IMG/VR virus record: IMGVR_UViG_3300022894_000002
Coordinates: 36,490-100,489 of that record
From: a virus
Taxonomy: Duplodnaviria; Heunggongvirae; Uroviricota; Caudoviricetes; Crassvirales
Direction: 5' to 3' (one strand)
Length of the DNA: 64,000 bases
Shown: piece by piece, positions 1 to 64,000 of the stretch
How the letters are laid out: every line of letters begins with the position of its first letter
How positions within the stretch are numbered: the stretch's first letter is position 1
Made by a program: the position numbers and the translations under genes
The notes under the pieces: generated by a model
What the model was told of the DNA's origin: nothing
The model's input: the letters and a program-made list of their open reading frames with translations, nothing else
Databases searched by the model: none

Positions 1-1819
1 TTACTTGATGGAAATGATGTTAATTGTAATATTCCATCTGATTGTAATTCTGCTCTACCTGTTCCTTGTGAACGTATATTATTTGTTGTTGTTGATCCTT
101 CATCTGTTACTTGTTGTAGATTAGGAGTTGCTACGGTAGTTGAAGTTTCTACAAAATTACCATTAGCATCTACTCCTAATAAATAATCTGGAGTATTTAC
201 AAAAGTACCTATACCATATTTATCTAAAGTTAATTGCCCTTCAGAATTTATAGATAATTTTCTAGCCTGAATACCATTTTTTACAGTATATAAATTAAAA
301 CTAGATTTTCTTGTTAATAGTGCTGCTGTATCCCAAACAGCTTCTAATCTAACTGCTGAAGTTCCAGTAGGAGTTACTCCTACTTCAAATAAAGTATCAG
401 CCCACATATCTAAAGCTACTCCAATACCATCTCCTGCACTACCACTAGTACCTCTATGTAGTTTTAAAGCTGGTAATACAGTATTGGTACTAGAAGGCCC
501 TGTATAAAATCTACCTGGAATTCCATTTGTAGATTCACTATTTAAACCAAAACCACTTCCAGTATTAATTAGTTTTAATGTATCATTAGTACTATTATTT
601 TGAACTACTAAGTTAAAAGTACTATTATTAATAGTTGTATTTTCTATTAAAGTACCTCCAAGTTTAATATTACTGCTAGTTAAAGTTAATCCATTATTAG
701 CAGTTACAGAACTTCCACTTCCTCCCGAACTATTTATTATATATGGATCTTCAGTAGTACCACTTCCTGTAATTGTTACATTAGATCCAGCTTCTATACT
801 TTCTATTTTAGAATTTAATTCATCATTAAGATCTTCTATATCATCAATAATTAATTGTCTAAATGTTGGATATTCATTTCCTGTAATTGGTCCAGCAAAT
901 ACTAAATTAGCATTTTGTTTAATTTGTTTAAAAGAAACAATTGGTGTTGTATTTGGAGCCTGTACATTTGTTGTAAATAAAGGACTTAAATTACCTACTT
1001 GTAATGAACTTATACTTCCAGAATTTTCATTTGATGAATCTTCTTCTTTTGAATTACAATCATTATCACAATCTTCTATAATTGGTTTATTTTTTAGATT
1101 TAAACAAACTTGTTTAAGCCAAAATAAAATAGTTTCTAATTGATCATTTGTTATACAATTTAATTCTTCTTCAGTATACTCTTCACAATTTTCTTCTTTT
1201 AATAAAAGTTCAGCCCAGGTTATAGTTGGTGAAACATCACTACTTTCCCAAATTATTTCATAAGTATCTGGAATATCTCCATAAGTTGCAAATAATGGTT
1301 CTCCTGTATAATTAGGAGGATTAATTGTACCTGTTGTAGTATTTGTTAAAGTATAAAATAAATTAGGATTTATTGTATATAATACTTGAGTAGGATAATT
1401 ATAATCATCATCTTCCCATCCTACTAAAGGTAAATATAAATCTGGTTTAAAAAATGGTACTTGTGTAATACTTCCATAACCTAAATTTATAAAATAAGCT
1501 ACTAAATCTTCAGCTGTATAAGTATCTGAAATTAAATCTCCATTTTTATAAAATGAATATTCAGTAGTTTCATCTGAACCTTCAGGAAAATCTATTTGTG
1601 GTCCAAAAGTTCCTACTTGAGGTTGATTAATTATACAAGTATCTACTTTATAGCATTTAAGTATTTCTAAATAGCTCTTAAATTGTAAAAGTTTATTTAA
1701 TTTTTGTCCACAATCAGTTGAACCAATAGCAAGACTATTAATATAATCTGTAGCTAAAGAAGCAAAACAGCAACTATATTTAGAATAAAAATTATTTATT
1801 TCTTGCTGTATATATTCCA
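1..1819 (-). CDS. Tail fibre / structural protein, 5'-partial in window (C-terminus lies beyond the left edge)
   Basis: ATG at 1817-1819 on the minus strand. The frame stays open to the window edge, which is why it is missing from the ORF track. The translated N-terminus (MEYIQQEINNFYSKYSCCFASLATDYINS...) continues with S/T/N/G-rich beta-type sequence like the neighbouring fibre proteins. Confidence 0.6.
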
Positions 1820-1821
1820 TA

Positions 1822-2508
1822 TTAAGTTCGTTTAACAACTAAAGATACTAATCCCTTACCTCCAACTGTTGTTTTAGATGATTGAAAACTAATAGTTGTT
1901 GTTTCATCAGCATTTTCATATAAATATCCAATTCCTGATTGAGTTACTCTTATATTTAATGCTGTACTTAATGGTATTGTTAAAGTTGTAATTGTAGTAG
2001 CCATTAAATCATCTACTATAACTACTGAACCAGCATCTGTATTAGCTAAAGCTTTTGTAGTAGTAAAACTAGCTCTAATTATTTCACAATTAAATGGTAT
2101 ATTTACGTAATTAGAACATTGTTCTCCTGCTTCAAAACTTACTGGAACTATAATAACTTCATCTGCTCCAGTACTCATTAAATCATTTGGGTTAATCCAA
2201 TTAACTGATTTAGTATTAGGTTGTATATTCAAATCCCAACTTGTACCATTATAAACAGCTGTAATTGTAGATTCTCTATTTAATTGTGTAGTGCTTAAAT
2301 TAGTACCTAAAATATTAAAGTTAAAAGCTGCTTTATCTACTTCTGCTTTAAAATAAAAAACAAATTTATTACCTTCATAATAAGTACCTGTTGCACTAAT
2401 TGTATAATTAGCAGCTAAAGTTCCTGTTCCAAGTAATTGAAAAGTATTTAATCCTCCACTGTAAACAGTATATGTAGCTCCTGAAAAATTTATATTTATA
2501 TCTTGCAT
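1822..2508 (-). CDS. Phage structural (tail/fibre-associated) protein
   Basis: 228-aa T/S/N/G-rich ORF inside the minus-strand structural arm, tightly packed with its neighbours. Confidence 0.5.
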   Translation of the reverse strand: MQDININFSGATYTVYSGGLNTFQLLGTGTLAANYTISATGTYYEGNKFVFYFKAEVDKAAFNFNILGTNLSTTQLNRESTITAVYNGTSWDLNIQPNTKSVNWINPNDLMSTGADEVIIVPVSFEAGEQCSNYVNIPFNCEIIRASFTTTKALANTDAGSVVIVDDLMATTITTLTIPLSTALNIRVTQSGIGYLYENADETTTISFQSSKTTVGGKGLVSLVVKRT

Positions 2509-2509
2509 T

Positions 2510-3478
2510 TTAATTTATTAAAAATGTTATTTGTCCAATAAATGTTAGTAATTGATTAGTTCCTAAAAATACTGGTTGTATAGTAGCATAAGAAGTTATA
2601 ATATTACCTAATTGTAAATGTGTATTACCTGTTGATGAATTTGTAGTTATTATTGGTGATAATATTGCTGTATCATCTATAGATGAATTAAAAACACTTA
2701 TTGCATTAGCATAATTTGTAGAAAATGAAGTTTCTGAATTTGGTATTAACATTTCTATTCTATAAAATCCAGTACCTCCTTGACCAACTAAATTAATTCT
2801 AAAATTTACAGTCATTTGATTTCCTGATTTATAGTAATTAATCCAATTAGCAAATGAATTATCTATTGCTAATGATGGGCTACCTGATAATGTAGTCAAC
2901 AATGTATATTTTATATTCTGAGTACTAGTTCCAACTGAAATAGAAGTATCAGATGTTTCAGTTACTTCTAAAGCTTCTTCAACTGCTGTTTCAATAGCTG
3001 TAGTTAAATCAGGATTATCAGTAAATATTTCTATTGGAAATTCTAAATCATAAGTTGGAGAACAAGTTGTACCTCCTTGAGTAACTGTTACTTCATAAGA
3101 TTCAGAACCTTCTACTTGAGCTGTAATAGTTATATCTGGATCACATCCAGGATCTCCATCTTCTCCTTGAGCACCAGTGGCTCCAGTTGCACCTGTAGTT
3201 CCCGTACTTCCATCAGCAGGTTTTAAATCAGTAGCTTCACAAACATCTTCTGTAAAACCATCTTCTGTTAAGTAAATAGGATTAGCTAGTAACCAAGCAT
3301 CTGTCATTATATTCCCATCAAATTCAGGTTTAGTTGAAGTACCTCCAATCCAACTAATTAATTGATGAACTACTATATCTTCTTCATCACAAGTTGTTTC
3401 TATTAAAGCTAATACAGGACTCCAGCCATTGAAGCCATCTGAACCTGTATTTATTTCTATCTCACTGCAATCACACAT
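2510..3478 (-). CDS. Tail fibre protein with a short collagen-like Gly-X-Y repeat
   Basis: GSTGTTGATGATGAQGEDGDPG gives seven consecutive G-X-Y triplets. The rest is a T/S-rich beta-type sequence. Confidence 0.6.
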   Translation of the reverse strand: MCDCSEIEINTGSDGFNGWSPVLALIETTCDEEDIVVHQLISWIGGTSTKPEFDGNIMTDAWLLANPIYLTEDGFTEDVCEATDLKPADGSTGTTGATGATGAQGEDGDPGCDPDITITAQVEGSESYEVTVTQGGTTCSPTYDLEFPIEIFTDNPDLTTAIETAVEEALEVTETSDTSISVGTSTQNIKYTLLTTLSGSPSLAIDNSFANWINYYKSGNQMTVNFRINLVGQGGTGFYRIEMLIPNSETSFSTNYANAISVFNSSIDDTAILSPIITTNSSTGNTHLQLGNIITSYATIQPVFLGTNQLLTFIGQITFLIN

Positions 3479-3506
3479 TCTAATTTATTTTTATATTGTT
3501 AATATT

Positions 3507-4082
3507 TTAACTGCATCCACAATCATTATTATCTATAAAATCATTTAAAGAATCTATTAATGTTTGAGCTTGTACTAGGTTACCACATGTAGCAGCAGCT
3601 TCAGCAGCCATTAATAGCATTTCAAGTTCTTTAATTTTATCAGATAGTTCTTCTTTATCACTTGTACTACAATTATTTATTAATTGTAATCTAAGATTTT
3701 GAATTTCACATTCAATTTTACAAGCTACTATGATTTTTTTAGTCTTAGTATAAGTTCCTTCTGGAGTTATAACTGTATATAAAAATTCCCATATACCTGT
3801 ATTTAATTTATCTGCTTGTAAATAACCTAATTGAGTATTAAGAATATTAATACCTGAATTAGTACTATTTGGAAATACAGCTGTAGCAAGTAAATCTATT
3901 TCAGTTTCAGTTTCATCTGGATCAGTTATAGTTAATATAGCTGAAGTTGCTGAATTAGTTGTTGGATTTGGAGTTCCATAACCAGTTGTATTTGTTAAAG
4001 AATTATATAATCCAGTTAATTCAGTAAAAGTAAAATATTTACAGTTATTTTCACAAACATCTATTTTTAATTTTAAAGCCAT
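3507..4082 (-). CDS. Structural protein with a C-terminal coiled-coil (fibre-associated?)
   Basis: 191 aa. The C-terminal heptad-like segment is LRLQLINN...DKIKELEMLLMAAEAAA. Confidence 0.4.
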   Translation of the reverse strand: MALKLKIDVCENNCKYFTFTELTGLYNSLTNTTGYGTPNPTTNSATSAILTITDPDETETEIDLLATAVFPNSTNSGINILNTQLGYLQADKLNTGIWEFLYTVITPEGTYTKTKKIIVACKIECEIQNLRLQLINNCSTSDKEELSDKIKELEMLLMAAEAAATCGNLVQAQTLIDSLNDFIDNNDCGCS

Positions 4083-4180
4083 TTTGTTAATTATTAATTT
4101 ATCAAATGTTAATTAATAAAAAAGAGCTACAAGCTATATTGCAAGCTAATAGCTCTTTTCAAATTTTAATTGTTAATTAA

Positions 4181-5818
4181 TTATGCCCAAGCTGCAAAAG
4201 CTGGTTCAGAAGATAAAGTATCTAGTAACTTCCATAATCCATCAGTTGAATCTGAGAATTGTGTATTAGTACCTTCTACTCCTGCAATTATCAACTCTTG
4301 AGGGAATTGAGAATTGTTTACAATAGCATGTTTAGCAGTACTTCTAAAACTAATTGAAAATGTATTAAAGTTTAATCCATAAGCAATAGCATTTGAAATA
4401 TACTGAGTTGGAGGATTATAAGAAGTATATCTATTTCCTTGATTCATTTGAGAGAACCTTTCAAGTTCTTGAATCTGATAAGAAGTACCTTTGCCATCTA
4501 CAGCAGCAATTGAGTTAGTTACTGGACAAGTTACTGTTGAAAAATTCTCTCCAGGATTAAGAATAAACCTAACTTTTTCAAAACCTCTCATTACTTGAGG
4601 AATATATTGTTTAGGTTTACCAGTTACTTTAATACCCCACAATGAAGCTGGAGATCCAGTTAATGTTGCTACACCTGAATTTAAAGCAGCTGTAGTACCA
4701 TCAAAGAAATATTGAGTTTCACCTTGCCAAGCAATATCTAACAAGAAAGTTGCAGCAGCAGAAGTTGTTTCAGAAACTACATATTTAACAGGTACAGCAT
4801 CACCTACAGTTGTAGTTACTGTTACCTGAGTCCAGGTTGAATCATCATCAGTTGTTAGAACTAATGGCATACCAAACATTGCATAATCTTTAAATGTTAA
4901 TGTGATAACATCACCTGTTGAATCATAAGAAGCTACTGCTTGTGTACCTGCATTAATAGCAGCAGCAATTAAAGCTCCATTTTGATCAGCAGTTCCACCA
5001 TCAGCTACAAGATATAAAGTTGTTCCAATGTAAATAGCTACATGTCCAGCTCCAGTTCCTAACAATGTTACTGGGAATGTGAAAGTAGTTCCATCAGTTG
5101 ATGGAAAGTTAATTACATTACCAGCAGTTACAGTAGCTGTACTAGCAGTAAATGTTCCTGTTCCATCAGCAGTTACAGTATAAACTTCAACTACTCTAGA
5201 GCCTTTAGTAACTTTAGTTACTGTTGAAGAACCTGTTAAAGCAGCCACTGAAGTAGTAGTTGCAACTCTTTCAGCTTTATAAAATGGTTCACCCATTTTA
5301 GCAATATTATCTATCATATTTTTACATAATCCAGCAGCAATTGTAGTAGCTGTATCTGCATCTGTAGCATAATATGTAAATTCTTTTTTAATAGCCCTAT
5401 TACCAGATACATTGAAATCCAATACATCTATTGAACCATAAAAAGATTTAGTTAATCCTGTAGCTAAAGCAGCAGGTAATTGTAAACTTCCAGATCCAAC
5501 ATTACCTAAATAAGAAACTTGTTCTTTAGGAGCTACATGGTTTTTAAATGTTACAGTAGCTGTGCTAAAATCTATTACATCTGATTTAATCAGTGGTAAA
5601 GATGGTCCTTGACCTTGTACAATTACATATTTACCTGTTCCTACAGCTGGAGCTGGAGAAGTTGAGGCTGTTACTCTTAATCCTGAAGGATCTGTTAATA
5701 CAACAGCACCAACTGGTAAATTACTTGGAGAAACTTGTACTCCTACAGCAGGTAAAGCTGTTAAAGCTACATTATCACCCAGTAATAGAATTTTGATTTG
5801 ATTTTGACTTGCGATCAT
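4181..5818 (-). CDS. Large A/T/G-rich structural protein (tail/fibre or tubular protein)
   Basis: 545-aa ORF with low-complexity beta-rich sequence, located in the structural arm. Confidence 0.45.
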   Translation of the reverse strand: MIASQNQIKILLLGDNVALTALPAVGVQVSPSNLPVGAVVLTDPSGLRVTASTSPAPAVGTGKYVIVQGQGPSLPLIKSDVIDFSTATVTFKNHVAPKEQVSYLGNVGSGSLQLPAALATGLTKSFYGSIDVLDFNVSGNRAIKKEFTYYATDADTATTIAAGLCKNMIDNIAKMGEPFYKAERVATTTSVAALTGSSTVTKVTKGSRVVEVYTVTADGTGTFTASTATVTAGNVINFPSTDGTTFTFPVTLLGTGAGHVAIYIGTTLYLVADGGTADQNGALIAAAINAGTQAVASYDSTGDVITLTFKDYAMFGMPLVLTTDDDSTWTQVTVTTTVGDAVPVKYVVSETTSAAATFLLDIAWQGETQYFFDGTTAALNSGVATLTGSPASLWGIKVTGKPKQYIPQVMRGFEKVRFILNPGENFSTVTCPVTNSIAAVDGKGTSYQIQELERFSQMNQGNRYTSYNPPTQYISNAIAYGLNFNTFSISFRSTAKHAIVNNSQFPQELIIAGVEGTNTQFSDSTDGLWKLLDTLSSEPAFAAWA

Positions 5819-5853
5819 TTTTATTTTTGATGTTTAGTTAATAATTGATTGTT

Positions 5854-6567
5854 TTACTCGTTTAATATTGTTTGTTTTTTAATTTGAGCTAATTGATTCT
5901 CACCTATAGAATCTAAAATTATCTCTATTGTTTTTTCTAGTAATTCTCCATGTATTAAGTCTGATAATTCAGAAACCTGATTTGATAAATTATTTACTAA
6001 ATCTATTTCTTGTGGTTTTTTAATATATCTTAATTGATAAGTTAATACACTAAATGTTCCATCAGTTACTAATTCATGTTGATAATCACTATATCTTAAT
6101 CTAAATACACCATTATCATTCTTTGTAGAAGGTTTATTAAAAGGATCTACTGTCAATTTATTTAATTCAACATGAGTTACTTCTTTTACTGGTAATTTAA
6201 TATTCTTTTTATTACACTTTTTATTTATAGTTACTTCTTCATATACAGGTAACCAAAAAACATCTGTTGGATAATCATTTGGTAATTGTACAAATACACC
6301 ATTTGTAACATTTAGAGCTGCATTATAAGTTAATGGAGTTAATAATGTATTAGTTACTAATTCTCCTAAATCTGCTGTTCTTTTTTCTGTTTGTTCAAAT
6401 CCTTCAAATGTTAAGGGATTTCTACTGTTATATTTATTAAGTATTAATCTTTCCTGAGCTATAGATGCAAAAGCAGCTATTTCTTCAGGTTCAAATCCAG
6501 GAATAGCAAGACTTGCATTTTTATCAGCTTCTAGAGCAAATTTATTTAGAAAGTCCTGTCTGGTCAT
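5854..6567 (-). CDS. Hypothetical structural-module protein
   Basis: 237-aa ORF within the structural arm. Confidence 0.4.
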   Translation of the reverse strand: MTRQDFLNKFALEADKNASLAIPGFEPEEIAAFASIAQERLILNKYNSRNPLTFEGFEQTEKRTADLGELVTNTLLTPLTYNAALNVTNGVFVQLPNDYPTDVFWLPVYEEVTINKKCNKKNIKLPVKEVTHVELNKLTVDPFNKPSTKNDNGVFRLRYSDYQHELVTDGTFSVLTYQLRYIKKPQEIDLVNNLSNQVSELSDLIHGELLEKTIEIILDSIGENQLAQIKKQTILNE

Positions 6568-6569
6568 AT

Positions 6570-7400
6570 TTACTTAATATTATCTATTCTAGCTTGTACT
6601 ATAATCTTATCTTCTTGATTTTCAAGTTTATCAAAGTAAGAACAAACTTCTTTCATACTACCTAAAATCTTACCTGTATGAGCTAATTCATATTCATCTT
6701 TTCCTACTTTAGTAATAGCTTTTACAGTTAAAGCATCATTGATAAATATTTTTAAATCAAATAAAGGATCTTCTAAAATCTTTATAAATTGTTTAGGATT
6801 TTCTTCCATCAATTTATAAGTTTCATTTGTTAACCATTCTACAGTAGCATTTTTAGGTATATTATTTTTACCTGAAACTAATAATACATTTGTTAACTTT
6901 CTTGAGTTACCTTCTAATTTTGCAAATTCTAAAGTAGCTTTAACTTTGAAATTAACTTTAACTGCATTTTCAGCATCTACTTCTGATTGATCTACAATTT
7001 CAAATAATTGAGTAGGTCTTTCTGGTTCTCCAGGAGCTTTTACAATATTAGGATAACCTTTTAAAATAAGAAAATCTAAAAATTGAAGAGGATCTGTACA
7101 ATCAATAATCTTTTGATTTTTATTAATACTTACAGAATGTTTTGTAAAAATATTTTCTTTATCAAATACACTTAATTCTTCAGGTTTAATTCTGATTTCA
7201 GTTGCAAAAGCAATTTTTTCTTCTGGAGTCATAAAACCTAATGGATCTAAAATATATCCATTTTGACCTAATTTAGCTTGAAATGTTTTATTTGTATTAG
7301 TATAAGAATGTTCTCCATCATGACCTTTTTTTAGCCAAGATGACCTAGTACTAATGGGTTTTACAATTAACTTTTTTTCTCTTAATGTTTTATAATTCAT
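6570..7400 (-). CDS. Hypothetical structural-module protein
   Basis: 276-aa ORF. Its start abuts the downstream gene. Confidence 0.4.
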   Translation of the reverse strand: MNYKTLREKKLIVKPISTRSSWLKKGHDGEHSYTNTNKTFQAKLGQNGYILDPLGFMTPEEKIAFATEIRIKPEELSVFDKENIFTKHSVSINKNQKIIDCTDPLQFLDFLILKGYPNIVKAPGEPERPTQLFEIVDQSEVDAENAVKVNFKVKATLEFAKLEGNSRKLTNVLLVSGKNNIPKNATVEWLTNETYKLMEENPKQFIKILEDPLFDLKIFINDALTVKAITKVGKDEYELAHTGKILGSMKEVCSYFDKLENQEDKIIVQARIDNIK

Positions 7401-7478
7401 GTTTTTTGTTTATTTATATCTACAAATATACATATAATATTTGTAAAAACAAAATTTATTTTAAAATAATCCTTCAGC

Positions 7479-8996
7479 TTACGCTAAAACTGAAGGAATT
7501 ACTTGTAAGCATCTTGTTGGATTTTTGATCATTACACCAAAAATATCCATTCTATGATATTCATAACCATCTTTAGGAGTTACAATCATCTTAGGTTTTT
7601 TATTACCCAATGAATATGGATCTCTCATTCCTGGGATATAAGCCATAATCTCAGAGAAGTTTTCTGGTGCAGTTAAGCATACATTTGGTTCACCATTTTC
7701 AGTACCTAAATCTATGATGTCAAATCTATTAGATTCAGCTGAACCTTGATTACCTGGCATCATAATTTTATTCCTTACTAAATCATCATAAGATGGATCT
7801 ACTTCTACAGTAAGTTCTACACCATTTGGACCAATATATTCTAAGAACTGACCTCTTAAAGTTAAAGAGTTTCCAGAACCTTTAGTAATTCTTGTATTAT
7901 CTACTACTCTACTAATGTTATTAATATTAGTTGTAGTTACTCTTTCCCAACCATAAGCTTTTTCTTCCAAAGCTTTAGACCAGTTATACATACCCCATTC
8001 ACCAGTCCTCATAATAAACTTACGTTTATCCATTGCTAATTTATTAACTGATAAACCTAACATAAGGTCAGTTAACCAACCTACACTTAATTTATTGTAA
8101 TAAGCTACATTTGAAGGATCCATTTGTGCCCTCAAACCAGCACCTGTTTCAATGAAGTTTCCAGATTTACCCCTGTTTAAATGAGTACCTTGAGAAGTTC
8201 TTGAAGGTTGACCAAACATTAATGATCTATTTCTCAATAGACGGAAATTCCTTTCAAATTCCCAATCCTGGAATTGTGTCCAAGTATTATGTGTTTTACC
8301 ATCAGTTCCAATAAAACTAAATTGTAAAGGTCTGTCAATCATATTACCTACTCCATGCATTTCTCTCCTCATGTAAGTAAATGAGTTTTCCATTTCAAAT
8401 GGAGTTACATAAGTATCTTGACCACCTTTAGAACTCATAGTCCTTTCAACAGCATTACCTTCTTTAGAAAACCTTTTACCAGCAACTAATTCATCAACTG
8501 GAAACCAGGCATTAGAATCATTTGTTTTAAATTCTACTTCATATAGATAAGTATTACCACCTTCTACAATAGGTTCATCCATGATAGTAACAATATACTT
8601 TTCATTTTGTTCACCTACAATTTGTTCAGTATCAAAGAAATATCTTTCAGGAAATAACAAATAAAACCTTGAAGCGCCTAATCCAGGTTTTTCAGTAGAA
8701 CTAGCTGTTAGAGCTGAACCATTTTTTGATAGACGAGCTTCTAACAAAGGAATATTCTTTTCAGAAGGACCCATTAATTTCCAACGATATACATCATCAG
8801 TCTTAAAATATTTTACAGGAAACTGAGATAACCTTGTATGCAAGTCCATCATACCCATATCCATTGTATAGAGTTGAGTAATTAAGTCTGATGCTTTTTG
8901 AGGAGAATTTTCTAACAGGTAACCCATGTTAGCTTCTGTAACTAGACCTCCAAAGTTAGTAGGTTCTGATATTTGTAAATTTGATATTCTTAACAT
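7479..8996 (-). CDS. Putative major capsid protein
   Basis: 505 aa. It lies immediately downstream (minus direction) of the portal, a small protease-like protein and a scaffold-like protein, which is the canonical order. Size is typical of an HK97-fold major capsid protein. No motif-level proof. Confidence 0.5.
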   Translation of the reverse strand: MLRISNLQISEPTNFGGLVTEANMGYLLENSPQKASDLITQLYTMDMGMMDLHTRLSQFPVKYFKTDDVYRWKLMGPSEKNIPLLEARLSKNGSALTASSTEKPGLGASRFYLLFPERYFFDTEQIVGEQNEKYIVTIMDEPIVEGGNTYLYEVEFKTNDSNAWFPVDELVAGKRFSKEGNAVERTMSSKGGQDTYVTPFEMENSFTYMRREMHGVGNMIDRPLQFSFIGTDGKTHNTWTQFQDWEFERNFRLLRNRSLMFGQPSRTSQGTHLNRGKSGNFIETGAGLRAQMDPSNVAYYNKLSVGWLTDLMLGLSVNKLAMDKRKFIMRTGEWGMYNWSKALEEKAYGWERVTTTNINNISRVVDNTRITKGSGNSLTLRGQFLEYIGPNGVELTVEVDPSYDDLVRNKIMMPGNQGSAESNRFDIIDLGTENGEPNVCLTAPENFSEIMAYIPGMRDPYSLGNKKPKMIVTPKDGYEYHRMDIFGVMIKNPTRCLQVIPSVLA

Positions 8997-9024
8997 TTTA
9001 TTTTATTTAGTTGTTTTTAATTAT

Positions 9025-10125
9025 TTATACTGCGTTTAATATTGATTCTGATAAATTACTTATTTCTATTTTTCCTGGTTTTCCTGATGCTTTTCTTTCC
9101 ATTTCTTCCTGAGCTAATTTTTCAAGATCTTTAAGTGTTTTTGATTTAGTTGTTTTTACAATAAAATCAAAATTTGGTTTTTCATCAAAAGCTCCTTTCA
9201 TTAAAAGATAATTTAAAGTTTTTTCAAACTTAATTGGATCCTTACTTCTAACTTCTTCTACTTTGGAAATAGCTTCACCATTTTTATTAAATGAAACTGG
9301 CTTAGTCATTTGAGCATATAAATCTGCTTTTTCTTTATCATTTAATTTTAATCCTGGGATTATTTCAGCATTATCATAAATAGAATCTTTTAACTGTTTT
9401 AAAGTTTTTGCAAAATTTTCTTTTTCAATTCTTTCTTCTTCTTTAGCTTTAGCTAAAATATTTTTTTCATCTTCAGCATTAATTACTTTAAGTTCTGCTA
9501 AAAGTTCTTTAGATCTTTCAGGTACTTCTTCTAAATCCAATGCTTTTTGATATTCTTTTTCAATTCTAGCATCATTCCATTTAGTAGTAGCTTTTAATCC
9601 AGCTATAAAAATATCTTTAGCTAATTGTTCATTAGTATCAATATCTTCTTCTTTAACTGCATTTAACTTTGCTTCATTTGATTTAAGTTCTTTAATTGTT
9701 GTCCAATCTAAACCTAATTCATATTTTTCAAGCATACTTTGAAAATCTACAGGTAATGATTTTTTATAATCTTCAATACCTTCTAGCACTTCAAATCTAA
9801 TACCTTCAACAATGTCTTCTGGTTTTTCTATTACTTTATCAAAGTTAGTAAATAAACCTGTATCTTCTTTAATTAATGCTGCTAAACTTTGATAAAGTGT
9901 TGAAGGTTTTTCATCATCAGATTCTTCATCCTCTTCTTCTTTTCCATCATCTTCTTTATTTTTAGAAGATTCTTCTTCATCTTTTAGTTTAGCTTCTTTT
10001 TCAAGCTTTAATTTTTCTTCTTCTTTTAATTTTTCATCATTAAGATCTTCAAATGGAATTTTATTTCCATCTTTATCTAATGTAATTCCATCTAATTTAT
10101 CAAAAAAATCTAATTCTTCTGGCAT
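9025..10125 (-). CDS. Putative scaffolding protein (acidic, coiled-coil)
   Basis: Extremely E/K/D-rich sequence (EEEKLKLEKEAKLKDEEESSKNKEDDGKEEEDEESDDEK...) lying between the portal and capsid genes. Confidence 0.5.
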   Translation of the reverse strand: MPEELDFFDKLDGITLDKDGNKIPFEDLNDEKLKEEEKLKLEKEAKLKDEEESSKNKEDDGKEEEDEESDDEKPSTLYQSLAALIKEDTGLFTNFDKVIEKPEDIVEGIRFEVLEGIEDYKKSLPVDFQSMLEKYELGLDWTTIKELKSNEAKLNAVKEEDIDTNEQLAKDIFIAGLKATTKWNDARIEKEYQKALDLEEVPERSKELLAELKVINAEDEKNILAKAKEEERIEKENFAKTLKQLKDSIYDNAEIIPGLKLNDKEKADLYAQMTKPVSFNKNGEAISKVEEVRSKDPIKFEKTLNYLLMKGAFDEKPNFDFIVKTTKSKTLKDLEKLAQEEMERKASGKPGKIEISNLSESILNAV

Positions 10126-10213
10126 TTGTTAATTTATTAGTACAAAGATCATATAGTTTAATGACATTTGCAAGGTTTTTAATTTTATTTATTTATTCTG
10201 TATAGCTTAAATA

Positions 10214-10519
10214 CTATTTTTGGTATTTTACTGATTTAATTACTTGATGTAATCCATTTCCTATTAAGTCAACTAATTTTTCATTATTAGATAAATCTTC
10301 ATAACCTAATATTGTTAATAAAGCATGGGTTAGTTCATGTAAAAATGTTTGTTCTATAGTTTCATCTGTTATGTCATAAGTTTTAGTTCTTTGTTGTAAT
10401 ACTATTTTATTTTTTCCTGGTATCCACAAACCAACTGCTTTATGTGTTTTATGTAAAGTCCTTCTATATTCAACTGTTATAGTTTGTCCGAATAATTCAA
10501 AGCTAGTTGGTATATTCAT
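10214..10519 (-). CDS. Small zinc-metallopeptidase-like protein (HExxH)
   Basis: HELTHALL contains an HEXXH motif. The 101-aa ORF sits between the portal and the scaffold. Confidence 0.4.
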   Translation of the reverse strand: MNIPTSFELFGQTITVEYRRTLHKTHKAVGLWIPGKNKIVLQQRTKTYDITDETIEQTFLHELTHALLTILGYEDLSNNEKLVDLIGNGLHQVIKSVKYQK

Positions 10520-12765
10520 TATTTACTTGTTTTAGATTTTTTAGCAGTTGCTCTACTCTTAGCTATTGCAGCTTTAGCTTTAGCAGCTTCTAGTTTCATT
10601 TTTTGATTCATTAATTTTTCTTCAAGTTTAAATTCTTTATCAGCCATTTCTTTATCATGCTTCAATTGTTTATCTTGCATTTTTTCTTGGTTCTTAGACT
10701 GATGGTCTATAGCAGCTATTTTTTTATCTTCTATTTCTTTTTTAATTTTTAATTCACGTTCTTTAAGTAATCTATCCTCTTCTTTTTGTTTATGATCATG
10801 TGCTAGCTTATTATTTTCATTAACAAATTTCATATTAATTTCAGCTTGTTTAAGTGCTGAATCAGCTGCCCCAGAAATATCTGTTACATTAGAACCTTCA
10901 TCAAAAGCATAAGCTTTAATTTCTTCTAATTGAATATCTAATTCTCTATCTAATTGATTTTGAATTGCTTCTTGTTCTAGTTTATAATATTCTAAATCTA
11001 AAAGATCTTGCTCATGTTTCACTCTAGCTTGAATATCTTCTTGTTTAACTTTTTGTTCAGTTTCAAAATTAGCTTGTTGTTGTTTTTTCTTTTCTTTTGT
11101 TATCTTTCTTAATTTATGTACTTTAGATGAATAAGAGTTATTAGAGAATACAGTTAGTAATTCTTCACCATCAATAGTACCAGATTGAATAGACATTTCA
11201 GTAGCTCTTTTAAGTGCTGCTAAATTTTCCATATCACTAGTAGCATCAGATGAAACTATACCATATTCAGCTTCATTAAACTGTTCTCCATCAATTGTAA
11301 ATATTTCAGTATTTAAATCTGAAAGAATATATTGAAAAGTTTTATTTCCATTTTTTAAGCAATACTTAGCTGTTTCTAATAAAGCTGCTAATACCCTTAA
11401 TTTAATATTATCATGAACTCTAAAATAAGGTTCAGTTGTTTCATAAGAAGCTTGTTGTTGTTGTTGAGTAACTCCTAATCCAGCAGAAGCAGGAACAGTT
11501 CCTTTTCTTGCATCATTGATACCAGTTATCTTTTCTAACCTGGATTCAATTTGTTGCATAGCTACAATATGTTGCTGAATATAATTACCCATTTCAAGAT
11601 CTATTTTGTCAGATCTTGTAGCATTCATACCAGCTAATTTACCCATAGCAGCTCCTTTCTTTCCTTCTTTAAAAGAATCTATTACAGCCCAACCCATAGT
11701 TTCAGCAAAATACATCCATGTATCCATATTCATTCCATCTGGAATTAATGCTTTATCTAATAAACCTATTTTACCTTTAGACTTCATAAAAGCCATTTCA
11801 GTTCTATAAGCCATTGTTATATACATTAAATGATCTGGTTTAACTTTATCCATAAAGGAGAAAACCTTTTGACCATTTGTATTATATATAGATCCTATAT
11901 ATCCTGATTGACAAGAAGAAAAATTATTCAATGTTCTGAATTGAATTGATCTTGGTTGTACTTTAACATAATATTTATTGGCAATTTTAGTACCTTCCCA
12001 AAATTCTCCAATAGCCATATCTTCAGTCCATTGTCCTAATGATTTATCTGGTTTAAAAGATGAAGGAACTTCTGTTTCTTGTTCTTCATTATTTTCATCT
12101 AAATAGTGAAGTATTTTAATTAATCTTATTGATCTCCAAACACATCTTAGTACTCTATAATTATTAAAGTCATTAGAAGCATTATTAAAGTTAGGACCTA
12201 CAAATAGATCTACATCAGATGAATCTTTCCATGAAATAGATTCTCCATAATTAATGATATTATTTTTAGAAGATGCTCTTGTACCTCCATTAAAATTACG
12301 ATCTTCAAGTTCTTGTATTTCTGCTTTAGTTAAATACTTATGGTATCTATCTAAAACTTCACCCAAAGGTAAGTATTGCTCTTCAACAATAATATTTGAA
12401 TCTTCAACTCTATGAGAATGTGGATTAGTTAAGAAGTAAGTCATTAATGGATTACATCTTCTAACTACTGGTTCTTTATTTGTTTCATCAACACAATAAA
12501 TTTCTTCACCTGCTATTAAAGCATCTTCAAAACCATTATTAAATAATGTTTTTAAATCTAATTTTCTTGTATAATATTCTAATATCCTTGTTCCAGCTAA
12601 TTCTCTTTCTTCTCTCCATGTCATAACATCATCTAACTTATCCTGAAGTTGTGCTTCAATTTGTTTAACTACTTCTGGATCTTGTAATTGTTCTGGAGTT
12701 AAGTTTTGATTTTGTTGAAAAATTTCAATGACAGTTTGATCTATCATTTGTTTTTGTTGTTCCAA
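10519..12765 (-). CDS. Putative portal protein
   Basis: 748 aa, directly downstream of the large terminase in the minus direction. Long K/E-rich C-terminal coiled coil. The annotated start codon is TTG and the frame stays open about 85 codons further upstream (see findings). Confidence 0.5.
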   Translation of the reverse strand: MEQQKQMIDQTVIEIFQQNQNLTPEQLQDPEVVKQIEAQLQDKLDDVMTWREERELAGTRILEYYTRKLDLKTLFNNGFEDALIAGEEIYCVDETNKEPVVRRCNPLMTYFLTNPHSHRVEDSNIIVEEQYLPLGEVLDRYHKYLTKAEIQELEDRNFNGGTRASSKNNIINYGESISWKDSSDVDLFVGPNFNNASNDFNNYRVLRCVWRSIRLIKILHYLDENNEEQETEVPSSFKPDKSLGQWTEDMAIGEFWEGTKIANKYYVKVQPRSIQFRTLNNFSSCQSGYIGSIYNTNGQKVFSFMDKVKPDHLMYITMAYRTEMAFMKSKGKIGLLDKALIPDGMNMDTWMYFAETMGWAVIDSFKEGKKGAAMGKLAGMNATRSDKIDLEMGNYIQQHIVAMQQIESRLEKITGINDARKGTVPASAGLGVTQQQQQASYETTEPYFRVHDNIKLRVLAALLETAKYCLKNGNKTFQYILSDLNTEIFTIDGEQFNEAEYGIVSSDATSDMENLAALKRATEMSIQSGTIDGEELLTVFSNNSYSSKVHKLRKITKEKKKQQQANFETEQKVKQEDIQARVKHEQDLLDLEYYKLEQEAIQNQLDRELDIQLEEIKAYAFDEGSNVTDISGAADSALKQAEINMKFVNENNKLAHDHKQKEEDRLLKERELKIKKEIEDKKIAAIDHQSKNQEKMQDKQLKHDKEMADKEFKLEEKLMNQKMKLEAAKAKAAIAKSRATAKKSKTSK

Positions 12766-13144
12766 TTTAGAAGAAACAGCATCTTCATTTAAAACTGCTA
12801 AATGCCAATCAAATCCTCTATTATATTCTTCACCTAATAATTTTTTAAAGTATGGTTCTGTAATTGGAATATTTCTGGGATAGGTTGGAAATGTTTGTCC
12901 TTGTAGATTATAAGGATTAGTTATTTTTTCTAACTCTTTTGGATTTATTATACCATTATATAAATTGTAATTATTTTGTTTATTAATCCTTGATTCTCTA
13001 AAAGAACTAGACCTTCACAGGCATCAACACAATCTTTACCCCATTGTTCATCTTTTTTAGAATCAGGTATTGCTTGTCTTGGTAATTGTTTGAATGTTGA
13101 AAAATCCATAGATCTATCTTAAAGTTATTACAAATATAAAGATA

Positions 13145-15181
13145 TTAATTGGGAGTTAACCAATTAGGAAGTATTAATCCACTTTGTGTATAGCTAAAGC
13201 CTTGTTTTTGTTTAAAGTTTCTCGTAAAGAAATCATCTAATGGTTCTTCTTTAAATCTTTCTTCAGATGGATATTTAAGTTCTTGATTCATTAATAAGAC
13301 TGCACAACCTAAAGCTGAAACTCTATCAAAGTTACCATCCATATTCCAGTTAATCATTTCTTGAATAGCAGCTAAACATCTGAATTTATGAACAAATAGC
13401 TCTTCTGGTTTTTCAGGATTATTAGTAGAAGATTTAAGATATTCAGCAATCATACCTCTGGCAAAAGCATTTAATTTATCTGTTGGTGTAAAACCTCTCT
13501 GTCTGGTTGTACCTGTTTTAGCCTTTATAGATTCATTATATTCTTTAACAATATCTGGAACATCTGCTATTAAATATCCACAATTTTTAGAATCAAAATA
13601 TTCAAATATACCTCTATTAGCATTTTCAATTAATACTTTAGTATTATAATATAATAAACCTCTTCTACAAGTTTCATAAAAATCTTTAGCAGTTTCTGGT
13701 CTTCCTGTATATTCAGCTACTACTCTTTTAGTAAAAGTATCTATTATAAACATTGAACCTAAAGAGTTAGTTGTAGATTCATCAAAATCATAACTATCTA
13801 TTCCAGCTACATATCTTCCAAAAGGAGAACCTTCAACTGGATGTTCATGTATAATAAAAGCTCCAGGCATATTTTTATTATCCTGTTGTCCAGCTTTTAA
13901 TAGTGGAGTAGCTTCTAAATCATTTTTAGCTTTATACTTTTGAGTTTCATGATCTAATTCAAATTTTACATAATAATCTAAATCTTTATATAGATGGGGT
14001 TTAGTAAATACTTCAGCTTCTTGTTCTTTTAATAAACCAATTGGAAATTGAGTACCTGAAATTCTCATTAACATTTCTGAAGGTGTTAAAGGAATTTCAG
14101 CTTTTCTTCTTGTTAAAGCATGAGGATCTGCTCCTGTTGCTACTAACTTTCTATCTTCCATTATATACTGAGTAGCTAGTGCAATATCACTTACTCCAGT
14201 TTCTTTATCATAAGCTCCTGTATAATTAACTGCTCCAGACCAGAAGAAAGCTATATTAGTATTTTCTCTACCTATCTCCCATTTATTAACAACCGGATAA
14301 ATTCTATAAGCTTTTGGATTTCTAAATAACTCTTCAAATCCTTCTGATGCTGCTCCTTCAGATCCACCAGTTCCTATACCTAATATAAGTCCAAATGTGT
14401 TTTTACCATCCTCCATTGATGGTCTTAATATATTCCAACCTTTATGTAGTTTTCTAAAATTACCAGCTTCTTCAAGTATAATTAATTTACCCCTCTTACC
14501 CCTTAATTTATCAATATCGTCTCCAACAGTAACTCCTATAATTTCTGATTTCCAACCTTTTTCTACTTTAAGTCCAGCTGAATCAGTTTCCTGAAAAGAA
14601 CTTCTTCTATGTAAATCTGTATTTTTATATTGTCTTCTTTTTCCCCAGGGAGTATATGTATCTCTAAAATCCATAATATCCCAGGCTTTAGTAACAATAC
14701 CATCACCTGTTAAAAATTCTAATGAATAAGCAAAAGCATAGGATTTAGATTTTTCTATATGGTAATAATTTCTACATAACATTGAACCAGCTTTAAAGCT
14801 CTTACCCTTGCCCCTGGATCCGCCCATGAAAGCATGTTGACCTTCAAGTTCTGCTAATTCTAAGTAATTAAAAAAATCATAGTCACCATCATAAAAGTCT
14901 GGAAATCCTTCAACCCTTTCAGCTTGAATTTGTCCTAGTTGAATTATTGAAGGTTCTTTTTCTACAGCTTCTGTTTTAAGAATTGGAGAGTAATTTAAAT
15001 AATCATAAAAGTAACCAGGTATAAAATCTCTACCTATATGATAACCTTTTAAACATCTTTTTCTTTCTTCTTCCCAAAATCTAATCCAAGCAACACTACC
15101 TGGAAGTAATTTAGTGTAAGTTCCAAATTCTTCAAAGTGTTGTCTTGTAGATGTCCATTCTAATACTTCAGCTTTATTCAT
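13145..15181 (-). CDS. terL: Terminase large subunit
   Basis: Walker A P-loop FMGGSRGKGKS and a Walker B-like LIILEEAG. 678 aa, positioned upstream of the portal. Confidence 0.8.
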   Translation of the reverse strand: MNKAEVLEWTSTRQHFEEFGTYTKLLPGSVAWIRFWEEERKRCLKGYHIGRDFIPGYFYDYLNYSPILKTEAVEKEPSIIQLGQIQAERVEGFPDFYDGDYDFFNYLELAELEGQHAFMGGSRGKGKSFKAGSMLCRNYYHIEKSKSYAFAYSLEFLTGDGIVTKAWDIMDFRDTYTPWGKRRQYKNTDLHRRSSFQETDSAGLKVEKGWKSEIIGVTVGDDIDKLRGKRGKLIILEEAGNFRKLHKGWNILRPSMEDGKNTFGLILGIGTGGSEGAASEGFEELFRNPKAYRIYPVVNKWEIGRENTNIAFFWSGAVNYTGAYDKETGVSDIALATQYIMEDRKLVATGADPHALTRRKAEIPLTPSEMLMRISGTQFPIGLLKEQEAEVFTKPHLYKDLDYYVKFELDHETQKYKAKNDLEATPLLKAGQQDNKNMPGAFIIHEHPVEGSPFGRYVAGIDSYDFDESTTNSLGSMFIIDTFTKRVVAEYTGRPETAKDFYETCRRGLLYYNTKVLIENANRGIFEYFDSKNCGYLIADVPDIVKEYNESIKAKTGTTRQRGFTPTDKLNAFARGMIAEYLKSSTNNPEKPEELFVHKFRCLAAIQEMINWNMDGNFDRVSALGCAVLLMNQELKYPSEERFKEEPLDDFFTRNFKQKQGFSYTQSGLILPNWLTPN

Positions 15182-15183
15182 AT

Positions 15184-15726
15184 TTATTTCTGTTCAAAAA
15201 ACCCACCTTCACCTCCACCTCTTTGTTTAGCTTCTTGTAGTTGTTGTTCTTTACTTACTTTATCTATTAATTTATCTAAAGCATCTAATATACCTGAACA
15301 ATCTTTAATAGAAGCATTAACTTCTTTAATCTTATATACAAAATTACCTTTAGGATCTTTCTCAGTATAGTCTACATTATTATAGTATTCCATACTTTTT
15401 TCAGCAGCATATCTAGCAGATTTAAGAAACCTCATATTAAATGTATTATGAAGTTCATTATATTTATCTATTGCAGTAAGTACTAATTTATCTGGTTTGA
15501 ATTTACCTTTAAATACATCTTCAATAATTCTTTCTTCTTTTATTTCAGATGGATAAGTATTATAAATACTTTTATAGTCGGATAAGAAATAAACATAAGC
15601 TAACTCTTTTGTAGCAACAGATTTATCCTTAGTTTTATCTCTATTCCAAATTTTAGCAAAATCATCTATAAGTAATGCTTCTGGTGATATTATAGGATAA
15701 TTAGAAGATAAAGTAAATAGTTTCAT
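15184..15726 (-). CDS. Hypothetical protein (possible small terminase by position)
   Basis: 180 aa, immediately upstream of terL on the same strand. Confidence 0.3.
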   Translation of the reverse strand: MKLFTLSSNYPIISPEALLIDDFAKIWNRDKTKDKSVATKELAYVYFLSDYKSIYNTYPSEIKEERIIEDVFKGKFKPDKLVLTAIDKYNELHNTFNMRFLKSARYAAEKSMEYYNNVDYTEKDPKGNFVYKIKEVNASIKDCSGILDALDKLIDKVSKEQQLQEAKQRGGGEGGFFEQK

Positions 15727-15729
15727 ATA

Positions 15730-16389
15730 TTATTTTTCGTTTTTTAATCTTTCTAATTCAAAACCAAGCCAAAATCTAGCTTTACATAAATGATTATAAA
15801 CATTTGTTCTAGCTATACTCATTTCTCTTGTTAATACTTCAGTATCTAATTTAACTGCTTGTTTAAATGTAAAATAATTTTTTACTTCACTTATACATTT
15901 TTCAATTTCAGTTCTTAACCAATCTACTCTTTCAATATGATTAAAATTATCATAATCAGACATAATTCTACCATTTAATTGCCAAGTATCAATAATAGTT
16001 CTTACTCTTTCTTTATTAAATGTTTCTCTTAATACTGGTAGAGCTATAGCTACATCAGCTGTAGGTTCAATATCTTCTTTAGTTTTATATCCTGCTTTAT
16101 AAGGAGATTCAGTTCCTAATTCTGAAAGCATTTTACCTAACCAAGCTTTAGCTAAGTAAAGTGAATCTACTGATTTTTCTATTTCTTTAGAATTTATATT
16201 ATTATAAACAATGTATATTCCTTTGTTTACCGGAAATCCTTGAGATATTCCTTTATTAACTTTATCTATACTTTCTGAATAATCTTCTTTTGTAAAGTTA
16301 AAATTATTTTTTCTAAGTGGTTTTAACTCTTTAGTTAATTGAGCTAAACCATCTATTTGTACTCTTAATTGTTTTATTTGTTCTACCAT
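15730..16389 (-). CDS. Hypothetical protein
   Basis: 219-aa ORF, tightly packed with neighbours. Confidence 0.4.
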   Translation of the reverse strand: MVEQIKQLRVQIDGLAQLTKELKPLRKNNFNFTKEDYSESIDKVNKGISQGFPVNKGIYIVYNNINSKEIEKSVDSLYLAKAWLGKMLSELGTESPYKAGYKTKEDIEPTADVAIALPVLRETFNKERVRTIIDTWQLNGRIMSDYDNFNHIERVDWLRTEIEKCISEVKNYFTFKQAVKLDTEVLTREMSIARTNVYNHLCKARFWLGFELERLKNEK

Positions 16390-16390
16390 T

Positions 16391-16780
16391 TTAATCTTTA
16401 ATTTTATCTTTAACTAATTTTAATAATTTTTTATGCTTTCTTTCATTGGGAAAAATATTTAATTCTTTTAATATTTCTACAATAGATAAACATTCAATAT
16501 TGTTTAATTTATATTTTTCTGTATTATAATTTACATGAGCTGCATTTTTAGGATCAATACAACCACAATTAGTTATTATAGTATATTTTGGAAATTCTAC
16601 TTTATTATCAAAATGTTTATTAGTACCTTTTTTGTTTTGAATTTCTTCAATAATATATTCTGAAAATATGCCATCTTCGACATTATGTATTAAATCAATT
16701 TTATCACCTAATTTAAAAATTGTATTATTACATACAATAGATATAATTTTATCACCTTTAACTTTTAATTCTTTTATCAT
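16391..16780 (-). CDS. Hypothetical protein
   Basis: 129-aa ORF. Confidence 0.35.
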   Translation of the reverse strand: MIKELKVKGDKIISIVCNNTIFKLGDKIDLIHNVEDGIFSEYIIEEIQNKKGTNKHFDNKVEFPKYTIITNCGCIDPKNAAHVNYNTEKYKLNNIECLSIVEILKELNIFPNERKHKKLLKLVKDKIKD

Positions 16781-16781
16781 C

Positions 16782-17078
16782 TTAATCTTTAATTACATGA
16801 ATATCACCTTCTCTATATAAAAGATATTTAACTCCATCTACTTGAAATGGTTTAGGCATTACTTGTAAATTAAAATAAGCTGTTTGACCTACTTTAATTT
16901 GTTTACATTCAGGACCAATAGCAATTACTTCATCACCTTGATAAATTTCTTTAGTTAAAGAATCTCTTTCTTCAACAGTATCAGGTAAATAAATTCCTGA
17001 TTCTGTTTCTTTTTTTGCTTCTACATAAACTACTAAAACTCCATTTGAAAAAGGAGTATACTTAATTTTATTACTCAT
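16782..17078 (-). CDS. Hypothetical protein
   Basis: 98-aa ORF. Confidence 0.35.
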   Translation of the reverse strand: MSNKIKYTPFSNGVLVVYVEAKKETESGIYLPDTVEERDSLTKEIYQGDEVIAIGPECKQIKVGQTAYFNLQVMPKPFQVDGVKYLLYREGDIHVIKD

Positions 17079-17084
17079 ATTGTT

Positions 17085-17513
17085 TTATTTATTTTCTTTA
17101 AACCACATTAATACTATACTATAAACTTCACTTTGTTCTTCTTTAGTTTCAAAAGATAATATTAAATCTCCTACACTTATTTCATAAGCATAAGACTTTA
17201 ATTTATTACTTTCATCTTCTTTAGTTTTAAAATAAGCTTTTGAGGATTTAGATATTCCCCATACATCTTTAATACTTATAGATCCTTCTTCTATATTATA
17301 TATAGAACCATCTACCATTTTCTTTTCAATAGCTTTACCTCTTAATATATCATCATCTTCATGAGGGTCAAATTCAATTTCTTTTTCATATTCTGCTTCA
17401 TAATTAAACTTATAATCTATTCCCTTATCAGATAGTATTATCTTTGATACTTCTGATCCTTTAGATAACGTATATCCTTCTGGAAGATAATTTTTAATTT
17501 CTATTTCTATCAT
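17085..17513 (-). CDS. Hypothetical protein
   Basis: 142-aa ORF. Confidence 0.35.
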   Translation of the reverse strand: MIEIEIKNYLPEGYTLSKGSEVSKIILSDKGIDYKFNYEAEYEKEIEFDPHEDDDILRGKAIEKKMVDGSIYNIEEGSISIKDVWGISKSSKAYFKTKEDESNKLKSYAYEISVGDLILSFETKEEQSEVYSIVLMWFKENK

Positions 17514-17519
17514 AATTAT

Positions 17520-17780
17520 TTAATTTTTCCATTTTTTCTTAGGGCACTTAGCTTTTAATCCATTTGATTTTGGTAGGAGGAAACATGAACAACTTAAACA
17601 ATGACTATGAAATTTAATTTTATCTTTAGTACTATTAAATTCACAAGGAGTACAAATTTCTAATCTTTTTTCTTGTAATTCTTTATTCTTTGGTTTTATC
17701 AGATAATTCCAATAAGCTTTTATTATTTCTACTATTTTCATATTTTTTAATTTTTCCTTGACTTGGTGCAAACTTACCAA
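17520..17780 (-). CDS. Small Cys-rich zinc-ribbon-like protein
   Basis: CTPCEF...HSHCLSCSC...KCPKKK. Overlaps the next ORF by about 98 nt in another frame. Confidence 0.35.
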   Translation of the reverse strand: MVSLHQVKEKLKNMKIVEIIKAYWNYLIKPKNKELQEKRLEICTPCEFNSTKDKIKFHSHCLSCSCFLLPKSNGLKAKCPKKKWKN

Positions 17781-17943
17781 ACTTAGGTAATAATATTGTT
17801 TTATATTCTTTTGATAATTTCATCTCTTTCATTGTTTTAGAAACAAATTGAAATTGACTATTAGTTATTAATTCTATAACTTCAAATGGTAATGAATATT
17901 TAATACTTAAATCAGTTATTAACCTTTTCTTAGTTTTATCCAT
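17683..17943 (-). CDS. Small basic protein (possible DNA-binding)
   Basis: 86 aa, K-rich. Its C-terminus overlaps ORF 17520..17780. Confidence 0.35.
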   Translation of the reverse strand: MDKTKKRLITDLSIKYSLPFEVIELITNSQFQFVSKTMKEMKLSKEYKTILLPKFGKFAPSQGKIKKYENSRNNKSLLELSDKTKE

Positions 17944-18298
17944 TCTTACTCAGTGCAAAACTAATTATTAATTTATTATCTTTTATTTCTGGAAGAGGTA
18001 TTAACATCTTATCATATTTAAAGAAGTTCTTATCTCTCAATGATTTAGTAGTATTGTTAAATACTGCTTCTTTAATGTTAAGAAAAGTTCTTATTCTCTT
18101 TTTAGTTTCTTTATGAAATAATAGTTTATTAAGATCTGTTTCATCTAAATGTTTATACTTATTTTTAATACTCATAAAAGTTCCTAGTAATTTAATCTCT
18201 AAATCAGTTAATTGATTCTTAGCAAATATAGGATTTATATAAGTTAAATAAGCTTCATAAATATTATCCTCCTTTTTAAGGTTTATATTAAATGTCAT
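17936..18298 (-). CDS. Hypothetical protein
   Basis: 120-aa ORF. Confidence 0.35.
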   Translation of the reverse strand: MTFNINLKKEDNIYEAYLTYINPIFAKNQLTDLEIKLLGTFMSIKNKYKHLDETDLNKLLFHKETKKRIRTFLNIKEAVFNNTTKSLRDKNFFKYDKMLIPLPEIKDNKLIISFALSKNG

Positions 18299-18575
18299 TC
18301 TTTGGTATTTCTAAAGGGTGTACTCTTTCTAATGTATCTAAATTAATACAAGATTCTCCATAAACAATATCATCTAAAAACATTTGATCTAAAGCTTTTT
18401 TAAGTTTTTCTTTTTCTACTTCAATCATAAATCTTGCTACTTGTTCAATTTTATCTTTTTTTAAATTAAACCAATCAATATCTAATTGAGTTTCTCCATT
18501 CTTATCTATATAAGGTTTAGGAGTATAACCTATTATTTCTATAATCTTTAATTGATCTTCTGTGAATTTAATCAT
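18288..18575 (-). CDS. Hypothetical protein
   Basis: 95-aa ORF. Confidence 0.35.
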   Translation of the reverse strand: MIKFTEDQLKIIEIIGYTPKPYIDKNGETQLDIDWFNLKKDKIEQVARFMIEVEKEKLKKALDQMFLDDIVYGESCINLDTLERVHPLEIPKNDI

Positions 18576-18936
18576 TGTTAAATTTTAAATTACCTTCTTT
18601 AAGAAGTTTTAATGTTTCTAAATTAAAATGAGCTTCATCATATTTAAATAAAGCTTTTGGTAAATATTCTTGTAATACTGCAATTTCTTCTTTATAAGTT
18701 TCTAAAAATTTAGAATACTTAATTGTTTTAAGGAATTTTTCTTTGTTTAAATTTCTATTTGTTATAACAGTACTATAGGTTTCTAATAATGCTTCTAAAG
18801 CTTTTCCTTCTTTTGTTTTACTTATTTCTTTTCTTATTAAATCATACATTTTTGCAAATGCTTCTTCTTCTATTTTTTCATCAAATTCTTTTAAACATAA
18901 AAGTTTATAGTAATAATTATATTGTTCTTCTGTCAT
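18568..18936 (-). CDS. Hypothetical protein (first gene of the minus-strand arm)
   Basis: 122-aa ORF. Confidence 0.35.
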   Translation of the reverse strand: MTEEQYNYYYKLLCLKEFDEKIEEEAFAKMYDLIRKEISKTKEGKALEALLETYSTVITNRNLNKEKFLKTIKYSKFLETYKEEIAVLQEYLPKALFKYDEAHFNLETLKLLKEGNLKFNND

Positions 18937-19611
18937 TTAATTTGTTTATTAATTATACTGTAAAGATATAACATTATTTGTTATAAAACAAATTTATTTT
19001 CTAAGTAATTGAAAATCAGAAAGATTAATTTTATATTTATTTAATTAATAAACATAACAAGGTTCCCTTAGAAATTCTAAAGTACCTTAATTTTAAAATT
19101 ATCTTGATTTAAAAGTGTCTGGAGATGAGATCTCTGTACCTTCCTGAGTAGCTTTACCTGCTTTATTAATCTCAGCAATTAAATCTTGTATAATTTAAAG
19201 ATCTTATTATCTATTTGATAAGTTTACCTTTCGTTAGTCCTCTTATTTTAAGCCTTGTTAAATCTTAATTCCTTAAAAGGTTATTAACTGAGTACAAATA
19301 TAGGAATAAGATTTGAGAAAAACAAATTTATTTTAAATTATTTTCTATATTTTGGCAATTTTATTAAATTAGTGCCAGATTATAGTAAAGTTTCTATCAG
19401 TTATAGCTAAAGTGTGAAAATTAGACTAAAATTCCTATAAACTTAGGTAGATAAAAATAAATTTTTTAAAAATTTTTTGTAAATAATTGTTTTATAGGTG
19501 TTTAAATGGATTCCCCCACCTAACTCTATACCCTAACCAAGTTATAGGAAGGAAAGTACCCCTAACAAGTTTGCAATCCATTAATTAATTAACACTAAAA
19601 AACCATCAATC

Positions 19612-19872
19612 ATGAAATTTGTTAAAACACACTCTATTATTGAGTTTAAAGAATTGAGTAAATCAACAACACTTGACGTTGTTAAGAATCCACATACTGA
19701 TAAGATATTCTTTACTTGTGGTACTAACTCAGGTAAGGTATCTAAGAAAGGTTATGCTAAACCTGTTGTTAGTTTGTGTGAAGTAGATAAACCTGAAGAC
19801 GGAGGAACTATTGGAGAACAGTTCTACATGCTTCATTCAGCTTCTGAAACTAATGTTATAGCAACATTATAA
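19612..19872 (+). CDS. Hypothetical protein (first gene of the plus-strand arm)
   Basis: 86-aa ORF followed by a hairpin. Confidence 0.4.
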   Translation: MKFVKTHSIIEFKELSKSTTLDVVKNPHTDKIFFTCGTNSGKVSKKGYAKPVVSLCEVDKPEDGGTIGEQFYMLHSASETNVIATL

Positions 19873-19877
19873 CACTA

Positions 19878-19909
19878 ATAACTCTTGACTGTAACAGGTT
19901 GAGAGTTAT
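19878..19909 (+). terminator. Hairpin (8-bp stem ataactct/agagttat, 16-nt loop) downstream of 19612..19872
   Basis: Inverted repeat read directly from the sequence, followed by tatttaaac. Confidence 0.4.
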
Positions 19910-20057
19910 TATTTAAACTATTGTCCAGTATAACAGGCAGCTAATATTAACATAGGTTAATCACTTAGTTATGGCGTCATTAGACTTAATATCCATGTGT
20001 TAAGGTTTGTATCCTTACAATAGTTTATTTCAATTATTAATCTTAAATTAAATAACA

Positions 20058-20189
20058 ATGATAAGTAAAGAAATTAGACAAGAAATAAAAGAAATGGCTA
20101 AACATGCTATAATTATTTTAATAGTATTTATAGCATGTTTATTAATTGCTCAAACATTATTTAATTATTATAACCATTTAAAGCCTTAA
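20058..20189 (+). CDS. Small transmembrane peptide (43 aa)
   Basis: MISKEIRQEIKEMAKHAIIILIVFIACLLIAQTLFNYYNHLKP. The start context aaataacaATG is the same as real genes in this window. Confidence 0.35.
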   Translation: MISKEIRQEIKEMAKHAIIILIVFIACLLIAQTLFNYYNHLKP

Positions 20190-20450
20190 ATCCTACAACT
20201 ATTAATAGTAGTTGTAGGTTAATAATGTACCATAACTCAATTCCCAAGGTTGAGCAATTGTAATAGAGTAACAACAGAGTACTTAAATGGAAGCCTTATT
20301 GAAGGACAGCTATTACAATTGAGTACAGAGGGATAATTATAATATTGGTTAATGATTAAAATATCATTTGAGTTCAAAAACATCTAACAACCTGAACTAT
20401 TATAATTAAATTTAATTAAACTAATTACTAACCAATTAATAACTAAAACA

Positions 20451-20585
20451 ATGAAACAAGAATTCTTTACAATAACTACATTTAAATCAATAACTAAATC
20501 TCAATTAAAACTTGATTTACAACATGAAGGATATACTAATATCAGATATTCAGGTAAATTAAGAGGATTTTATGCTGAGAAATAA
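20451..20585 (+). CDS. Small basic peptide (44 aa)
   Basis: MKQEFFTITTFKSITKSQLKLDLQHEGYTNIRYSGKLRGFYAEK. Start context aactaaaacaATG. Confidence 0.3.
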   Translation: MKQEFFTITTFKSITKSQLKLDLQHEGYTNIRYSGKLRGFYAEK

Positions 20586-30370: not shown

Positions 30371-30402
30371 AAGAGTTGTATAACCAGGTACAACTCTTTT
30401 TA
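30371..30402 (+). terminator. Strong intrinsic terminator (perfect 10-bp stem aagagttgta/tacaactctt, 8-nt loop, then TTTT)
   Basis: Read from the sequence. Confidence 0.7.
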
Positions 30403-30413
30403 AATTAAATAAA

Positions 30414-30680
30414 ATGAGTAAAAAATCAATAACAATAACTAGAGAAGATATAGATTATAATTTAACACCAGTAAATGATTTTGTAAACATATTTAATTGT
30501 CCATTAGCTAAAGCTTGTAAAAGAATTTTAAATGAAGATAATATTACTGTTAGTTTATCTTCTATTTATAGTAATAAACATAAAATCGGAAAACTTGAAA
30601 AAGGATTTTATTATGAAGAATATTCAAATTTAAGAGATAATATAACAGATAAATTTCAAACAGAATTAATATTAAATTAA
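30414..30680 (+). CDS. Small protein of the NCPLA family, paralog of 28039..28296
   Basis: Shared NCPLAKA motif. Confidence 0.4.
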   Translation: MSKKSITITREDIDYNLTPVNDFVNIFNCPLAKACKRILNEDNITVSLSSIYSNKHKIGKLEKGFYYEEYSNLRDNITDKFQTELILN

Positions 30681-30770
30681 AATGAGTGTAACTTCAAGTA
30701 AACAAAAATATCAAACTCTTATGGAGTGGATAAAAAGTAGAAATAAAAAATAATTAAAAACTAAAAAATC

Positions 30771-31100
30771 ATGGAAACATTAAATAAACCTTATGTTAAA
30801 CAAATTAATTCTGATGGTATTGTAACTAATCCATTAGATAAACATAATCCATATATTACAAAAGGACCTTCTAGACAAGCAAGGAGATTTGTAGAACATG
30901 GAAAAGTATATAACTTAGTAGATCTTAAAGGAGAACCTACTGGAATTACTATTAGAAGAAATGGTAATAATAGTAAACCATCTTCTTATAAACCTATTTT
31001 AAATGCTGCTATTAATTACTTATTAAAATCATTAGGTAATAATAGATATTTAAAGAAATTTTTAAGAAAACAAACAAGTAAAAAATTAAAATTAGCATAA
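30771..31100 (+). CDS. Small basic protein
   Basis: 109 aa, K/R-rich. Confidence 0.4.
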   Translation: METLNKPYVKQINSDGIVTNPLDKHNPYITKGPSRQARRFVEHGKVYNLVDLKGEPTGITIRRNGNNSKPSSYKPILNAAINYLLKSLGNNRYLKKFLRKQTSKKLKLA

Positions 31101-31101
31101 A

Positions 31102-31389
31102 ATGTATATATTAGCAGTAATATTTTGTATTATTATAACTATATTAATAGCAAAATTTGATAAAAAGAAATGTATTAAGTTAGATGAAGGTGAATTTGTA
31201 ATAGAAAAACCTAGTAAATATTCTGGTTGGATTGATTATTACAAAGGTAGAGTTAATATTTATAAAATATTAATTGTATGTTCATTAATTCCCTGGATAA
31301 ATTATTTTTTATTATTTATTTCAACAGTAATTATAGTATTATTTATTTTATATTATATTATAAATAAAATTACAAATAAATTATTTTAA
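31102..31389 (+). CDS. Small membrane protein
   Basis: Two TM segments. Confidence 0.4.
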   Translation: MYILAVIFCIIITILIAKFDKKKCIKLDEGEFVIEKPSKYSGWIDYYKGRVNIYKILIVCSLIPWINYFLLFISTVIIVLFILYYIINKITNKLF

Positions 31390-31611
31390 ATGAAAATAAT
31401 AAAAATAAGTTTTTTAATATCATTAATAATATTAACTATTATATTAATGACTTTAGGATTAGAACAAGTAGCAGATTTAATGAATCATTATTTCTTATTA
31501 TATGGAATATTAATACCTATTATAGGTGGAATAACAACAATAATTTTAGTAAAATTAATCAAACAAATAATAAAACAATTTAATAATAAAACAAATGAAA
31601 AAAATATTTAA
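31390..31611 (+). CDS. Small membrane protein
   Basis: Two TM segments. Confidence 0.4.
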   Translation: MKIIKISFLISLIILTIILMTLGLEQVADLMNHYFLLYGILIPIIGGITTIILVKLIKQIIKQFNNKTNEKNI

Positions 31612-32431
31612 TTTAATCGCTTTTATAGCAATAGTAATATCAATAAGTTCTTGTACAAGAATTGATGCAGGACATACAGGATTAAAAGTTAATATGACTG
31701 GTTCTGAAAAGGGAGTTTCTAATGTAACAGAAGTTACTGGTTGGGTATTTTATATGCCTGGAGCCTCTCAAATTGTAGAATTTCCTACATATACACAAAC
31801 AGCAGATTTTGAACCTTTTACTGTTACAGCTAAAGGTGGTAGTATTTTTACTGTAGATCCCACTTTAAATTATTCACCAATACAATCTGAAGTTCCTAAT
31901 ATTTATGTTAGATATAGAAGACCATTAGATCAAATTCAATCATCTATAATTAGAAATGTTGTTTATGATGCTTATAGATTAACTGCTAATAAATTTAGTC
32001 CTGATAGTCTTGTAAATAATAGAAATAAATTTGAAGAAATGGCTGAATCTTATTTAACTAACGCCTTATTAAAAGATGGTTTTAAATTTGAAAGAATAAC
32101 TTCTAATTTAACTCCTCCAGCTAGTTTACAACACATGATTGATGCTAAAAATACATCAGTTCAAACAGCTTTAACTGCTGAAAATGATGTTAAAACAGCT
32201 GAAGCTAAGGCTAAAATTAAAGTTGCTGAAGCTAATGGAGATGCATCAGCTAATATTGCAGAAGCTAAAGGAGAATATGAAGCAGCTAAATTTAGAGCTT
32301 TAGCTAATAGAGAATTACAAGCTTCTTATACAGATAATTTTGTTAAAGTTGAATGGATTAGAACTTGGGATGGTAAACTTCCAACTACTTCATTAGGAAG
32401 TAATACTCCTATGATTAATATTTCTAAATAA
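31595..32431 (+). CDS. Lipoprotein, possibly SPFH/band-7-like
   Basis: Signal peptide plus lipobox (ISISSC). C-terminal Ala/Lys/Glu-rich helical region AKAKIKVAEANGDASANIAEAKGEYEAAKFRALANREL. Confidence 0.35.
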   Translation: MKKIFNLIAFIAIVISISSCTRIDAGHTGLKVNMTGSEKGVSNVTEVTGWVFYMPGASQIVEFPTYTQTADFEPFTVTAKGGSIFTVDPTLNYSPIQSEVPNIYVRYRRPLDQIQSSIIRNVVYDAYRLTANKFSPDSLVNNRNKFEEMAESYLTNALLKDGFKFERITSNLTPPASLQHMIDAKNTSVQTALTAENDVKTAEAKAKIKVAEANGDASANIAEAKGEYEAAKFRALANRELQASYTDNFVKVEWIRTWDGKLPTTSLGSNTPMINISK

Positions 32432-32446
32432 ATAAATAATATAAAT

Positions 32447-32476
32447 ATAACAGGATTAATTTCCTGTTATATTTTT
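32447..32476 (+). terminator. Intrinsic terminator (9-bp stem ataacagga/tcctgttat, loop ttaatt, then atttttaat)
   Basis: Read from the sequence. Confidence 0.55.
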
Positions 32477-32666
32477 AATAAAAATATTATGGAAAAGCAA
32501 GTAAAAATTAATGAATTTAGATTACCTCAAGGTAACATGTTAGTTAGAACAAGATTAACTAAAAATAAATTTATTGAAAAATTAAAAAATAATAGAATAA
32601 ATTTTATTAATAAAATGACTAATATTGAATATAATCATTTTCAAACTCAAACTTTAACTTGTTAAA

Positions 32667-35219
32667 ATGAAAAAAATAGAAGATTATAAAAATGAAAAAA
32701 CAGCTATTAAATGTGAAACTCAAAAAGAATGGGATAAAATAGTTAAATTAACTGGTAGAACAACAAATGCTAAATTTAAAGAATGGGGAGATACAATTTG
32801 TATTGATGTACCTAATTGTTCTTTTTTTGAAAATAAAGATTATATAGTTTATCCAGCTTCAGATTTCATTGAAGAAAGTATTCCAGAATATGTTAGTGTA
32901 TTATCAGGTGGAAATAATAGTGCTTGTGGTTTTAAAAGTTATCGAAAAGAAGGACAAATATTTAAAGTTTTATCTGAAGAAAAAGGAAATAATTATACAT
33001 GTTCATTAGGAGGAAATACTTATATATGTTTGGATGAAGATGGTAATAAAGCAGCTTTATGGGTTAAATTAACTAAACCATCTACAAAAGAATTGTATGA
33101 AGCTCAAAATAAAACTAAAGAGATTAATCAATTTAAAGAAGGTGATTATATTGTATGTTTAAAATTACATAATAGTTTTAAAGGAAATACTACCAAAGTT
33201 AATTTTATAACTAAACAAAGAAAAGATGATGATGCTTTAAGTGTTTTAGCTGATATAAATGGAGTTGGAAATGGTTGTTATACTCTTAAATTTGATAAAT
33301 CAAAAGATTTATTAGATTGGAGATATGCTACTAAAGAAGAAATAGCTGAATATGATAGATTAGGTAAACCTTATGATGTAACTACTTTAAAGAAAGAATC
33401 TGAATTTATTGTTGGTTGTTGGTATAAAATAACTGATTTTACAAATGGTTATAGAAAATGTTCTAATAGTAAATTAGATGGAGCTTATATGCTTTATGAT
33501 GAAAGAATTGATAGTAATTATGTTAAAGATAATGGAAGTTGTGGAGCTAATAATAATAGATTACAATTACTAACAGATCTTTCTGAAATACAAGAATATT
33601 TACCTGAAGGACATGTAGATAAAATTATTAAACCCAAATACACTTTTACTAATGGTCATGGATTTACTCTTGAAGAAGGTAAAATTTATTTTTATAATAA
33701 TGAAATATGTGTAAGATTTAATAAAGAACATTATTGTAATAGTTTGTGGACAAAATCTAATAAATATAGAAATGAATTTTGGGCTTTTACTGATAGAACA
33801 ATAAGATTAGCTACTTCTGAAGAAATTGAATGGTTTGAATTATGTGAAAAAGAAGGTAAATATATTCCTAAACCAGAAAAACAAGTTAAAATGACTAAAG
33901 AACAAATACTAGAAAAAGCTAAAAAAGATTATCCTGTTGGAACTGTATTTAAAGATATTAAATATAAAGAAGATTGTGTTATTAATGATAGATCTTTTAC
34001 TCAAACTAATAGTTATTGGCAAAATAATAATTCATTAATAATTTATTATTCAAAGATTAATGGTGATAAATTTATAGGATCAGGTTGTTATATTTTTAAA
34101 GATGGTCAATGGGCTGAGATAATTTCTAAACCAGAAACTATTAAAGAAAAAACAATGTCTATAAAAGAAATTCAAACTGAATGTAAAAAAAGATTTCCTA
34201 TTGGTTGTACTTATAAGTGTTTTAATGGAAATAATCATGTATTAAAACAAGATTCAAATACTTATAAAATATATAATGGTCATATTTATGGTGGAACAGG
34301 TCAAAGTTGTTTATATCATAATATTTATGGATTTGCTGAATTAGTATCTTTACCTAAAGTTGAAAAAGAATGGCAACCTAAGGTTGGAGATTGGGTAACC
34401 ATACTAAAAGAAGGTGATGATGGCTTTCAAAATTTTAATTCTAATTTTCATACAGGAAATAAAACTTTTAAAATAGGTTATATTTCTGATAATGGAGTAT
34501 GGAAGGAAGGAAACTTTTTAACTGAATCATCTAAAGATGAAGGTAATGGAGTATTTTATGGTAGAGTTAGAAAAGCTTTACCTCATGAAATTCCTACAAT
34601 AAAACAAGAAAGTTTAGTTGGTAGATATGTTAAATGGATAAAATCAGATAATGGTCATAATGGAGTATTAAAAAATCATTTTTATAAAATTAATAATGAA
34701 ACACCCTATAACTTTATTATTGATGTTTATGGACATACAGCTAAACCAATTGATAAAGATTATTGGGAATTAATGCATGTTGGATTTAAACCAAAAGATA
34801 ATTTTGTATTACCAGAAAAATGGTTTATTAAGGTTACTAAAGAAAATATAGTAATTTTAGGTAAATGGAGAACTCCTGGAGCTATTGGTGAAATGGATCC
34901 TAATAATCCAAATCCAAATGGTTATATTACTTCTAGTAATGGGTTTTGGACTGGTAATATTCCTGATAATCATGTTGAAATAACTTTTGATCAGTTTAAG
35001 AAATATGTTTTAAAGGAAGATAATAATTCAATTAAAACTGAGAAAATTACAGAATCTTATAGTTGGAAAGTAGTTGATTGGAGTAAAAATAATCAGAGTT
35101 TAGTTAAACCAATTACAACTAAAATAGATTTAAAAATAAAAAAGGTCAATTCTCAACCTGTTAAAAAAGAGAAAAAACAATTAATAATTAAAACAATAAA
35201 CAAATTAAAATTAAATTAA
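32667..35219 (+). CDS. Large repeat-module protein, paralog of 46498..48138
   Basis: Shared blocks include ITFDQFKKYVLKED (both proteins), YPVGT.F and EIQ.YLP..H.DKI. 850 aa with internal repeats. Confidence 0.5.
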   Translation: MKKIEDYKNEKTAIKCETQKEWDKIVKLTGRTTNAKFKEWGDTICIDVPNCSFFENKDYIVYPASDFIEESIPEYVSVLSGGNNSACGFKSYRKEGQIFKVLSEEKGNNYTCSLGGNTYICLDEDGNKAALWVKLTKPSTKELYEAQNKTKEINQFKEGDYIVCLKLHNSFKGNTTKVNFITKQRKDDDALSVLADINGVGNGCYTLKFDKSKDLLDWRYATKEEIAEYDRLGKPYDVTTLKKESEFIVGCWYKITDFTNGYRKCSNSKLDGAYMLYDERIDSNYVKDNGSCGANNNRLQLLTDLSEIQEYLPEGHVDKIIKPKYTFTNGHGFTLEEGKIYFYNNEICVRFNKEHYCNSLWTKSNKYRNEFWAFTDRTIRLATSEEIEWFELCEKEGKYIPKPEKQVKMTKEQILEKAKKDYPVGTVFKDIKYKEDCVINDRSFTQTNSYWQNNNSLIIYYSKINGDKFIGSGCYIFKDGQWAEIISKPETIKEKTMSIKEIQTECKKRFPIGCTYKCFNGNNHVLKQDSNTYKIYNGHIYGGTGQSCLYHNIYGFAELVSLPKVEKEWQPKVGDWVTILKEGDDGFQNFNSNFHTGNKTFKIGYISDNGVWKEGNFLTESSKDEGNGVFYGRVRKALPHEIPTIKQESLVGRYVKWIKSDNGHNGVLKNHFYKINNETPYNFIIDVYGHTAKPIDKDYWELMHVGFKPKDNFVLPEKWFIKVTKENIVILGKWRTPGAIGEMDPNNPNPNGYITSSNGFWTGNIPDNHVEITFDQFKKYVLKEDNNSIKTEKITESYSWKVVDWSKNNQSLVKPITTKIDLKIKKVNSQPVKKEKKQLIIKTINKLKLN

Positions 35220-35220
35220 A

Positions 35221-35637
35221 ATGGCTACAAAAGCAAAAACAACAAAAAATCAATTTAAAAGTACAAACAAATTTGTAAACAAAGCTCTTACTCATATCAA
35301 TAAGAGTGAAGCTCAAAAACAAGGAGAACAAATAGAATTGTTTGTTAAGAGAAGTACAATTGAAGTTAGGCAACAAATTTCAACAAGAAAAAGTGAAATT
35401 TCTAATCTTGAATTAGATTTACAATCAGCAAATAGTACATTAGAAATGGCTAATGAAGCTTTAGAAGTTGCAAGATTTACTCCTGCTGCTAATTTGGAAG
35501 CTTATTTAGATGTTAAAAATTCTAAGCAACAAGAAGTTCATACTGCTGAAATTGCTGTAGAAGAAGTTGAAGATGAAATTGCAAGTCTTAATGCTGAAAT
35601 TGCTGAATTAGAAGCTGTATTAGCTGATTTTCAATAA
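35221..35637 (+). CDS. Coiled-coil protein
   Basis: 138 aa with heptad-like acidic helices. Confidence 0.4.
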   Translation: MATKAKTTKNQFKSTNKFVNKALTHINKSEAQKQGEQIELFVKRSTIEVRQQISTRKSEISNLELDLQSANSTLEMANEALEVARFTPAANLEAYLDVKNSKQQEVHTAEIAVEEVEDEIASLNAEIAELEAVLADFQ

Positions 35638-36271
35638 TTAAAATATACAAATTAAATTACAAACTATTGTGGTGGAATAAGACACGGTTGAAAAGACTGG
35701 AAAGTATTTTCCATGCAAGATGAAATTTCTTGTCAAACTATTGGTTTAATTTGTATTAAAAACTTAAAAGTTGATTGAAACTTTCAATAAGGTGAAAAGC
35801 CTTTATTTAAAAATATATGGGCCTAACAGATTTTGACAGCTAAAATATATAATAGTAAGCATGTGATGTGAGGTACCCTAACATCTAAATCTATGAGTAT
35901 AAACAATAGTTAACACTATAACAAATGAATTAGGTTCAGCAATGGACTTAACTTCCAAATCTGCAATCTCTGATCTAGTATCTGGAGTAGAAGTAAAAAC
36001 TGCTGTTGAAGCAGAATTAGTAGCAGCCTAATTAATTTCAATAAAGTCCCAAATCTGTTTAACTATTAGGACTATAATAATATTAGAGATAAACTAGTAG
36101 ATTTCTAGTATAACCATCTAGAATTATTCTTGTATTAAGAAGAAAAACAAATACTAAACATGTAGAAAGTTATTAGATAGTTAGTTTGGACGTGGGTTTA
36201 ATTCCCACTAGGTCCACTAATTAATTGATAGTCAATTAGTTATATTAAAATTAACATAAAAATAAATTAAA

Positions 36272-37066
36272 ATGTCAAAATTAAATGTATTATTAGCAAA
36301 AACAGATGCCTTACAAAGTTCATTCAGAGCTATGGTATTAGATTACAGTTCTTATTTTAGTAAAAATCAAGGTGATTTTAAAGGAGAAGTAAAAACTTAT
36401 GAAAGTAAACCTGGAATGATTGATTTACCTGCTGAAAGAGGTACTAAATTAATTGTTACAACAGTAGAAGAAAAACTTCAATGGTTTGAACAAACGGGTA
36501 AAGAATATATTGATGCTTTATTTTCTCAAGAAGCTACAAATGCTTCAGGAATAGCTAAAGCAGAATTATTAGTTGATGGTAAATCTTGGGGAGAATATTC
36601 TTCTTTAGAATTATTAAGATTAAAATCTCTAATTGAAAATGGAGATATTGAAAAAATGTATTCTTCTATTCCAGTTAGAAGTGATTCTGAAATATGGAAT
36701 AAAAATACTAATGAAATTTATAAAGATAGAAATGGTATTTATGAATCAATTCCTCAAACAGGTGTTAAAAAATCAGTAACTAAAGAAAGTTATATATTAC
36801 CAGATCCTAATATTACTAAAGATAGTGGAGCTAAGTATGTACCACAAGTTGCTTCTAAAGATACTATTATTGATCTTGGAGAGTATTCTTTTCAAAAATT
36901 TACAGGAGAATGGAGTCATAGAGAAAGAGCAGGTTTATTAAGAAGAAGACAAGTATTATTAACTTCTATTATTGAAGCTTTGAAAAAAGCTAATGAAGTT
37001 GAATCTGTTAATTCTAATTTAACATCTAATAAAATATTTGATTACTTACACAATGGTAATCATTAA
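36272..37066 (+). CDS. Hypothetical protein
   Basis: 264-aa ORF. Confidence 0.4.
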   Translation: MSKLNVLLAKTDALQSSFRAMVLDYSSYFSKNQGDFKGEVKTYESKPGMIDLPAERGTKLIVTTVEEKLQWFEQTGKEYIDALFSQEATNASGIAKAELLVDGKSWGEYSSLELLRLKSLIENGDIEKMYSSIPVRSDSEIWNKNTNEIYKDRNGIYESIPQTGVKKSVTKESYILPDPNITKDSGAKYVPQVASKDTIIDLGEYSFQKFTGEWSHRERAGLLRRRQVLLTSIIEALKKANEVESVNSNLTSNKIFDYLHNGNH

Positions 37067-37197
37067 AGAAAATCACTAAGCCTTAGCATTACAATTAACA
37101 TTAAGTTTATAATCTACTACCTATATAGTAGCATTAAGTGTTGAGTGATTAGCTTTAGGTTTACTTTAAATCAATTAAAGTCATATAAATATAAACA

Positions 37198-37281
37198 ACA
37201 GAAGATTACTGGTTCAAATCCAGTCTGGGCCTCTAAATTAAAAGTAATAAGGCCCAGCAGTTTGGTTGGCGAAACATCTGT
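37198..37281 (+). tRNA. Circularly permuted tRNA gene (3' half at 37198-37232, 18-nt spacer, 5' half at 37251-37281)
   Basis: 3' half: acaga (anticodon 3' stem), agatt (5-nt variable loop), actgg-ttcaaat-ccagt (T-arm), ctgggcc (acceptor 3' strand), t (discriminator). 5' half: ggcccag (acceptor 5' strand), ca, gttt-ggttggcg-aaac (D-arm), a, tctgt (anticodon 5' stem). Acceptor 7/7, D 4/4, anticodon 5/5 and T 5/5 are all perfect. Total length 73 nt if a 7-nt loop is supplied. Confidence 0.55.
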
Positions 37282-37342
37282 ACATTAAACTTTAGATTAT
37301 ATGAAAACTTTAATTAACATATTAGTGAATATGTAACAATTA

Positions 37343-37372
37343 AGTAGGCTCGCAGGATATAAAGAGCCTACT
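37343..37372 (+). other. Strong hairpin (9-bp stem agtaggctc/gagcctact) immediately 5' of the tRNA at 37376
   Basis: Perfect inverted repeat read from the sequence. Confidence 0.4.
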
Positions 37373-37375
37373 AAC

Positions 37376-37452
37376 TGGGGAACTGATGCAATTGGTAGAC
37401 ATCTTATGAATATAGGACATAAGTAGTGAGGTTCAAGTCCTTAATTCCCCAC
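37376..37452 (+). tRNA. tRNA (anticodon undetermined; imperfect fold with an extra base at the T-stem/acceptor junction and a 9-nt or mismatched anticodon loop)
   Basis: Acceptor tggggaa/ttcccca is 7/7. D-arm gatg-caattggtaga-catc. Anticodon stem ttatg/cataa is 5/5 with the 9-nt loop aauauagga, or alternatively 4 bp plus an A.A mismatch with a 7-nt loop. T-arm tgagg-ttcaagt-cctta. Confidence 0.5.
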
Positions 37453-37658
37453 AAAAACAATAGGTAATAAATACCGGTAATCAAAATAGTAATAAGCAAT
37501 AAAAGCTTGAGAGAAAAGTACACCTATTGTTTAATTTAAAGAAATAAAAACTACTTACTGAAGATAAATTTAGAATGTCTAAAATCTATAAACTGATAAT
37601 AATTCAGATGATTTCACTATTGCTAAGAATAGTTTATTTATTGTAAGGTATTTTTATG

Positions 37659-37728
37659 AAATATTTGTAGCATATAGGCTTATGCACTGACGTAATCAGA
37701 GATATTGGTTCAATTCCAATCTTAAAAA
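37659..37728 (+). tRNA. Pseudo-tRNA / tRNA-like element
   Basis: Good D-arm gcat-ataggctt-atgc and T-arm attgg-ttcaatt-ccaat, with acceptor 3' strand cttaaaa. The 5' acceptor pairs poorly and the anticodon region folds only as a 4-bp stem with a 5-nt loop. Confidence 0.3.
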
Positions 37729-37777
37729 TAGTAATAATATTCCACTTAGAAATGGATGAGTAGTTTTTTAAAACAAA

Positions 37778-37807
37778 AAATCCTCTTAGTTAATTCTAAG
37801 AGGATTA
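37778..37807 (-). terminator. Bidirectional intrinsic terminator (12-bp stem aaatcctcttag/ctaagaggattt, loop ttaatt); T-tract on the minus strand
   Basis: Read from the sequence. It terminates the minus-strand pair 38899..37824. Confidence 0.6.
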
Positions 37808-37823
37808 ATTTTACTAATAATAA

Positions 37824-38147
37824 TTAGTATCTGCGATAACCATATACTCTACCTCTTGGATTAGCTCCATAAGGATAGTAAGGATTATAGAATTGCATTT
37901 GGTTTTGTCTTTGAGATTGTTGTTCAGATTGTTGAGGTTTACCTTGAGTTAAATCAACTTTTTCAGTTTCAGACTTTCTCTGGATATAATCACCCAACAT
38001 AGACCAAGCTTTTTGTAATTCATAAAGATACTCTGTATTATCTCCATCAATATAAGAATATTTAGCGCGTTCAATTGTATCATGAATTTTACATAAGGCT
38101 TCTTCTTCAGAAAATTTATCTACATGTTTCTTGTACCACTCTTTCAT
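37824..38147 (-). CDS. Hypothetical protein with a Q/Y/R-rich C-terminus
   Basis: 107 aa, second gene of a minus-strand pair embedded in the plus-strand arm. Confidence 0.4.
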   Translation of the reverse strand: MKEWYKKHVDKFSEEEALCKIHDTIERAKYSYIDGDNTEYLYELQKAWSMLGDYIQRKSETEKVDLTQGKPQQSEQQSQRQNQMQFYNPYYPYGANPRGRVYGYRRY

Positions 38148-38149
38148 AA

Positions 38150-38899
38150 TTAATGAACATTAGTTTGTGAATTACTAGGAGTTGCAATTAAACCTGTTCC
38201 AATTTGTACAGTTTTATTATTTTGCTTTTGTTCTTGTAAAGTTGAATTAACTAAACCAGTCAAATTAGATATTTGAGCTGAAATAAGTGAATTATCACCA
38301 CAAGCTACTTTTCTACGTAATTCATCTAATTGATCTTGAAGAGTTTTTTCTCTAAGTTCACAGAATCCACGTTCAATTTGTAAACCTAAATCACATTTAA
38401 CTTCTTTAATATCAGCTTCTACTTTACAAAAGTGATGTTCCATATTGGTGGATAAAGCATTAAGTCTATCAGTAGCTCTAGCTTCAATTTGAAGTGAGTT
38501 AATAATAGCATCCTTACCTACTATAATAGCATCCTTTTGTACTTCACAGATCTTATTATCTAAAGCTCTGAAGTTTACTTGATTATTAGTATCTTGTACT
38601 TGAATAGCAGCTTGAATTCTTGATTCAACTTTAGCAGCTTCCAAAGCAGCATCACCAACATCTTTACGTAAATCAGCTAAGATAATATTGTTATTATCAG
38701 CAGTAGTACCATTACCAAAGCCAAATCCTCCTCTACCACCAAGTAGAGAAGCTAATACTAAAGCACTTAAACCTCCACCACCAAATCCATCAGTGTATGG
38801 TAATCTGTTTGAACCAGCAGCAATAGCAGCTGCAACTAAGGCTGAATTATCAGATCCTGTGTTAATAAAACCTCCCATAGGGGGCATGTATCCTTCCAT
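38150..38899 (-). CDS. Gly-rich / hydrophobic N-terminus plus coiled-coil protein (membrane-active or virion-internal?)
   Basis: GGFINTG...ALVAAAIAAG...GFGGGGLSALVLASLLGGRGGFGFGNG, then heptad-like helices. Confidence 0.4.
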   Translation of the reverse strand: MEGYMPPMGGFINTGSDNSALVAAAIAAGSNRLPYTDGFGGGGLSALVLASLLGGRGGFGFGNGTTADNNNIILADLRKDVGDAALEAAKVESRIQAAIQVQDTNNQVNFRALDNKICEVQKDAIIVGKDAIINSLQIEARATDRLNALSTNMEHHFCKVEADIKEVKCDLGLQIERGFCELREKTLQDQLDELRRKVACGDNSLISAQISNLTGLVNSTLQEQKQNNKTVQIGTGLIATPSNSQTNVH

Positions 38900-39035
38900 T
38901 TAATTTTGTTTTTAATTTGTTAATAATATTTATTTGTTGTCTAGACATATAATATACATCAAATTGAATACCAAATTAGATGGAATTGATAAAATGGCAG
39001 ATTAAAATGACAATTTTACATATAAATAAAAAATA

Positions 39036-39227
39036 ATGACAGAAATTAAACTAGAAAAATATAAAATAGAATATTCTAATGGAGTAATACAAGAAAAGTT
39101 TTTAATTCCTAAAGATATTGAATTTTTTACTGAAAAATCTCCATTAGGAGAAGCTTTAAAAACTGGTAAATTAGTATTACCTGAATCACAAGGAGGAACT
39201 CATAAAGTTAAAATCATTAAACTATGA
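39036..39227 (+). CDS. Small hypothetical protein
   Basis: 63-aa ORF. Confidence 0.3.
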   Translation: MTEIKLEKYKIEYSNGVIQEKFLIPKDIEFFTEKSPLGEALKTGKLVLPESQGGTHKVKIIKL

Positions 39228-39505
39228 ATAAAAATAATTTAATAAAAGATAGATATTATAGATTTAAATATAGGAATTCTACTTTTATAGCTTATTATAG
39301 AAAATGTATATTTAATACTTATCTATTTGACACAGCTCAAGGTTTAACATGTTATTTATCACAGACAGAAGTAGAACAATTATTATGATAATACAATTTA
39401 GAGTTCAAGTAGGTTTCTTTTTAGAACCTATTTATCACACAATAACAGTAGAAATACCTAAATTAAGACATTCTTCTTATAATAAACAATTTAAAACTAA
39501 TAAAT

Positions 39506-50077: not shown

Positions 50078-50278
50078 ATGTTAGTATATTTATTTCTTAT
50101 TTTAATGTTTTATTTATATTTTATAAGTATTGATTTAGCAAGAAGAGAAACAAAATTTATTAATGATGAAAAATCTATTAGAATTGAGTATTTAGAAGAT
50201 GAAATTATTAAAGATTTAGATACAGGATTTGAAAAACAAACTTATTATTTAAAAGAAATTGTACTATGGCAAAAATAA
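50078..50278 (+). CDS. Small membrane-anchored protein
   Basis: Hydrophobic N-terminus. Confidence 0.3.
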   Translation: MLVYLFLILMFYLYFISIDLARRETKFINDEKSIRIEYLEDEIIKDLDTGFEKQTYYLKEIVLWQK

Positions 50279-50457
50279 AAACAAGTAAAATTAAAGTAGA
50301 TACTAAACATAAATGTTTAATTTGTTTTGATACTAATCAATACTTTAATGGAGAAGAGTATGTATTATGTACACATGAAAATGTTGATAATTTAGGATTA
50401 ACTCAAGATGAAAAATTAAATGAATATTTAGAAGATGTTGAAGAGGAGGATGTATGA
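50266..50457 (+). CDS. Small zinc-finger-like protein
   Basis: CLICFD...CTHEN. Confidence 0.3.
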   Translation: MAKIKTSKIKVDTKHKCLICFDTNQYFNGEEYVLCTHENVDNLGLTQDEKLNEYLEDVEEEDV

Positions 50458-51047
50458 AAATAACAATTGAAATAAATAATCTAATTAAAAATGATATAAC
50501 ATTAGATGAATATTTTGTGTTATATTGCTTATATAAAAAAGATTATAATTTAATTTTTTCTATTTATAATTGTGAAGAATCTACTAATTTATTAAATGAT
50601 TTAATCAAAGGATTAGAACTAAAAGGATTTTTGAAGAATGTTAAAGGTATTATTAGTCAAATAGGAGATTTAACTTTAGTTTATTTAAAAGTTAAAGGAT
50701 TAGATCTCTTTGAAGAAGATTTAGATAATCCCGATAAATTATTTTTAGAATTCTGGAATTTATATCCTTTAAAAGTACCAGATGGAAGAGGTTCTTCAAG
50801 AATATTAAGATCTAAAGATAGTGAAACTAAACAAGCTAATGAATTAAAGAAGAAATACTTTGCACTAATTAAACAATCTGGTACTCATACTAAAATAATT
50901 AAAGGTTTAAATGGTTATTTAAGTAATATGAGAAATAAGATGCAGTTTGTTGTAGGAATTGAGGTTTTTATAAATCAGGAGCTTTGGGAAAAGTATTTAG
51001 ATGAAGAAGTAATTGAAGAAAATAATGAAAGATATGGAGCAATATAA
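50454..51047 (+). CDS. Hypothetical protein
   Basis: 197-aa ORF. Confidence 0.4.
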   Translation: MKITIEINNLIKNDITLDEYFVLYCLYKKDYNLIFSIYNCEESTNLLNDLIKGLELKGFLKNVKGIISQIGDLTLVYLKVKGLDLFEEDLDNPDKLFLEFWNLYPLKVPDGRGSSRILRSKDSETKQANELKKKYFALIKQSGTHTKIIKGLNGYLSNMRNKMQFVVGIEVFINQELWEKYLDEEVIEENNERYGAI

Positions 51048-51462
51048 AAATTATGGGAAAATTGCATTTGAAAAAGCTTTTATAAAATCAATACCTAATT
51101 TTGATGAAACTAAAATATTCTTTAATCATAAAAAAGATAAAACAGAATTACATTTTATTTGGAATAAAAAATTACATAAATTTCCAATATATAGAGATAG
51201 TTATCATTTAGATCTTTGGAAAAATCATTTTATTGATTTTCTAAATACTGGAGAATTTGATTATAATGGATATTGGAAAATATATACTGGTGAAGATCCT
51301 AATATCGATATAGAGATTGGAGAAGTATTAAAATTTAAATTATGTAATAATTTAGGAAATTATTTTTATGAACATTCAAATGAATTAAGTATTTATTTAG
51401 AAAATTACAGAAAAACAGTAGATAAAGATTGTGGAATTAAATTAGTACCAAAACCTTTATAA
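51013..51462 (+). CDS. Hypothetical protein
   Basis: 149-aa ORF. Confidence 0.4.
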   Translation: MKKIMKDMEQYKNYGKIAFEKAFIKSIPNFDETKIFFNHKKDKTELHFIWNKKLHKFPIYRDSYHLDLWKNHFIDFLNTGEFDYNGYWKIYTGEDPNIDIEIGEVLKFKLCNNLGNYFYEHSNELSIYLENYRKTVDKDCGIKLVPKPL

Positions 51463-52508
51463 TGAATGATTTACAAGAAAGAATTAAAGCTGGTTTAGAT
51501 GGTAAATTTAAAGGATTAGCTAATGGGTTTAAAAGATTAAACAATTATATTTTTGGAGTTCAAAGAGGTATTATTACTTTAATTGGTGGTAGTTCTGGAA
51601 CAGGTAAATCCACATTATTAGATTTTATAGTACAACATGCTATTCAAGATGCAGAAGCTAAAGGTATTACTTTAAATGTTTTTTACAACTCATTTGAGAT
51701 TGATAAAATGACTAAAAAATGTAATTGGTTATCTGTTCAAATATTTAATAAATATGGTATAATTGTTCCACCAGAAAAGATAAAAGGTTTTGGTGATAAT
51801 AGATTAACTGAAAAAGAACAAGAATTAGTTAATGCTGAAATACCAGAAGTTAATAGGATATTTGATAAAATTAATTGGAATTTTAAACCAGAAAATCCAA
51901 CAGGACTATATAATTCTTGTTGGAAACACATGGAAAAAAGAGGAAAATTTATTAAAGAAGATTATATTGATGTAGATGGTAAAACTAAACAAAAAATTAC
52001 AGGATTTATAAATAATAATCCTGATGAATATAATTGGATGGTAACAGATCATCTTTATTTGTGTAAGAAAGAAAGATCATTCAATGTCAAACAAAATATA
52101 GATAAGCTTTCAGAATATCAAGTAGATTTAGCAAGATTATTCAATTTTACTTTTACAAATTTACAACAATTTAATCAAGGTTTATCTTCAACAGAAAGAG
52201 CTAAGTTTAAAGGAGTTGATCTTTCACCTTCTCAAGGAGATTTTAGAGATTCTACTAACCCATTTTCAGATAGTGATATTTGTATAGGTTTAATGAATCC
52301 TTACAAACTAGATATGGATACTTGTTTAGGTTATGATTTAAAAAAACTTAAAGATAGATTTATCTTATTAAAGATTTGTAAAAATAGATTATCTTCAGAT
52401 AATATTAGTATAGGATTATTAAGTACTTTTGCTGCTGGTTATTTAGAAGAACTTCCACATGCTAAAGATATGACAATTAAAGATTATGAAAAATATATAA
52501 ATAAATAA
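51462..52508 (+). CDS. DnaB/gp4-like replicative helicase (RecA-fold P-loop ATPase)
   Basis: Walker A LIGGSSGTGKSTLL. 348 aa, within the replication module. Confidence 0.5.
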   Translation: MNDLQERIKAGLDGKFKGLANGFKRLNNYIFGVQRGIITLIGGSSGTGKSTLLDFIVQHAIQDAEAKGITLNVFYNSFEIDKMTKKCNWLSVQIFNKYGIIVPPEKIKGFGDNRLTEKEQELVNAEIPEVNRIFDKINWNFKPENPTGLYNSCWKHMEKRGKFIKEDYIDVDGKTKQKITGFINNNPDEYNWMVTDHLYLCKKERSFNVKQNIDKLSEYQVDLARLFNFTFTNLQQFNQGLSSTERAKFKGVDLSPSQGDFRDSTNPFSDSDICIGLMNPYKLDMDTCLGYDLKKLKDRFILLKICKNRLSSDNISIGLLSTFAAGYLEELPHAKDMTIKDYEKYINK

Positions 52509-52510
52509 AT

Positions 52511-52837
52511 ATGAATCAAGAACAAACAAGTGAACAAAAGATTAATTTATTACTAAATGTAATAAATACAACAATTAAAATTCCTAAACTTACAGAAGTA
52601 ATTGTAGGTTCAGGTAAAGATAAACATGTAGAACATAAAGCTACAGGTAATATTGAAATTAGTTTATTGAATAATGAAGAAGTTCAAACATTAAAAAATG
52701 TAGTTGTTACAGAATTAATGATTTTATTTCCTCAATTGAAACCAGCTCCTCAACCAGTAGCTGAAGTTAATCCTAATCAGACTGTATTACCTTTAGAAGA
52801 AAAACAAGAAAATGTTGAAACTGAAGTAAAAGCTTAA
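52511..52837 (+). CDS. Hypothetical protein
   Basis: 108-aa ORF. Confidence 0.35.
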   Translation: MNQEQTSEQKINLLLNVINTTIKIPKLTEVIVGSGKDKHVEHKATGNIEISLLNNEEVQTLKNVVVTELMILFPQLKPAPQPVAEVNPNQTVLPLEEKQENVETEVKA

Positions 52838-52839
52838 CT

Positions 52840-53484
52840 ATGGTAAGAGATTATTATAAAGTTCTTTTAGTAGGACAATCAGGAAGAGGTAAAACTTATT
52901 CTTTTAGAAATATGAATCCTGCAACAACAGGATTTATAAATGGTGAGGATAAACCTTTACCATTCAAAAATAAATTTAAGTATCATTCAAGACCTAAAAC
53001 AGTAGTTGAATTTAAAGCTGTATTAAAAGAGTATGCTGATAATAAAGATATTGATGCTATTTGTATAGATAGTTTATCTTCTTATATGGATTTATTATTA
53101 TCAGAATGTAGAGCTACTAAAAAAGGTTTTGAGATTTGGGGAATGTATAATGAAGAAATTGGTAAGTTTTTAAACTTTATTAAAAGTATTCAAAAAGAAG
53201 TATTTATTACAGCTCATTATGAAATTTTAGGTATTGAAGGTAATCAAGAAAAAAGAGTTAAAGTTAAAGGAAAAGAATGGGAAGGAGTTGTTGAAAAAGA
53301 ATTTACAGTAGTTTTATATGCAGATAATAAATTTAATGATAAAAAGTTACCTGAATATTATTTAAATGCTGTACAAGAAGATACTTCAGCTAAATGTCCT
53401 CCAGATCTTTTAGGAGAAGGAATAATTAAAATAGATAATGATTGTCAAAAAGTATTTGATAAGATATTAGAATTTGTAAAATAA
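52840..53484 (+). CDS. Sak4/RecA-like small P-loop ATPase (recombination)
   Basis: Walker A LLVGQSGRGKTYSF near the N-terminus. Walker B ICIDSLSSY. Its 214 aa is typical of phage Sak4. Confidence 0.45.
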   Translation: MVRDYYKVLLVGQSGRGKTYSFRNMNPATTGFINGEDKPLPFKNKFKYHSRPKTVVEFKAVLKEYADNKDIDAICIDSLSSYMDLLLSECRATKKGFEIWGMYNEEIGKFLNFIKSIQKEVFITAHYEILGIEGNQEKRVKVKGKEWEGVVEKEFTVVLYADNKFNDKKLPEYYLNAVQEDTSAKCPPDLLGEGIIKIDNDCQKVFDKILEFVK

Positions 53485-53502
53485 AAATAAATATATAACA
53501 AG

Positions 53503-54327
53503 ATGCAAGCAAAAAAACAAGAAGAAGTAAAAGCAGTACAAAGATTCACAGGATTGTGTTCTTTTCAAGTAGTAGCAGTTAATCCTACATTAGAAGATTT
53601 AAATGCTTTAGGAGCAACTTATATTCAACAAGAACCAGTTTATACAAGTGATAAAGGTTTAAGATTAGATTTTTGGTTAGAAAATAAAATTGGTCAAACT
53701 TATGTTGATGGAGATGGTAATAAACAAAACTCTGGTCCATTATTAATTAAAACAAGTATTTTCCTTGAAAATGCTAATAAAGTAGCTGGTACAGGTAAAG
53801 TAAGATTTATCAATGATTATCTTCAAAATTCATGGGCTAATGAAGTAAATGATATTTATGAAAATGCTAATATGAGTTGGTTTAGTCAAAATCATAATAC
53901 AAGAGCTGCTAAAGTTGGAGAATTAGAATTATTAACTTTCTTTCAAAAATTATTAGGTCTTTCTTTAGGTATTAAAGGAAAAAATCCAGATGAAGTTAAA
54001 TTTAATACTTCTTGGTCAAGTATTGTTGGAGGTAATTTAACTGAATTAAGAGGTTATATCAGAGATGCTATTAAAGCAGGTAATGGTCTTACTTTCTGTT
54101 TAGGAGTTAAATCTTCTGAAGATGGTAAAACATATCAAACTGTTTATATGGATTATATTCAATCAGCAGCTAATAAAACTACTAAATTTATGCAAAATGC
54201 TTTAACTGAAAGAACTCCAACAAATTTTGATTATCAAAATAGTTTAGAATTTAAATTATATACAGGAACAAGTACTTCTAGTACTCCAACTCCTGATAGT
54301 TCTAAAAAAGAAGAAGCAGCATTTTAA
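53503..54327 (+). CDS. Possible ssDNA-binding / annealing protein
   Basis: Follows the Sak4-like gene. C-terminal S/T-rich tail ends ...KKEEAAF, an SSB-like acidic tail with terminal Phe. Weak evidence. Confidence 0.3.
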   Translation: MQAKKQEEVKAVQRFTGLCSFQVVAVNPTLEDLNALGATYIQQEPVYTSDKGLRLDFWLENKIGQTYVDGDGNKQNSGPLLIKTSIFLENANKVAGTGKVRFINDYLQNSWANEVNDIYENANMSWFSQNHNTRAAKVGELELLTFFQKLLGLSLGIKGKNPDEVKFNTSWSSIVGGNLTELRGYIRDAIKAGNGLTFCLGVKSSEDGKTYQTVYMDYIQSAANKTTKFMQNALTERTPTNFDYQNSLEFKLYTGTSTSSTPTPDSSKKEEAAF

Positions 54328-54394
54328 TAATTTTTCATTTTAGTTGTTTATCCTCTCTTACTGAGCTTCAGTAAGGGAGGATTTTATTTATTTT

Positions 54395-55366
54395 ATGCAA
54401 GTTAAATTACATATTACAAAAGAAGAGATATTAAGTAAAATATCAGAAGAAGATATATTCAGAAGATATACTGAATTTGAAGAAATAAACAAAAAGTTTA
54501 AAACTCCATTTGGTGATGAAAGAACTCCTAGTTGCATAGTATATCCTAATATGTTTTTTATTTGTTTTTCTTCTAATAAAAAAGGAAGTTGTTTTGATTT
54601 AGTTATGATGAAGTATAGTTGTACTTTTCAAGAAAGTTTATTAATGATAGCTAATGACTTTAATATTAAATCTAATTCTTTAGAACTTAGTCCTATAATA
54701 TTTGGTATTAAACCTAAAGTATATGTAAGTAAACAAACTGAGATAAAAATTAAATCTAAAGAATATACTCAAAAAGGATTAGATTATTGGAAACAATATT
54801 TAATTAGTAAATATACTCTTGATAAATATCAAATAAAACAACTTGAATATTACTGGATAACTGATAAAGAAGGGATATTAAAACAGTATAAACTTTATAA
54901 AAATGAAATAGGATTTGGTTATGATTTCAATAATTATAAGTATCAATTATTATTTCCTGATAAACCAAAAGAATATAAATGGAAAAGTAATACTGGAATA
55001 ACTGATATACAAGGTTATTATCAATTACCTAAATCAGGAGATAAATTAATTATAACTTCTTCATTAAAAGATGTTGCTTGTTTAAATGAGAATTATCAAT
55101 TAACTTGTATAGCTGCTAAATCAGAATCAACTATTATTCCTGAGATAATAATAGAACATTTAAAATTAAGATTTAAAGAAATAATAGTTTATCTCAATAA
55201 TGATTTAGCTGGTATAAATGCAAGTAAGCAGTATGAAGAAAAATATAATTTAAAATGGATTGTTAATCCTTTAGAATTAAGTAAAGATCCTAGTGATTGT
55301 ATGAAAAATAAACAGAAAAATAAATTAACTGAATTTTTATTAATTAATAATGTCATTAGAATTTAA
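54395..55366 (+). CDS. Possible DnaG-like primase (degenerate zinc-binding motif)
   Basis: KTPFGDERTPSCIVYPN...FICFSSNKKGSCFDLV resembles the primase CHC2 zinc-binding region (CPFHDEKTPSF...HCFGCG) with substitutions. Confidence 0.3.
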   Translation: MQVKLHITKEEILSKISEEDIFRRYTEFEEINKKFKTPFGDERTPSCIVYPNMFFICFSSNKKGSCFDLVMMKYSCTFQESLLMIANDFNIKSNSLELSPIIFGIKPKVYVSKQTEIKIKSKEYTQKGLDYWKQYLISKYTLDKYQIKQLEYYWITDKEGILKQYKLYKNEIGFGYDFNNYKYQLLFPDKPKEYKWKSNTGITDIQGYYQLPKSGDKLIITSSLKDVACLNENYQLTCIAAKSESTIIPEIIIEHLKLRFKEIIVYLNNDLAGINASKQYEEKYNLKWIVNPLELSKDPSDCMKNKQKNKLTEFLLINNVIRI

Positions 55367-56441
55367 AGATTTAGTAGAAGGAAAAATTTATACTTATGAA
55401 TCTGATAATTCATATATATTTAAGTATGGAAAAAGAAAGAATGGTACTATTGGTTATGACTATTATATAAATATTGGCAATTCTTATTATTACAAACTTA
55501 ATGGAGATGCTGATAATGGAAGAGATTTATCAAAAACTAGAGTAGCCACTTTTGAAGAAGAACATTGGTTAAATGAATGTATAAAATTAAATAAATTTAT
55601 AAGAAAAGAAGAAGCTTTAAAAACATTTAAATATAGTAATATAAAAAATGAAGAATTTACAGTGAAAAAAATAAAAGAAATATTAGAAGGAATATATAAA
55701 GATAGTGAATTAAGAAAAACTTGTATTCCTTTATTTATAGGTAACCCAGGGCTGGGAAAAAGTGTTATTATACATAATTTTGCTAAAGAAAAAGGTGTAA
55801 ATGTTGTAGAGATGATTGGAAGTACTTTAATGCCTCATGAAATTAGTGGTATATGTATTCCAGATCAAGAAACTAAAATGATGTCATACTTTGATTATGA
55901 TAGATTATTAAGTATGAAAGATGGAGATATATTATTTCTTGATGAATTATTAAATACCAATCCAATGGTATTAAATGCTTTTCTTACTTTATTAACTACA
56001 AGAAGAATGATTAGTGGTAAAAAATTACCTGATATTATGATTGTTGCAGCAGCTAATAAACAAGGAGCAAGCATGTTAACTCCTCAAATTAAGGAAAGAT
56101 TCATATTTTATAATGTATCTTTTGATCCTAATATGTGGGCTAATTATATGTATGAAAAATATTTAGTAATTGATTCAGTTTTAGCAGATTTAATAACTAT
56201 TATTCAAAATGAAAATTTCTTAACTTCAGAAACAAATTATCTTAGTCCAAGAAGTATAGATAAAGCAATTGATATGATTATTAAAGGTGTAGAAACTCCT
56301 TATGAAACTAAATTATTACCTATTTTAAATAAGATTGTTGAAAATACTACTGGAGAAGATATACCTTATGGAGATGGTAAAGTATGGAAATCTAATGAAA
56401 AAATATCTTGGTTAAAATTAAAAATTAAAATAAATGAATAA
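55350..56441 (+). CDS. AAA+ ATPase, MoxR/CobS-like
   Basis: Walker A FIGNPGLGKSVII. Walker B ILFLDELLNTNP. Confidence 0.6.
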   Translation: MSLEFKDLVEGKIYTYESDNSYIFKYGKRKNGTIGYDYYINIGNSYYYKLNGDADNGRDLSKTRVATFEEEHWLNECIKLNKFIRKEEALKTFKYSNIKNEEFTVKKIKEILEGIYKDSELRKTCIPLFIGNPGLGKSVIIHNFAKEKGVNVVEMIGSTLMPHEISGICIPDQETKMMSYFDYDRLLSMKDGDILFLDELLNTNPMVLNAFLTLLTTRRMISGKKLPDIMIVAAANKQGASMLTPQIKERFIFYNVSFDPNMWANYMYEKYLVIDSVLADLITIIQNENFLTSETNYLSPRSIDKAIDMIIKGVETPYETKLLPILNKIVENTTGEDIPYGDGKVWKSNEKISWLKLKIKINE

Positions 56442-57466
56442 TGATAAAATTAATTCAAAGTAGTAGATTAAAGTTACCTATTGTGTATCTAGTTGAAACT
56501 CAAAAAGAGCTTCAAAGTTTACCTTTAGGTATTCCATTCATCAGAGCTAAATTGTCAGAATATGATAATTGTGTGCAGATGCTTGAATTTGAAGTACTAT
56601 GGAAAAGTATGAAAGAAAGTAAATTTACTTTCAAATGGGCTGAAATATTAGCTAAAAATGGTTTTGTTAATACCTGGAAATATGGTATTGCCAGATCATC
56701 AGGTTGTCCTGAAGTAACTACATCTGATAAAGATTGGAGAGATTCAGGTAAAGTTAATAAAGTAGATGGTAAATTTAATAATGAAACAGGAATGATGGGT
56801 GTTTCTACTTTTTTAAACGATATATCTTATAAAGTAGATATTGAAGTAATAAAAGAATTAAAACTTATTCCTAGTTGGTTAATGGATATTGAACAAGCTA
56901 TTAGTGAAAATATCTTAAATAGTGTAACTTATAATCCAGCTTTATATACTAAAAAATTAGATTTACCTTTGGGTGGAATAGAATTTAATACTGCTGAAAA
57001 AAATGTAGTTATTATTGATATTTCTGGAAGTATTCCTCCTAGTATATCTGGAACCATGATTACTATCGCTAAAACATTATCTGAACAATTTTTTGCTGAT
57101 GTAGTTATTACTGGATCTATTAGTGTTTTATATGAATATGACCAAATAGATTCTTTAGATGCTAAAGTAGTTTATAAAAAAGTTGGAAGTAATAATGATC
57201 AAGCTTATTTTATAAAATTATTATCTGAACCTAGAAAATATAAAACAGCTATAGTTTTTGGAGATGAAGATAGTCCAGGTTATAGATGGAATTATAGCAC
57301 TGATAAAACTATTTCAGATGAAGATGGTAAGAAATTATGTAAATGGGAAGTAAAAGAAATTATATCTTTTCATACACATAATCATAAAAAGATTGCAGCT
57401 TATGGTCGTTGGTTTAATACAACAAATGTAACTCATATTGATAATTGGGTTCACGATGTAAAATAG
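56441..57466 (+). CDS. von Willebrand factor A (VWA) domain protein, partner of the AAA+ ATPase
   Basis: MIDAS motif VVIIDISGSIPPS (DxSxS), immediately downstream of the MoxR-like gene. The MoxR-VWA / CobS-CobT pairing is an established association. Confidence 0.55.
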   Translation: MIKLIQSSRLKLPIVYLVETQKELQSLPLGIPFIRAKLSEYDNCVQMLEFEVLWKSMKESKFTFKWAEILAKNGFVNTWKYGIARSSGCPEVTTSDKDWRDSGKVNKVDGKFNNETGMMGVSTFLNDISYKVDIEVIKELKLIPSWLMDIEQAISENILNSVTYNPALYTKKLDLPLGGIEFNTAEKNVVIIDISGSIPPSISGTMITIAKTLSEQFFADVVITGSISVLYEYDQIDSLDAKVVYKKVGSNNDQAYFIKLLSEPRKYKTAIVFGDEDSPGYRWNYSTDKTISDEDGKKLCKWEVKEIISFHTHNHKKIAAYGRWFNTTNVTHIDNWVHDVK

Positions 57467-57509
57467 ATTACAAATTAAAATAAATTAATAATTAATAAAA
57501 ACAAAAAAC

Positions 57510-58004
57510 ATGAAATTTTTAAAACAAAGTCAAATTGAATTAACACCAAGTGGTCATTTATCAGTTAGTGGAGGAGAAATGAATCCTATTAGCCATGAAG
57601 GATTTGTAGCAGCTCAAACACAAGCTCATTATTTAGTTACTTTAGCTAGTAATTTAAAAGGTAAAACTTTTAAAGCTCCTAAAGTAGATAATTTTAATGA
57701 TATTGTTACTGAAACAGTAAATCAGATTAATAGTGCTGATGTAGTTAAGTATGCTACTGAACCTACTAAACCTGAAATGAAGTTGAAGAACCAATTAGCT
57801 GAGGAAGCTATGGCTTGGATTAATTTTAATAAAGATTCTTCTGAAACTGATAAAGTTAATCAAGCAATGCAACAATTTAATGTACTTAAAGATTTTGAAG
57901 AGTTTGGATTATTCTTTAGTGAAGGTATTGTTAGGTTAAATAAAATCTATACAATAGCTGAAATTTTAGAAGCTGTTAAAGCAATTCAACCACATTTGAA
58001 TTAA
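57510..58004 (+). CDS. Hypothetical protein
   Basis: 164-aa ORF. Confidence 0.4.
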   Translation: MKFLKQSQIELTPSGHLSVSGGEMNPISHEGFVAAQTQAHYLVTLASNLKGKTFKAPKVDNFNDIVTETVNQINSADVVKYATEPTKPEMKLKNQLAEEAMAWINFNKDSSETDKVNQAMQQFNVLKDFEEFGLFFSEGIVRLNKIYTIAEILEAVKAIQPHLN

Positions 58005-58106
58005 TTTAAATAAAATTAGGTGCTTACTACTATTCTAGATAGTTGTTTGAAAGTAAGTTAAATGGTAAACTTTCCATAATATTCAGCCTAATTTTTAAAA
58101 TAATAA

Positions 58107-58847
58107 TTAAATAATTGTATCTTTAATATCTTGTAGTATGGATATATTAAAACATTCAGTTTCGCCACCAAATGAAATTAATGGTTTATAAGAATATTGT
58201 TTATATTGTTTTTGTAATTCAATTTCTTTATCATATATAAAATCAGGAGAACCTTTAATTTCTTTAATAATTTCATAAGAATAAGGTATAATAGATTTAT
58301 GTCTAAATCTGAATTTTATTGTATTTTTAGTTCTACCTATTTTAATAAATTCTTCAGTTTCATTAAAACAACGAATTATATATACTAAAGGTGTACAAGA
58401 TTTTTTATTACAAACATTTATCCATTCAGTTTTTCTCCAAGCTCCCCCTCTTGTACACTTAGAACATCCACTGCCTCTAATATGGCAATGAGGTGTTTGT
58501 AAAAAATCTCCATGAATATCACATGTTATAGAAATTTCAGTTTCAGTATTTTTGTATATAACATTATCATAAGAATATCTATCTCCATGAATTTCTTTTG
58601 CAGTGTTTAAAAATTGCTCTAAATTATATGTATGATTATTTCTTGTTCTAATTCTACCACATTTTTGACATGTAGTTTTACTTAAAAGATGATGATGTGG
58701 AGAAACTTTAAATTCTCCATGTATTTTACAAATAATAATTACTTTTGTTTCATAATTTTTGTAAATTACTTTACTGTAATCATATACAAAATTATGTATA
58801 ATATTGGCTCTATTAATAAATTCTTCTTGAGTTAATTTTTTAGGCAT
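58107..58847 (-). CDS. Homing-endonuclease-like protein (tandem zinc-ribbon repeats plus a T5orf172/GIY-YIG-like domain)
   Basis: Two repeats of Y.Y..VIYKN.ETK..I.C.IHG.F...PH.H.....C.KC. C-terminal LVYIIRCFNETEEFIKIGRTKNTIKFRF. It is on the opposite strand inside the plus-strand replication module. Confidence 0.5.
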   Translation of the reverse strand: MPKKLTQEEFINRANIIHNFVYDYSKVIYKNYETKVIIICKIHGEFKVSPHHHLLSKTTCQKCGRIRTRNNHTYNLEQFLNTAKEIHGDRYSYDNVIYKNTETEISITCDIHGDFLQTPHCHIRGSGCSKCTRGGAWRKTEWINVCNKKSCTPLVYIIRCFNETEEFIKIGRTKNTIKFRFRHKSIIPYSYEIIKEIKGSPDFIYDKEIELQKQYKQYSYKPLISFGGETECFNISILQDIKDTII

Positions 58848-58914
58848 ATAATAAATTTAAAGTACAAATATACAAAAAATAAATTAAATAAACAAATAAA
58901 AAATAATAAATAAA

Positions 58915-59667
58915 GTGAAAGAACAACAATTAAAATTAATTGAATATTTAAAAAATTTAGAAGTTGATGGATGTATTACAGGCTCGGCATTATTGGGTCA
59001 GTATTTTCCTGGAGCAGATGTGGATTTTTTCTGTTATTCAGATAAAGCATTTATTAAAATGTTTTATCAATTATATCATGATCCTAAATTTCAAATTTTA
59101 AGCAAATTAGAAGCTTGGAAAGCAGATCAATTTATGAATTCAGAAAGTAAAGATTTTAAATTTGGAATACAAACTATAAAATTTACTTATAATACTTGTA
59201 TTGAATTAAATATAATTAGAAAAGTTAAATGTAATAATGCTTTTTCTGTTATAAGTAGTTTTGATATGGATATAGTAGCAAAAGCATGGGATAATTCTTC
59301 TAAGCAATATCTAGATTTAAGTGGTGATTCACATAAAACTAATATTGCAAATATCAATAAATGGAATCCTAAATATAATAGTAATGAGATTTGGGATATA
59401 TCAAGAATATTAAGACAATTTGAACGTGTATGTAAATATTATAAAAGAGGTTATGACACAGACAATGTTGCTAAAGAATATTTAAAAATAATTGATAGAT
59501 TACAAGAATATCAATCAGTATTTTCTTCTGAAACATTTAATGATAAATTACAATTATTAAAAGATAATACAATAATTATTAAACAAATAATTGAAGTTTG
59601 GTTAAAAAATCATGAAATTTCAGACAAAGAATTAGAATTATTACAACAAAAAATAAAAGAATTATAA
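58915..59667 (+). CDS. Pol-beta-superfamily nucleotidyltransferase (minimal NTase, possibly CCA-adding/tRNA-NTase-like)
   Basis: GCITGSALLGQYFPGADVDFF carries the G[SG]x9-13DxD signature. The ALLG..DxD block resembles GGAVRDALLG...DRD of class II CCA-adding enzymes. Confidence 0.4.
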   Translation: MKEQQLKLIEYLKNLEVDGCITGSALLGQYFPGADVDFFCYSDKAFIKMFYQLYHDPKFQILSKLEAWKADQFMNSESKDFKFGIQTIKFTYNTCIELNIIRKVKCNNAFSVISSFDMDIVAKAWDNSSKQYLDLSGDSHKTNIANINKWNPKYNSNEIWDISRILRQFERVCKYYKRGYDTDNVAKEYLKIIDRLQEYQSVFSSETFNDKLQLLKDNTIIIKQIIEVWLKNHEISDKELELLQQKIKEL

Positions 59668-59885
59668 TGGCAAAAAGTATAGAAGAATTATTACAAAGTA
59701 TGCAAACTAGGTATAAACCTAAAGAACCAATAGATATTTCAAGTAGAAAATTACCTAATAATAAAAATACTTGGGAAAGAATTGGTTTAAGAGATAGTTT
59801 TGAAGAATTAGGTTTTACTGATTCATCAGAGAAAGATCAATTTTTACAAGAATGGATAGAGTCTAATCCTTATAATAATATTTAA
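59667..59885 (+). CDS. Hypothetical protein
   Basis: 72-aa ORF. Confidence 0.3.
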   Translation: MAKSIEELLQSMQTRYKPKEPIDISSRKLPNNKNTWERIGLRDSFEELGFTDSSEKDQFLQEWIESNPYNNI

Positions 59886-59886
59886 T

Positions 59887-60150
59887 ATGAAAGAAAAAAT
59901 AGAAAAATTTATAAAGGATAATAAATTAGATTTAACTGGTTCAGGAAGTGAATTAAATTCTGTTTGTACTATATTATCTGGATATGCTTTACATTTAGGT
60001 ATTGATATGGTTGATTTACTTAATATCATTGATGGAATTGAACCTGCATTTAATTTTGCAGAATTAGAAAGAGTTTTTAAATTTGCTAAAGAAGCTAATT
60101 ATGGTGATTGGTGGTCAAAACCAAAAAATAGAAAAATGTATAAGTTTTAA
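59887..60150 (+). CDS. Hypothetical protein
   Basis: 87-aa ORF. Confidence 0.35.
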   Translation: MKEKIEKFIKDNKLDLTGSGSELNSVCTILSGYALHLGIDMVDLLNIIDGIEPAFNFAELERVFKFAKEANYGDWWSKPKNRKMYKF

Positions 60151-60152
60151 AT

Positions 60153-64000: not shown

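What the first reader, a model, noticed from the sequence alone, without database searches (positions are those of the whole stretch)
37198..37281. Apparent circularly permuted tRNA gene: the 3' half precedes the 5' half, with all four stems perfectly complementary
The upstream block reads acaga-agatt-actgg-ttcaaat-ccagt-ctgggcc-t. That is an anticodon 3' stem, a 5-nt variable loop, a TTCAAAT T-arm, an acceptor 3' strand and a discriminator.

Eighteen nt downstream comes ggcccag-ca-gttt-ggttggcg-aaac-a-tctgt. That is an acceptor 5' strand, positions 8-9, a D-arm with GG, position 26 and an anticodon 5' stem.

Every helix between the two blocks is perfect: acceptor 7/7, D 4/4, anticodon 5/5 and T 5/5. 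Supplying a 7-nt anticodon loop gives a canonical 73-nt cloverleaf.

No 5' half lies upstream and no 3' half lies downstream, so this is not simply two adjacent ordinary tRNAs.

Permuted tRNA genes are established in the red alga Cyanidioschyzon merolae and a few archaea, where they mature through a circular intermediate. I am not aware of one in a bacteriophage, where no BHB splicing endonuclease is available. The alternative is a tandem tRNA duplication that lost its outer halves precisely at the anticodon loop, for example through integrase crossover sites. That would be informative too.
Basis: partly seen in the sequence, partly recalled or inferred. Interest (0 to 1): 0.85.

Follow-up and report, generated by a model that had tools for sequence, protein, structure and literature searches.

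The report
Split-order tRNA mimic RNA in phage
The "back-to-front tRNA gene" is real and strongly conserved, but it has no anticodon loop, so it is a tRNA-shaped non-coding RNA of the bacterial Y-RNA (YrlA) type, and it always travels with one uncharacterised protein gene (DUF7873) in many phages and some bacteria.

Summary
Window 37198-37281 (+) reads anticodon-stem 3' strand, V loop, T arm, acceptor 3' strand, U73, an 18-nt spacer, acceptor 5' strand, D arm, anticodon-stem 5' strand, and every helix is perfect. None of 300 simulated windows gave such a site.

A covariance model built only from 20 other loci finds this site at 82.7 bits (E = 4.5e-20). On that alignment 95% of cells pair and 19 of 21 pairs show compensatory changes.

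It is neither a decaying duplication nor a decoding tRNA. No anticodon triplet is conserved. Instead, the two flanks pair into a conserved bulged helix, so the whole RNA spans 37173-37315.

This is the topology of YrlA, the tRNA-mimicking bacterial Y RNA. Rfam's YrlA model hits the homologous elements at 29-46 bits, below its threshold of 69.

The base after the discriminator follows the same rule as genuine tRNA genes in the same genomes. This suggests RNase P cleavage plus CCA addition, giving a two-piece RNA as shown for Mycobacterium smegmatis YrlA.

Unlike YrlA, there is no Ro60 gene and no Ro-binding motif. The RNA instead lies just downstream of a DUF7873 gene in crAss-like, Lak-like, Rhizobium and Vibrio phages and in Bacteroidota chromosomes.

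Verdict: a new variant of a known kind. Its function is unknown; the best guess is a DUF7873-RNA particle.

The parts
36272..37066 (+). DUF7873 gene (264 aa), the constant upstream neighbour and candidate protein partner of the RNA
   Evidence: Pfam PF25283, E = 8.6e-38. The tRNA-like element lies 100-470 nt downstream on the same strand in 55 of 62 untruncated viral or metagenomic loci, in Rhizobium and Vibrio phages, and in about 35 of 40 Bacteroidota genome loci.
37077..37166 (+). Conserved long hairpin RNA between the gene and the tRNA mimic (a possible companion RNA)
   Evidence: Minimum-free-energy fold of 37060-37380, z = -3.9. The block TTAGTGTTGnGTCAAAGCTTTAG and the hairpin recur in most loci, including the bacterial locus L080.
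37173..37188 (+). 5' strand of the closing helix (H2 37173-37180, H1 37181-37188)
   Evidence: All 16 bases pair with 37297-37304 and 37308-37315. Cognate flanks pair far better than non-cognate flanks across 39 unique loci (mean -15.4 vs -10.1 kcal/mol, p = 2e-14). L060, L061 and L063 show compensatory changes.
37189..37197 (+). 5' side of the internal loop (A-rich, ends ..ca)
   Evidence: Across loci, positions -2 and -1 are mostly A.
37198..37232 (+). tRNA 3'-half equivalent: anticodon-stem 3' strand, V loop (5 nt), T arm with TTCAAAT loop, acceptor 3' strand, discriminator U37232
   Evidence: T stem and acceptor stem covary. The T loop TTCRAnT is conserved.
37233..37250 (+). 18-nt A-rich spacer closing the acceptor stem, probably excised. 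Its first base, C37233, is the C74 equivalent
   Evidence: Spacer length ranges from 16 to 202 nt and its sequence is not conserved, but its first base is C in 39 of 39 unique elements. This is the same rule as ordinary tRNA genes of the same genomes.
37251..37281 (+). tRNA 5'-half equivalent: acceptor 5' strand (predicted RNase P cut between 37250 and 37251), C8 A9, D arm with GG, position 26, anticodon-stem 5' strand
37282..37296 (+). 3' side of the internal loop (15 nt) carrying the semi-conserved motif ~AUAAGCUUAAA
   Evidence: Alignment A3: A37288, T37292 and A37294 are conserved in at least 90% of 21 sequences. The gap between the stem and the closing helix is 14-15 nt in most loci.
37297..37315 (+). 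3' strand of the closing helix: H1 37297-37304, 3-nt bulge AAA 37305-37307, H2 37308-37315
   Evidence: The 8 bp / 3-nt bulge / 8 bp layout reaches at least 14 of 16 pairs in 22 of 39 cognate flank pairs, against 23 of 390 non-cognate pairs.

Best explanation
Window 37173-37315 (+) encodes a non-coding RNA of about 143 nt that mimics tRNA. It is not a tRNA.

Structure (shown):
- Its 5' and 3' ends pair into a bulged helix of about 16 bp.
- From that helix projects a complete L-shape-competent tRNA body in the order anticodon-stem equivalent, V loop, T arm, 7-bp acceptor stem closed by a loop, D arm.
- This is the architecture of YrlA, the tRNA-like bacterial Y RNA.
- There is no anticodon loop, so the RNA cannot decode.

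Inferred steps:
1. The RNA is co-transcribed with the upstream DUF7873 gene and the tmRNA/tRNA cluster.
2. RNase P cuts 5' of G37251.
3. The 3' side is trimmed to U73-C74 and completed to CCA by the host CCA-adding enzyme, and the spacer is discarded.
4. This leaves a two-piece RNA held together by the four tRNA stems and the closing helix, as demonstrated experimentally for M. smegmatis YrlA.
5. The RNA works as a particle with the DUF7873 protein, which takes the place Ro60 has for Y RNAs.
6. Its likely field of action is tRNA/RNA surveillance, repair or decoying during infection.

Steps 5 and 6 are the least certain.
For: Structure and conservation:
- Perfect cloverleaf in permuted order.
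- Model R1, built without the window, scores 82.7 bits, E = 4.5e-20.
- On alignment A4, 95% of cells pair against 37-49% in the slid controls. 19 of 21 pairs show double changes, and 133 cells show double changes against 39 in shuffles.
- RNAalifold on plain MAFFT alignment A3 recovers the T arm and the acceptor stem independently.
- G-U pairs occur on the + strand only, so this is an RNA structure.

Closing helix:
- Cognate versus non-cognate flanks, p = 2e-14.
- The 8-3-8 layout fits 22 of 39 cognate pairs against 6% of controls.
- Compensatory changes are visible among the close relatives.

No anticodon: the candidate triplets vary even between close relatives.

Resemblance to YrlA:
- Rfam RF02553 hits the orthologous elements in L032 (45.9 bits, full-length model), L056 (41.8), L006 (39.4), L066 (35.9), L016 (31.8) and L065 (29.3).
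- The bona fide YrlA next to the Ro gene of mycobacteriophage Bxz1 scores 32.5 bits.
- Chen et al. 2014 (PMC4201824) describe this same order of modules. They also show that the one YrlA with a 7-bp acceptor stem is cut by RNase P and receives CCA in vivo.

tRNA-like end rule:
- The base after the discriminator is C in 39 of 39 elements.
- Ordinary tRNA genes in the crAss-like loci also show C in that position but not CCA (21 of 21 start with C, 1 encodes CCA).
- Ordinary tRNA genes of the proteobacterial phages encode CCA (14 of 17), and so do all 3 elements in those phages.

Coupling to DUF7873. This includes a stand-alone cassette (gene, hairpin, tRNA mimic, terminator) among housekeeping genes in Xanthocytophaga flavus, with no tRNA gene within 4 kb.

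RNA-repair neighbours:
- RNA ligase in the window at 43088-44260.
- RNA ligase adjacent to DUF7873 in L063 and L069, and a Pnkp-like kinase and phosphatase in L063.
Against: - The window's own element gets no Rfam YrlA hit even at E <= 10. The homologues score below the family's gathering threshold of 69 bits.
- Model R1 scores about 25-40 bits on junctions between two adjacent ordinary tRNAs. The cross-match with YrlA may therefore reflect only shared tRNA-likeness in permuted order, not common descent.
- No Ro60/TROVE gene and no GNCGAAN0-1G motif are present.
- DUF7873 has no detectable RNA-binding fold and no structural relative, and its pI is 6.0.
- Seven Lak-like loci carry DUF7873 without the element.
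- Processing, CCA addition and protein binding are all inferred from sequence only.
- The loop edges look like anticodon-loop edges: T at +2 in 28 of 35 loci and AA at -2/-1. This keeps a pre-tRNA-like reading alive.
Confidence: 0.68

Rival explanations
1. A cis-acting tRNA-like 3'-UTR or processing element. The structure exists only to be cut by RNase P. That would define and stabilise the 3' end of the DUF7873 mRNA (which would end in a T arm plus an acceptor strand with CCA) and separate it from downstream RNAs, in the manner of MALAT1/mascRNA or tRNA punctuation. It would have no trans function of its own.
For: - The element is always on the same strand and directly downstream of DUF7873.
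- In the bacterial cassette, a terminator follows the RNA rather than the gene.
- The 7-bp acceptor stem and the C74/CCA rule fit RNase P and 3'-end processing.
Against: - A full D arm, the GG/T-loop tertiary partners, a Levitt-pair-like 15:48 covariation in many loci (my reading of the element sequences listed, not a tallied count) and a conserved closing helix with a bulge are more than RNase P needs.
- A separate conserved hairpin lies between the stop codon and the element.
- The closing helix would demarcate a discrete RNA.
- YrlA, with the same design, is a trans-acting protein-bound RNA (PMC4201824).
Confidence: 0.15
2. A true circularly permuted tRNA gene. Leader and trailer pair, and a nuclease trims them. 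A phage RNA ligase joins the ends into an anticodon loop, and RNase P and CCA-adding enzyme open the acceptor end, giving a decoding tRNA.
For: - All four stems, the T loop, the GG in the D loop and the tRNA-style 3' end are canonical.
- A leader-trailer helix is also what permuted pre-tRNAs of Cyanidioschyzon have (own knowledge).
- The second base after the anticodon-stem 5' strand is T in 28 of 35 loci and the last two bases before the 3' strand are mostly AA, resembling U33 and A37-A38.
- RNA ligase genes are nearby.
Against: - No conserved anticodon at any register. The most common candidates (AAA, ACA, AAT, ATA) start with A34 and change between close relatives that keep the same acceptor and discriminator.
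- The window itself has C, not U, at '33'.
- The internal loop is 5-11 nt by 14-15 nt and carries a conserved non-anticodon motif.
- There is no bulge-helix-bulge (4-bp helix between two 3-nt bulges). Bacteria are not known to encode a splicing endonuclease (own knowledge), and none turned up among the proteins scanned here.
- The cassette also occurs alone in bacterial chromosomes that have full tRNA sets.
- The window clade has C8/G14/G21 in place of the invariant U8/A14/A21.
Confidence: 0.07
3. The tRNA-like domain of a two-piece (permuted) tmRNA.
For: - The order (T arm, acceptor 3' strand, (C)CA, intervening loop, acceptor 5' strand) is that of permuted ssrA genes.
- Rfam's beta_tmRNA model gives weak partial hits on L067, L065 and L032 (11-25 bits).
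- A tmRNA-related context exists.
Against: - No G3.U70 pair. Position 3:70 is C-G in 27, G-C in 5, A-U in 5, U-G in 1 and C-A in 1 of 39 elements.
- A real 3-4-bp D stem is present.
- No tag reading frame or pseudoknots were called by ARAGORN or Rfam.
- The window already has a complete one-piece tmRNA with G3.U70 at 35819-36219.
Confidence: 0.02
4. A decaying remnant of a tandem tRNA duplication or of integrase crossover sites.
For: Model R1 does score junctions of adjacent tRNAs at 25-40 bits, so such junctions can look similar.
Against: - The element is conserved at the same syntenic place in more than 85 loci from phages of four very different groups and from bacteria.
- Compensatory substitutions occur in every stem.
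- No partner tRNA halves are nearby.
Confidence: 0.01

Closest known systems
YrlA, the tRNA-like bacterial/mycobacteriophage Y RNA (Rfam RF02553; Chen et al. 2014, PMC4201824; Wang et al. 2018, bioRxiv 10.1101/312249)
   Same: - Identical module order: 5' stem strand, V region, T arm, closed acceptor-like stem, D arm, 3' stem strand.
- Canonical T-loop and D-loop tertiary partners.
- No anticodon loop.
- The M. smegmatis member has a 7-bp acceptor stem, is cut by RNase P and gains CCA, giving two pieces.
- YrlA is encoded beside a second, hairpin-shaped RNA and near RNA-repair genes.
- The Rfam model hits homologues of the window's element at 29-46 bits.
   Different: - No Ro60/Rsr gene in the window, the loci or the DUF7873-bearing phages.
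- No GNCGAAN0-1G Ro-binding motif (0 of 39).
- The closing helix has its own conserved 3-nt bulge on the 3' strand and a different loop motif.
- Scores lie below the Rfam gathering threshold, and the window's copy is not hit at all.
- The constant neighbour is DUF7873, not Ro60.
- Every member examined has a 7-bp acceptor stem and a tRNA-style C74/CCA.
Circularly permuted tRNA genes (Cyanidioschyzon merolae, some green algae, Thermofilum; own knowledge, and PMC3400036/PMC4238349 mention them)
   Same: The 3' half precedes the 5' half, joined by a short intervening sequence at the acceptor ends. Leader and trailer can pair. RNase P and 3' processing open the acceptor end.
   Different: Those genes yield decoding tRNAs with a defined anticodon, through a bulge-helix-bulge motif, a splicing endonuclease and a circular intermediate. 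Here there is no conserved anticodon, no bulge-helix-bulge motif and no such endonuclease.
Two-piece (permuted) tmRNA of alpha-/beta-proteobacteria and cyanobacteria
   Same: A permuted tRNA-like domain whose acceptor ends are linked by an excised intervening segment. The mature RNA is two base-paired pieces.
   Different: tmRNA has the G3.U70 alanine identity pair, lacks a D stem, and carries pseudoknots and a tag reading frame. None of these applies here.
RNase P-processed tRNA-like elements in longer transcripts (mascRNA/MALAT1; own knowledge and PMC8457004)
   Same: A tRNA-shaped structure used as an RNase P and CCA-adding substrate downstream of another functional transcript.
   Different: Those have the normal (non-permuted) order and are eukaryotic.

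Membership tests
YrlA (Y RNA-like A, RF02553) | tRNA-like domain in the order end-stem / V / T arm / closed acceptor-like stem / D arm / end-stem | tested here: met
   Folds, covariation, and alignment to the RF02553 consensus in homologue L032.
YrlA (Y RNA-like A, RF02553) | Match to the Rfam covariance model at or above its gathering score (69 bits) | tested here: not met
   Window: no hit at E <= 10. Homologues: 29.3-45.9 bits. The genuine Bxz1 YrlA also scores only 32.5 bits, so this criterion is stringent.
YrlA (Y RNA-like A, RF02553) | Encoded within about 4 kb of, and on the same strand as, a Ro60/Rsr (TROVE) gene | tested here: not met
   - No TROVE domain among the neighbouring ORFs.
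- tblastn with Bxz1 Ro against the window and all loci gave nothing below E = 3.
- Ro homologues in the phage collection are in actinophages, 2 Agrobacterium phages, 1 Sinorhizobium phage and 1 unidentified Vibrio phage. None is in the Prevotella (Lak) or Rhizobium RHph phages that carry DUF7873.
YrlA (Y RNA-like A, RF02553) | GNCGAAN0-1G motif near the 5' end (proposed Ro60 contact) | tested here: not met
   Found in 0 of 39 unique elements within 70 nt upstream.
YrlA (Y RNA-like A, RF02553) | [quoted passage not shown] | not testable with these tools
   Indirect evidence only: the 7-bp acceptor stem and the C74/CCA rule shared with genuine tRNA genes.
Circularly permuted tRNA gene | 3' half upstream of 5' half with acceptor, D, anticodon and T stems formed between the two blocks | tested here: met
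Circularly permuted tRNA gene | Flanks supply a 7-nt anticodon loop (U33, purine 37) with an anticodon conserved among orthologues | tested here: not met
   At best 22 of 35 loci satisfy U33 and R37 in any register. The top 'anticodons' (AAA, ACA, AAT, ATA) are inconsistent. The window has C at position 33.
Circularly permuted tRNA gene | Bulge-helix-bulge motif at the leader/trailer junction, and a splicing endonuclease to cut it | tested here: not met
   The junction is an asymmetric loop (5-11 nt by 14-15 nt) followed by an 8-bp helix, one 3-nt bulge and another 8-bp helix. No endonuclease of that family was seen among the scanned neighbours. The whole phage genome was not available.
Circularly permuted tRNA gene | Circular RNA intermediate and a mature contiguous tRNA | not testable with these tools
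   Needs RNA-seq or northern data.
Two-piece tmRNA | G3.U70 alanine identity pair in the acceptor stem | tested here: not met
   Pair 3:70 is C-G, G-C, A-U, U-G or C-A, never G-U.
Two-piece tmRNA | Tag reading frame with pseudoknots; no D stem | tested here: not met
   ARAGORN and Rfam call no permuted tmRNA here. A 3-4-bp D stem covaries.

The most novel reading that the evidence does not exclude
DUF7873 and this tRNA-shaped, probably two-piece, CCA-ended RNA (together with the conserved hairpin upstream of it) form a previously unrecognised ribonucleoprotein module. It would be a Ro60-independent counterpart of the Ro60-Y RNA system. It is spread through crAss-like phages, Lak megaphages, Rhizobium and Vibrio phages and free-living Bacteroidota. 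Phages would use it in the contest over tRNA integrity, for example as a decoy for tRNA-targeting nucleases or as a scaffold for the RNA ligase and kinase-phosphatase genes that often sit next to it. A bolder sub-case is that its CCA end is aminoacylated or otherwise modified by a dedicated enzyme.
Probability: 0.35. Interest if true: 0.75.

Novelty: new variant of a known kind. Interest (0 to 1): 0.6.

Why it matters
tRNA mimics of the Y-RNA type were known only as partners of Ro60. Here the same RNA design is tied instead to a protein family of unknown function and fold, across some of the most abundant gut phages (crAss-like, Lak) and in bacterial chromosomes.

That gives DUF7873 its first functional lead, as an RNA partner. 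It also gives annotators a rule: a 'permuted tRNA' downstream of DUF7873 is a structured non-coding RNA, not a tRNA.

The module could be tested in cultivable systems: Rhizobium phages RHph_TM16 and TM30, Vibrio phage D472, and Xanthocytophaga flavus NT2B1.

Finally, it cautions against reading such loci as evidence for archaeal or eukaryote-style permuted tRNA maturation in phages.

Tried and rejected
1. Permuted group I intron (a 'PIE'-type arrangement that would circularise the exons). Rejected by my own reading of the sequence: the flanks are only about 130 and 95 nt, there is no G within 17 nt upstream of the 3'-half block to act as the intron's terminal G, and no Rfam intron hit appears in 36900-37800. 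A concatenated-flank search against Rfam could not be run.

2. The 8-mer AGCTTTAG that recurs around the element, as a promoter or processing signal. It is over-represented in the window (193 matches against 87 expected, one mismatch allowed), but it is scattered through coding regions on both strands. It later proved to be part of the conserved upstream hairpin and to resemble the 3'-loop motif. Its role remains unexplained.

3. A K-turn reading of the 3-nt bulge. There is no G-A/A-G tandem after the bulge (my reading of the sequences).

5. Searches for near-identical DNA. Megablast of 36000-39000 against the phage collection and an exact 24-mer search in viral contigs both found nothing. Homologues had to be reached through the neighbouring protein.

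6. Sigma-70 promoter scan. Hits were no more frequent than in shuffled sequence.

7. Literature. No paper in the held library mentions DUF7873, permuted tRNA genes in phages, or YrlA outside Ro60 contexts.
Full report
**1. The observation**

- acaga / agatt / actgg-ttcaaat-ccagt / ctgggcc / t
- an 18-nt A-rich spacer (37233-37250)
- ggcccag / ca / gttt-ggttggcg-aaac / a / tctgt

RNAfold gives the permuted cloverleaf as the minimum-free-energy structure. ARAGORN and Rfam call no ordinary tRNA overlapping it. The nearest tRNA-type genes are:
- a tmRNA at 35819-36219
- an odd tRNA at 37377-37452
- a weak tRNA-like hit at 37661-37728

A strict scanner finds one site in the window and none in 300 simulated windows.

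**2. What the window is**

The window has 25% G+C. It carries a crAss-type large terminase, a portal protein and a family A DNA polymerase. The terminase is at most 40% identical to those of crAss-like phages. It is a distant crAss-like phage.

The element lies in a + strand block made of, in order:
- the tmRNA
- the DUF7873 gene (36272-37066)
- a hairpin
- the element
- the tRNA-like genes
- a bidirectional terminator at 37779-37806

**3. Conservation**

DNA searches found no close relative, so I used the neighbouring DUF7873 protein as a handle. It has 630 homologues.

In 58 IMG/VR loci, 12 metagenome-assembly or NCBI loci and 40 GTDB genome loci, the same permuted cloverleaf sits 100-470 nt downstream of the DUF7873 gene on the same strand:
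- 55 of 62 untruncated loci of the first set, by a custom scanner plus the covariance model
- about 35 of 40 genome loci

It is also present after the DUF7873 homologues (23-28% identity) of Rhizobium phages RHph_TM16 and TM30 and of Vibrio phage D472. In Lak-like megaphage contigs it carries a 113-130-nt spacer.

The sequences of all four stems differ between loci while pairing is kept:
- On alignment A4 (20 loci, window excluded), 95% of cells pair, against 37-49% when partners are slid.
- 19 of 21 pairs have changes on both sides.
- 133 cells show double changes, against 39 in shuffles.
- RNAalifold on a plain MAFFT alignment recovers the T arm and the acceptor stem by itself.
- Model R1, built from A4, hits the window at 82.7 bits, E = 4.5e-20.
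- G-U pairs are tolerated only on the + strand, so the structure is RNA.

This refutes the 'decaying duplication remnant' alternative.

**4. Why it is not a decoding tRNA**

The two strands of the 'anticodon stem' are not closed by anything that could become an anticodon loop. Across 35 distinct flank pairs, no triplet is conserved in any register. The close relatives of the window (74-81% protein identity) share its stem design and U73, yet at the anticodon position:
- the window has ATT, preceded by C rather than U33
- L060 has AGA
- L061 has AAT
- L063 has ATA

Most candidates start with A34.

Instead, the 5' and 3' flanks pair with each other. In the window, 37173-37188 pairs with 37297-37304 and 37308-37315 (16 of 16 pairs), with a 3-nt bulge AAA at 37305-37307. 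Supporting evidence:
- Cognate flanks pair much better than non-cognate ones (-15.4 vs -10.1 kcal/mol, p = 2e-14).
- The 8 bp / 3-nt bulge / 8 bp layout fits 22 of 39 unique loci against 6% of controls, with a 14-15-nt gap on the 3' side.
- L060, L061 and L063 show compensatory changes in both halves of the helix.

Between this helix and the tRNA body lies an asymmetric internal loop. Its 3' side carries a semi-conserved motif (~AUAAGCUUAAA). This is not a bulge-helix-bulge motif.

The loop edges do resemble anticodon-loop edges: T at +2 in 28 of 35 loci, and AA at -2/-1. For that reason I leave a small probability on a pre-tRNA-like reading.

**5. What it resembles**

The layout is that of YrlA, the tRNA-mimicking Y RNA of bacteria and mycobacteriophages: a stem made by the two ends, V region, T arm, acceptor stem closed by a loop, and D arm (Chen et al. 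2014, PMC4201824).

- Rfam's YrlA model (RF02553) finds the genuine YrlA next to the Ro-like gene of mycobacteriophage Bxz1 at 32.5 bits.
- The same model finds the DUF7873-linked elements of L032, L056, L006, L066, L016 and L065 at 45.9-29.3 bits.
- The score comes mainly from the T-arm/acceptor/D-arm core, not from the end stem.
- The window's own copy, with its diverged D arm (C8, G14, G21), is not hit.
- R1 reciprocally hits the Bxz1 YrlA at 33 bits, but it scores junctions of adjacent tRNAs similarly.

The cross-match therefore shows shared design and does not prove common descent.

**6. How it probably matures**

Chen et al. showed that the one YrlA with a 7-bp acceptor stem (M. smegmatis) is cut by RNase P and receives CA to complete CCA in vivo. 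This leaves two Ro-bound pieces.

Every element here has a 7-bp acceptor stem. The base after the discriminator is C in 39 of 39 unique elements. The spacer that follows varies from 16 to 202 nt without sequence conservation, and the long versions are extra hairpins.

Ordinary tRNA genes of the same crAss-like loci follow the same rule: 21 of 21 start with C after the discriminator, and only one encodes CCA. Ordinary tRNA genes of the proteobacterial phages encode CCA (14 of 17), and so do their three elements.

From this I infer RNase P cleavage between 37250 and 37251, trimming to U73-C74, and CCA completion. The result would be a two-piece tRNA mimic with a free CCA end.

**7. What differs from YrlA**

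- There is no Ro60. No TROVE domain was found among the neighbours. tblastn with Bxz1 Ro finds nothing in the window or any locus.
- In the phage collection, Ro homologues occur in actinophages, 2 Agrobacterium phages, 1 Sinorhizobium phage and 1 Vibrio phage that I did not identify. None is in the Prevotella (Lak) or Rhizobium RHph phages that carry DUF7873.
- The proposed Ro-binding motif GNCGAAN0-1G is absent from all 39 elements.
- The constant partner is DUF7873.

In the isolate genome of Xanthocytophaga flavus, the cassette (DUF7873, hairpin, tRNA mimic, terminator) sits alone between an amylase or oxidoreductase gene and an exosortase gene. No tRNA gene lies within 4 kb. The pairing is therefore not a side effect of phage tRNA clusters.

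DUF7873 gives a confident model (pLDDT 86), but it has no structural or sequence relative of known function.

RNA ligase genes lie next to the cassette in L063 and L069 and 6 kb away in the window. L063 also has kinase- and phosphatase-type genes, and L072 has a HisRS-like fragment. This echoes the rsr-yrlBA-rtcBA RNA-repair operon, but it is only association.

**8. Verdict**

The finding is real and biologically meaningful, but the headline interpretation is wrong. It is a Y-RNA-type tRNA mimic in permuted order. It is not a permuted tRNA gene that needs circularisation, and it is not a relic.

It fails three of the defining features of YrlA (Ro60 linkage, the Ro motif, the Rfam threshold) while sharing its architecture and probably its processing. 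I therefore file it as a new variant of a known kind: a DUF7873-coupled tRNA-mimic RNA family.

No paper in the searchable library describes it. Its function is inferred only by analogy and neighbourhood.

Noticed in passing
window 35819-36219 (+): A complete one-piece tmRNA (Rfam 54.8 bits, E = 9e-19), with a G3.U70 pair by my reading of the Rfam alignment. ARAGORN did not report it. It lies just upstream of the DUF7873 gene.
   Followed up: partly
window 24233-24306 (+): A good tRNA (Rfam 62.8 bits) whose anticodon stem TAAGA/TCTTA encloses an 8-nt loop, CTACGTCA. ARAGORN reports a 4-base anticodon 'acgt'. It may be an expanded-loop or quadruplet-type tRNA.
   Followed up: no
window 37377-37452 (+); orthologues in L069 ~2601-2683, L070 ~2680-2760, L071 ~2757-2838: A tRNA-like gene directly after the mimic. 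It has a 6-bp anticodon stem and a 9-nt loop, AATATAGGA. The string TATAGGA in the loop is conserved in relatives. It scores below the Rfam tRNA threshold, and ARAGORN calls it 'Tyr (ata)'.
   Followed up: partly
window 37661-37728 (+): A weak tRNA-like hit (27.4 bits against a threshold of 29) with a largely mismatched acceptor stem.
   Followed up: no
window 37077-37166 (+); L080 ~4810-4892: A conserved long hairpin between the DUF7873 stop codon and the tRNA mimic. The block TTAGTGTTGnGTCAAAGCTTTAG is shared by most loci, including the bacterial chromosome. It is reminiscent of the hairpin-shaped YrlB that accompanies YrlA.
   Followed up: partly
window 37282-37296: The 3' internal-loop motif (~AUAAGCUUAAA; A37288, T37292 and A37294 nearly invariant) resembles the 3' strand of the upstream hairpin. 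The reason for this repetition is unexplained.
   Followed up: partly
window 37258, 37264, 37271; also L060, L063, L004: The window's clade has C8, G14 and G21 where tRNAs have the near-invariant U8, A14 and A21. This may be a coordinated change of the 8-14-21 base triple.
   Followed up: no
L018 2243-2314 (and L017, L019, L021, L022, L028, L050, L057): A second permuted tRNA-like unit, 1.6 kb upstream of DUF7873, between tRNA-Trp and tRNA-Pro. Its acceptor stem is closed by only 4-7 nt, its discriminator is A, and its flanks pair as AAAGTCTCT/AGAGACTTT. R1 scores it at 42-45 bits.
   Followed up: partly
L007 3960-4030 and L013 3947-4005 (spacer inserts): Two unrelated loci share a conserved insert inside the acceptor-loop spacer (GTAGT(T)ACAC..GTAT.TACGAGGA..ACTACGTATA). 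L070, L071, L012 and the Lak-like loci carry other inserts of 110-200 nt that form long hairpins.
   Followed up: no
window 43088-44260 (+); L063 1862-2980 and 4352-5886; L069 2711-3795; L072 3081-3764: RNA ligase (PF09414, DRB0094-like) in the window. RNA ligase lies directly beside the cassette in L063 and L069. L063 has metallophosphatase and AAA_33 kinase genes. L072 has a 227-aa HisRS-like class II synthetase fragment. Together these suggest an RNA-repair or tRNA-related neighbourhood.
   Followed up: partly
L080 3977-5100 (Xanthocytophaga flavus NT2B1, contig of 485 kb): The DUF7873 + hairpin + tRNA-mimic + terminator cassette occurs alone among housekeeping genes of a cultured bacterium. 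Similar loci occur in Dysgonomonas sp. 521 and Bacteroides sp. 224/519.
   Followed up: partly
L041 3786-4500 (also L040, L042, L043, L045, L046, L053): One Lak-like clade keeps DUF7873 (42-45% identity) but has no tRNA mimic downstream. In L041, the one locus I read, a hairpin followed by a run of T sits there instead.
   Followed up: no
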